From contig CANQVF010000001.1 of the NCBI GenBank assembly GCA_947627185.1, forward strand, positions 35,404-99,403: a stretch of DNA of 64,000 nt, written 5' to 3'. Origin of the DNA: an uncultured Clostridia bacterium (lineage in GTDB: Bacteria > Bacillota > Clostridia > TANB77 > CAG-508). The notes under the pieces are model-generated. The model searched no databases and was not told where the DNA came from. It was given only the letters and a program-made list of their open reading frames with translations. Position numbers and translations under genes: made by a program. Below, piece after piece: positions 1 to 64,000 of this stretch (positions within the stretch are counted from its first letter, which is position 1; each line of letters begins with the position of its first letter).

Positions 1-1893
1 GCAGGTGTTACAAAGCTTGGAACACTTAGATATACAACTTTTGAAGAACAACAAGTTGAAAATTATAGAAAAATGTTTCTTGCAATGGGTAAAGACATAA
101 GAGTTATATTAATTAAGCTTGCAGATAGACTTCACAATATGAGAACTTTAAAATATTTACCAAGAGATAGGCAAATTGCGAATGCACAAGAAACACAAGA
201 CTTATATGCACCTCTTGCTAATAGACTTGGTATATATTCTTTAAAATGGGAATTAGAAGATTTAAGCTTTAAATATTTGTATCCAGAAGAATATCATGAG
301 ATTGTTAATGGATTAGATAAAAAAAGAGAAGAAAGATTAAAATTTTTAGATAAAATTCAATCTGATCTAAGAGATGAAATTAAAGATCAAGGAATAAAAG
401 CTGATGTAACTGGAAGAGCAAAACATTTATATAGTATTTATAGAAAAATGAAAAGAGATAATAAAACTTTAGATCAAATATATGATTTATTTGCATTAAG
501 AATTTTAGTAGATACTGTAAAAGATTGCTATGCTGTACTTGGAATTGTTCATGAAATGTATACTCCTATGCCAGGAAGATTTAAAGATTATATTGCTGTT
601 CCTAAGAAAAATATGTATCAATCTATACATACAACTCTTTTAGGTCCAAAAGGAACACCTTTTGAAGTTCAAATACGTACTTGGGATATGCATAGAACAG
701 CTGAATTTGGTATAGCAGCACATTGGGCTTATAAAGAGGCAAATAATAAAGGAACAAAGCAAACTGTAGTAGTTACAGATGATAAATTAGCTTGGCTTAG
801 AGAAACTTTGGAATGGCAAAAAAATACTGAAAATCCTAACGAATTTTTAAATACTCTAAAAACAGAATTATTTGAAGATGAAGTATATATTTTTACTCCA
901 AAAGGAATGATAAAAGTTTTACCTAAAGGTGCTACACCGATAGATTTTGCATATAGCATACATGAGCAAATTGGACATAAAATGGTAGGTTGTAAAATAA
1001 ATAGTAAAATGATGCCTATTATAACACCACTTAGAAATGGAGATATAGTAGAAATTATAACATCAGAACAATCTAAAGGTCCAAGTCGTGACTGGCTTAA
1101 ATTTGTAAAAAGTTCTTCAGCTAAAACTAGAATAAATCAATGGTTCAAAAGAGCTCAAAGAGCAGAGAACATTGAAAAAGGAAAAGATATAATAGATAAA
1201 GAAGTTAAAAAGATTGGAATAAAATATTCAGATTTAGTGAAACCTGAATGGATAAATCTAGTTTTGGAAAGATATAAATTTCAAACTGTAGATGACTTAT
1301 ATGCAAGTATTGGATTTGGTGGAATATCTGTAAATAAGTTAATGGCAAGATTACTAGATGAATATAGAAAAGAACATGAAGATGAAGATTTTGAACAAAA
1401 AATAGAAGAATTATCTAAAACAAAAACAAGTATAAGTAGGCCATCAAAAACAGGTGTTGTTGTAAAAGGAATAGATAATTGTTTAGTAAAACTTTCAAAA
1501 TGTTGTAATCCACTTCCAGGAGATGATATAATAGGGTACATTACAAAAGGAAGAGGGGTATCAGTCCATCGTACAGATTGTCCAAATGTAAAAGATTTAT
1601 TTAATGAAGAAAGCAGAATGATAGATGTTTATTGGTTTGATGATGTAAATGGAATTTATAAAGTTGAAATTGAAATATTAGCAACAGATAGAAGTGGTTT
1701 ATTAAAAGATGTTATAAAACAAATTGAAAATTATAAAGTAAAATTAATGGGAGTTAATACAAGAACAACTAAAGAAAATATAGCAATAATGAATGTTTCT
1801 TTAGAAGTTGAAAACATAGATAATTTAAATAAACTTTTAGTTGCTTTTAAAAATATTGAAAGTGTTTATGAAGTAAATAGAAAAAGAGGATAA
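1..1893 (+). CDS. relA: GTP pyrophosphokinase / (p)ppGpp synthetase-hydrolase RelA/SpoT family, 5'-truncated by window edge (the frame is open from nucleotide 1)
   Basis: Translation from nt 1 reads ...VTKLGTLRYTTFEEQQVENYRKMFLAMGKDIRVILIKLADRLHNMRTL, the conserved end of the HD domain. Synthetase, TGS (ThrRS-GTPase-SpoT) and ACT domains follow. A 606-aa ORF 73..1893 is listed in the track. Confidence 0.9.
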   Translation, partial: AGVTKLGTLRYTTFEEQQVENYRKMFLAMGKDIRVILIKLADRLHNMRTLKYLPRDRQIANAQETQDLYAPLANRLGIYSLKWELEDLSFKYLYPEEYHEIVNGLDKKREERLKFLDKIQSDLRDEIKDQGIKADVTGRAKHLYSIYRKMKRDNKTLDQIYDLFALRILVDTVKDCYAVLGIVHEMYTPMPGRFKDYIAVPKKNMYQSIHTTLLGPKGTPFEVQIRTWDMHRTAEFGIAAHWAYKEANNKGTKQTVVVTDDKLAWLRETLEWQKNTENPNEFLNTLKTELFEDEVYIFTPKGMIKVLPKGATPIDFAYSIHEQIGHKMVGCKINSKMMPIITPLRNGDIVEIITSEQSKGPSRDWLKFVKSSSAKTRINQWFKRAQRAENIEKGKDIIDKEVKKIGIKYSDLVKPEWINLVLERYKFQTVDDLYASIGFGGISVNKLMARLLDEYRKEHEDEDFEQKIEELSKTKTSISRPSKTGVVVKGIDNCLVKLSKCCNPLPGDDIIGYITKGRGVSVHRTDCPNVKDLFNEESRMIDVYWFDDVNGIYKVEIEILATDRSGLLKDVIKQIENYKVKLMGVNTRTTKENIAIMNVSLEVENIDNLNKLLVAFKNIESVYEVNRKRG

Positions 1894-1904
1894 GGAGAAT
1901 ATTA

Positions 1905-2556
1905 ATGTTACTAAAGAGATTACAAGTAGAAACAAAGCAAAACGGAATTCTTACAAATTGCTATGTAGTATGTGATGAAGCTACAAAAGAAGCAATGGTT
2001 GTTGATCCAGGTGGAGAATCAGAAAGAATTGTTGAAACATTAGATATATTGGGAGCAAAATTAAAATATATATTTTTAACACATTGCCATGCAGATCATA
2101 TAGGAGCAGTTCAAGAAATAAAAAATTTAAAAGGTGGAAAAATTCTTATAAGTAGAGATGATAGTGAAGGATTATTTAATGAAGACATAAATTTAGCATG
2201 TTATATAGGAATGGAAAAACCAGAGCTAGAAGCAGATTCTAGATTAGATGATAATGATTTAATTCATATAGGAAATATAGAATTTAATGTAATTGCAACA
2301 CCAGGACATACTAAAGGAGGATTAAGTTTATATTCTAAAGATGAAGGTTTAGTATTTACTGGAGATACATTATTTTCTGGAACATGGGGTAGAACTGATC
2401 TTCCAACTCGGAAATTTTGAGGAAATAATTAATTCAATTACTAATAGATTAATGACACTTCCAGATGAAACAATAGTATATCCAGGACATGGAAAAATTA
2501 CAATGATTCAAGATGAAAGAAACATATATTTAGAGTTAAAACCTAAAGATTTTTAA
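1905..2556 (+). CDS. MBL-fold metallo-hydrolase (glyoxalase II-like), reading frame interrupted by a 1-nt insertion near 2409
   Basis: HCHADHIG metal-binding motif. The ORF stops at 2420 (..DLPTRKF*), but the +1 frame 2419..2556 encodes the expected C-terminus EEIINSITNRLMTLPDETIVYPGHGKITMIQDERNIYLELKPKDF. Removing c2409 gives the canonical DLPTGNFEEII. Confidence 0.75.
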
Positions 2557-2615
2557 ATGTTTAGGTAATTTATAATATTAAATGTAAAAAAATTATGGAA
2601 TAGGAGAAAGCTAAG

Positions 2616-3851
2616 ATGATACAAAAACCTAAGGGAACGAAAGACTTATTGCCTGAAGAAAGTTTTAAATGGCAAGAAGTTGAGAAAATAATAAAAGAAA
2701 TATTTGAAACTTATAATTTTAAAGAAATAAGAGTACCAGTTTTTGAACATACAGAATTATTTGAAAGAGGAGTTGGGGAAACAACAGATGTAGTTCAAAA
2801 AGAAATGTATACTTTTAATGATAAAGGTGGAAGAAGTATAACATTAAGACCAGAAGGAACTGCTGGAGTTGTTAGAGCATATTTAGAAAATGGTATGGGA
2901 AGTATGCCTAGTCCTATTAAACTTTGGTATAATATGGCTATGTATAGATATGAAAATGTTCAAAAAGGTAGATTAAGAGAATTTCATCAAATTGGAGCAG
3001 AGTTAATTGGAAGTAGTAGTTATTTAGCGGATGTTGATATTATTTTAATGGCAAATGAAATCTTTAAAAAATTAAATATACCAAATATAAAATTAACATT
3101 AAATAGTATTGGATGTCCAAAATGTAGAAATGAATATCAAAAAATTTTAAAAGAATTTATAGGAAAAAATTTAGATAAATATTGTGATACTTGCAAAAGT
3201 AGATTTGAAAAAAATCCAATGAGAATTCTAGATTGCAAAGAAACAAAGTGTAAAGAACTAAATTTGGGTGCTCCAAAAATGATAGATTATTTATGCGATG
3301 AATGTAAAGAACATTTTGAAAATGTAAAATCAATGATTAAAAAATCAGGATTAGAATATGAAATAGATAGTTCTATTGTTAGAGGTTTGGATTATTATAC
3401 TAAAACAGTATTTGAATTTATAGATGAATCTACTGGACTTACTGTTTTAGGTGGAGGTAGATATGATGGCTTAGTTGAAGAATTTGGAGGCCCAAAAACA
3501 CCAGCAGTTGGTTTTGCACTTGGTGTAGAAAGAATTATGGAAATGTATAATAATCAAAATGAAGATAAAAAACCTGATTTATATATTTTATCTTCTGGAT
3601 TTAAAGAAAATGAAATGGCTTTAGAATTATCACAAGAATTAAGAAAAAAAGGTTATGTAATAGAAAAAGACATATGTGAGAGAAGTTTTAATTCACAAAT
3701 GAAATATGCAAATAAAATAAATGCAAAATACCTTATAGTTATTGGAGAAAATGAATTACAAACAAACAAAGTAAAAATTAAAGAAATGAAAACTGGAGAT
3801 GAAAAAGAAATTTCTTTAAATGTAGAAGAAATAATTAAAATTATAAAATAA
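2616..3851 (+). CDS. hisS: histidine--tRNA ligase
   Basis: N-terminus MIQKPKGTKDLLPEE, class II aaRS motifs, 411 aa full length. RBS aggagaaag upstream. Confidence 0.93.
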   Translation: MIQKPKGTKDLLPEESFKWQEVEKIIKEIFETYNFKEIRVPVFEHTELFERGVGETTDVVQKEMYTFNDKGGRSITLRPEGTAGVVRAYLENGMGSMPSPIKLWYNMAMYRYENVQKGRLREFHQIGAELIGSSSYLADVDIILMANEIFKKLNIPNIKLTLNSIGCPKCRNEYQKILKEFIGKNLDKYCDTCKSRFEKNPMRILDCKETKCKELNLGAPKMIDYLCDECKEHFENVKSMIKKSGLEYEIDSSIVRGLDYYTKTVFEFIDESTGLTVLGGGRYDGLVEEFGGPKTPAVGFALGVERIMEMYNNQNEDKKPDLYILSSGFKENEMALELSQELRKKGYVIEKDICERSFNSQMKYANKINAKYLIVIGENELQTNKVKIKEMKTGDEKEISLNVEEIIKIIK

Positions 3852-3876
3852 TAATTTATAATTAAATATTAAGATA

Positions 3877-3910
3877 AAAAAGTACTAAATTTTGTTTAGT
3901 ACTTTTTTTA
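3877..3910 (+). terminator. rho-independent terminator after hisS
   Basis: Hairpin agtactaaa-ttttg-tttagtact followed by a T-run. Confidence 0.6.
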
Positions 3911-4012
3911 TGAGTAATTATATTTATTGAGAATAATTACTTTAATATCTATAATAATTAAGAATAAATAATATAAAAATAAATATAATTAATTTGTAAG
4001 AGAGGATATAAA

Positions 4013-5158
4013 ATGATTAATTTAGCAGTTATAAATTTAAAAGATATAATTAATTTTATAAAAAAATTGATAATTTTATTTATTATTTTATTTATTTTTT
4101 TTCATATAGTAGGAAAATTAAAAAGTGCAGATTATACTAGTATTGATGAATTGAAAAAAAATTATTTTTCGAAATCTTCACATACAGAAATAATTGGAAA
4201 AACAATTTTAGTTTCTAATTCATTTTCAGATGATAAGCAATTTAGTAAAAAAATTAGTGAAGTAAAAAAGATTTTAATGTCAGAATTAACAATATTAGAA
4301 ACAGAAGAAAAATTAATGGAAAAAGAAAATCAAGAAGAAAATATAGAACTTAATATAGAAAATATAGAACAAAAGCCGGAAGAAAATATACCTAATACAT
4401 TACAAACTAAAATTATAGAAGAAAATAATAAAATAGATACTTTTACTAATATTTATAATAATGTAAAAATAAAGAATGAATCAAAATATCCTTTAACAGA
4501 AGAAATGATGACACCTAATGTTGACTTAGATAATAAAAAAGATATTATAATATATCATACACATACATGTGAAAGTTATACACCAACAGAAGCAAATAAT
4601 TATGTAGCTAGTGGTAATTTTAGAACAATTGATTTAAATTATAGCGTTGCACGAGTAGGTACAGAATTATCAAATGAATTAACAAATTTGGGATTTAATG
4701 TAAATCACAATACTACATATCATGATTATCCGGCTTATACTGGATCTTATACAAGAGGACTATCAACAATACAGTCTATTTTGTCTAATAGCAATAATGC
4801 ACAATTTATTATTGATTTGCATAGAGATGCTTTAGGAAATAATAGTGGATATGCTCCTTCAGTTCAAATTGGTGAAGATGTTGTAGCACAAGTAATGTTT
4901 GTTATTGGAAGTGATGGTGGAGGATTAGAACATCCTAATTGGATTAATAATTTTAAACTAGCAATAAAAATTCAAGAAAAAGCAAATGAAATGTATCCAG
5001 GTTTATTTAAACCAATAATATTAAGAGATTCTAGATATAATCAACATGTAAGTAAAGGTGCTTGTATAATTGAAGTAGGTGCTACTGGTAATACTTTAGA
5101 AGAATGTAATTGTAGTATGAAATATTTAGCAAGAGTAATAAAAGAAGTAATGAGCTAA
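4013..5158 (+). CDS. spoIIP: stage II sporulation protein P (SpoIIP family)
   Basis: N-terminal TM segment. IIIYHTHTCESYTP motif characteristic of the SpoIIP family (PF07454). About 380 aa. Confidence 0.7.
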   Translation: MINLAVINLKDIINFIKKLIILFIILFIFFHIVGKLKSADYTSIDELKKNYFSKSSHTEIIGKTILVSNSFSDDKQFSKKISEVKKILMSELTILETEEKLMEKENQEENIELNIENIEQKPEENIPNTLQTKIIEENNKIDTFTNIYNNVKIKNESKYPLTEEMMTPNVDLDNKKDIIIYHTHTCESYTPTEANNYVASGNFRTIDLNYSVARVGTELSNELTNLGFNVNHNTTYHDYPAYTGSYTRGLSTIQSILSNSNNAQFIIDLHRDALGNNSGYAPSVQIGEDVVAQVMFVIGSDGGGLEHPNWINNFKLAIKIQEKANEMYPGLFKPIILRDSRYNQHVSKGACIIEVGATGNTLEECNCSMKYLARVIKEVMS

Positions 5159-5167
5159 TCATTACTT

Positions 5168-6400
5168 CTATTCATTAAATTCAATTACTTTTTGAGTATA
5201 ATCTAAATTAGCAATAGAATTATTTTTATATCCTAAAGTATAAATATTTGTTGCTAAAATATCTTTTGAAATCATATTTCTTAATGAAGTATCATTAGAA
5301 TTTTCCATAAATTTTTTAACAGACACTATAATGTTTAATTTAGGATTTGCAGCTGCTATTGCAGATATAATACGTTTTCCATGTTTATTAAATCCCAAAA
5401 CTCTAATGTAAGGATTAATTTTTTTAGAAGAATTCATATCTTTTTGTGAAATACCAAGTAAAGCATATAAAAGAATACGTTGAATTCTACTTTGAGTGTA
5501 TCTTTTAGATTTAATATTTTGAATCAAGTCATCAAATGTATTGCAATTATTAGCAGCTAATTTTATTTTATTTTCAAGTCCTTCAGAAACATCGGGTAAG
5601 TTTGCTATTTCTGATAAAGTCATTTTTCTAAGAGTATAAATTATTTCTTTTTCAAAAACAGAAAGATCTTGAATAATTCTTCCATTTTCAATTTCTTCAT
5701 CTAAGAGTTCATAAGTTTCGTAAGGTACAACATAGTGAACATTTTTACCAGCTTGAATCATTGTTCTAATTGCTGTTGCACTAGCGATACCATTTTTTTC
5801 AGTTTTGCTATTATAATCACTATAATCTCGTTTTATAGTAAGTGGTCTTATATGACTTTTATGTTTTTTTAAGGATTTTAAATATTCAACACCTAGGATA
5901 TTATTTGGATTATTTAAAATTTCAGAATATTTTTTAGAACTACCAAAGAATTGTGATAAAGCAATTTCTCTTGCTTTTGGATAAGATAAACCAGATTTTA
6001 ATTGAGCAGTAATTAAAGAAGAGAATTCTTTAGGTTCTCGATATAAAATGTTTGCAACATCATTTAAAGGACTAATTTCTCCAATTTCACTACCAAAAGA
6101 GATGAAATCAACAACTCCTAAGCTATTTAAAATTTTTACTGCTCCATCTGCAAAATTTTCAGCACTTGAAATTGAGTAAACAGTTGGAAGTTCAATAACT
6201 AAGTCAACACCAGATTTTAATGCCATTTCAGTTTTTACCCATTTATTAATAAGTGATGTATCTCCACGTTGAACAAAATTACCACTCATAACTACAACAG
6301 TAAAAGCTGATTTTGTAACTTGTTTTGAAATTTCTAAATGATGTAAATGGCCATTATGAAAAGGGTTATATTCAGATACTATTCCTAATATTCCATCCAA
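5168..6400 (-). CDS. tmcAL: tRNA(Met) cytidine acetate ligase TmcAL (YlbM/UPF0348 nucleotidyltransferase)
   Basis: N-terminus GIVSEYNPFHNGHLHHL, typical of the YlbM family. 410 aa. Confidence 0.8.
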   Translation of the reverse strand: MDGILGIVSEYNPFHNGHLHHLEISKQVTKSAFTVVVMSGNFVQRGDTSLINKWVKTEMALKSGVDLVIELPTVYSISSAENFADGAVKILNSLGVVDFISFGSEIGEISPLNDVANILYREPKEFSSLITAQLKSGLSYPKAREIALSQFFGSSKKYSEILNNPNNILGVEYLKSLKKHKSHIRPLTIKRDYSDYNSKTEKNGIASATAIRTMIQAGKNVHYVVPYETYELLDEEIENGRIIQDLSVFEKEIIYTLRKMTLSEIANLPDVSEGLENKIKLAANNCNTFDDLIQNIKSKRYTQSRIQRILLYALLGISQKDMNSSKKINPYIRVLGFNKHGKRIISAIAAANPKLNIIVSVKKFMENSNDTSLRNMISKDILATNIYTLGYKNNSIANLDYTQKVIEFNE

Positions 6401-6513
6401 AATATATCACCACCTGTATTGTAATATTTTAAATTTACTGGTATAATATCATATATTTATTTAAATTACAAATGAATTTAAAATATATATTATAAAACAA
6501 AGAGGAATTTTAA

Positions 6514-6948
6514 ATGAAAGAAGTCACAATTTATACAGATGGAGCTTGTTCTGGAAATCCCGGACCAGGAGGTTGGGGAGCTATTCTTATGTATAATGAA
6601 GCAAAAAAAGAAATTTCTGGTGCTAGCAGAGAAACTACTAATAACATAATGGAAATAACCGCTGTTTTGGAAGCAATTAAATTACTAAAAGAAAAGTGCA
6701 AAGTTAAAGTTTATAGTGATAGTGCATATGTTGTAAATGCTTTTAATCAAGGATGGATTGAAAATTGGCAAAGAAATAATTGGAAAACTTCTGGAAAAGA
6801 TCCTGTAAAAAATAAAGAATTATGGGAAGAACTTTATAATTTAGTACAAAAACATGAAATAGAATTTGTAAAAGTAAAAGGTCACAGTGACAATGAATTT
6901 AATAATAGATGTGACTATTTAGCAACAAGTGCTATAAAAAGTTTATAA
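6514..6948 (+). CDS. rnhA: ribonuclease HI
   Basis: [25 protein letters not shown] ... [14 protein letters not shown], the RNase H fold signature. 144 aa. Confidence 0.9.
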
Positions 6949-6962
6949 ATTGGAGGAAACTA

Positions 6963-7550
6963 TTGAAAATTATTGGAATTACAGGCACATCAGGTAGTGG
7001 AAAAACTACTTTAAGTAAAATTTTAAATGAGCGTGAAGATGTTGAAGTTATTGATGCTGATAAAGTTGTTAGGGAAATGAGTATTCCTGGTACAGAATAT
7101 TTAACAGCTATAAAAAATACTTTTGGAAAAGAAGTTTTTTTAGAAGATAATAATTTAAACAGAAAAGCTTTAGCAGATAAAATATATAATGACAATATTT
7201 CTAGACAAAAATTAAATAATTTAACTTTTAATTATGTTGTAAAAGAAATATTAAATCGAATAAAAAATGTAGATAGTTTAAAAGTCAATTTTGTAATAAT
7301 AGATGCACCATTACTTTTCGAATCTGGAATGCAAAAATATTGCAATTATGTAATTTCTTTAATAGCTGATGAAAACTTAAAAATTGAAAGAATATGTAAA
7401 AGAGATAATATAGATAGTCAAACTGCAAAAAGGAGACTTAACATACAAAACGAAGATAAATTTTATATAGAAAAATCTGATTTTGTAATTTATAATACTA
7501 AAAATTGTGATTTAAAATTTGAAATTGAAAAAATACTTAATAAAATTTAA
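6963..7550 (+). CDS. coaE: dephospho-CoA kinase
   Basis: TTG start with RBS ggagg upstream. [14 protein letters not shown]-loop and DADKVVREM, typical of CoaE. 195 aa. Confidence 0.85.
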
Positions 7551-7597
7551 AAAATATATTGAAAAGTGAATTTAAAATTTTAAGAAAGGAATTAAAA

Positions 7598-8623
7598 ATG
7601 AAGGTCTCTGACTTTAATTATGATTTACCAGAGAGATTAATTGCTCAACATCCTTATGATAAAAGAGATGAAGCAAGATTAATGGTATTAGATAAAACAA
7701 AGCAAAAAATTGAACATAAAGTTTTTAAAGATATAATAGAATATTTAAATCCAGGAGATTGCTTAGTAATAAATAATACAAAAGTTATACCTGCAAGATT
7801 ATATGGAAAAAAAGATACTGGTGCTAAAGTTGAATTTTTATTATTAAAAAGAATAGATGGAGATTTTTGGGAAGTTATGGTAAGACCTGGAAATAAATTA
7901 AAACCAGGTACAGTAATTTATTTTGGAGATAATATTCTAAAAGCAACAGTTTTAGAAGTATTAGATGGCGGGAATAGAAAGGTTAAATTTGAATATAATG
8001 GTATTTTTAATGAAATATTAGATAAAGTCGGACTTATGCCGCTTCCACCATATATTACAGAAGCTACAAAAGAAGATACGAAAAAATATCAAACTGTTTA
8101 TGCAAAATATGATGGTTCTGCTGCTGCACCAACTGCTGGACTACATTTTACAAAAGAATTATTAAAAAAAATAGAAGAAAAAGGGGTTCAAATAGCGAAT
8201 GTAACTCTTCATGTAGGAATAGGAACTTTTAGACCAGTAAAAGTTGAGAATGTTGAAGAACATGAAATGCATTCTGAACATTATTATATAAAAAAAGAAG
8301 ATGCAGATAAAATTAATAAAACTAAGTTAGCAGGTAAAAAAGTTGTAGCAGTTGGAACAACTTCTTGTAGAGTTTTAGAATCTGTTGCAGATAAAGATGG
8401 ACTAGTTGAAGAAATAGAGGCTGATACAAATATTTTTATTTATCCAGGATATAAATTTAAATGCATAGATAGTTTAATAACAAATTTTCATTTACCAGAA
8501 TCTACTTTAATAATGTTGGTTTCAAGTTTAGCAGGAAAAGATTTTATTATGAAAGCATATAAAGAAGCTGTTGATAATGAATATAAATTTTTTAGTTTTG
8601 GAGATGCAATGCTTATAAAATAA
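7598..8623 (+). CDS. queA: S-adenosylmethionine:tRNA ribosyltransferase-isomerase
   Basis: [19 protein letters not shown], the canonical QueA N-terminus. ATG at 7598 preferred over the upstream TTG at 7559. Confidence 0.92.
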
Positions 8624-9770
<1,147 letters not shown>

Positions 9771-9787
9771 TAAAGAGAGGAATATTT

Positions 9788-11458
9788 ATGAACTTAGAAG
9801 AGAGCGATTTATATAAAGAAAGTCTAGAAAAAAATACTAGAAACAGAAAAAAGGTTATGTATTCAATTATTTTATGTGCAATATTAATTGTTATATTTTT
9901 TGCAATAATTTGTTTTTTAAAATATCAAGATTCAAGAACAGAAAAACTATTTTTTAATGATAAGCAAGTATCAAAAATACCAAGTGATTTTTATCAAGTT
10001 GTTGATAATAATTCTATCTATGTTAATATAAAAGAATTAGCAGAATTATTAAATTATAAATATACAAAAGGTCAATATAACAAATATAATGAAGATGAAC
10101 AAAGCTGTTGTTTACAAAATGATTTTGAAATAGTTTCTATTACTGCAAAAGAAAGTAAATATGAAAAAATTCTAGATGTAAATAATGCAAAACCAACTTT
10201 AGCTGGAATACAAGTTACTATGAAAAATGATAAAGGTTATACAGAAGTTTTTGATTTAGTAAAACCAATAAAATATATAGATAGTAAAATATATGTTTCA
10301 ATTGAAGATGCTTCTGAAATGCTAAATGTAAAAATTGATTGGTCAGAATATAGATTTAGATTTTATACATTAGATTATTTAATTGCCAATGCTCAAAAAG
10401 CTATTACACAGTTGAAGTACACTGAAATGAGTGGTTACTATGAAAATTTAAAATCAATATTATATGATTATGTAATAGTTAGTAATGGTAATGCAGATGC
10501 AAAAGAGAAACTATATGGAGTTGTTTCTTTAAAAGATAAAAAAGAAATTATAAGTGTAAAATATAATGACATTAAATTTGTTCAAAATGTAAAAGAATTT
10601 TATGTAACAGCATCAAATGGAACAATGGGAATTTTAGATTCAGGAGGCTCTACAATTATAGCTCCTTCTGAATATGAAAATATATCTTTATTAGATGCTG
10701 AAAATCAATTATATCTTGTTGAGAAAAATGATGAATATGGAGTAGTAAACAGAAGAGGAGATATAGTTGTTTATCCAGAATATGATGAAATAGGTATAGA
10801 TATTTCCCAACTTGAATCTGAATCTGTATTAGAATTAGTAGAAAATCCATCAGTATTATTAGGAAAAGTTATTCCTGTAAAAAAAGATGGACAATATGGA
10901 TTATATAATATAAATGGAGAAATGATATTAGAAACAAAATATGATACAATAGGTTGCAAAACAACATCAAAAGTAACAACTTCTGGTCATGAAGAAAGTG
11001 TAGTTGTAATTCCACCTTCTGTTGGAATAAAAGGTGTTGTAATTAGTCAAGGTGATTCTTATGGAATTTTTGATGTAACAACACAAAAAATAATTTTACC
11101 TCTTGTTTGTTCAAAAATATATGCTATTACTAAGTCAGGAAAAACAACTTATTATATGGAATATAATGAACAACAAAAAGATTTATCTGAACACTTAAAA
11201 GAAAATAATCTTGTAAATGTTGATGAAAATGGAAATGAGATTGATTTATCAGAAGAAATAGAAGAAGACCAAGAAAGTCAAGAAACAGATAATAAAAATG
11301 TAGTAAATAATACAACTTCAAATACTAATACTGCAAATAATCAAAATACTAACATTTCTACAAATACTACTAATAATACAAACACTAATAATACTAATGC
11401 TAATAATACAAATACACAAAAAAGTAATACTAATACATCATCAAATAGTGTAAATTAG
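9788..11458 (+). CDS. membrane-anchored WG-repeat (KWG-type) surface protein with Asn/Thr-rich C-terminal tail
   Basis: One N-terminal TM. Repeated units of the type VKKDGQYGLYNINGEMILETKYDTIG and EYGVVNRRGDIVVYPEYDEIG. The C-terminal 90 aa are N/T low complexity. Confidence 0.6.
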   Translation: MNLEESDLYKESLEKNTRNRKKVMYSIILCAILIVIFFAIICFLKYQDSRTEKLFFNDKQVSKIPSDFYQVVDNNSIYVNIKELAELLNYKYTKGQYNKYNEDEQSCCLQNDFEIVSITAKESKYEKILDVNNAKPTLAGIQVTMKNDKGYTEVFDLVKPIKYIDSKIYVSIEDASEMLNVKIDWSEYRFRFYTLDYLIANAQKAITQLKYTEMSGYYENLKSILYDYVIVSNGNADAKEKLYGVVSLKDKKEIISVKYNDIKFVQNVKEFYVTASNGTMGILDSGGSTIIAPSEYENISLLDAENQLYLVEKNDEYGVVNRRGDIVVYPEYDEIGIDISQLESESVLELVENPSVLLGKVIPVKKDGQYGLYNINGEMILETKYDTIGCKTTSKVTTSGHEESVVVIPPSVGIKGVVISQGDSYGIFDVTTQKIILPLVCSKIYAITKSGKTTYYMEYNEQQKDLSEHLKENNLVNVDENGNEIDLSEEIEEDQESQETDNKNVVNNTTSNTNTANNQNTNISTNTTNNTNTNNTNANNTNTQKSNTNTSSNSVN

Positions 11459-11499
11459 TATTCGTATAATTCCAAATATTTTATAAAATAGTTATAAAA

Positions 11500-11538
11500 A
11501 ATGCTTCTATAAATATAATTTTATAGAAGCATTTTGCT
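11500..11538 (+). terminator. rho-independent terminator
   Basis: Inverted repeat aaaatgcttctataaa / tttatagaagcatttt with a T-run. Confidence 0.6.
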
Positions 11539-11569
11539 TTAATTTTTATTAGCTATAAGGAGGATTTTT

Positions 11570-11923
11570 ATGAAATATTTTTTAAGGGAAGTGGCATTAT
11601 CAATTTTAATTTCTTTAATTTTAATTTTTATTTTATCAATAGTTTTAAGTGAAACTTCTGTTAGTGAAAGCGTAATTATACCAGTAACAATAGGAATTGC
11701 AAGTTTCTCGCTTATGGTAGGAGGATTTAGAATCTCTAGAATAAAAAAAGAAAAAGGAATTCTTTATGGTAGTTTATTAGGATTTATTTATATGATTATT
11801 TTATATTTAATTTCTAGTTTAATGAATTTTGAATTTAATTTAAATATTAATTCAATAATAATGATTGTACTTGGAATATTAGGTGGAGCAATTGGTGGAA
11901 TAATTGGAGTAAATTTTAAATAA
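11570..11923 (+). CDS. small integral membrane protein (3 predicted TM, glycine-zipper GILGGAIGGIIG)
   Basis: RBS aaggagga precedes the start. Hydrophobic throughout. No assignable family. Confidence 0.5.
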   Translation: MKYFLREVALSILISLILIFILSIVLSETSVSESVIIPVTIGIASFSLMVGGFRISRIKKEKGILYGSLLGFIYMIILYLISSLMNFEFNLNINSIIMIVLGILGGAIGGIIGVNFK

Positions 11924-11942
11924 ATAATTTATTAAAAAATAG

Positions 11943-11971
11943 TTGATATTTTTTTTTATTTAATATACAAT
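11943..11971 (+). promoter_or_regulatory. sigma-A-type promoter (TTGATA-17-TACAAT) upstream of the HDIG gene
   Basis: Hexamers and spacing read directly from the sequence. Confidence 0.4.
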
Positions 11972-12026
11972 TTACAAGGATAATAAAGAGAATTTTTACA
12001 TAAGATAAAATAAAAAAGGAGGATAT

Positions 12027-12686
12027 ATGGTAACTTTTGATGATGTTACAAACAATATCGAAGTTAAAGAATTAATAAAAAATGCTCAAAAACAACTTGA
12101 TGTTTTAGGATATACAGAACATTCTAATAGACATGTATCTGTTGTTGCAGAAAGAGCAGGAAATATTCTTAAAGCTTTAGGATATGATGAACATCGTATA
12201 GAACTGGCAAGAATTGCTGGATATATGCACGATATTGGTAATTCTGTAAATAGAGTCGATCATGCACATACTGGAGCAATATTAGCTTATAATATTTTAA
12301 AAGATATGAATATGAATGCTTCTGATAGAACAGAAATTATGATGGCTATAGGAAATCATGATGAATCTACTGGTACTGCAGTTAGCGATATATCTGCTGC
12401 TCTTATATTAGCTGATAAATCAGATGCACATAGAAGTAGAGTTTCCAAAAAAGATAGGAGTTTGTTTGATAAGCATGATGAGGTAAACTTTGCTGTTACA
12501 AATTCTGATCTTAAAATAGATATTGAAGAAAGAAAAGCAATTTTAAATTTAACAATAGATACTAAAATTTGTCCAGTTATTGATTATTTTGAAATATTTA
12601 TGGATAGAACAAAAATGAGTAAAAGGGCTGCAAAATATTTAGGATTATGGTTTGAATTAATTATAAATGATACAAACTTATTATAG
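12027..12686 (+). CDS. HD/HDIG-domain metal-dependent phosphohydrolase
   Basis: H..(NRHVSVV) ... AGYMHDIGN ... GNHDE motifs. RBS aaaggagga upstream. Confidence 0.65.
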   Translation: MVTFDDVTNNIEVKELIKNAQKQLDVLGYTEHSNRHVSVVAERAGNILKALGYDEHRIELARIAGYMHDIGNSVNRVDHAHTGAILAYNILKDMNMNASDRTEIMMAIGNHDESTGTAVSDISAALILADKSDAHRSRVSKKDRSLFDKHDEVNFAVTNSDLKIDIEERKAILNLTIDTKICPVIDYFEIFMDRTKMSKRAAKYLGLWFELIINDTNLL

Positions 12687-12698
12687 GAGGTAGTAGTT

Positions 12699-14129
12699 TT
12701 GGAAAAGAATTTAAAAAGAATTAGAACAATAGCAATATTATTATTAGCATTATTAATTATTGTTGGATCATTTTTAGGAGTATATGTTAAAAAATATGGT
12801 ATATGGAAAAACATATTACCAGATTTTAACTTAGGAATGGAATTAAAAGGTATAAGAGAATTACATTTTGTTTTAGATGATTCTGAAAATGAAAAAGAAA
12901 TATATGTTGATGCAAATGGAAATTATGCAGGAGATGTTAAATCTGATACATCTTCTAATACACAAATATCTTTAGAAACAGATGATGGTGAAAATGTTGA
13001 AAATGCAGATTCACAGCAAGAAGATAAAACAAATATTGAAGGATATACTAAAGAAACAAGAACAATAAAAGCAAATGAAGAAGCTAATATAACAAAAGAA
13101 AATTTTGAATTAGCTAAGAAAATAATACAATCAAGATTAGAAAAAATGGATGTATATGAATATAATATTAGATTAGATACTCTTACAGGGGAAATAATTA
13201 TAGAATTACCAGATGATGAAAATTTATCAATTGAACAAGCCTTGATTTCTACTGTTGGAAAAGTTGAAATTGTTGATTATCAAAATGGATTATTATTATT
13301 AGATGACTCACATTTAAAAAAGGCAACTATGCTTGCTTCAAATCAAAATAATCAGTATCAAGCATATCTACAATTAACTTTTGATAAAACTGGTGCAGAA
13401 AAATTAAAAGAAATTAGTAATAAATATCAAAAAACAACAGATGAAAGTGGAAATGAAAATATTAACTATATTTCAATAAAAATGGATGACCAAGTTCTTA
13501 GCACAACATATTTTGGAGAAGAATTATCAACTGGTATTATACAAATTCCTGTTGGTAATGCAACAGAAGATTATAACCAATATGTTGAAATAGCACAAAG
13601 TGTACAAATGATTGAAAATATTGTAAATGATGATTCATTACCATTATCATATACATTAAGTTCAGATAATCGTATTAATTCAGTTTTAACAAATGATGTT
13701 AAATTAATTGCAGAAATAGTATTTTTTGCTATCATATTAATAGTGTCATTGTTTTTGATAGTAAAATACAAATTAGAAGGATTCAAATTAGCAATATTAT
13801 CTTTAGGATATATTGGAATATTAAATCTTGTAATTAGATATACAAATGTTGTTATAACAGTAAATGGATTAATAGCACTTATTGGAGTAATTATTATAAA
13901 TTATATTTTTGTTATAAATTATTTAAGAAAATTAGGTACTAGTGAAATGAAAAGAACAGCTTTTCTAGAAACTATGAAAAAAATGTATTTAGCTATTATA
14001 CCAGTTTGTATAATTTCTATTATATTTACTTTTATGTCTAGTGTAGTTATAAGTAGTATAGGAATGATTTTATTCTGGGGATTATTTATACAAGCTATAT
14101 ACAATAATTTGTTTATAACAAATATTTAA
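12699..14129 (+). CDS. SecD-like RND-topology membrane protein (divergent)
   Basis: TTG start 8 nt after aggagg. TM1, then about 310 aa extracytoplasmic domain beginning LGMELKGIRELHFVLD (resembles the Sec_GG motif), then 5 C-terminal TMs. It lacks the canonical GMAVDANV SecD motif. Confidence 0.35.
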   Translation: MEKNLKRIRTIAILLLALLIIVGSFLGVYVKKYGIWKNILPDFNLGMELKGIRELHFVLDDSENEKEIYVDANGNYAGDVKSDTSSNTQISLETDDGENVENADSQQEDKTNIEGYTKETRTIKANEEANITKENFELAKKIIQSRLEKMDVYEYNIRLDTLTGEIIIELPDDENLSIEQALISTVGKVEIVDYQNGLLLLDDSHLKKATMLASNQNNQYQAYLQLTFDKTGAEKLKEISNKYQKTTDESGNENINYISIKMDDQVLSTTYFGEELSTGIIQIPVGNATEDYNQYVEIAQSVQMIENIVNDDSLPLSYTLSSDNRINSVLTNDVKLIAEIVFFAIILIVSLFLIVKYKLEGFKLAILSLGYIGILNLVIRYTNVVITVNGLIALIGVIIINYIFVINYLRKLGTSEMKRTAFLETMKKMYLAIIPVCIISIIFTFMSSVVISSIGMILFWGLFIQAIYNNLFITNI

Positions 14130-14157
14130 AATAATAGTTTATAGAAGGAGAAAAAAT

Positions 14158-14799
14158 ATGAAATTGAGTGGAAGTAAAAAAATAATATTATTAGGCTTAG
14201 TTCTTTTGATTATTGCTGGAATTGTAATAGTAGCTTTAAAAGGATTTAATGTATATATAATGTTAGAACAACATGAATCAATAAATATGGTAATAGGAAA
14301 AGAAATTAACTTAAATGACATTAAAAATATTTGCAAAGAAGTATTTGGAAATAAAACAGTAGTTGTAAGATCAGTTGAATTTTTTAATGATTCTTTTAAT
14401 ATTAATGTACAATCTATTACTGATGAAGAAAAGGCTAACCTTGTAAATAAAATAAATGAAAAATATACAACAGATTTTAAAGCAGAAGATATATCAGTAG
14501 TTAAAGTATCAAATGTAAGAATTAGAGATTTAGTAAGACCTTATATAAAACCTGTAATTGCATCAGTTATCGTAATTATAGCATATTTAATTATAAGATT
14601 TAGAAAAATGAATACATTTAAATTACTAGGCAAATTATTTGCTATAATTGCATTAACAGAATTATCTTTAGCTAGTATAATAGCAATAGCAAGAGTTCCA
14701 GTCTCACCAGTTATTGTAAATTTAATGACAGTTATTGCAGTAGTAGAATTAGTTTTATATATTAATAAACAAGAAAAGGAATATGAAAATCAAGATTAA
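14158..14799 (+). CDS. SecF-like small membrane protein (divergent; 1+3 TM with about 100-aa loop)
   Basis: RBS gaaggagaaaaaat ATG. Topology TM, loop, 3 TM. Immediately follows the SecD-like gene in an operon-like arrangement. No strong motif match. Confidence 0.3.
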   Translation: MKLSGSKKIILLGLVLLIIAGIVIVALKGFNVYIMLEQHESINMVIGKEINLNDIKNICKEVFGNKTVVVRSVEFFNDSFNINVQSITDEEKANLVNKINEKYTTDFKAEDISVVKVSNVRIRDLVRPYIKPVIASVIVIIAYLIIRFRKMNTFKLLGKLFAIIALTELSLASIIAIARVPVSPVIVNLMTVIAVVELVLYINKQEKEYENQD

Positions 14800-14934
14800 T
14801 ATAATAAAAACACTTGATTTTTATAATAAAATATAGTAAAATAGTTTTGCTAAATTACCATAGACTTAGTTTAAAGAAAAAACCTACTTTATACTCAGTT
14901 TGTGGCAAATAAAATAAATAGGAGGTTAATGATT

Positions 14935-15198
14935 ATGACTAAAGAAAGAAAACAAGAAATTATTAATACTTATAAAAGAGAAGAGAACGATACAGGTTCT
15001 CCAGAAGTACAAATTGCACTTTTATCAGAAAGAATTTCAGAATTAACAGAACATTTAAAGGTTCATAAAAAAGATAATCACTCTAGAAGAGGATTATTAA
15101 AAATGATTGGTAAAAGAAGAAATTTGTTAAATTATTTAGCAAAGAAAGATATCAACAGATATAGAGAAATTGTTAAAAAATTAAATTTAAGAAAATAA
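14935..15198 (+). CDS. rpsO: 30S ribosomal protein S15
   Basis: RBS taggaggt, then ATG at 14935. [62 protein letters not shown], the canonical S15. Confidence 0.95.
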
Positions 15199-15202
15199 TA
15201 AA

Positions 15203-15230
15203 AAGCTCGGATTTGTTCCGAGTTTTTTTT
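15203..15230 (+). terminator. rho-independent terminator after rpsO
   Basis: Hairpin ctcgga-tttgt-tccgag followed by T8. Confidence 0.8.
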
Positions 15231-15295
15231 ATTTGAATAATTTATAAATTATTTATTTAAACTATTTAATTAATCATTATTAATTATTGTTTACT

Positions 15296-15365
15296 ATTTA
15301 TTATTTATTAATTATTATTTATTAATTATTATTTATTAATTATTATTTATTATTTATTATTTATC
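15296..15365. repeat. AT-only tandem repeat, about 17-bp unit (ttatttattaattatta), about 3.5 copies
   Basis: Direct visual periodicity in the rpsO-pnp spacer. Confidence 0.7.
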
Positions 15366-15366
15366 T

Positions 15367-15525
15367 TTATTATAACTGTTTAATTATTAGTTTTTTAGTA
15401 ACGCGTAAGCGACCAACCGAAGCGAAAGCGAAGGGCGAATGGAGCAATCTTCATTTATTTTTTTATAAAAAGGAAGATTGCGACACCAAGTTACTATTAA
15501 ACTAATAATTAAACAGTTATAATAA
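15367..15525. repeat. 27-bp perfect inverted repeat flanking a GC-rich about 87-nt core
   Basis: Left arm 15367-15393 ttattataactgtttaattattagttt. Right arm 15499-15525 is its exact reverse complement. Nested agtaac (15397) / gttact (15490). Inner hairpin gcaatcttc (15445) / gaagattgc (15473). Core about 55% GC against a 27% background. Confidence 0.85.
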
Positions 15526-15526
15526 T

Positions 15527-15600
15527 AAGAAGAATATAAAAATTAATTTAAAGAATATAAAAATTAATTTAAAGAATATAAAAATTAATTTAAAGATTAT
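15527..15600. repeat. 22-bp tandem direct repeat (aagaatataaaaattaatttaa), 3 copies, with degenerate copies extending to about 15650
   Basis: Three perfect 22-bp copies starting 15527, 15549, 15571, then decayed units. Confidence 0.8.
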
Positions 15601-15872
15601 AATAATTAACTTGAAGAATATAAAAATTAATTTTTAAATTATAATAATAATAATTTAAAAATTATTATAGTAATAGAAATAAAATTAATATTTGGAATTA
15701 TCATAAAATCTAGAAATAAATATTATCTTGATTTTTTTATGTTAATATAGTAAAATATTCATGGTTATTTATTTGAAAGAGTAGCTTGTACAATGTATTA
15801 TTAAATTTAAAATATATTGTAGAGGTTACATTTCAAATAAATAGATAAATTTATTTATAGGAGGAATGTAAA

Positions 15873-17978
15873 ATGTTTAAAACTTATAGTATGGAATTAG
15901 CAGGAAGAACACTTACTATAGAAACAGGAAAAATGGCAGGACTTGCCAATGGAAGTGTACTTGTAAAGTATGGAGAAACAACTGTACTTGTTAATGTTAC
16001 AGCTTCAAAAGAGCCAAAAGAAGGAATAGATTTTTTCCCACTTTCAGTAGATTATGAAGAAAGATTATATGCAGTTGGAAAAATACCTGGTGGTTTTACA
16101 AAAAGAGAAGGAAAACCAACAGATAAAGCAATTTTAACTGCTAGAGCAATTGATAGACCAATTAGACCATTATTTCCAAAAGATTTTAGAAATGATGTTG
16201 TTGTTAGTTGCTTAGTTTTATCAGTTGAGCAAGATTGTTCACCAGAAGTTTGTAGTATGATAGGAACTTCTGCTGCACTTTCAATTTCTGATATACCATT
16301 TGGAGGACCAACAGCTGCTGTTGCAGTAGGATATGTTGATGATAAAATAGTTATAAATCCTACTGAAGAACAAAGAAAAAATAGTAGATTAACATTAACT
16401 GTTGCAGGAACAAAAGATAAAATTGCTATGATAGAGGCTGGTGCCGATGAAATTCCTAATAAAACAATGTTAGAAGCAATTAAAGTAGCACATGTAGAAA
16501 TTAAAAAAGTATGTGAATTTATTCAAAAAATAAAAGATGAAATAGGAAAACCAAAATTTGAATATACTTCTTTTGCTGTAAATGAAGAAGTTTATGAAAT
16601 AATTGCAAATGAATTTTCAGAAAGAATGAAACAAGATGTTCAAACACCAGATAAACCAGAAAGAGATGAAAAAATAGACAAGCTTTCTGAAGATGTTAAA
16701 AATTGGTATATTGAAAAATTTGGAGAAGAAAAAGCAGAAGAAGACAAAGTAGCTATTGCAGATGCAATATATAAACTAGAAAAGAAAACTGTTAGAAAAT
16801 TAATATTAGAAGAAGGTAAAAGAGTTGATGGTAGAGGAATATATGATATAAGACCTTTATCTTGTGAAGTAGGATTAATTCCTAGAGTTCATGGTAGCAG
16901 TTTATTTAATAGAGGAAGAACACAAGTAATGTCAATTGTAACTTTAGGAATGAAAAGTGAAGAGCAAATTTTAGATGGTTTAGATACAGAAGAATCAAAA
17001 AGATATATGCATCAATATAATTTTCCAGGATATAGTGTTGGAGAAGCAAAATCTTCTCGTGGACCTGGAAGAAGAGAAATTGGACATGGCGCATTAGCTG
17101 AAAAAGCATTAGTTCCAGTTCTTCCAAGTGTAGAAGAATTTCCTTATTCAATAAGAGTTGTATCTGAAATTTTAAGTTCAAATGGCTCTACTTCACAAGG
17201 AAGTATTTGTGCATCTACTTTAGCATTAATGGATGCAGGTGTTCCAATAAAAAAACCAGTTGCTGGCATTTCAACAGGATTAATCACAGATGAAAATGAT
17301 CCAAGTAAATATGTTGTTATAACAGATATTCAAGGAATTGAAGATTTCTTTGGGGACATGGATTTTAAAGTTGGTGGAACAAAAGATGGAATTACTGCAA
17401 TTCAAGTAGATATTAAAGTAGATGGATTAAGCTATGAAATTATTGAAGAAGCTTTTGAAAGAACAGCAAAAGCAAGAGCATATATTTTAGATGAAATAAT
17501 GCTTCCACAAATTTCTGAACCTAGAAAAGAAATTTCAAAATATGCTCCAAAAATTATTAATATGCAAATTAATCCAGAAAAAATAAAAGATGTTATTGGT
17601 TCTGGTGGAAAAGTTATTAATAAAATTATTGAAGAAACAGGAGTTAAAATTGATATAGAAGAAGATGGTTCTGTATTTATTTATTCAGATGATATTGAAT
17701 CAGCAAGAAAAGCTCAAGAAATTATTGAAGAAATAACAAGAGAAATAGAAGTAGATGGAATTTATACTGGAAAAGTTACAAAAATTGCTACTTTCGGAGC
17801 ATTTATAGATTTAGGTGGAGGAAAAGAAGGATTACTTCATATTTCTAAAATTTCAAAAGAAAGAATAAATAAAGTTGAAGATGTATTAAAAGTTGGAGAT
17901 GAAGTTACTGTAAAAGTATATGAAATAGATGAACAAGGCAGAATTAATCTAACAAGAAAAGACTTATATAGTGAATAA
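15873..17978 (+). CDS. pnp: polyribonucleotide nucleotidyltransferase (PNPase)
   Basis: 701 aa. Two RNase PH domains, then KH and S1 domains (..GKVTKIATFGAFIDLGGGKEGLLHISKIS..). RBS taggagga. Confidence 0.95.
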   Translation: MFKTYSMELAGRTLTIETGKMAGLANGSVLVKYGETTVLVNVTASKEPKEGIDFFPLSVDYEERLYAVGKIPGGFTKREGKPTDKAILTARAIDRPIRPLFPKDFRNDVVVSCLVLSVEQDCSPEVCSMIGTSAALSISDIPFGGPTAAVAVGYVDDKIVINPTEEQRKNSRLTLTVAGTKDKIAMIEAGADEIPNKTMLEAIKVAHVEIKKVCEFIQKIKDEIGKPKFEYTSFAVNEEVYEIIANEFSERMKQDVQTPDKPERDEKIDKLSEDVKNWYIEKFGEEKAEEDKVAIADAIYKLEKKTVRKLILEEGKRVDGRGIYDIRPLSCEVGLIPRVHGSSLFNRGRTQVMSIVTLGMKSEEQILDGLDTEESKRYMHQYNFPGYSVGEAKSSRGPGRREIGHGALAEKALVPVLPSVEEFPYSIRVVSEILSSNGSTSQGSICASTLALMDAGVPIKKPVAGISTGLITDENDPSKYVVITDIQGIEDFFGDMDFKVGGTKDGITAIQVDIKVDGLSYEIIEEAFERTAKARAYILDEIMLPQISEPRKEISKYAPKIINMQINPEKIKDVIGSGGKVINKIIEETGVKIDIEEDGSVFIYSDDIESARKAQEIIEEITREIEVDGIYTGKVTKIATFGAFIDLGGGKEGLLHISKISKERINKVEDVLKVGDEVTVKVYEIDEQGRINLTRKDLYSE

Positions 17979-17983
17979 AAAGA

Positions 17984-18013
17984 AAATAGGTGTTTTTAGC
18001 ACCTATTTTTTTG
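17984..18013 (+). terminator. rho-independent terminator after pnp
   Basis: Hairpin aataggtg-tttttag-cacctatt followed by a T-run. Confidence 0.75.
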
Positions 18014-18183
18014 TAAAAAAATATAAATTTTGTTAAATTTTTTTTATAAAAATAAAAAAAATTAAGTAATTAAAAATTTTCATATAATTGGAGTAATAAA
18101 AATTATATAAAATAGTATAATAAAAGTATAAAAAACACTAGAATAAACGCAATTTTGGAAATTATTAATTTTTTCAAAAAAAC

Positions 18184-18212
18184 TTGAAAAATTTTCCATG
18201 AGATGCTATAAT
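18184..18212 (+). promoter_or_regulatory. sigma-A consensus promoter TTGAAA-17-TATAAT
   Basis: Hexamers at 18184 and 18207 with a 17-nt spacer. Lies about 70 nt upstream of the GT2 gene. Confidence 0.5.
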
Positions 18213-18284
18213 ATAAAAGGTGTATAAATATAGAATTAATCTATATATAAAATAAACTCAAAACATATGAAAAGAGGTTAAAAA

Positions 18285-19526
18285 ATGAAGTATTTATATC
18301 TTTTACAACAAGCATTGATATGGTTAATAACAATATATTGGGCATATCAAATTGTAGTTAGTTTTTGTTCTTTAATAAAATTAAAAGATAAAAAATTAAT
18401 AGTAGAAAAAGATCATAAATTTATGGCAATTGTTCCAGCACACAATGAAGAAAATGTTATTAAAAATCTTGTAGAAAGTTTAAAAGCACAGGACTATCCT
18501 AAAGATTTATACGATATATATGTTATTGCTGATAATTGTACCGATGCTACAGCAGAAATAGCAAAGGAAGCAGGTGCAAAAGTTTTAAAAAGATTTGATG
18601 AAGCACATAAAACAAAAGGTTATGCGTTAAATTGGTTTTTAAAACAAAAAATAGAAGAAAATGCAGATTATGATGCTTTTTGTGTATTCGATGCTGATAA
18701 TATTGTTGATAAAAACTTCTTGAAAAATATGAATAAAAAACTTTGCCAAGGTGAAGAAATAGTGCAAGGTTATAGAGATATAAAAAATCCTACAGATTCT
18801 TGGATTACAGGTGGATATGCAATATTTTATTGGATGATGAATAGATTTTATCATTTAGCAAGATATAATTTAGGATTATCACCATTAATTAATGGAACAG
18901 GTTTTATGGTTAAATTTGATATAGTAAAACCAAATGGATGGCAAACTATCACATTAACAGAAGATATAGAGTTTTCTCTAATAAATATTGCTAAAGGAAG
19001 AAAATTAGGTTGGGCAACAGATGCTATTGTATATGATGAACAACCAGTTAATTTTAGTCAAAGTTGGTCACAACGTTCTAGATGGACAGTAGGACATCTT
19101 CAATGTATGAAAGCTTATACTAAGGATTTAGCAAAAGGTGTAGTAGATCATAAAACACTTATGAATTTTGATGGTTTATTATATATGTTTGGTATTCCAA
19201 TGATGATATTAACATTTGTATTATTAGGAATTAATGGTTTACTTTATCTAGGAGCTGAAATGACAGCTGCTGAATTAATTGGAAATTATGCAAGATATTT
19301 AATTGCAACTTTTATATTACCAGTTATTACAGGTACACTAATCATGGCTTTAGATAAAAGAAAAATAAAACCAATGCTTAAAGCTATACTTTGTTATCCA
19401 TTATTTTTAGGTTCATGGATAGCTATAAATGTTAAATGTCTTGTAAAACCAAACACAAAATGGGAAAAAATCGAACATGTTAGAGATATAAATATTCAAG
19501 AAGTAAAACAAGAAACAATTAGTTAA
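18285..19526 (+). CDS. family 2 glycosyltransferase, membrane-integrated processive synthase type (PgaC/IcaA/cellulose-synthase-like)
   Basis: N-terminal TM. GT-A core IVPAHNEE, DAD motif, Q(R)SRW motif (SQRSRWTVGHLQ). 4 C-terminal TMs. Confidence 0.6.
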   Translation: MKYLYLLQQALIWLITIYWAYQIVVSFCSLIKLKDKKLIVEKDHKFMAIVPAHNEENVIKNLVESLKAQDYPKDLYDIYVIADNCTDATAEIAKEAGAKVLKRFDEAHKTKGYALNWFLKQKIEENADYDAFCVFDADNIVDKNFLKNMNKKLCQGEEIVQGYRDIKNPTDSWITGGYAIFYWMMNRFYHLARYNLGLSPLINGTGFMVKFDIVKPNGWQTITLTEDIEFSLINIAKGRKLGWATDAIVYDEQPVNFSQSWSQRSRWTVGHLQCMKAYTKDLAKGVVDHKTLMNFDGLLYMFGIPMMILTFVLLGINGLLYLGAEMTAAELIGNYARYLIATFILPVITGTLIMALDKRKIKPMLKAILCYPLFLGSWIAINVKCLVKPNTKWEKIEHVRDINIQEVKQETIS

Positions 19527-19797
19527 TTATTAATTAGAATAAAAGGGGTAGAAATTTATCTATCCTTTTTTTATTTTAAATAAATTAAAAATATATGAAT
19601 AACCTAGTATATAAATTGATTTTATGTGTCTTATTTAAAATTAATTTTTATTTGTTAAAATTTTTAATATAAAATTATAAAATGAATGTTACAAATTTAC
19701 TTTTTTACTTGTAAAAAATGTAGAAAAATGATAGTATTACTATGTGCTTTTTCAGCATATAATTTTAATAATAAATTGCAAGAGGAGAATTTTACGA

Positions 19798-20715
19798 ATG
19801 TCATATTTTGAAGAGCATTTAGAAAAAATTATAGATAAAAAAAATATATATATAGATGAGCCAATGTCTAAACATACTTCTTTTAAAATTGGTGGAAAAG
19901 CAGATTATTTTATATTAGTAAATTCTATTGATGAATTAAAAAGAGTTTTAGATTTATTAAGAGAAACTAAAATGCAATTTGTTGTTTTAGGAAATGGTAC
20001 TAATGTATTAATAAGAGATGGAGGAATTAGAGGAGTTGTAATTAAATTAGAGTTAAAAGAATTCAAAATAAAAAGAAATGCAAATGAAATTTTAATTACA
20101 GCTGAATCTGGAATATCTTTAGCAACATTATCATCAATTGCAATGAAAGAAGAAATAGAAGGATTAGAGTTTTTATCAGGAATACCAGGAACTTTAGGTG
20201 GAGCAATAAGAATGAATGCTGGTGCTTATGGAAAACAAATGCAAGATATTGTAGTAAAAACTAGATATATTACTTTAGATGGAAAAATTAAAACCTTAAA
20301 TTTAAAACAACATAATTTTAAATACAGATATAGTGTGTTTGAAAATAATGAAGGAATTATTATAGATTGCACTGTGAAAGCACAAAGTGGAAATAAATTA
20401 GAAATAGAAGAAAAAATAAAAGAATATTCAAAATTAAGAAAAGAGAATCAACCATTAGAATTTCCTAGTGCAGGTAGCACTTTTAAAAGAACAGAAATTA
20501 TGCCAACAGCAAAAATAATTGATGAATGTGGTTTAAAAGGATATAGTATTGGAGATGCTGAGGTATCTACCAAACATGCTGGATTTATTATTAATAAAGG
20601 AAAAGCAACAGCAAAAGATGTATTAAAGTTGATTGATTACGTGAAAAAAATAGTAAAAGAAAAGAAAAATTTAGACATAGAGTTAGAAATATTAGTTTTA
20701 GGAGATGAAAAATAA
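19798..20715 (+). CDS. murB: UDP-N-acetylenolpyruvoylglucosamine reductase
   Basis: ATG at 19798 after agaggaga. FKIGGKADYF ... LGNGTNVLIRDGGIRGVVI, the FAD-binding MurB signature. Confidence 0.9.
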   Translation: MSYFEEHLEKIIDKKNIYIDEPMSKHTSFKIGGKADYFILVNSIDELKRVLDLLRETKMQFVVLGNGTNVLIRDGGIRGVVIKLELKEFKIKRNANEILITAESGISLATLSSIAMKEEIEGLEFLSGIPGTLGGAIRMNAGAYGKQMQDIVVKTRYITLDGKIKTLNLKQHNFKYRYSVFENNEGIIIDCTVKAQSGNKLEIEEKIKEYSKLRKENQPLEFPSAGSTFKRTEIMPTAKIIDECGLKGYSIGDAEVSTKHAGFIINKGKATAKDVLKLIDYVKKIVKEKKNLDIELEILVLGDEK

Positions 20716-22292
20716 TGAAATCTTTTTTCGAATGGTTTAAGGGAAGTACAAAAGTAAAAAGATGGATTCTTTTAATTATAGTTGGAGTTGTACTTACATG
20801 TTATGGAATTTCAAAAATATTAGTATCACAAGAAATATCATTTTTTGAATTAGGAAAAACAATAGTTATTTTTATTATAGGATTTATTTCAATTGTTACT
20901 AGTATTATATTTATACAAAAGAGAAGTTTGGAGTTAATAATAGAAGCAAACAATACTTCTGAAAAAGGAAAGCAAGCACAATCTAATATAAAATCATTAA
21001 TATTTAATAGAAATGTTTATGAAGAAGGACCAAAAGTAGTTATTATTGGTGGTGGACAAGGATTAAATAATATTATAGAAGGATTTAAACATTATACAAG
21101 TAATATTACTGCAATAGTAACTATGTCTGATTATGGAAACATTTCTATGAATGCTAGAAAAGATATAAAAGATGCTTTAATATCTATATCTAGTAATCAA
21201 AATGAAATGAAAAGTTTAATGGATTTAAATTTTAGACATGAACGATTAAGAGGATTAAATTTTAGTGATATATATTTTGTTGCAATGACAGAAATTTATG
21301 GAAATATTGCTGAAGCTATTTATAAAAGCAAAGATGTATTAAATATTTCTGGTACAGTCATTCCAGTTACTCTTGATGAAATTACTGTGTGTGCTGAATT
21401 ATCAGATGGAACTGTTATAAAGCAAAAAGATAGAATAGCAGATGTGGTAGCTAATAAAAAAGAAAAAATTAATAGAATATATATTACTCCATCAAATTCT
21501 AAACCTTCACCTGGCGTATTAGAAGCAATAGAAGATGCTGATGTTATAATTATTGGACCTGGTAGTTTATATACAAATGTTTTACCAAACTTATTAGTAA
21601 GAAATATTGCTAGAGAAATAAAAGATAGTAAAGCAACCAAATATTATATATCCAATATAATGACAGAACCAGGACAAACCGATGAATTTTCCGTATCAGA
21701 TCACTTAAAGGTAATTCAAGAACATGTAGGAAATGGAATCATAGATTATTGCTTGGCAGATACAGGAGAAGTAATTCCTGAGTACATAAGAAAATATAAT
21801 AAAGAAGGTTCTGATTTAGTAGATATAGATAATAAGAAATTAAGTGAATTTAATGTAAAACTTATTCAAAGAAATATGTCTTGTGTAAAAGATGGAAAAA
21901 TTATGCATAATTCGGATATTGTTGCTTCAACAATAATTGAAATGGTTTGTAATGATTTAAAATTCCACGATATGCAAAATGATACACAATATTTACTATT
22001 AAAATCTGTGTTAAAAGAACAGAAGAAGAATCAACAAAGACAGCAAAGGGCATTAATTAAAATACCTAAAGGCGGAAAACTAGCAACTTTTTTAAGTTCA
22101 AAAGATGAAAATAAAAAAAGTAAATTCAAAGAAAAGTATAATGATAGAGTAAAATCTATTCAAAATACAGAGGCAAAAATTGAAGAAAATAGAAAGATAG
22201 CAAAACAAATTGAAAAAATAGAACAAACAAGAAAAAATTATAACGAAAATAGAAATACTCCAAAAAGAAGAAATGGAAAAAGAAATAAATAG
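20715..22292 (+). CDS. YvcK/CofD-like (UPF0052, gluconeogenesis factor) protein with N-terminal 2-TM anchor and Lys-rich tail
   Basis: The core aligns with B. subtilis YvcK (VVIIGGGQGL ... ADVIIIGPGSLYTNVLPNLLV ... ISNIMTEPGQTDEFSVSDHL). The DDGGSSG motif is replaced by SDYGNIS. Start overlaps the murB stop. Confidence 0.65.
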   Translation: MKSFFEWFKGSTKVKRWILLIIVGVVLTCYGISKILVSQEISFFELGKTIVIFIIGFISIVTSIIFIQKRSLELIIEANNTSEKGKQAQSNIKSLIFNRNVYEEGPKVVIIGGGQGLNNIIEGFKHYTSNITAIVTMSDYGNISMNARKDIKDALISISSNQNEMKSLMDLNFRHERLRGLNFSDIYFVAMTEIYGNIAEAIYKSKDVLNISGTVIPVTLDEITVCAELSDGTVIKQKDRIADVVANKKEKINRIYITPSNSKPSPGVLEAIEDADVIIIGPGSLYTNVLPNLLVRNIAREIKDSKATKYYISNIMTEPGQTDEFSVSDHLKVIQEHVGNGIIDYCLADTGEVIPEYIRKYNKEGSDLVDIDNKKLSEFNVKLIQRNMSCVKDGKIMHNSDIVASTIIEMVCNDLKFHDMQNDTQYLLLKSVLKEQKKNQQRQQRALIKIPKGGKLATFLSSKDENKKSKFKEKYNDRVKSIQNTEAKIEENRKIAKQIEKIEQTRKNYNENRNTPKRRNGKRNK

Positions 22293-22309
22293 AAAAGGTA
22301 AAGGTACAA

Positions 22310-24346
22310 ATGAAAATAACAAAGAAACAAATTGAATTAAAAGAATGTTTAAATAAGGAATGGGTAATATCTAATGGAATTGGTGGATTTGCTGCATCAA
22401 CTGTTATAGGAGCTAATACTAGAAGATATCATGGATTATTAATAGCTGCTTTAAATCCTCCTGCACAAAGACATTTAATACTTTCAAAAATAGATGAAAG
22501 TATCACTGTTGATAGAGATGAACATATATTATATACAAATGTATGTGAAAATTATGTTTCAGAAGGATATAAGAATTTAGAGAGTTTTGAAAAAGAATTT
22601 TTGCCAGTTTTTACATATAAAGTAGAAGATGTAAAAATAACAAAAACTATTTCTATGATTCATGAAAGAAATACTGTAGTTATTCAATATAAAGTAAAAA
22701 ATGGTAAAAAGGAGTCTACTTTAAAATTAGCACCAATTATTAATTTTAGAGATTTCCATAAAATGACAAATGACCATGAATTTGAATTAAAGCAAAAAGT
22801 TGATAATAATAAAGTTAGAATTGAAATTGATGGTAATGCTAATATGCCATTATATATTTTTTCTAATGATGGTGAATATATAAAACATTATAATGATGTT
22901 TTTAAAGGAATGTTTTATCTAAAGGAAGAAGAAAGAGGATTTCCTCCAAAAGAAGATTTAATAATACCTGGAAGATATGAAATAAAAATAAATCCTAATG
23001 AAACAAAAGAGATAACTTTTGTAGCATCTTTAGAAGATAATACAGAACAAATAGATAGTAACAAAGTTTTTGATAATGAAATAAATAGAATTAAAAAAAT
23101 TATAGATGAAAGTTCATTATTAAAAAATAAAACAAGACTTACTAAAGAAGATAAAGATTATAATGAATTAATGAAAAATCTACTTATTGCATCAGAAAGT
23201 TTTGTTGTTAATAGACCAACATTTGGTACACATTCTATTATAGCTGGATTCCCATGGTTTTTGGACTGGGGTAGAGATGCAATGATAGCTTTTGAAGGAT
23301 TATTCCTTATAACAAAAAGGTATAATTTAGCAAGAGAGTTATTATTAACATTTACTAGAGATGTAAAATTTGGACTTGTTCCAAATGGATATTCAGGATT
23401 TGATAATAGACCATTATATAATAGTGCAGATGCATCTTTATTACTAATTGAGCAAGTTAACAAGTTTTTACAATATACAAAAGATTACGATTTTATAAAA
23501 GAAAACATTTACGAAAAAATAAAAGAAATTATAAAATTTTATCAAATGGGAATTAATGTAGATAATAACAATATTTATATAGCTGAAGATGGATTATTAC
23601 ATTCTGGTACACCAACCACTCAAAATACTTGGATGGATGTAAAAATCGGTGATAAAGCTGTAACACCTAGAAATGGAAAAGTTGTAGAATTAAATGCTCT
23701 TTATTATAATGCACTTAAAACTTTAGAAAATTTAGCAAATAAGTTTGGAGAAAAAAGCATAGCAGATGAATACAAAAAAATAGCTACGAATCATAAAAAA
23801 GAATTTGAAAAACAATTCTATAATAAAAAAAGAAATTCACTATATGATGTTATAGGAGATGAAAAAATAAGACCTAATCAGTTATTTGCTATTTCTACTA
23901 CTTATCCAGTAATTAAACCTTCATCAGAAGTAGGAAAAAATATATTTAAAACTGTAAAAAGTAAATTATTAACTAAATATGGATTAAAAACTCTTGCAAA
24001 AGGAGAAGAAGGATTTACTCCATATTATGAAGGAAATGTTTATCAAAGAGATTCATCTTATCATCAAGGACCAGTATGGGTTTGGCTTTTAGGTTTATAT
24101 CATGATAGTTTCAAAAATATTATTGATGATGAGAAAGATAGATTAGAAAAAGAAAGATTAAAAATTGAATATGAGAAGTTTATAAAAAGTGTTTTTACTA
24201 CTTTTAAATCAGAAATAAATAATCCAGAGGGAATTGGTACAATTTCAGAATTATATAATGCTGAATCACCTTTTAAAACTGGAGGAACTTTTTCACAAGC
24301 TTGGAGTGTTTCAGAAGTTTTAAAAATTGTTAGTAAAATGAAATAA
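22310..24346 (+). CDS. amylo-alpha-1,6-glucosidase / glycogen-debranching-enzyme family protein (archaeal-type GDE)
   Basis: N-terminal NGIGGFAASTVIGANTRRYHGLLIA (GDE_N) and C-terminal six-hairpin glycosidase domain (FPWFLDWGRDAMIA ..). 678 aa. Confidence 0.7.
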   Translation: MKITKKQIELKECLNKEWVISNGIGGFAASTVIGANTRRYHGLLIAALNPPAQRHLILSKIDESITVDRDEHILYTNVCENYVSEGYKNLESFEKEFLPVFTYKVEDVKITKTISMIHERNTVVIQYKVKNGKKESTLKLAPIINFRDFHKMTNDHEFELKQKVDNNKVRIEIDGNANMPLYIFSNDGEYIKHYNDVFKGMFYLKEEERGFPPKEDLIIPGRYEIKINPNETKEITFVASLEDNTEQIDSNKVFDNEINRIKKIIDESSLLKNKTRLTKEDKDYNELMKNLLIASESFVVNRPTFGTHSIIAGFPWFLDWGRDAMIAFEGLFLITKRYNLARELLLTFTRDVKFGLVPNGYSGFDNRPLYNSADASLLLIEQVNKFLQYTKDYDFIKENIYEKIKEIIKFYQMGINVDNNNIYIAEDGLLHSGTPTTQNTWMDVKIGDKAVTPRNGKVVELNALYYNALKTLENLANKFGEKSIADEYKKIATNHKKEFEKQFYNKKRNSLYDVIGDEKIRPNQLFAISTTYPVIKPSSEVGKNIFKTVKSKLLTKYGLKTLAKGEEGFTPYYEGNVYQRDSSYHQGPVWVWLLGLYHDSFKNIIDDEKDRLEKERLKIEYEKFIKSVFTTFKSEINNPEGIGTISELYNAESPFKTGGTFSQAWSVSEVLKIVSKMK

Positions 24347-24355
24347 AAATATACA

Positions 24356-24406
24356 AAAGCGAACCTTTAACTTGAAATTTTATAAGTTTTGGAGTTCGCT
24401 TTTTTA
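24356..24406 (+). terminator. putative two-level hairpin terminator
   Basis: agcgaac ... gttcgct outer stem with an aactt/aagtt inner stem and a T-run. Implies the downstream ATP-grasp gene starts at 24422, not at the upstream TTG. Confidence 0.45.
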
Positions 24407-24421
24407 AGTAGTGAGGAATAT

Positions 24422-25354
24422 ATGGAAAAAAACAAACCATTTTATAAAATAATTGATGAAATTTGCAGAGAAGAACAAATTGAACAAAAAGAACTTTCAT
24501 ATGGTTGGATAATAGAATTAACCAAAAATAATAAAAAGAGAAATATAATAGGATATCAATTTGATTTAAATAGTTCTACATCTTATAATATTGCTTCAGA
24601 TAAATTCGCAACTTATGAAGTTTTAAATTCTAATAATATACCTACAATACCTCATAAAATAATATTCAATCCCAAAACTAGAAGCTTATATTACAATCAA
24701 AAATTTTTAGAAGAAGCAATTAATCTTTTAAAAAATAATGATAATAAAATTGTGATAAAAGCAAATAATTCTTGTGAAGGAAAAGATGTATATTATTGTT
24801 CTAATGAAAATGAAATAAAAGATGTTGTTACCAAATTATTTAAACAAAATGATACATTAAGTGCTTGTCCTTATGAAGATATAGACTATGAATATAGAGC
24901 TATATATTTATGTGGTGATATTATATTTATTTATAAAAAGAAAAAAGCTTATGTTATGGGGGATGGAATTCATACGGTAAAAGAATTAATTAATGAAAAA
25001 TACAATAAAACACATTTATCAATTTGCAAAAATTTAAATCTAAATAAAATTCCTTTAAAAAATGAGGAAGTTGTAGTATCTTGGAAACATAATTTAAATA
25101 ATGGTGCAGAACCAATTTTAATTGATGATAATGATAAATATGTTGAAAAAATAAAAAATATTGCTATAAAAGCTGGAAAAGCTGTTAATATAAAATTTGC
25201 TAGTATTGATATAGCAATTACCTCAGACAAAAAAATATTTGTTATGGAAATAAATGGAAATGTTTGCATGAATAAATTTACAGAATTATTACCTAATGGA
25301 TATGAAATAGCAAAAAAAGTTTTTAAAAGTGCAATAAATAGAATGTTTGAATAG
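24422..25354 (+). CDS. ATP-grasp domain protein (YheC/YheD-like ligase fold)
   Basis: RBS gtgaggaa then ATG at 24422. Central IVIKANNSCEGKDVY and C-terminal ATP-grasp-like segments. Function unassignable. Confidence 0.45.
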   Translation: MEKNKPFYKIIDEICREEQIEQKELSYGWIIELTKNNKKRNIIGYQFDLNSSTSYNIASDKFATYEVLNSNNIPTIPHKIIFNPKTRSLYYNQKFLEEAINLLKNNDNKIVIKANNSCEGKDVYYCSNENEIKDVVTKLFKQNDTLSACPYEDIDYEYRAIYLCGDIIFIYKKKKAYVMGDGIHTVKELINEKYNKTHLSICKNLNLNKIPLKNEEVVVSWKHNLNNGAEPILIDDNDKYVEKIKNIAIKAGKAVNIKFASIDIAITSDKKIFVMEINGNVCMNKFTELLPNGYEIAKKVFKSAINRMFE

Positions 25355-25383
25355 AAAATTTACATAATTTTCTTATAAAAAAC

Positions 25384-25412
25384 TTGACACTTTACAATAA
25401 TACATATAAAAT
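25384..25412 (+). promoter_or_regulatory. sigma-A-type promoter TTGACA-17-TAAAAT upstream of rny
   Basis: Read directly from the sequence. Confidence 0.5.
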
Positions 25413-25518
25413 ATTAATGTAGGAAAAAATACAATATAAATTATATAAATAATAACTAAATTTATGAAATAATTTTGTTGTACATTGAAAATTTAATAGA
25501 AAAGAGGTAAATGTAATT

Positions 25519-27063
25519 ATGCAAACAATTTTAATTATCGTTGCCACTGTTCTAATCTCAGCTGTAATTTTTATTCCAATGGGTTCAATCATTAGAAAAA
25601 AAGTTGCAGAATCTAAAATTCAAAGTGCAGAAAATGAAGCTAAAAGATTAATCGAAAACGTAAAAATAGAAGCTGAAAATTTAAAGAAAGAAGAATTAAT
25701 TAAAGCAAAAGAAGAAGTACTACAAATAAGAAATGATTTAGAGCAAGAGATTAAAGAAAGAAGAGGTGACATTCAAACACAAGAAAGAAGATTAATACAA
25801 AAAGAAGAAAACTTAGAAAAAAGAGTAACAGCTTGTGAAGGAAAAGAAAAAGAACTTGAAAGAAAATATGCAGAAAACGAACAACAGAAAGAAGAATTAG
25901 AAAAAGTTTATAATAAAGAATTAGAAGAATTACAAAGAATTTCAGGTTTAACTGAGGAACAAGCAAAACAACAATTATTAAATGATTTGGATAAAGAGAT
26001 TACCCAAGAAAAAGCAGCAATTATTAGAGATTTAGAAGCAAAGGCTAAAGAAGAGGCCACAAAAAATGCAAGAGAAATAATTAGTTTTGCTATTCAAAAA
26101 TGTGCGGCTGATCATACTTCTGAAACTACTGTATCAGTTGTTGCACTTCCAAATGATGAAATGAAAGGAAGAATTATAGGAAGAGAAGGAAGAAATATAA
26201 AAGCTTTGGAAACTCTTACAGGAATTGATTTAATTATAGATGATACTCCAGAAGCAGTTATTATTTCTGGATTTGATCCTTTAAGAAGAGAAGTTGCTAG
26301 AATTGCTATTGAAAAATTAATTGAAGATGGTAGAATTCATCCTGCTAAAATCGAAGAAATGGTTGAAAAAGCAAAAGAAGAAGTTGCAGAAACTATTAAA
26401 GAAGAAGGAGAAAGAGCAGCTTTAGAAACAGGTGTAAATAATCTTCATCCTGATATAATAAAATTAATTGGTAAATTAAAGTATAGAACAAGTTATGGAC
26501 AAAATGTATTAAATCATTCAATTGAAGTTTCTAATTTAGCTAGAATAATGGCTGAAGAATTAGGAATAAATTCAAAAATAGCAAGACGTGCTGGATTATT
26601 ACATGACCTAGGAAAAGCATTAGACCATGATATGGAAGGAACACACGTTGAATTAGGTGTGGAAGTTCTAAAAAAATATAAAGAAAATGAAAGTGTAATT
26701 AATGCAGTAGAAGCACATCATGGTGATGTTGAGCCACTTACTTTAGAAGCTGTTTTAGTACAAGCAGCAGATGCAATTTCTGCTTCAAGACCAGGAGCTA
26801 GAAGAGAAACTTTGGAATCTTATATTAAAAGATTAGAAAAATTAGAAGAAATTGCTGATTCTTTTGAAGGTGTTGAAAAATCATTTGCAATTCAAGCTGG
26901 ACGTGAAGTCAGATTAATTGTAAAACCAGAGAAAGTATCAGATAGTGATATGGTAATTATGGCTAGAGATGTTGCTAAAAAAGTAGAAAACGAAATGGAA
27001 TATCCAGGACAAATTAAAGTAAATGTTATTAGAGAATCTAGAGTAATTGATTATGCAAAATAA
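25519..27063 (+). CDS. rny: ribonuclease Y
   Basis: N-terminal TM, coiled-coil, KH domain ([11 protein letters not shown]), HD domain (LLHDLGKA). 514 aa. Confidence 0.95.
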
Positions 27064-27122
27064 GAAAAAAAGCAGATTTTGAAAAAAATCTGCTTTTTTT
27101 AATTCTTTTTTCTTTCTAATAC

Positions 27123-27151
27123 TTGACATGACAAGCTTTAGAACATATAAT
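27123..27151 (+). promoter_or_regulatory. perfect sigma-A consensus promoter TTGACA-17-TATAAT
   Basis: Hexamers at 27123 and 27146 with a 17-nt spacer. Lies 35 nt upstream of the sigma factor gene. Confidence 0.55.
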
Positions 27152-27185
27152 ACAGCTATAACTTGCATGGAGGTTCAAAATAAAA

Positions 27186-27830
27186 ATGTCTAACAAGTAT
27201 TTGTATAAGTTTGAGAATGACAAATATAATAATATAACTGATGAAGAACTAATCAAAAAAATTAGATTAGGTGATTTAGAAGCGCAAAATTATTTGTTAG
27301 AGAAATATAGAGGACTTGCAAATGTAAAAGCAAATAGATTTTTTTTAATAGGTGCTGAAAATGATGATATGCTTCAAGAAGGAATGATAGGCTTATTTAA
27401 AGCAATACAATCTTTTGATCCAGAGAAAAATAATTCTTTTAAAACTTTTGCAAATTTATGTATTGAAAGACAATTAATTACTGCTATAAAAACTTCAAAT
27501 AGGCAAAAACACTTACCTCTTAATTCTTCATATTCATTAAACGTATCTGCATATGATGATAATGAGGATACATCAATTATGGAAATTCTAGATACTAAAT
27601 TTGTTGAAGATCCTTTAGAAACAATAACTAAAAAAGAATATATGCAATTTGTTGAGAATAAAATTGATAAAAATTTAAGTAATTTTGAAAAACAAGTACT
27701 AGATAGATACATTCAAGGAGATAGTTATGTATCAATTGCTAATAAATTAAATTCTCCTGTAAAATCTATAGATAATGCAATACAAAGAATTAGAAAAAAA
27801 GCTATAAAATGTTTAGAAAATGAAGATTAA
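27186..27830 (+). CDS. sigH: sigma-70 family sigma factor, SigH (Spo0H)-like
   Basis: EGMIGLFKAIQSFDPEKNNSFKTFANLCIERQLITAIKTSNRQKHLPLNSSYSL closely matches the SigH region 2 signature. C-terminal region 4 HTH. Confidence 0.7.
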   Translation: MSNKYLYKFENDKYNNITDEELIKKIRLGDLEAQNYLLEKYRGLANVKANRFFLIGAENDDMLQEGMIGLFKAIQSFDPEKNNSFKTFANLCIERQLITAIKTSNRQKHLPLNSSYSLNVSAYDDNEDTSIMEILDTKFVEDPLETITKKEYMQFVENKIDKNLSNFEKQVLDRYIQGDSYVSIANKLNSPVKSIDNAIQRIRKKAIKCLENED

Positions 27831-27885
27831 TATATGGTGTATTTAAATTTATGCCATATATTTTTAATGATTAATGCCCTCTTAG

Positions 27886-27961
<76 letters not shown>

Positions 27962-28025
27962 AATTACAATTTTCAAATTTAAAATTATAAAAAAATTAAT
28001 AAAATTTATAAAAAGAAGGTAAAAT

Positions 28026-29120
28026 ATGAAAATAGGAATTGTTGGACTTCCTAATGTAGGAAAAAGTACTTTATTTAATAGCATAACAAATGCTGGAGCA
28101 GAATGTGCAAATTATCCATTTTGCACAATAGAACCAAATGTAGGAGTTGTAGCTGTTCCAGATGAAAGATTAGAAAAATTAGCTGAAATTTATAAACCTC
28201 AAAAAATTACAAATGCAATTGTTGAATTTGTTGATATAGCAGGATTGGTGAAAGGTGCTAGTAAAGGTGAAGGATTAGGTAATAAATTTTTATCACATAT
28301 TAGAGAAGTTGATAGCATAATTCAAGTAGTAAGATGCTTTGAAAATGATAATATAGTACATGTTGATGGAAGTGTTAATCCTATTCGTGATATTGAAACA
28401 ATAAATCTTGAATTAATTTTTGCAGATTTGGAAACAATAGAAAAAAGATTAGAAAGAGCAAAAAAACTTTTAAAGGCAGATAAAAAATATCAATTTGAAA
28501 TTGATACTTTGGAAAAAGTAAAAATTACATTAGATTCTGGTAAATGTGCAAGAACACTAAATTATACAGATGAAGAAAAAGAAGTTTTAAGAGAAAGTTT
28601 TTTACTAACAATGAAACCAGTATTATATGTTGCTAATGTTTCAGAAGATGAAATAGAAAATCCTGAATCAAATGAAAATGTAAAAAAAGTTATAGAATAT
28701 GCTAAAGCAGAAGGAGCAGAAGTTATTTCGCTTTGTGTAAAAATTGAAGAAGAATTAAGTTCTTTAGAAAAAAATGAAAAAAAAGAGATGTTAGAAGCTT
28801 TAGGCTTAAAAGAATCAGGATTAGATAAACTAATAAAAGCAAGCTATAAATTATTAGGATTAATGTCTTTTTTAACAGCAGGAGAGCCAGAAGTTAGAGC
28901 ATGGACAATAAAAATTGGAACAAAAGCACCTCAAGCAGCTGGAAAAATACATTCTGATATTGAAAGAGGTTTTATAAAAGCTGAAGTAATATCTTTTGAT
29001 GAATTAATGAATTGCTCTGGATCTATGGTACAAGCTAGAGAAAAAGGTTTAGTTAGATCTGAAGGAAAAGATTATATAATGAAAGATGGAGATATTGTTT
29101 TATTCAAATTTAATGTTTAA
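28026..29120 (+). CDS. ychF: ribosome-binding ATPase YchF
   Basis: MKIGIVGLPNVGKSTLFN G1 motif, YchF-type TGS domain at the C-terminus. 364 aa. Confidence 0.95.
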   Translation: MKIGIVGLPNVGKSTLFNSITNAGAECANYPFCTIEPNVGVVAVPDERLEKLAEIYKPQKITNAIVEFVDIAGLVKGASKGEGLGNKFLSHIREVDSIIQVVRCFENDNIVHVDGSVNPIRDIETINLELIFADLETIEKRLERAKKLLKADKKYQFEIDTLEKVKITLDSGKCARTLNYTDEEKEVLRESFLLTMKPVLYVANVSEDEIENPESNENVKKVIEYAKAEGAEVISLCVKIEEELSSLEKNEKKEMLEALGLKESGLDKLIKASYKLLGLMSFLTAGEPEVRAWTIKIGTKAPQAAGKIHSDIERGFIKAEVISFDELMNCSGSMVQAREKGLVRSEGKDYIMKDGDIVLFKFNV

Positions 29121-29243
29121 AATTACATTTGTGTTACAATGTTTCAAATATATAAAAAAACAAAAAAATAAAAAAAAAACTTGCATTGTATATATTGTAA
29201 TGTTATAATATGTTCAGATGTTAAGTAATAGGGAGATGGAAAA

Positions 29244-29678
29244 ATGGTTAAATTAAGAAAAGAAAAATTTTTAGTTAGTTTAGTAGTAATTACATTAGTA
29301 GCTTTAGTATTTGTTAGTGTAAATTCTTTAGCTACTGAAATAGTCGCAGATACTGGTACATCTAATAAAAATGAATCAACTGTATCATCTGTTAATGAAA
29401 ATACAAATTCAAGTTCAAACACTAATGCAAATAGTCCTACTATACCAGCTACAGTTGGTGCTTCATCAAATACAAATTCAAACAGTAATTCAGCAAATAC
29501 CAATAGCAATACTAATTCATTGAGAAACACAAATTCAAATACAAACACTAATGCAACAGGTAATGTAAGTTCTAAATTACCATATGCAGGTTCTGAATCA
29601 TCAATGATATTTATTGTTATAGCACTTGTTGCTTCAGCATTATATGCTTATAAAAAGGTATCAGATTATAATGTTTAA
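29244..29678 (+). CDS. small secreted protein: signal peptide, Ser/Asn/Thr-rich linker, C-terminal sorting-signal-like tail (LPYAG, hydrophobic stretch, KK)
   Basis: N-terminal FLVSLVVITLVALVFVSVNS. About 85 aa of N/S/T low complexity. KLPYAGSESSMIFIVIALVASALYAYKKVSDYNV tail. Promoter TTGCAT-17-TATAAT at about 29181. Confidence 0.55.
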   Translation: MVKLRKEKFLVSLVVITLVALVFVSVNSLATEIVADTGTSNKNESTVSSVNENTNSSSNTNANSPTIPATVGASSNTNSNSNSANTNSNTNSLRNTNSNTNTNATGNVSSKLPYAGSESSMIFIVIALVASALYAYKKVSDYNV

Positions 29679-29911
29679 TATGTAGGTATATTATATTAAA
29701 GTAATAAAATATAAAAAGCACACTTTTTTAGGGTGCTTTTTTGTGATTATATTTATCTATTAAATTATAAATAAAATTCAATAAATACCATAAAACTATT
29801 GAATTTCTTTATGTAATTTGCTATAATAGTAAAGAATTTAATAAAAAGTTTACAAAAGATGTTAATAAATTTTGTTGGCATCTTTTTTATTTTTCTATAA
29901 AGAGGGAGAAA

Positions 29912-50331: not shown

Positions 50332-51729
50332 ATGAGTGTAAAAGTAGAAAAGACTGAAAATAAAAATGAGGTTAAATTAGAATTTACAATTGAATCAAAA
50401 GTATTTGATGAAGGAATTAAAAAAGTATTTGAAAAAAATGCCAAATATTTTAATATACCAGGATTTAGAAAAGGTAAAGCTCCAATGAATATTGTAGAAA
50501 AATATTATGGAGATGAAATTTTTTATGAAGATGCTTTTAATGAAGTAGTTCCATCAATATATGATGATGCTATTAAATCTGAAAAATTAGATGTTGTAAG
50601 CAAACCTCAAATTGATATAAAACAAATGGAAAAAGGTAAAGATTTAATTTTTACAGCAGTTGTATCTTTAAAACCAGATGTTAAATTAGGTAAATATAAA
50701 GGTATTTCTTTAGAGAAAACAGAATATGAAGTTACAGATAAAGATATAGATGATGAAGTAAATAAAATGGCTGATCGTAATAGCAGAATGATATCAATTG
50801 ATAATAGAGCAACTAAAAAAGGAGATATTGCTGTTATAGATTTTGTTGGTTCTATAGATGGTGTAGAATTTGAAGGTGGAAAAGCAGAAAATCATGAATT
50901 AGAATTAGGAAGCAATACTTTCATACCAGGATTTGAAGACCAAGTAGTAGGAATGAAAATAGATGAAGTAAAAGATATAAAAGTAAAATTCCCAGATGAA
51001 TATTTTTCAAAAGATTTAGCTGGAAAAGATGCTGTATTCAAAGTAACTCTTCATGAAATAAAAGCAAAAGAATTACCTAAAATAGATGATGAATTTGCTA
51101 AAGATGTTAGTGAATTTGATACTTTAAAAGAATTAAAAGCAGATATAAAAAATAAAAAAGAAAAACAAAATGAAGAAAAATCTAAAGCTGAATTGGAAGA
51201 AAAAGCTGTAAAAGCAGTTGCTGAAAAATCAGAAGTAGATATTCCAGATGGAATGGTAGAACTTGAAATAGATAATATGGAAAGAGATATGGATAGAAGA
51301 TTATCATATCAAGGAATAACATTAGAACAGTATTTACAAATGATTGGTAAAAATAAAGCAGATTACAGAAAAGAAAGTGAAGCTCCTGCTAAAGAATCTT
51401 TAAAATTAAGATTAGTTTTAGAAGCTATTTGTAAAGATGCAAAATTAGAAGCATCAGATAAAGAAGTTGAAGATAAAATTAAAGAATTAGCTACAAGTTA
51501 TGGAAGAAAAGAAGAAGATTTAAAAAATAATAATGAGTTAATTTCAAGTGTAAAAGAAAATATAAAATCTGAAAAAGCAATAAATTTAATAATAGATAAT
51601 GCTAAAATTACAACTTCTAAAGAAAAGAAAGAAGAACCTAAAAAATCTACTTCAAAAAAAGAAACAAAAGTAGAAAGTAAAGAAAAAGAAGAGAAAAAAA
51701 CTTCTACAAAAAAGAGTACAAAAAAATAA
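50332..51729 (+). CDS. tig: trigger factor
   Basis: N-terminal ribosome-binding GFRKGKAP motif, FKBP-type PPIase domain, and a Lys-rich C-terminal tail. Confidence 0.93.
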   Translation: MSVKVEKTENKNEVKLEFTIESKVFDEGIKKVFEKNAKYFNIPGFRKGKAPMNIVEKYYGDEIFYEDAFNEVVPSIYDDAIKSEKLDVVSKPQIDIKQMEKGKDLIFTAVVSLKPDVKLGKYKGISLEKTEYEVTDKDIDDEVNKMADRNSRMISIDNRATKKGDIAVIDFVGSIDGVEFEGGKAENHELELGSNTFIPGFEDQVVGMKIDEVKDIKVKFPDEYFSKDLAGKDAVFKVTLHEIKAKELPKIDDEFAKDVSEFDTLKELKADIKNKKEKQNEEKSKAELEEKAVKAVAEKSEVDIPDGMVELEIDNMERDMDRRLSYQGITLEQYLQMIGKNKADYRKESEAPAKESLKLRLVLEAICKDAKLEASDKEVEDKIKELATSYGRKEEDLKNNNELISSVKENIKSEKAINLIIDNAKITTSKEKKEEPKKSTSKKETKVESKEKEEKKTSTKKSTKK

Positions 51730-51943
51730 TAATATAAATAATAAAAAATACTGAGTTTCATCAGTATTTTTTATTATTTATAAATGAAAATTAATGTTGT
51801 TTTATTTTTGTCAAAAAACAGAGAATTTTGTTTTTTAAATATGATTTTTTTTATATTAAATGTATTGAAAAAAATATATATTTAGTATATATTTAATAAA
51901 TATAGAAAATAATTTAAAATTTTAAATAAAACAGGAAAGGAAG

Positions 51944-52552
51944 ATGAAAATGATAGATAATAGTTTAGTACCTTATGTTATTGAGCAGACAAGTAGAGGA
52001 GAAAGATCTTATGATATATTCTCAAGATTATTAAAAGATAGAATTATTTTTTTAGCAGAGGATGTTAATCCTACTTCTGCAAGTTTAGTTGTAGCACAAC
52101 TTTTATTCTTAGAGTCTGAAGATCCAGATAAAGAAATTAGTTTATATATAAATAGTCCAGGTGGTTCTATTACAGATGGAATGGCAATAGTAGATACAAT
52201 AAATTATATAAAATGCCCAGTTTCAACAATATGTGTTGGAATGGCTGCAAGCATGGGAGCAGTATTACTTGCTTCAGGTGCTAAAGGAAGAAGATTTGCT
52301 ACTCCAAATGCAGAAGTATTAATTCATCAACCATTAATTGGCGGTGGTGGACTTTCAGGTCAAACAACAGAAATTAAAATTCATGCAGATCATATGGTTA
52401 GAACAAGAGAAAAATTAAATAAATTATTAAGTGAAAGAACAGGTCAAAGTTTAGAAACAATCGAAAGAGATACAGAAAGAGATAACTATATGACAGCAGA
52501 AGAAGCTTTAAAATATGGATTAATAGATGGAATACTTGATAAAAGAAATTAA
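51944..52552 (+). CDS. clpP: ATP-dependent Clp protease proteolytic subunit
   Basis: Ser-His-Asp context (GMAASMG ..). 202 aa. Confidence 0.95.
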
Positions 52553-52613
52553 AAATGTTTAAAAAAGTTTTATAGATTTTTTAAAATCTAAATATATTAA
52601 AAAGGAATGTAAA

Positions 52614-53909
52614 ATGGCTAAAAGTCAAGAAAGAATAGTTAAATGTTCTTTTTGTGGAAAACCACAAGAAGTTGTAAAAAAAATAATTGCAGGACCAGGT
52701 GTGTATATTTGTGATGAATGTATAGCCTTATGTCAAGATATTATTGAAGAAGAAATATATGAAACAGATGAAAAAAAAGAACAAGTAGAAATGTTAATTC
52801 CATCTGAAATAAAAAAGGTATTAGATGATTACGTTATAGGTCAGGAAGAAGCTAAAAAAACTTTATCTGTAGCTGTGTATAATCATTATAAAAGAATAAA
52901 CAATACAGATCTTATTGATGATATAGAAATACAAAAAAGTAATATCTTATTACTTGGACCTACAGGATGTGGAAAAACATTACTTGCTCAAACATTAGCA
53001 AAAATACTAGATGTTCCTTTTGCAATAGCTGATGCAACAACACTTACAGAAGCAGGATATGTTGGTGAAGATGTTGAAAATATTCTTTTAAAGCTTATTC
53101 AGTCAGCAGATTATGATATTGAAAAAGCACAAAAAGGTATTATATATATAGATGAAATAGACAAAATAACAAGAAAATCTGAAAATCCATCTATAACTAG
53201 AGATGTTAGTGGAGAAGGAGTTCAACAAGCATTACTTAAAATAGTTGAAGGTACTGTTGCTTCTGTACCACCACAAGGGGGAAGAAAACATCCACATCAA
53301 GAATTTATTCAAATAGATACTTCTAATATATTATTTATATGTGGAGGAGCTTTTGAAGGTTTAGAAAATATTATTAAAGATAGAGTAGGAAAAAAATCAA
53401 TAGGTTTTGGAGCTCAAATTGAAAGTAAAAATGATTTAAACAAAACAGAAATATTTAAACAATTATTACCACAAGATTTACTTAAATTTGGATTAATACC
53501 AGAATTTGTTGGTAGATTACCAATAGTTGCAACTTTAGATGGACTTACAAAAGAAGCATTAATAGATATTGTTACAAAGCCAAAAAATGCTTTAATAAAA
53601 CAATACAAAAAATTAGTAGAGCTAGATGGAGTTGAGCTAGAATTTGAAAAAGAAGCATTAGAAGCAATAGTTGATAAGGCAATTGAAAGAAATACAGGTG
53701 CTAGAGGATTACGCTCTATTATTGAAGAAATAATGAGAGATATAATGTATGATATTCCTTCAAATGAAAAAATAGTAAAATGTATTATAACAAAAGAAAC
53801 TGTTGAAAATAAAAAACAGCCAGAACTTGTTATAGATGAAAATAAAAAAAGAGAAATTCAAAAAACAAAGAAAAAAACTAAAAACTCCAAAAAAGAAGAA
53901 ACAGCTTAA
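52614..53909 (+). CDS. clpX: ATP-dependent Clp protease ATP-binding subunit ClpX
   Basis: N-terminal zinc finger CSFCGK ... CDEC, Walker [12 protein letters not shown]-type loop region. 431 aa. Confidence 0.95.
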
Positions 53910-53978
53910 AAAAATAAAGATCTTAGTTTAAAAGTTAGGAAATTAAAAATTTCTTAAAATAAACTAGATCTTTTTTTT

Positions 53979-55799
53979 TTATTCAAAAATAGTTAAATTA
54001 TTATTATTTATTAAAGATTCATATTTATGAGAAAATTCATTGAGTTTTGATTTTAAAGCTACATTTTGTTTAGCATATAGCATATTAAGATATTCATGTT
54101 TTGTAACATATTTTTCTTCTGTTGTATAATAGTTTGTAAATTCTATAGAAATATTTATACAGTGACGTATAATTTTCTCATAAACTGAAAGAATTTCAAC
54201 AAATGCAATTCCTGTTTCAACAGAGCATAATTCTTGTTTTAATCTTTCTATATGTTGTTTTTTAAATTTTTCTCTATACATTTCTGAAATTTCTCCTAAT
54301 GCTTGAATTTCAATTGTATTATTTAAATTTTCTTCATTAAGATATTCCATTGTTCTTGACAAAATATCTTTTAAAATATTATATAATAAAAATATTTCTT
54401 TAGTTGCAGTATCAGAAAAATGAAGTTCATTATCATACATAGTTTCAATTATTTTAGATAGTTCATATGAATAATCACCTATTTTTTCAAATTCTGATTT
54501 TATTTTTAATAATGATGTAATAGATTTATTTTCTTGTTCTGTAAGTTCTAAGTTGCTTAATTTAACTAAAAAACTTGAAAGGGCAATATCTATTTTATCT
54601 ATGGAATTTTCTCTTTCATGTATGTGTTCAAATTTTTGTGTATCAAAGTTATTTAATAATCCCATAGATCTTTTTAAATTTTTCTCACATAGTTCTGCCA
54701 TTTTAGAAATAACTTTTAAACTATTAGAAATTGCAACATTTGGAATGTTTGTTATTCTTTCATCTAATATGTTTAAAATTATTAAATCTTTACTAGTATC
54801 TTCTTCATCGTTAACTTGATTAGAATTATCTTTTATAGCAAATGTTGCTAATTTTTCTAATAAACCAATGCAAGGTAAAAGTATAATAGTAGAAACTAAA
54901 TTGAATATTAAGTGAAAATTTGCAATTCCACCCATATTAATTGGAGAATTCCAAAAGCTAAATCCTATAAAATACTGATATGTATAAATTACTATAATAA
55001 AAATTATTGATCCTATTAAATTAAATAATAAATGCACAGCAGCAACTCTTTTTGCATTTTTAGAAGCAGCTAAGCTAGATAGAATAGAAGTAAAGCAAGT
55101 ACCTATGTTTTGACCAAGTATTATAGGAATTGTAGTAGAATATGTAATAATTCCAGTTTGTGATATAGCTTGAAGAATACCAACTGTAGCAGCAGAACTT
55201 TGAATTAAAGCTGTTATAATAGCACCTACTAAAATACCTAGTATAGGGTTAGAAAGTTTACTTAAAACCTGACTTAATATAGGAAGATTACTAAAACTAC
55301 TTGCCATGTTTATCATTGTCATAAGACCAGTAAATAACAAACCAATTCCTATTAAAAGTTGTCCAATATCTTTCATTTTCCTTTTTTTCTTGAATTCTAG
55401 TAATAAAAATCCCACTATTATAAATATAGATGATAAAACTGTAGGATTTAGTAAAGAAAAAATACTATTTCCTTCTATAGAAGCAAGTCTTAATATTTGA
55501 GCTGTTATTGTAGTACCAATATTGGCTCCCATAATTATTGGAATAGCATTTCTTAATTTAAGTATTTCAGCATTTACAAATCCAACAACTAAAATTGTTA
55601 CAATTGCAGAACTTTGAACTGCAGCTGTTACAATAATTCCAATAAAAATTCCTTTGAACACATTATCAGTGCTTTTCTTTAGTATCGATTTTAATTTTTC
55701 ACCAGTAAGTTTTTTTAAGTTTGTACTTAACATATTCATTCCATATATTAGTAAAACTAGACCACCTACCATTTTTATAATTGTTGCAATTATGTTCAA
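53979..55799 (-). CDS. Na/Pi-cotransporter family protein with C-terminal PhoU-like domain
   Basis: Duplicated Na_Pi_cotrans repeats (QSSAATVGILQA / QSSAIVTILVV) plus a cytoplasmic helical C-terminus. 606 aa. Confidence 0.8.
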   Translation of the reverse strand: MNIIATIIKMVGGLVLLIYGMNMLSTNLKKLTGEKLKSILKKSTDNVFKGIFIGIIVTAAVQSSAIVTILVVGFVNAEILKLRNAIPIIMGANIGTTITAQILRLASIEGNSIFSLLNPTVLSSIFIIVGFLLLEFKKKRKMKDIGQLLIGIGLLFTGLMTMINMASSFSNLPILSQVLSKLSNPILGILVGAIITALIQSSAATVGILQAISQTGIITYSTTIPIILGQNIGTCFTSILSSLAASKNAKRVAAVHLLFNLIGSIIFIIVIYTYQYFIGFSFWNSPINMGGIANFHLIFNLVSTIILLPCIGLLEKLATFAIKDNSNQVNDEEDTSKDLIILNILDERITNIPNVAISNSLKVISKMAELCEKNLKRSMGLLNNFDTQKFEHIHERENSIDKIDIALSSFLVKLSNLELTEQENKSITSLLKIKSEFEKIGDYSYELSKIIETMYDNELHFSDTATKEIFLLYNILKDILSRTMEYLNEENLNNTIEIQALGEISEMYREKFKKQHIERLKQELCSVETGIAFVEILSVYEKIIRHCINISIEFTNYYTTEEKYVTKHEYLNMLYAKQNVALKSKLNEFSHKYESLINNNNLTIFE

Positions 55800-55934
55800 G
55801 TAAAAACCTCCTTATAGGTAAATATTTTATTATTTATTATTATGAAGTTTTTATAATATATTTTTTCAATTTATAATTTACTATAAAAATTCAAATATTT
55901 CAACAAATAACTACAAAATAATTAAAAATATGTT

Positions 55935-56852
55935 TTATAAATTAGATAAATCATTATTTAAGATAATTTGCATGTCATTAGGAAAAGATGTTTCTAATAT
56001 AATATTTCTTTTTGTTATAGGATGAATAAATTTTACTTTAAAAGCATGAAGTGCTTGTCTGGAAATTAAATTAGAAGTGGCTCCATATAATGTATCACCT
56101 AAAATAGGATGATTTATATATTTTGAATGAACTCGTAATTGATGTGTTCTTCCAGTTTCTAGAGAAAATTTAACAAGAGATAGTTTTATTGTTTCTTTAT
56201 TAAAAAATACTTCAAAATTTTTTATAAGTTCTAAATATGTAACTGAATTGTCACCATTCTTATTTATTTCTCGTTCAATAATTGAACCATTTTTTCTAGC
56301 AATAGGTGCATCAATTTTTAAAATTTTTTTATTAATATGTCCGGTTAAAATTGCATAATAATTCTTTTCAAAAGTTTTATTTTTCATTTGTTTTATAAGA
56401 GATTCTTGAATATATTCATTTTTAGCGAAAATAACAATTCCAGAAGTATCTTTATCTAATCTATTAACAGGTCTAATTTTTGTTTTTATATTGTTTTCTT
56501 GAAAGTAAAACTGAACACCATTAGAAAGACTATCTTCGAAATGAGAAATAGAAGGGTGTACAGGTATGTTTGCAGACTTATTTATAATAAGTAAACTTTC
56601 ATCTTCATATATGATATTTAAATTCATTTTTTTAGGTATTATATTTTCACTTATTTCATTAAAGTTTAAATTTACAGAAATTTTATCTCCAATATTAATT
56701 TTATAATCTACATATTTTGGAAAGTCATTTAAAAAAATATTATTATTTTTTTTTAATTTAGTTATTAATCTATCAGAAATTAAAAAATAATCTTTTAAAA
56801 CTTCTTTTATAGTAGAATATTTATTATTATTAACGTAATATAAAAGTTCCAT
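55935..56852 (-). CDS. rluD: RluA-family 23S rRNA pseudouridine synthase (RluD-like) with S4 domain
   Basis: HQLRVH catalytic motif and RLDKDTSG Asp motif. Confidence 0.85.
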   Translation of the reverse strand: MELLYYVNNNKYSTIKEVLKDYFLISDRLITKLKKNNNIFLNDFPKYVDYKINIGDKISVNLNFNEISENIIPKKMNLNIIYEDESLLIINKSANIPVHPSISHFEDSLSNGVQFYFQENNIKTKIRPVNRLDKDTSGIVIFAKNEYIQESLIKQMKNKTFEKNYYAILTGHINKKILKIDAPIARKNGSIIEREINKNGDNSVTYLELIKNFEVFFNKETIKLSLVKFSLETGRTHQLRVHSKYINHPILGDTLYGATSNLISRQALHAFKVKFIHPITKRNIILETSFPNDMQIILNNDLSNL

Positions 56853-57054
56853 AAAAATACCTCATAAAATTATTTTTAGCATTTTATCATAAAAATAGCT
56901 AGTTTTCAAAAAATATGAAAATTATTATACTAAAATTCTAGTTGATTATTAAATTCTATATAAAAATTTTGTAAAAAAATTTGTAAAAAAATATTTATAT
57001 GATATAATCCTATATATAATTATTTTACAAATGAAATAAATGAGGTGTTAAAAA

Positions 57055-57636
57055 ATGCTTTTTACGAATGAAGAAATATTGAAAAATAAGATAAAACAAA
57101 ATGCTAGAAAAAGAGTATTTCTTACAATATTATGTTTTTTAATTATATTACCTTTAATTATTTATAATTTGCTTTTAATATTTGAATTAAAAATTATACC
57201 AGATAAAATAATTGATATTTCAGGAATAAAACCATATATTGTTACTACAGACAATTTTTTACCAAACTTGCATAAAGGTGATATTATTAATTTAAAAGAT
57301 GAAAATGAAAATTTAAAAATAGGAGATATTATAATTTATTATAATGGAAAAGAAAAGGAATTAGCAGAAATAACAGATATAGATAATATTCAATTAAAAG
57401 TTAATGTTATTACAAATTCAAATGACGATAAAATTTCTTTGAATAATGATGAAATTTTAGGAAAATATGACTTTAAAATATTTGATTTAGGTTTAATAAT
57501 AACTTTTTTACAAGATAAAATTTTGCTGGTATATTTTATACTTATTATATACATTCTATATATGAGAAATAGTTATAAAACAGAAAGAAATTTAATAAGA
57601 AAAATGAAAAAAGAAATATATGAAAAAAATAATTAA
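57055..57636 (+). CDS. bitopic membrane protein with a SipW/S26-signal-peptidase-like ectodomain (possibly degenerate)
   Basis: TM1, then ..ISGIKPYIVTTDNFLPNLHKGDIINLKD .. IGDIIIYYNG, which loosely resembles SGSMEP..GD(I/L)I(V/L) of archaeal-type SPase I. TM2 at the C-terminus. Confidence 0.3.
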   Translation: MLFTNEEILKNKIKQNARKRVFLTILCFLIILPLIIYNLLLIFELKIIPDKIIDISGIKPYIVTTDNFLPNLHKGDIINLKDENENLKIGDIIIYYNGKEKELAEITDIDNIQLKVNVITNSNDDKISLNNDEILGKYDFKIFDLGLIITFLQDKILLVYFILIIYILYMRNSYKTERNLIRKMKKEIYEKNN

Positions 57637-57819
57637 CTATAATTTAAAATTGATTATAAAATAAAAGTTATTATAAGAAAAATAGATGTTTATAAATTTA
57701 ACATCTATTTTTTTTGAAAAGTAAATATAAAAAACAAATGTTTTTTATACTGACCTATCAGTATAAAGATAAAATATAAAAAATATGATATAAATATATA
57801 GTAAAAGAAAGGAAAAATT

Positions 57820-59541
57820 ATGAACGAAAGATTATATGATTACATGAAAATAACAGATTTAAAGGATATGCTTAAAAAGTCTGGAGAAAAATATGGAGAT
57901 AGAATTGCTTATAAAATAAGAGCTGGAGAAGGAAAATATAAAACAATTTCTCATAAAGAAATAAGAGATATGATTAATGGTTTAGGAACAGCTTTAATTG
58001 ATATGGGACTTAAAAATAAAAAAATAGCTGTAATAGGAGAAAACAGATATGAATGGAATTTATCTTATTTATCAGTAGTTTGTGGAACAGGTATTATTGT
58101 TCCTTTTGATAAATCCTTACCAGAGAATGAATTAAGAAGTTTAATAGAACGCTCAGGTGTTGAAGCAATTTTTTATACAAAAAAATATGATGATGTTCTT
58201 AAAAATATTAAATGTGAAGGTGTTGGAAAATTAAAACATTTAATATCAATGGATTTAAAAATTCATACTGATGGTGTATATTCACAAAGTGAATTAATAG
58301 AAAAAGGTAAAGCATTAATAGAAAAGGGAGATAGAAGATTCATTGATGCAAAAATAAATAATGAGGTAATGAGTATAATGTTATTTACTTCTGGAACTAC
58401 ATCTGCTTCAAAAATAGTTGCTTTATCACATAAAAATATATGTTCAAATTTAATGGATATAGCTTCTGTTTTGGATGTTGATTGCAATGATACATTTTTA
58501 TCTTTTTTACCACTACATCATGTTTTTGAATGTACAGTAGGTTTTTTATTTTCTCTATATTCAGGTGCTCAAACAGTATATTGCGATGGTATAAGACATG
58601 TAACAGAAAATATGAAGGAATATAAAGTTTCTGTTATGGCTTCTGTTCCTGCAATATATGAAGGAATATTTAAAATAATAAGAAAACAAGCAGAAAAAAA
58701 AGGATGCATAAATGAAATATTACAAAAAGAAGAAAAGTATGCAAATTATCCAATGGAGGAAAGAAAAAAAGCTTTTAAAGAAATTCATGATATGCTTGGT
58801 GGAAAAGTTAAATTAATGATTAGTGGGGCAGCTTCTCTTGATGCTACAATAGAAAATAAATTTAGACTTTTAGGATTTAATCTAGTTCAAGGATATGGTT
58901 TAACGGAAACTTCACCAGTAGTTGCAGTTGGAAGTAATAGATATAATAAAGTTGGTTCTATTGGAAAAGCAGTTCCAAGTGTTGAAGTAAAAATTGATAA
59001 TCCAGATAAAACAGGAATGGGTGAACTTCTTGTTAAAGGTCCAAGCATAATGCTTGAATATTATGAAAATAAGAAAGCAACAAGAGATTCATTAATTGAT
59101 GGTTGGTTTTATACAGGAGATTTAGCAAGAATAGATGATGAAGGTTATATTTTTATTTGTGGTAGAAAGAAAAGTGTAATTGTTTTAAAAAATGGAAAAA
59201 ATATTTTTCCAGAAGAAATGGAAAATCTTGTTAATAGAATTGAAGGTGTAGAAGAATCTTTTATATTTGGAAAACAAATGTCTGAAGATAAAAACGATAT
59301 AAAAATTTTTGTTAAAATTGTTTATAATAAAGAAATTGCTGAAAATGTATATAAAGTAAAAGGAGAAGAAAATATTTACAAGAAAATATCAGAAAGAATA
59401 AAAGAAATAAATCAAACGATGCCAAAGTATAAAGCTATAAGAGGAATGATTTTGTCAGAAAAACCATTAATAAAAACTACAACAAATAAAATAAAACGAG
59501 AAAAAAATTTAGAATTAATACAAAAAGAAAATTCATTATAA
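57820..59541 (+). CDS. long-chain-fatty-acid--CoA ligase (AMP-binding family)
   Basis: AMP-binding motif LFTSGTTSASK and the GYGLTETSPV motif. 573 aa. Confidence 0.85.
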   Translation: MNERLYDYMKITDLKDMLKKSGEKYGDRIAYKIRAGEGKYKTISHKEIRDMINGLGTALIDMGLKNKKIAVIGENRYEWNLSYLSVVCGTGIIVPFDKSLPENELRSLIERSGVEAIFYTKKYDDVLKNIKCEGVGKLKHLISMDLKIHTDGVYSQSELIEKGKALIEKGDRRFIDAKINNEVMSIMLFTSGTTSASKIVALSHKNICSNLMDIASVLDVDCNDTFLSFLPLHHVFECTVGFLFSLYSGAQTVYCDGIRHVTENMKEYKVSVMASVPAIYEGIFKIIRKQAEKKGCINEILQKEEKYANYPMEERKKAFKEIHDMLGGKVKLMISGAASLDATIENKFRLLGFNLVQGYGLTETSPVVAVGSNRYNKVGSIGKAVPSVEVKIDNPDKTGMGELLVKGPSIMLEYYENKKATRDSLIDGWFYTGDLARIDDEGYIFICGRKKSVIVLKNGKNIFPEEMENLVNRIEGVEESFIFGKQMSEDKNDIKIFVKIVYNKEIAENVYKVKGEENIYKKISERIKEINQTMPKYKAIRGMILSEKPLIKTTTNKIKREKNLELIQKENSL

Positions 59542-59631
59542 AAATTCTATTATTAGATAAAGTAGAAAAAAATATTTTTATAAGAATAATAAAAATAATG
59601 AAATAAGTAAATAAATAATAAAAGGAATAAA

Positions 59632-60204
59632 ATGGAATTGAATACAAAATTTTTAGGAAAAAGTTTTGAACATTATGAAATAATAGATTCTACTCAAGCA
59701 GAAGTATGGAGAAGAATAGAAAAAAATAATGTAAAAAATGGAAATTTAATTATAGCAGATATTCAAACAAATGGTATTGGAACACATGGTAGAATATGGA
59801 AAACGGATGAAAAAAACAATATTGCATTTTCTTTTGCAATAAAAACGGATTGTAATATTTCAAAACTAAATGGAATTACTAAAGAAGTTGCAGAAGTTTT
59901 ATTGCAAGTTTTTAAGAATTTATATAATGTAGAAATTAAAATAAAAGAACCAAATGATTTAATCATTAATGAAAAAAAAGTAGGTGGAATACTTTGTCAA
60001 ACAAAATTGAAAGGTGAAATAGTAAATTATATTGTTATAGGAATAGGAATAAATACAAATAAAATTTACTTTTCAGATGATATAAAAGAAATTGCAACAT
60101 CGATAAAAAAAGAATTTAATGTTAATGTAAATAACGAGGAAGTCATAAAAGAATTTTGTAGTTTATTTGAAGAAAAATTAGTAAAAAGGATTGGTGGAGT
60201 TTAA
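59632..60204 (+). CDS. birA: biotin--protein ligase catalytic domain protein (group I BPL, no HTH)
   Basis: TNGIGTHGRIWKTDEKNNIAFS and KEPNDLIINEKKVGGIL, the BPL/LPL catalytic signature. Stop overlaps the fabD start (taATG). Confidence 0.7.
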   Translation: MELNTKFLGKSFEHYEIIDSTQAEVWRRIEKNNVKNGNLIIADIQTNGIGTHGRIWKTDEKNNIAFSFAIKTDCNISKLNGITKEVAEVLLQVFKNLYNVEIKIKEPNDLIINEKKVGGILCQTKLKGEIVNYIVIGIGINTNKIYFSDDIKEIATSIKKEFNVNVNNEEVIKEFCSLFEEKLVKRIGGV

Positions 60205-61145
60205 TGAAAATAGGATTTTTATTTCCAGGTCAAGGTTCACAAATTACTGGAATGGGAAAAGATTTATATGAAAAATTTGAAGAGGTAAAAGAAGTTTATG
60301 AAAATGTAAAGCAAATTACTAAAATAGATGTTGCTAATATGAGTTTCGAAGCGGAAAGTGAGCTTTTAAATCAAACTAAAAATACACAAATTTGTATATT
60401 AACAATGAGCTTAGCAATATTAAAATTACTAGAAAAAGAAAATATTAAAGCAGAAATATCAAGTGGTTTAAGTTTAGGAGAATATTCTGCATTAATTTAT
60501 AGTAAAGCAATTTCTTTTGAAGATGGTGTAAAGCTTGTAAAAAATAGAGGCGAATATATGCAAAATTTAGTTCCAAGTGGAGATTGGTCAATGGCTGCAA
60601 TTTTAGGAATGACAGAAAAAGAGGTTTATGAGCTTTGCAGAAAAGTAAAAAATGGATTTGCAGTACCTGTAAATTTTAATTGTCCAGGACAAATTGTTGT
60701 TTCAGGTGATAAAACAGGAATTGAAGAAGTAGAAAATCTAGGAAAAGAAATGGGGGCAAAAAAAGTAAGAATTTTAAATACATCAGGCCCTTTTCATACA
60801 GAAAAGTTACTTAATGCTTCTAATGCATTGAGAAAAGATTTGGAAAAAATACATTTTAATAATTTTGAAACAAAAGTTGTAAAAAACATAGATGGAAAAA
60901 TCTACGATAAAGATGATGATATAGTAGATATTTTAGCAAAACATATAATTAGTCCAGTTCATTTTGAAACGTGTTTAGAAACAATGATTTTAGAAGGAGT
61001 AGATACATTTATAGAAATTGGACCAGGAAAAACTTTATCAGGTTTTGTAAAAAGAATGCCTTGTGAAAAGAATTTAAATATTTTAAATATAAATAATGTT
61101 GAAACATACGAAAATACTATAAAATTTTTAAAAGGAGAAAATTAA
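60204..61145 (+). CDS. fabD: malonyl CoA-acyl carrier protein transacylase
   Basis: GFLFPGQGSQITGMG and the GLSLGEYSAL nucleophile elbow. Confidence 0.93.
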   Translation: MKIGFLFPGQGSQITGMGKDLYEKFEEVKEVYENVKQITKIDVANMSFEAESELLNQTKNTQICILTMSLAILKLLEKENIKAEISSGLSLGEYSALIYSKAISFEDGVKLVKNRGEYMQNLVPSGDWSMAAILGMTEKEVYELCRKVKNGFAVPVNFNCPGQIVVSGDKTGIEEVENLGKEMGAKKVRILNTSGPFHTEKLLNASNALRKDLEKIHFNNFETKVVKNIDGKIYDKDDDIVDILAKHIISPVHFETCLETMILEGVDTFIEIGPGKTLSGFVKRMPCEKNLNILNINNVETYENTIKFLKGEN

Positions 61146-61147
61146 TT

Positions 61148-61882
61148 ATGAGTAAAGTTGCATTAATAACAGGTGCTACTAGAGGAATTGGAAAGCAAAT
61201 AGCACTTACGCTTTCAAAGGAAGGATATAATATAATTTTAAATTATAGAACATTGAATGAAGATGTTGAAAAAGTAAAAAAAGAGATAGAAAGCAATAAT
61301 GTAGAAGTTTTATTAGCAAAAGGCGATGTTTCAAATTTTGATGATTGCAAAAAATTTGTAGATGATGGAATAGCAAAATTTGGAAAAATTGATGTTCTTG
61401 TAAATAATGCAGGAATTACAAAAGATATGTTAATTGCTAGAATGAAAGAAGAAGATTTTATACATGTTTTAGATGTAAATTTAGTTGGAACTTTCAATGT
61501 AACTAAAAATGTAGTTGCATATATGATGAAAGAAAGAAATGGAAGAATTATAAATATATCTTCTGTTGTTGGAATATCTGGAAATGCTGGTCAAGCTAAT
61601 TATTCTGCATCAAAAGCTGGAATAATTGGATTTACTAAAAGTTTAGCTAAAGAATTATCTTCTAGAAATATATTAGTAAATGCGATCGCTCCTGGTTTTA
61701 TAGAAAGTGATATGACAAATGTTTTAAAAGACAACGTAAAAGAAGAAATTACAAAAAATATACCACTTAGAAGAATTGGAAAACCAGAAGATGTTGCTAA
61801 TGTTGTTAAATTTTTAGCTTCAAGTGATAGCTCATATATTACAGGTCAAGTTATAAATGTTGATGGTGGAATGTTAATGTAA
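61148..61882 (+). CDS. fabG: 3-oxoacyl-[ACP] reductase
   Basis: TGATRGIGKQIA Rossmann motif and the YSASKAG catalytic motif. Confidence 0.93.
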   Translation: MSKVALITGATRGIGKQIALTLSKEGYNIILNYRTLNEDVEKVKKEIESNNVEVLLAKGDVSNFDDCKKFVDDGIAKFGKIDVLVNNAGITKDMLIARMKEEDFIHVLDVNLVGTFNVTKNVVAYMMKERNGRIINISSVVGISGNAGQANYSASKAGIIGFTKSLAKELSSRNILVNAIAPGFIESDMTNVLKDNVKEEITKNIPLRRIGKPEDVANVVKFLASSDSSYITGQVINVDGGMLM

Positions 61883-61898
61883 GGAAAGGTGATATAAA

Positions 61899-63137
61899 AT
61901 GGAAAAAAGAGTAGTAATTACAGGATTAGGAACAATAAATCCATTAGGAAAAAATGCAAAAGAAACATGGGAAGGAATTAAAGAAAAAAGATGTGGAATA
62001 GATAAAATAACATCATTTGATACAACAGGCTATAAATGTTCTTTAGCAGGAGAAGTAAAAAACTACAATCCAGCAGATTATTTAGATTTAAAGCAATCAA
62101 AAAGATTAGACAGAAGTTCACAATTTGCAATAATTGCAGCAAGAGAAGCAATGGCGGATAGTGGAGTAAATCATGAAAATACAGATTTTGAACGAGTAGG
62201 AGCATTTATAAGTTCTGGTATTGCAGGAATTCAAACAATTGAAGAACAATGTGAAATTTGCAATGTAAAAGGCTATAATAGATTATCTCCAATGTTTATT
62301 CCAATGGTAATTGCAAATATGCCAGCAGGAAATGTAACAATAGACTTAGGATTAAAAGGTGAATCAATTTCAATTGTAACAGCATGTGCTTCATCAACAC
62401 ACGCAATTGGAGAAGCTTTTAAAACTATAAAAGAAGGAACAGAAGATGTAATTTTAGCAGGAGGAACTGAAGCTTCTATTTGCAAACTTGGAATAGCAGG
62501 ATTTGAAAATATGAAAGCTTTATCTACTTCTCAAGATAAAAATAGAGCAAGTATTCCTTTTGATAAAGAAAGAACTGGTTTTATTATGGGAGAAGGAGGA
62601 GCAGTGCTTGTTTTAGAAGAATTAGAACATGCTAAAAAGAGAAATGCAAAAATTTATGCAGAAGTTATTGGTTATGGAGCAACTTCTGATGCATATCATA
62701 TAACTTCTCCAGCTCCAGATGGAGAAGGTGCAGCAAGAGCAATGAAAAGAGCTATGGAAAATGCTGGTATTAGTCCAAAAGATGTAGATTATATAAATGC
62801 ACATGGAACATCAACACATTTAAATGATATGTATGAAACTATGGCTATAAAAACAGCATTTGGAGAAGAAAGTAAAAATGTTATGGTAAGTTCAACAAAA
62901 GGAAACACAGGACATCTTTTAGGAGCAGCTGGAGCAATTGAAGCAATTTTTTCTGTTAAAGCTATTGAAGATGGAATTGTTCCACCAACAATTAATTACA
63001 AAGTAAAAGATGAAGATTGTGATTTAGATATTGTTCCAAATGAACTTAGAAAAAAAGATTTAAATATTGTTATGTCTAATTCTTTAGGATTTGGAGGACA
63101 TAACGCAAGTATTATTATAAAAAAATATGTAGATTAA
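61899..63137 (+). CDS. fabF: 3-oxoacyl-[ACP] synthase II
   Basis: The active-site Cys context (VTACASSTHAIG) and the HGTSTHLND / GHLLGAAGAIEA motifs. Confidence 0.93.
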   Translation: MEKRVVITGLGTINPLGKNAKETWEGIKEKRCGIDKITSFDTTGYKCSLAGEVKNYNPADYLDLKQSKRLDRSSQFAIIAAREAMADSGVNHENTDFERVGAFISSGIAGIQTIEEQCEICNVKGYNRLSPMFIPMVIANMPAGNVTIDLGLKGESISIVTACASSTHAIGEAFKTIKEGTEDVILAGGTEASICKLGIAGFENMKALSTSQDKNRASIPFDKERTGFIMGEGGAVLVLEELEHAKKRNAKIYAEVIGYGATSDAYHITSPAPDGEGAARAMKRAMENAGISPKDVDYINAHGTSTHLNDMYETMAIKTAFGEESKNVMVSSTKGNTGHLLGAAGAIEAIFSVKAIEDGIVPPTINYKVKDEDCDLDIVPNELRKKDLNIVMSNSLGFGGHNASIIIKKYVD

Positions 63138-63182
63138 AGAAAGGAGAATATGGTTATTTAAATTATTTTAAATATACCATAA

Positions 63183-63638
63183 ATGAGAATTATGGAATAT
63201 GAGAAAATAAAGCAATTAATGGATGATATGGGAAATTCAAAATTAACTTCTATTGATATTGATTTTCCAGATGGAACTAAAATTAGTATGAAAAAAGAAC
63301 CAAAAGAAACAGTAACAAAAGTAGAAAATGTTGCTTTAGAACCTAAAGAAGAGACAAAAAAAGAAAATAATCAAAAACTATTAGATGAAAAAGTAGAAGA
63401 AAACTATAATTTAGTAAAATCACCAATGGTTGGAACTTTTTATCTTAAACCATCACCAGATTCAAAGCCTTATGTTGAAGTTGGAAAAAAAGTTAAAAAA
63501 GGCGATGTTCTTTGCATAATTGAAGCAATGAAATTAATGAATGAAATAGAATCTGAATTTGATGGAGAAATTTCTGAAATTTTAGTAGAAGATGGAAGTC
63601 CAATCGAATATGGAAAGCCATTATTTAAGATAAAATAA
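63183..63638 (+). CDS. accB: acetyl-CoA carboxylase biotin carboxyl carrier protein
   Basis: The C-terminal biotinyl domain [24 protein letters not shown]. The exact start (63183 versus 63192) is uncertain. Confidence 0.88.
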
Positions 63639-63720
63639 TTTGTAAAATAAGATAATTTATATAAAAAGATTATTTATATAATGTAAAAAAGATATTAATA
63701 AAATTTATAAGAGGTAAAAA

Positions 63721-64000
63721 ATGCTTAATAAAGAAGAAATTAAAAAAATTATTCCACAAAGAGAACCATTTTTAATGATAGATGAAGTTGAAACTTTTAT
63801 TCCAGGAGATAGTGCAACAGCATATAAACATGTAAATGAAGAAGAATGGTATTTTAAAGGACATTTTCCAGGAAATCCGATAATGCCAGGAGTTTTAATT
63901 ACGGAAAGTTTGGCTCAAACAGGAGCAGTTGCTATTCTTAGTATGGAAGAAAATAAAGGTAAAAATGCTTTATTTGGTGGAATAGATAAAATGAAATTTA
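63721..64000 (+). CDS. fabZ: 3-hydroxyacyl-[ACP] dehydratase FabZ, 3'-truncated by the window
   Basis: MLNKEEIKKIIPQREPFLMIDEV ... GHFPGNPIMPGVLITESLAQ, the canonical FabZ. RBS agaggtaaaaa then ATG. Confidence 0.9.
   Translation, partial: MLNKEEIKKIIPQREPFLMIDEVETFIPGDSATAYKHVNEEEWYFKGHFPGNPIMPGVLITESLAQTGAVAILSMEENKGKNALFGGIDKMKF

Follow-up and report, generated by a model that had tools for sequence, protein, structure and literature searches.

A remote SecD/SecF pair in the secDF position of uncultured gut Clostridia

In Escherichia coli, taken here as the reference for gene order, queA and tgt are followed by yajC, secD and secF. In the genome of an uncultured Clostridia bacterium (TANB77; CAG-508) two adjacent membrane protein genes are found downstream of queA-tgt, in the position that secD and secF have in E. 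coli, and neither of their products reaches a curated Pfam or NCBIfam cut-off. Are these proteins the SecD and SecF of their host, the remains of them, or an exporter of another kind? The question comes from an earlier sequence-only reading, and it is addressed here for a window, meaning the whole analysed stretch of 64,000 nucleotides (contig CANQVF010000001.1, forward strand), together with homologous loci from other genomes. All positions are those of the window.

Gene order around the pair

The features of the locus are the following:

7559-8623, + strand: queA (Pfam Queuosine_synth, identical contig), conserved upstream neighbour
8655-9770, + strand: tgt (Pfam TGT, identical contig), conserved upstream neighbour
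9788-11458, + strand: membrane-anchored WG-repeat protein, 556 aa (Pfam WG_beta_rep, E 1.1e-11)
11570-11923, + strand: DUF3792/TIGR04086 small membrane protein, 117 aa (TIGR04086, 80.1 bits, cut-off 30; PF12670, 76.5 bits)
11943-11971, + strand: promoter-like site TTGATA-17-TACAAT 5' of the HD gene (weak evidence)
12027-12686, + strand: HD-domain phosphohydrolase, 219 aa (PF01966, 26.2 bits, cut-off 22)
12699-14129, + strand: SecD-like subunit, 476 aa, with TM1, P1 ectodomain and TM2-TM6 (TTG start, GGAGG ribosome-binding site)
12789-13691, + strand: P1-like periplasmic domain, about aa 31-331 (LGMELKG at aa 45-51; P1-head match at aa 200-284)
12945-13025, + strand: acidic low-complexity insert in P1, aa 83-109 (pLDDT below 50; gap-rich, variable alignment columns)
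13854-13919, + strand: TM4 of the SecD-like subunit, about aa 386-407 (Ile399 at the essential-Asp column; Asn401 corresponding to the conserved Asn521)
14158-14799, + strand: SecF-like subunit, 213 aa, with TM1, P4-like ferredoxin-type ectodomain and TM2-TM4 only (TIGR00966, AF2, Foldseek)
14545-14763, + strand: TM2-TM4 of the SecF-like subunit, about aa 130-202 (conserved Glu168, Arg179 in a loop, Asn188 and Glu197)
14902-15228, + strand: rpsO (Ribosomal_S15) with a hairpin at 15200-15228, the first terminator-like site downstream of the pair

The three open reading frames (ORFs) for the HD, SecD-like and SecF-like proteins were confirmed, and the upstream context proposed from the sequence also holds, with queA, tgt, the WG-repeat gene and the small membrane protein gene starting at 7559, 8655, 9788 and 11570, respectively. 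The recJ-relA-hisS genes lie directly upstream. Two details had to be corrected. The small protein, described as having three transmembrane (TM) segments, shows four hydrophobic segments in hydropathy analysis. The genes had also been called translationally coupled, but 12 nt separate the HD gene from the SecD-like gene and 28 nt the SecD-like from the SecF-like gene, and each of these closely spaced genes has its own Shine-Dalgarno sequence. Since there are no overlaps, translational coupling is unsupported.

A terminator-like hairpin (11498-11535) is located 3' of the WG-repeat gene, and the one after rpsO is the likely downstream boundary of the transcription unit(s). No terminator-like site was found between the DUF3792 and HD genes, and the DUF3792 gene may be transcribed together with the genes downstream of it. 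Promoter-like matches in this AT-rich region are not above the shuffled expectation, and the operon boundaries are therefore drawn only from the terminator-like hairpins. The WG-repeat gene, kept at the same position in loci L007 to L039, occupies the slot of E. coli yajC; its product is not YajC and is regarded as context only. A phmmer search with E. coli YajC, of low sensitivity for a protein this small, matched no ORF of the window or of the 36 loci described below, and no YajC Pfam match was found in the window flanks.

The pair represents a distinct family, which comprises 318 clusters at 50% identity (E<=1e-30) and, at 90% identity, 283 and 351 clusters for the two proteins. The 36 genome loci recovered all come from metagenome-assembled genomes of uncultured gut Clostridia. 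Four of these are labelled Candidatus Scatovivens (TANB77/CAG-508), and the host clade is at least partly TANB77/CAG-508. The usual gene order is queA-tgt-WG-DUF3792-HD-secD'-secF'-rpsO-pnp. The succession from queA-tgt to secD'-secF' is seen in 33 loci, and the DUF3792 gene is immediately upstream in 33 loci as well. Order and length of the HD, SecD-like and SecF-like trio are kept in dozens of independent assemblies, which is far beyond chance. In the distant loci L040 to L042 the pair is found away from tgt, in other contexts. At L042 the continuation had been guessed from ORF sizes to be apt-relA-dtd-hisS; the genes are mutL, miaA and an HlyD-family gene instead. A fused version of the two proteins also exists (P0459, 689 aa).

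Homology to SecD and SecF

The SecD-like and SecF-like proteins are true, albeit remote, homologues of SecD and SecF. The sequence-only reading had made this depend on profile matches, and these proved significant: the SecD-like protein matches TIGR01129 (SecD) with 36.4 bits (E 3.3e-9) and the SecF-like protein TIGR00966 (SecF) with 50.7 bits (E 1.8e-13) over model positions 3-188 of 279, both scores being far below the curated cut-offs of 244.4 and 160 bits. Within the family, 38 of the 41 SecD-like members are matched by TIGR01129 (all sub-cut-off, best E 2.1e-16) and all 35 aligned SecF-like members by TIGR00966 (best E 6.9e-16), and distant family representatives match SecD/SecDF models only. 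The SecD_SecF TM domain model PF02355 matched neither window protein at E<=1, nor any of the 41 SecD-like members at E<=0.01. Searches of PDB sequences with the single proteins and the family profile returned chance-level matches only and no SecDF. The HH-suite alignments to the single E. coli SecD and SecF sequences are weak (E 0.2 and 8e-4, respectively) and were used only as a check on register.

The fold matches agree with the profiles. As proposed, hydropathy and the AF2 model give the SecD-like protein one TM helix, an ectodomain of about 300 aa and five more TM helices (helix 2-26, mixed alpha/beta domain 29-326, helices 332-473), and the ectodomain has the fold of both P1 head and base. 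The acidic insert in P1 is predicted to be disordered and varies in length among homologues. Only 1+3 TM helices had been assigned to the SecF-like protein, and the same two methods bear this out (H5-28, H122-147, H153-178 and H184-212; pLDDT 77.7). Its ectodomain of about 100 aa contains a P4 domain with beta-alpha-beta-beta-alpha-beta order at residues 39-117 of the AF2 model, and TM1, P4 and TM2 can be aligned to E. coli SecF with HH-suite as well as with HMMER. The top Foldseek matches of the model are the SecDF structures 5XAP, 5XAM and 5XAN together with E. coli SecF (5mg3_F). The short form is constant in the family, all 158 SecF-like sequences being 200-258 aa long with 1+3 TM helices, also in the individually checked distant loci L039 to L042. 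Database names and literature yielded no previous account of a short SecF.

At the motif level, the LGxxLxG motif noticed at the start of the ectodomain is real (L45-G-M-E-L-K-G51). Its G46 never varies among the 41 aligned family sequences, and conservation is 90% or higher at L49 and G51. The motif resembles LGLDLRGG of E. coli SecD; it is without the second Gly of Sec_GG, and PF07549 has no match at E<=1 in the window pair. A P1-base signature (R146-L147 ... G164 ... E169-L-P171) resembles canonical SecD in a comparison made by eye and not by a computed alignment. The claim that no canonical motifs are retained was thus too strong. In the SecF-like protein the conserved Q38-H39-E40 is near the SecF GG motif, as judged from the HMMER alignment to E. 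coli SecF with GG placed by eye. The pair had also been considered far shorter than normal, which is true of the SecF-like protein only; the SecD-like protein with its 476 aa exceeds the 397 positions of TIGR01129.

With canonical SecD/SecF/SecDF (Thermus 3AQP, Deinococcus 5XAP and E. coli) the family shares adjacent D and F genes after queA-tgt; TM1, P1 head and base and TM2-6 in D; TM1 and a ferredoxin-like P4 in F; LGxxLxG at the P1 start; the "ELP" P1-base signature (by eye); an Asn in TM4 two residues past the Asp position; and fused derivatives. It differs in having 10 TM helices instead of 12, the F subunit ending after its fourth helix, in profile scores 4-7 times under the curated cut-offs, in a TM domain to which PF02355 is blind and in that no yajC was found nearby. 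The models of archaeal-type SecD (NF006218/PRK08343; E 2.7e-8 with the SecD-like protein of the window) and mycoplasma SecDF (NF046001, SecDF_plasm) are among the top-scoring ones for many family members, at 33-59 bits against a cut-off of 383 and 28-46 bits against 500, respectively. That models of divergent SecDF proteins are among the top matches marks the family as another highly diverged SecDF branch; there is no indication that it derives specifically from archaeal or mycoplasma genes.

The proton-relay residues

Three residues are known to be essential in SecDF, namely an Asp in TM4 (Thermus D340, E. coli D519), an Asp in TM10 and an Arg in TM11 (PMC5974789). The equivalents used here are Thermus D637 and E. 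coli SecF D213 for the TM10 Asp, and Thermus R671 and E. coli SecF R247 for the TM11 Arg. The column of the TM4 Asp is occupied by Ile399 in the SecD-like protein, HMMER and HH-suite giving the same register, although each alignment is weak and made to a single E. coli reference. Among the residues listed, position 399 is Ile, Val, Ala, Leu, Gly or Phe, and it is acidic in none of the 304 SecD-like sequences. Two residues past the Asp position, N401, present in 251 of the 304, aligns with Asn521. The SecF-like chain stops about 15 residues after the helix equivalent to TM10, and an Arg-bearing TM11 is therefore nonexistent. The family is thus without the TM4 Asp and the TM11 Arg; of the three relay residues, two or more are gone.

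Compared with canonical SecDF, in which all three positions are charged, the TM4 Asp is replaced by Ile, Val, Ala, Leu or Gly, the TM11 Arg has gone with its helix, the TM10 Asp is not conserved in register, and Glu168 and Glu197 are new in the F subunit. In an HMMER alignment extended by eye, Glu197 lies about two residues off the D213 column. Conservation is high among the 158 SecF-like sequences (R179 in 158, E168 in 150, E197 in 152 and N188 in 150). Situated in helices and about 95% conserved, Glu168 and Glu197 may be candidate replacement carboxylates, though not universal ones. Residue 197 is Lys, Ser or Thr in L039 to L042, and the fused P0459 has neither glutamate. When the subunits were compared for compensatory relocation of acidic residues, L042 had E389 with T197, and P0459 had no acidic residue at any of the sites. 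Precedents for diversified ion coupling or copy number are provided by SecDF1/SecDF2 of Vibrio and the fused and split SecDF of Streptomyces. These paralogues are not known to lack any of the 12 TM helices or of the essential charged residues.

What the pair may be and why it matters

The pair is probably the SecDF of its lineage of uncultured gut Clostridia, in a fast-evolving and lineage-specific form whose proton coupling has been remodelled or lost. The alternative that survives best, though we consider it unlikely, is a specialised SecDF paralogue that serves some substrates or conditions beside a canonical secDF located elsewhere. Several SecDF forms in one genome are on record, e.g., two in Streptomyces and SecDF1/SecDF2 in Vibrio (PMC4139356, PMC11470409). 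The pair is indeed fast-evolving, with median identities across the clade of 52% and 61% compared with about 90% for housekeeping neighbours, and the genome was inspected over approximately 84 kb only. However, the place of the ancestral secDF, 3' of queA-tgt and near recJ-relA-hisS, is taken by this pair, and neither the 84 kb (the window plus 10 kb beyond each end) nor the flanking DNA of the 36 loci yielded a canonical copy or another SecD-, SecF- or YajC-like gene. In addition, TANB77 genomes are described as reduced (PMC11680825), making redundant secDF copies less likely.

It is improbable that the pair is an RND exporter of a non-protein substrate (lipid, glycolipid or cell-wall precursor) which has ancestry alone in common with SecDF, like MmpL and HpnN. 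The known proteins of this kind (HpnN, MmpL3/4/5, AcrB and Dispatched/NPC1) transport small molecules or lipids, and they differ from the pair in having periplasmic domains unrelated to P1 and 12 TM helices in one chain.

Could the HD hydrolase form one functional module with the two membrane proteins, e.g., as a phosphohydrolase that regulates the pair or is regulated by it? The HD assignment is secure by its PF01966 score, and the narrower name "HDIG hydrolase" did not stand, as TIGR00277 gives 21.9 bits against a cut-off of 27.6, even if the sequence reads H68-D69-I70-G71. Five residues do not vary in the family alignment (H68, D69, H111, D112 and D130), and H32 and H36 are conserved to 90% or more; the best match among solved structures is 2PQ7, a "predicted HD superfamily hydrolase" (E 8e-4). 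The SecD-like start codon follows the HD stop codon after a gap of 12 nt, and the adjacency is kept in most loci, including the distant L042. However, no HD match was found at L032, L040 or L041: at L032 the gap between the DUF3792 and SecD-like genes is too short for an HD gene, and at L040 enolase is upstream of the pair in its place. The HD protein, with a median identity of 90% across the clade, also evolves about five times more slowly than the membrane proteins (divergence of about 10% compared with 39-48%), which gives no sign of co-evolution. A joint module is accordingly very improbable. The HD gene is a highly conserved syntenic neighbour and not an obligate partner, and the HD and DUF3792 proteins are probably co-transcribed housekeeping neighbours outside the machine. 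That the pair is a decaying, non-functional secDF remnant, the "relic" of the sequence-only reading, is hardly credible: two helices and essential residues are lost, divergence is high and family scores are sub-cut-off, but intact ORFs of unvarying length are seen in all assemblies examined, hundreds of sequence clusters share many invariant columns, ribosome-binding sites and gene order are conserved, and a fused derivative exists.

The SecD-like subunit keeps TM1, the P1 head and base and TM2-6, and the SecF-like subunit TM1, P4 and TM2-4. Loss of the last two SecF helices (TM11-12 of fused SecDF) leaves 10 membrane helices instead of 12. If the pair is the lineage's own SecDF, the complex would still stand beside SecYEG, its mobile P1 head capturing and holding emerging secretory proteins, and coupling would no longer proceed via the classical Asp(TM4)-Asp(TM10)-Arg(TM11) relay. 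One option is a remodelled polar/acidic cluster, in which Glu168 and Glu197 of the SecF-like subunit would face Asn389 and Asn401 in TM4 of the SecD-like subunit; the other is that energy coupling was lost, and the complex would then be a passive clamp against backsliding. The more specific proposal, that this is the only SecDF of its abundant, uncultured gut Clostridia order, with ten helices and without the Asp-Asp-Arg relay that is regarded as essential in every SecDF studied, working by ion coupling relocated to Glu168/Glu197 or as a clamp independent of the proton motive force (PMF), is put forward only tentatively.

TANB77/CAG-508 is a prevalent uncultured gut group of clinical interest (PMC11680825). 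None of the relatives listed comes with a Pfam domain already computed; where a name is given, which is so for a few, it is "hypothetical protein" or SecD/SecF. Together with the sub-cut-off scores, such poor annotation means that the secretion capacity of the clade is likely mis-scored in metabolic reconstructions. SecDF is described as being among the smallest proton-driven protein motors, and the model of its action rests on three essential charged residues, in TM4, TM10 and TM11 (PMC5974789). A natural family without the TM4 Asp, TM11-12 and an in-register TM10 Asp offers a ready-made test of the parts of this machine, separating what is needed for substrate capture by P1 from what is needed for ion-driven movement.

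Organization and gene neighborhood of the locus

The SecD-like and SecF-like genes follow an HD-domain gene, with gaps of 12 nt (HD/SecD-like) and 28 nt (SecD-like/SecF-like), and each of the three is preceded by a GGAGG-type ribosome-binding site. The G+C content of the window is approximately 25%.

Features of the locus
11498-11535, terminator-like hairpin 3' of the upstream WG-repeat gene
12027-12686, same strand as the pair, HD-domain protein, 219-aa ORF
12699-14129, same strand as HD, SecD-like membrane protein (SecD'), 476-aa ORF, TTG start
14158-14799, same strand as HD, SecF-like membrane protein (SecF'), 213-aa ORF
15200-15228, terminator-like hairpin 3' of rpsO

A four-segment DUF3792/TIGR04086 membrane protein (11570-11923) is encoded just upstream of HD-SecD'-SecF', as in 33 loci. 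It might associate with the pair, for instance by shielding the side of the complex exposed through loss of TM11-12. Since the two hairpins are the only terminator-like ones at the locus, one or two transcription units could span DUF3792, HD, the pair and rpsO. At the locus, promoter-like matches were not more frequent than in shuffled sequence.

Scanning 185,579 species genomes revealed 36 loci, all in uncultured gut Clostridia MAGs (rabbit, chicken, sheep, roe deer, mouse and human samples). In 33 of them the genes run coaE-queA-(variable gene)-tgt-WG-DUF3792-HD-SecD'-SecF'-rpsO-pnp, with rpsO-pnp counted where the locus reaches far enough. On the left flank, recJ-relA-(MBL-fold gene)-hisS lies immediately upstream. 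In Firmicutes, as on the Bacillus subtilis map, secDF is presumably located between tgt-yajC and recJ-apt-relA. If this order holds, the divergent pair lies within the ancestral neighborhood of secDF, which favors orthology over an extra paralogue. No canonical secDF was found in the window, in the 10 kb past either of its ends or in the flanks of the 36 loci; in the window, phmmer with E. coli SecD and SecF matched the SecF-like ORF alone, and weakly. The predicted genes scanned around the pair are all housekeeping genes, and Pfam scans of the window's other large ORFs show housekeeping genes as well.

Distant members are found in other contexts, with enolase upstream in locus L040 and mutL-miaA downstream in L042. 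In L040 (7189-10765) and L041, both from rabbit-gut MAGs, enolase, the distant pair and a ZIP-family transporter follow each other, with neither the HD gene nor the tgt context.

The window begins within relA (73-1893). Directly upstream of relA are recJ and a YlbF-like gene (loci L048/L049, 6084-9989). Still further upstream are genes of glycogen metabolism (GH57 branching enzyme, glycogen synthase), and the recJ-relA interval showed no apt. The queA-tgt interval is a variable insertion point within an otherwise rigid gene order: the extra gene is present in many relatives (L008, L010, L015, L017, L024 and L044-L047) and missing in the window, and its product (250 aa in L044-L047, 403 aa in L004) has no Pfam hit. 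Two membrane-anchored WG-repeat proteins are encoded in the window (9788-11458 and 36918-38561). The first follows tgt, in the position of yajC in E. coli, and is fast-evolving (median identity 50%); its long low-complexity tail is rich in Asn and Thr. ORFs of 1032 and 431 aa, neither with a Pfam match at E<=1e-5, are found where the G+C content of the window is lowest (29912-34559, 19-21%).

The HD protein, previously described as an HDIG hydrolase, has a bona fide HD domain (PF01966, above cut-off) but does not reach the cut-off of the HDIG model. Its closest solved relative is 2PQ7, an uncharacterised structural-genomics protein. With more than 8,000 database relatives and a median identity of 90% in the clade, the level of ribosomal protein S15 and PNPase, it looks like an important enzyme. 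Because the gene is missing from locus L032, and neither L040 nor L041 has it upstream of the pair, we read it as a conserved neighbor of the pair rather than a subunit.

A divergent SecD/SecF family

Hydropathy and AlphaFold2 bear out the topology proposed earlier: one transmembrane segment (TM), an ectodomain of ~300 aa and five TMs for the SecD-like protein (mean pLDDT 79.8), and one TM, ~100 aa and three TMs for the SecF-like protein (mean pLDDT 77.7). The SecD-like P1 domain has acidic low-complexity inserts, predicted to be disordered (12945-13025, aa 83-109), whose length varies widely among relatives (columns ~90-170 and 310-372 of family alignment A1). In some relatives, tens of additional residues are inserted beyond the P1 head.

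Judged by sequence, the pair is not SecD/SecF by curated thresholds but is by homology. Profile matches were significant for TIGR01129 (SecD; E 3.3e-9, 36 bits, cut-off 244) and TIGR00966 (SecF; E 1.8e-13, 51 bits, cut-off 160), although both remain far below cut-off, as does archaeal-type SecD NF006218 (E 2.7e-8, residues 122-457; all NCBIfam). Pfam reported SecDF_P1_head alone, sub-threshold, and its scan did not detect the SecD_SecF TM domain. SecD/SecF models were matched by 38/41 SecD-like and 35/35 SecF-like members (best E ~1e-16), their remaining matches being nearly all to SecDF models, and ten distant representatives matched SecD/SecDF models exclusively. With the SecF-like model, the top Foldseek ranks went to SecDF (5XAP, 5XAM) and to SecF of E. 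coli (E 2.5e-4 to 9e-4). Homology is solid, and in that sense ordinary. PDB sequence searches with single sequences or the family profile gave no matches, which shows how strongly the family has diverged.

Counted as 90% clusters, there are 283 SecD-like relatives (among the 120 listed, lengths run from 325 to 517 aa and nearly all fall within 455-517) and 351 SecF-like ones (207-224 aa among the 120 listed), and no listed relative of either has a precomputed Pfam domain. Among 1.84 billion representatives, the profile search found 318 proteins at E<=1e-30 and just 1,326 at E<=1e-3. As canonical SecD can be assumed to fill far more clusters, we read the profile as delimiting a discrete family rather than drawing in SecD at large. 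One representative, P0459 (689 aa), is a SecD-like protein fused to a short SecF-like form that lacks both conserved glutamates. Median identities to the window proteins are 52% (SecD-like) and 61% (SecF-like), whereas HD reaches 90% and TGT, S15 and PNPase reach 88-93%; with many invariant columns in the alignments, the pair evolves fast, yet under clear constraint. A relic, as had been considered, is not borne out by a family conserved over hundreds of clusters.

Public names are few: JGI names two members SecD or SecF, and one JGI and one NCBI entry are called "hypothetical protein". Four of the 36 loci are labeled Candidatus Scatovivens; in GTDB, Scatovivens faecipullorum is placed in order TANB77, family CAG-508 (PMC13106387), and TANB77 is reported to be uncultured and genome-reduced (PMC11680825).

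Relay residues and helices compared with canonical SecDF

The essential residues of SecDF are an Asp in TM4, an Asp in TM10 and an Arg in TM11 (Thermus D340, D637 and R671; PMC5974789). The SecF-like protein covers positions 3-188 of 279 in TIGR00966 and ends ~15 residues past its fourth helix, the TM10 equivalent. None of the 158 SecF-like sequences examined, 200-258 aa in length, has TM11, TM12 or the TM11 Arg; this extends to the distant members (L039-L042), whose extra length is a loop insert. The membrane domain has 10 helices, whereas that of canonical SecDF includes TM11-12.

We take the E. coli equivalents to be SecD D519, SecF D213 and SecF R247, all confirmed in the K-12 sequences. 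HMMER and HH-suite, each in a weak alignment, place E. coli "VDAN" against "IINY" of the family, so that D519 corresponds to Ile399 and Asn521 to conserved Asn401 (251/304 sequences). Instead of the essential Asp, the 304 SecD-like sequences have hydrophobic-type residues at position 399 (I, V, A, L, G and F listed, none acidic). When the HMMER alignment is extended by eye, the D213 column falls ~2 residues from conserved Glu197, for which distant members have K, S or T.

Conserved residues and possible mechanism

The family has new conserved positions instead. Glu168 (150/158) and Glu197 (152/158) lie within the last two SecF-like helices, and the loop joining these contains invariant Arg179. 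An R/K380-Y-T-N motif precedes SecD-like TM4, and Asn389 is Glu in 60/304 sequences. Compensatory relocation of acidic residues between the subunits gave no clear pattern either way.

The pair forms a SecDF-type complex with intact P1 and P4 domains, and its 10-helix membrane domain is unable to use the classical relay. The complex would still aid Sec-dependent export at the outer face of the membrane. In the published model P1 is the moving, substrate-binding part of SecDF, and its movement might be coupled to ion flow via a relocated Glu/Asn cluster at the TM4/TM10 interface. As the two buried glutamates are ~95% conserved in the core clade, retained ion coupling is slightly favored there. 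Alternatively, given the loss of these glutamates in distant members, the complex may have become a passive clamp. YajC may contact TM2, TM11 and TM12 (PMC5974789); this fits with yajC not being found beside tgt or elsewhere in the DNA inspected, by an insensitive test.

No description of a short SecF or a 10-helix SecDF was found in the literature searched. What makes the family interesting is that a conserved, abundant lineage has lost parts of SecDF presumed to be essential.

Follow-up and report, generated by a model that had tools for sequence, protein, structure and literature searches.

A dispersed palindromic repeat with a conserved core and interchangeable arms in intergenic DNA of AT-rich gut Clostridia

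Analysis of a 64,000-nucleotide stretch of DNA from an uncultured Clostridia bacterium (hereafter the window) resulted in the identification of a palindromic element at positions 15367-15525, in the spacer between rpsO and pnp, which is one copy of an uncatalogued repeat of approximately 155 bp (up to ~190 bp in one subfamily) found in intergenic DNA of AT-rich gut Clostridia. Members of this family have a GC-richer core of ~95 nt, folding as a four-way junction (P1b, H1, H2, and H3), which is closed by an AT-rich stem of 30-36 bp. The explanation we favor, with somewhat more confidence than doubt, is that the element is a non-coding, non-autonomous, selfish palindromic DNA, similar in kind to MITEs, REPINs and Correia elements, with arms kept matched by template switching. 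Only transcription would turn it into a long dsRNA stem.

The window copy is bounded by a perfect 27-bp inverted repeat on the forward strand, in which the 3' arm of the outer long stem (P1a', 15499-15525) is the exact reverse complement of the 5' arm (P1a, 15367-15393); direct comparison thus bore out what an earlier note on this DNA had claimed. A 2-nt T/T mismatch separates these 27 bp from P1b, the junction-proximal stem, in which TAGTAAC (15396-15402) pairs with GTTACTA (15490-15496). The same note had seen this extension of the arms as agtaac/gttact, correctly except for its length, which is 7 bp beyond the mismatch rather than 6 bp. The stem totals 34 pairs over 36 positions and encloses a core of 87 nt (15403-15489). 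That core length had also been given before, along with a GC content of 55% against a 27% background; our measurements were 42.5% for the core (48% in its richest 60 nt, and ~55% in its left half alone by inspection of the sequence) and 24.7% for the window. The element is the longest inverted repeat of the window and the sole one with a long structured spacer. An arm 24-mer occurred exactly twice in the window, where 0.01 occurrences were expected, and the predicted fold of the element reached -62.6 kcal/mol (z = -11.5).

Within the core, the folds placed a mini-hairpin H1, CGC-GTAA-GCG (15402-15411; CG-NNNN-CG in the common family register), a hairpin H2 with a symmetric purine internal loop, CC-GAA-GC-GAAA-GC-GAA-GG (15417-15434), the junction strand GCGAA (15435-15439), which opens the most conserved stretch GCGAATGGAGCA, the hairpin H3 (15440-15485), and a second junction strand, CCAA (15486-15489), also conserved in the family. 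All of these are read on the forward strand. H3 consists of TG-GA-GCAATCTTC, a 20-nt AT loop, and GAAGATTGC-GA-CA, and contains a tandem G/A internal loop; its arms GCAATCTTC (15444-15452) and GAAGATTGC (15473-15481) are the nested hairpin with 20-nt spacing that had already been noticed inside the core.

An exact core 22-mer was found in 11 places, all in one MAG, the rabbit-gut Clostridia assembly CANQLH01, and with 2 diverged copies the examined parts of this MAG hold at least 13. A first metagenome pattern was too strict and gave no match; a degenerate core pattern recovered 4 further copies from human-gut metagenome contigs, and 2 more copies were found in other MAGs. In the sequence examined, our covariance model R1 returned 19 full-length matches at 116-165 bits, beyond which there were one truncated copy and two redundant copies from other assemblies. 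The window copy matched R1 over its full length (1-155) at 128.4 bits (E = 2e-28). R1 scans revealed no second copy in the window and no match in L007-L016, a set of related loci. Taken together, at least five other genomes or metagenome sources contain the family core and fold, with E values of 1e-25 to 1e-37, and the search for copies in relatives, proposed earlier for a MITE-like reading, yielded a dispersed family in several gut Clostridia genomes. Every copy was intergenic and lay beside unrelated housekeeping genes in mixed orientation, with 9 copies in the same and 7 in the opposite direction relative to neighboring genes.

Searches of other resources were negative. At the gathering thresholds of Rfam 15 the window gave one match, a tRNA, and none for the element, and at E values up to 10 the only overlapping matches were weak partial ones to H3, which scored 17-18.5 bits where the thresholds are 56-70. 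Plasmids and phages gave no BLAST match to the core, and viral contigs none to the arm sequence or to two core patterns. A 21-mer from the GCGAA-rich part matched 4 viral contigs of ~50% GC; this was an unrelated short hairpin, CGCCC-GAAGCGAAAGCGAA-GGGCG, which R1 did not score. A literature string search with core motifs returned irrelevant primer matches only.

All copies, the window copy included, were predicted to fold to the same architecture, and the window copy carries the conserved core of the family, GCG..AACCGRAG..GCGAATGGAGCA.TCT.CA..GCGACACCAA. Standard pairs filled 91.7% of the 557 pair cells, and 17 pairs covaried with changes on both sides, a number reached in none of 500 shuffles; pairing registers slid out of phase gave 35-41% pairing only. 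All six modeled P1b pairs and four H3 pairs covary across the family, and the two modeled H1 pairs are invariant in the 18 distinct sequences. The junction is strongly conserved, with GCGA-A (in columns that are invariant in alignments A1 and A2) and CCAA each present in 16 of the 18 distinct sequences, and GA on the 5' side of the H3 internal loop present in all 18. H2 is more variable, its stem being longer by a matched C/G insertion in L031 and reading C-GA-GC-UUU-GC-GA-G in the human-gut copies. The hairpin loops of H1 and H2 also vary (GUAA, CACU, GAAA, GUUA, AUCA, UUU) and are not conserved as GNRA. On the modeled strand, internal-loop positions held 248 purines and 22 pyrimidines. The earlier note had suggested a covariation analysis across related Clostridia pnp leaders; a conserved hairpin of the pnp leader, predicted from five lineages, is a separate structure that is discussed below.

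The sequence of the stem differs between copies and is near-perfectly Watson-Crick paired within each. Arm pairs over the family comprised 572 Watson-Crick, 8 G·T and 2 A·C pairs, and G·U occurred in only 2 of the 557 model pair cells; the neighboring pnp leader hairpin, by contrast, has several conserved G·U pairs. Arms are wholly unrelated between subfamilies, and their outermost 5-9 bp are copy-specific yet paired. Owing to these copy-specific segments we considered whether the element inserts into palindromes or terminator loops already in place, and rejected this at the prmC-whiA site, whose empty allele consists of 21 nt of spacer lacking any palindrome. A 20-nt piece of the window arm matched at 19 of 20 positions once in L046, a related rpsO-pnp locus, as ordinary flank, which beats all 300 shuffles; the match of the L046 arm to flanking DNA of the window or L007 was not significant, leaving one of two arm-to-flank comparisons significant. 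We suggest that arm complementarity would be kept by replication template switching between the arms, and not by selection at the RNA level, and that such switching may sometimes replace the arms and flip the core. Two published studies describe template switching between inverted-repeat arms as homogenizing the arms and inverting the spacer (PMC8604942), and as creating perfect stems in one step and maintaining them (PMC8794818). Inverted repeats maintained in this way are similar to the family in their Watson-Crick-only arms, in the replacement of arms as blocks, and in the flipped core of L046. Template switching is nevertheless a process and not an element family, and it leaves the conservation of the core and the spread to new sites unexplained.

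The rpsO-pnp spacer of the window measures 674 bp (rpsO stop 15198, pnp start 15873), in agreement with the ~670 bp given in the earlier note. The rpsO gene (ribosomal protein S15; 14937-15198, forward strand) was taken from the list of open reading frames, with PF00312 Ribosomal_S15 detected on same-species contigs, and the terminator scan placed an intrinsic terminator (15200-15236, forward strand) directly after it, composed of a 12-pair stem followed by a T run and kept in sequence in L007 and L046. With this terminator upstream, the element would be reachable by read-through transcripts only. L007, whose PNPase is 98% identical, has a 259-bp rpsO-pnp spacer without the element, and global alignment against it revealed ~400 bp of lineage-specific extra DNA in the window (15238-15640, boundaries approximate), made up of a left array, the element and a right array. 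According to TRF, the left AT-only array (15266-15364, T-rich on the forward strand) has a period of 14 (TTAATTATTATTTA) and 7.1 copies, and the right one (15530-15633, A-rich on the forward strand) a period of 21 (AAGAATATAAAAATTAATTTA) and 5.0 copies. The repeats previously read here, of 17 bp on the left and of 22 bp in 3 copies on the right, were not recovered; the decayed copies described after the right array are real and reach about 15669. Left-array copy number differs among contigs with identical PNPase and the right array likewise varies between strains. The arrays are local variable-number tandem repeats, outside the repeat family, and are probably secondary slippage products. They were also considered as an extension of the hairpin, which was rejected because a 429-nt fold paired barely past the 36-position stem.

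Comparison of orthologous sites showed the hairpin to be either complete or missing altogether. At rpsO-pnp, the window lineage has a filled spacer, L007 an empty one, and L046 (PNPase 97% identical) one filled in the inverted orientation, with the same core and unrelated arms; the element was not found in the rpsO-pnp loci of L007, L009, and L011-L016. Similarly, the prmC-whiA spacer is 188 nt long with the element in L024, and 41 nt and 21 nt long without a palindrome in relatives with WhiA 92% and 84% identical (L024 compared with L036-L039). Together with the dispersed family, these filled and empty spacers support the earlier suggestion of a small non-autonomous inserted element. No direct target-site duplication was found, the flanks of independent copies being inverted-complementary and not direct repeats; filled and empty prmC-whiA alleles showed no duplication either, although a short self-complementary one such as TA may have escaped these comparisons. 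A transposase and a parent insertion sequence were not found, the parent having been sought in plasmids, phages and viral contigs, and mobility is consequently deduced from presence/absence and the dispersal of copies only. Two candidate mobilizers were rejected. Rpn-family nuclease fragments adjoin just 2 of the 19 copies, which we provisionally treat as coincidence, and a 489-aa gene beside the group B copies, considered as a transposase, encodes a pseudopilin-like secreted protein.

Classical bacterial MITEs such as bcr1 in the Bacillus cereus group are small, non-coding, dispersed and intergenic, with a stable fold and filled and empty sites; their defining marks are direct duplications of the target and terminal inverted repeats derived from a parent insertion sequence. 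The family is like them in its small non-coding size, its multiple dispersed copies (at least 13 in the CANQLH01 parts, and four further sources), its presence or absence at the orthologous rpsO-pnp and prmC-whiA sites, its stable predicted fold and its intergenic location. However, conserved terminal inverted repeats are missing, since arms are unrelated between subfamilies, and no parent was found. The MITE-like label of the earlier note accordingly holds for dispersed copies and filled/empty sites and fails for conserved arms and target-site duplication; the element is not a textbook MITE. Integron attC sites have a conserved structure with variable stem sequence and function strand-specifically as a folded single strand, carrying RYYYAAC / GTTRRRY boxes at the outer stem base, a variable center, and positions in cassette arrays beside an integrase. 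The element likewise conserves structure and not stem sequence, but here the center is conserved, copies are solitary with no integrase nearby, and GTAAC/GTTAC sits innermost in the stem and is not kept by subfamilies C and D or by the human-gut copies. Retron ncRNA, IS200-IS605 omega-RNA and IS110 bridge RNA, which call for a reverse transcriptase, TnpB/IscB or IS110 recombinase gene next door, were rejected as candidates, the neighbors being housekeeping genes, with only two copies near Rpn-family fragments. Scans also lent no support to suspected resemblances to a 23S rRNA segment, hairpin or hammerhead ribozyme cores, group II intron domain V, or IS608 TTAC cleavage sites.

The inverted repeats of Correia elements are conserved in sequence between copies and have a TA duplication at their flanks. 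In our family, on the other hand, arm sequence varies from copy to copy and a duplication was not found, and there is no sequence similarity to Correia elements, whose host belongs to another phylum. One study describes the Correia elements of Neisseria (CREE/NEMIS) as dispersed, intergenic, non-coding repeats of ~100-150 bp in which an inverted repeat surrounds a conserved core and whose presence varies between close genomes, all of which resembles the family described here (PMC2649163). The same study reports that Correia transcripts form long hairpins which RNase III can bind or cut, with side effects on neighboring genes (PMC2649163). REPINs, which are paired REPs mobilized by RAYT transposases, are replicated as a hairpin thought to act single-stranded (PMC3116915, PMC3337134). 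They are similar to the element as non-autonomous, hairpin-forming intergenic repeats persisting in lineages, and for the element too the single-stranded hairpin would be the unit of replication, but in REPINs the arms (the REPs) are conserved and the spacer is variable, whereas in the element the core is conserved and the arms are variable.

Under the explanation we favor, that of a selfish palindromic element, spread would occur in trans via a single-stranded fold-back of the purine-rich strand, acted upon by a putative mobilizing enzyme. Several observations count against it. Besides the failure to find a transposase, a parent insertion sequence or a target-site duplication, just one copy was seen in the 64 kb of the window. 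Two genomes whose WhiA proteins are only 76% identical both have a member in the prmC-whiA spacer; the elements are 69.5% and the flanking genes 72-78% identical, and H3 and P1b show compensatory changes. Judged from sequence comparison, this pattern and the strong conservation of the core look like long-term functional selection, of which a purely selfish element has no need. Functional RNAs, too, typically have conserved purine internal loops and loops of GNNA type. Furthermore, we infer template switching itself, with the one significant arm-to-flank comparison of two. A bolder form of the selfish explanation, which we put forward as speculation and consider unlikely, is that of a new kind of hairpin mobile element in which the ~95-nt junction core is the sole heritable identity, recognized as folded ssDNA by a putative trans-acting enzyme, with arms rebuilt from one flank. 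The rebuilding would take place by templated inverted copying at each insertion, flip or repair of the element, and would explain why arms are copy-specific yet perfect, why target duplications are missing, and why the sister lineage has a flipped core between new arms.

The chief alternative is that the family represents structured ncRNA genes or cis-acting RNA modules, in which the junction core is functional and the stem is under selection for an RNA fold; we consider this doubtful but a serious contender, and regard in the same doubtful light the specific examples of a protein-binding or ribozyme-like domain for the core. The 17 covarying pairs, the invariance of the junction strands and of the tandem G/A internal loops, and the strong purine asymmetry of one strand all speak for this reading, as does the possible orthologous retention at prmC-whiA with its compensatory changes. 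In addition, about half of the copies are co-oriented with, and 10-25 nt from, the upstream gene (L024, L029, L031, L032 and the window), and such copies would therefore be transcribed. Weighing on the other side, G·U pairs are nearly absent from the family (2 in 557 cells), although the pnp leader hairpin has several, and close lineages differ by the exchange of entire arms around a near-identical core. The mixed orientation relative to genes (9 same, 7 opposite), the lack of a conserved promoter or terminator accompanying the element, H1 and H2 loops that are not GNRA-conserved, and the lack of an Rfam match even at E = 10 also argue against it.

We consider it improbable that the element is instead a host-domesticated punctuation signal in DNA or transcripts, placed by a mobile family and then retained, and equally improbable that it acts as a bidirectional terminator or insulator, a stabilizer of mRNA 3' ends, or a site for a nucleoid or cruciform-binding protein. 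Such a role would suit the several copies that lie between convergent genes or directly after the highly expressed rplL, rpsO and dnaJ, and some copies are flanked by A/T runs like those of bidirectional terminators (L029, AAAAAAAGCAATAT...ATATTGCTTTTT; L034). Comparable effects, namely promoters, IHF binding and RNase III, are ascribed to Neisseria Correia elements (PMC2649163). Nevertheless, most copies, the window copy included, lack a T run past the stem, the window copy is already preceded by a good rpsO terminator, and a sister lineage manages without the element.

The earlier note had likened the element to the RNase III site of the E. coli pnp leader that mediates autoregulation of PNPase, a role which we now regard as very improbable and which comparative sequence data already contradict. 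The two do have in common a long double-stranded stem between rpsO and pnp, and RNase III would cleave a transcript containing the predicted 34-pair stem. Long dsRNA stems of this order are RNase III substrates once transcribed. The E. coli site, however, lies inside the transcribed leader as part of the autoregulation, whereas the element, which extends to 15525, lies past the rpsO terminator and upstream of a predicted pnp promoter (TTGATT-17-TAAAAT, 15728-15756, forward strand, from the promoter scan). The hexamers of this promoter are the same as those of the rpsO promoter at 14814-14842, and in L007, L046, and more distant relatives its sequence is unchanged or almost so. The element thus falls upstream of a conserved promoter and outside the conserved leader, and it cannot be taken for the pnp leader since L007, at 98% PNPase identity, lacks it; all more distant relatives lack it as well, L046 carries it inverted, and the same element adjoins unrelated genes elsewhere. 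In its place, RNAalifold on five lineages predicted a hairpin of ~34 pairs including G·U (15766-15843, forward strand) which is distinct from the element, lies within the true leader, and is common to all relatives compared, L007, L046 and distant ones among them. It is this hairpin that fits the E. coli arrangement, and by this modeling it is the real candidate for an RNase III/PNPase autoregulation site. The element would not serve pnp control in any dedicated way; in any read-through transcripts from rpsO, its 34-pair stem may act as an RNase III substrate and exonuclease barrier as a side effect.

Finally, the suggestion that the element is chance or inert repeat debris local to an AT-rich spacer, which would suit the flanking arrays as ordinary, slippage-prone and strain-variable AT minisatellites, has next to nothing left to recommend it and is refuted by the family, whose core and fold recur in other sources as given above.

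These results remove a tempting misannotation, namely the element as the RNase III site of the pnp leader, and indicate the real conserved leader hairpin. A working covariance model now defines this family of structured repeats from AT-rich gut Clostridia, a group that has been little studied; the family breaks metagenome assemblies inside its core and is mistakable for a regulatory RNA. A conserved core joined to interchangeable arms that pair perfectly is an unusual arrangement for a bacterial repeat, and, with the core lying in opposite orientations in sister lineages, it provides a natural system in which to study how template switching shapes and maintains hairpins. If a mobilizing enzyme exists, the conserved core would be its likely recognition site and could be used in a co-occurrence search for it.

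At window positions 15367-15525, in the rpsO-pnp spacer, the 27-bp inverted repeat of the earlier note (15367-15393 / 15499-15525) was verified as perfect. Its extension by agtaac/gttact holds in that pairing resumes, but as 7 bp after two T/T mismatches, in the junction-proximal stem P1b (TAGTAAC, 15396-15402, with GTTACTA, 15490-15496), giving a total of 34 pairs enclosing an 87-nt core in this copy. This is the longest inverted repeat of the whole 64-kb window and its only long-spacer one, the rest being terminator-like with loops of 0-13 nt, and a 24-mer from the arm has exactly two occurrences where chance predicts 0.01. Folded as RNA, the 176-nt region reaches -62.6 kcal/mol (z = -11.5) and the opposite strand -55.9 kcal/mol (z = -10.3), and the proposed nested core hairpin (GCAATCTTC/GAAGATTGC, 20-nt loop) was confirmed. 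Base composition had been overestimated: the core, put at ~55% GC in a 27% GC genome, measures 42.5% over 87 nt (~55% in the left half only, by inspection), and the window measures 24.7%.

Searching relatives for further copies, as that note had suggested, revealed a dispersed family. In a collection of 185,579 species genomes the core 22-mer GCGAAGGGCGAATGGAGCAATC has 11 exact matches, every one of them in the MAG CANQLH01, which represents an uncultured Clostridia bacterium from rabbit gut. Two further, diverged copies emerged when the CANQLH01 loci were searched by BLAST and by pattern, a degenerate core pattern located four in contigs from gut metagenomes (one labelled human gut), and syntenic loci supplied two more members (L040/L041, CANQCU01; L046, CANQGE01). 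The family covariance model R1, built from 16 copies, scored 19 full-length copies at 116-165 bits, and found one copy only in the 64-kb window and no member in empty loci. No Rfam family matches the element, even at E = 10, core BLAST against plasmid and phage collections gave no match, and the core patterns were not found in IMG/VR. A core 21-mer, CGAAGCGAAAGCGAAGGGCGA, occurs in four viral contigs of IMG/VR (L017-L020; ~50% GC, two of them ~5-6 kb long), where it forms a short hairpin (CGCCC-GAAGCGAAAGCGAA-GGGCG) within non-coding DNA that shows strand skew; these were rejected as family members because R1 gives no match, and the likeness is thus limited to a GCGAA-rich mini-hairpin. Three independent metagenome contigs start within the core, directly 5' of GAATGGAGC or at AGTGCGAATGGAGC (L005:1, L006:1, L033:1); short-read assembly apparently fails at one constant position in the repeat, a pattern compatible with multiple copies or with heterogeneous strains and proof of neither.

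Within the rabbit-gut MAG, two copies (L021:852-1370, L023:4056-4556) adjoin ORFs that match Rpn-family recombination-promoting nucleases (TIGR01784) over the C-terminal half only, and a 512-nt repeat is common to both loci. Three paralogous genes (L022, L026:1459-2928, L028), whose DNA is 87-89% identical across ~1.65 kb, encode a 489-aa protein that lacks Pfam matches and resembles prepilins in its N-terminal segment; a family member lies ~12 nt upstream of each gene start, on the opposite strand, and L026 and L028 have a second, diverged member nearby.

Single-sequence folds gave the same structure in every copy. An outermost AT-rich stem of 30-36 bp (P1a) is separated from P1b (6-7 bp) by a short internal loop made up mainly of purines, often GA facing GAU, but TT facing TT in the window copy. 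Inside P1b three hairpins surround a junction: H1 (CG-NNNN-CG), H2 (CC-GRA-GC-loop-GC-GAA-GG) and H3 (UG-GA-GCAAUCUNCA-AU loop-UGNAGAUUGC-GA-CA), with conserved junction strands AYYAA, GCGAA and CCAA. In an alignment fitted to R1, which favours structure, 91.7% of 557 cells pair, against 35-41% when registers are slid, and both partners change in 17 of 32 pairs, a number that 0 of 500 shuffles reach; the independent folds agree nonetheless. Covariation extends to all six pairs of P1b and to four of H3, and in L031 a matched C/G insertion lengthens H2. G·U pairs are nearly missing from all helices (2 of 557 cells), the H3 tandem G/A loop is essentially invariant, and internal-loop positions on the modelled strand hold 248 purines vs 22 pyrimidines; this purine bias is evidence that a single-stranded form of one strand may matter.

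Comparison of orthologous spacers showed what is gained or lost. The CANQLH01 prmC-whiA spacer (188 nt) is filled by a family copy, and in relatives with WhiA 92% and 84% identical it is 41 nt and 21 nt without palindrome; insertion or deletion therefore involves the complete hairpin together with its arms, and no target duplication was seen between filled and empty spacers. A genome with WhiA 76% identical holds a diverged member there, with perfect 32-bp arms and two compensatory pairs in H3; its identity is 69.5%, that of the genes on either side 72-78%. Further relatives, with 75% identity, have no member in this spacer, and the element may either have been kept for long and lost in some lineages or have inserted here more than once. 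In the rpsO-pnp spacer of L046 (PNPase 97% identical), the same core lies on the opposite strand between unrelated arms, with exact blocks of 41, 17 and 22 nt in common with the window. L046 has a single match to the window arm (19/20, better than all 300 shuffles), in ordinary flanking DNA that adjoins its hairpin on the outside; the reciprocal search with the L046 arm was not significant.

Arm sequences are unrelated between subfamilies, and within each copy they are nearly perfect complements (572 Watson-Crick, 8 G·T and 2 A·C pairs over 16 distinct copies). In the human-gut subfamily the inner ~22 bp are common to copies, and the outermost 5-9 bp are copy-specific, paired nonetheless (GCCAT/ATGGC, AGAAA/TTTCT). 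Template switching between the two arms of one inverted repeat is described as homogenising arms and inverting the spacer (PMC8604942) and as creating or maintaining perfect stems in single events (PMC8794818). Such a process would explain the Watson-Crick-only arms, block replacement and flipped core; it leaves core conservation and spread to new sites unexplained.

Taken together, we infer with modest confidence a non-autonomous selfish DNA element that spreads when its purine-rich strand folds back and that depends for mobilisation on a putative trans-acting enzyme, its arms maintained through template switching. A structured ncRNA family is possible but clearly less probable: copies point both ways with respect to neighbouring genes (9 same, 7 opposite) and bring along neither promoter nor terminator, the hairpins differ in their loop sequences, G·U pairs are nearly absent, and whole arms are exchanged with the core nearly unchanged. 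That arm rebuilding from flank DNA is intrinsic to a new transposition mode is rather doubtful in our view; domestication as a punctuation or binding signal appears unlikely.

The pnp promoter (TTGATT-17-TAAAAT, 15728-15756), its hexamers the same as the rpsO promoter's (14814-14842), is common to all relatives and downstream of the element, and a strong rpsO terminator (15200-15236) lies upstream; the element is thus reachable by read-through transcription only. In contigs that encode the identical PNPase (L001-L004), inverted repeat and core are unchanged, and spacers measure 636-683 bp because array copy numbers differ. L007/L008 (PNPase 98% identical) have a 259-bp spacer with rpsO terminator, promoter and leader all kept, without the ~400 bp equivalent to window 15238-15640, and the element is absent from more distant relatives (PNPase 94-95% and 93%). 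The element lies outside the pnp leader and belongs to a repeat family that is inserted as a unit and is dynamic between close lineages. The earlier proposal of an RNase III stem mediating pnp autoregulation is very improbable for an element upstream of the promoter and missing at 98% identity, and there is probably no pnp-specific role at this locus; debris is scarcely credible at all. The counterpart of the E. coli pnp-leader RNase III site would instead be a leader hairpin of ~34 pairs (15766-15843) common to all relatives. Conserved in five lineages, it has invariant G·U pairs as well as one compensatory pair, and is a likely, predicted site of RNase III / PNPase autoregulation. L009/L010 (PNPase 95%) have no rpsO before pnp, two small ORFs (93 and 103 aa, no Pfam hits) lying upstream, and still retain promoter and leader hairpin. 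In PNPase-94% relatives a 69-bp tandem repeat with GC-rich motif GGTACGAGCGAAGCGA closely precedes the ribosome-binding site of pnp (L011:1380-1500, L012:1380-1500; two copies in L011 and L013, three in L012), a separate lineage-specific insertion in the same leader region.

The AT-only arrays beside the element (15242-15364, T-rich; 15530-15669, A-rich) have a left period of 14 (7.1 copies, 15266-15364) and a right period of 21 (5 copies, 15530-15633), not the 17 and 22 first reported. Likely slippage hotspots adjoining the hairpin, they vary in copy number among contigs encoding identical PNPase and could serve as strain markers. If the element is included in read-through transcripts, RNase III would cleave its stem, or the stem would block 3' exonucleases, as PMC2649163 describes for Correia elements in Neisseria. 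By analogy the element would work most like Correia elements, REPINs and MITEs; the MITE-like character first proposed stands for the dispersed insertion unit but not for conserved terminal repeats and target duplication, the traits that define MITEs, and the REPIN pattern is reversed, the core being conserved and the arms variable. We file it among the palindromic intergenic repeats.
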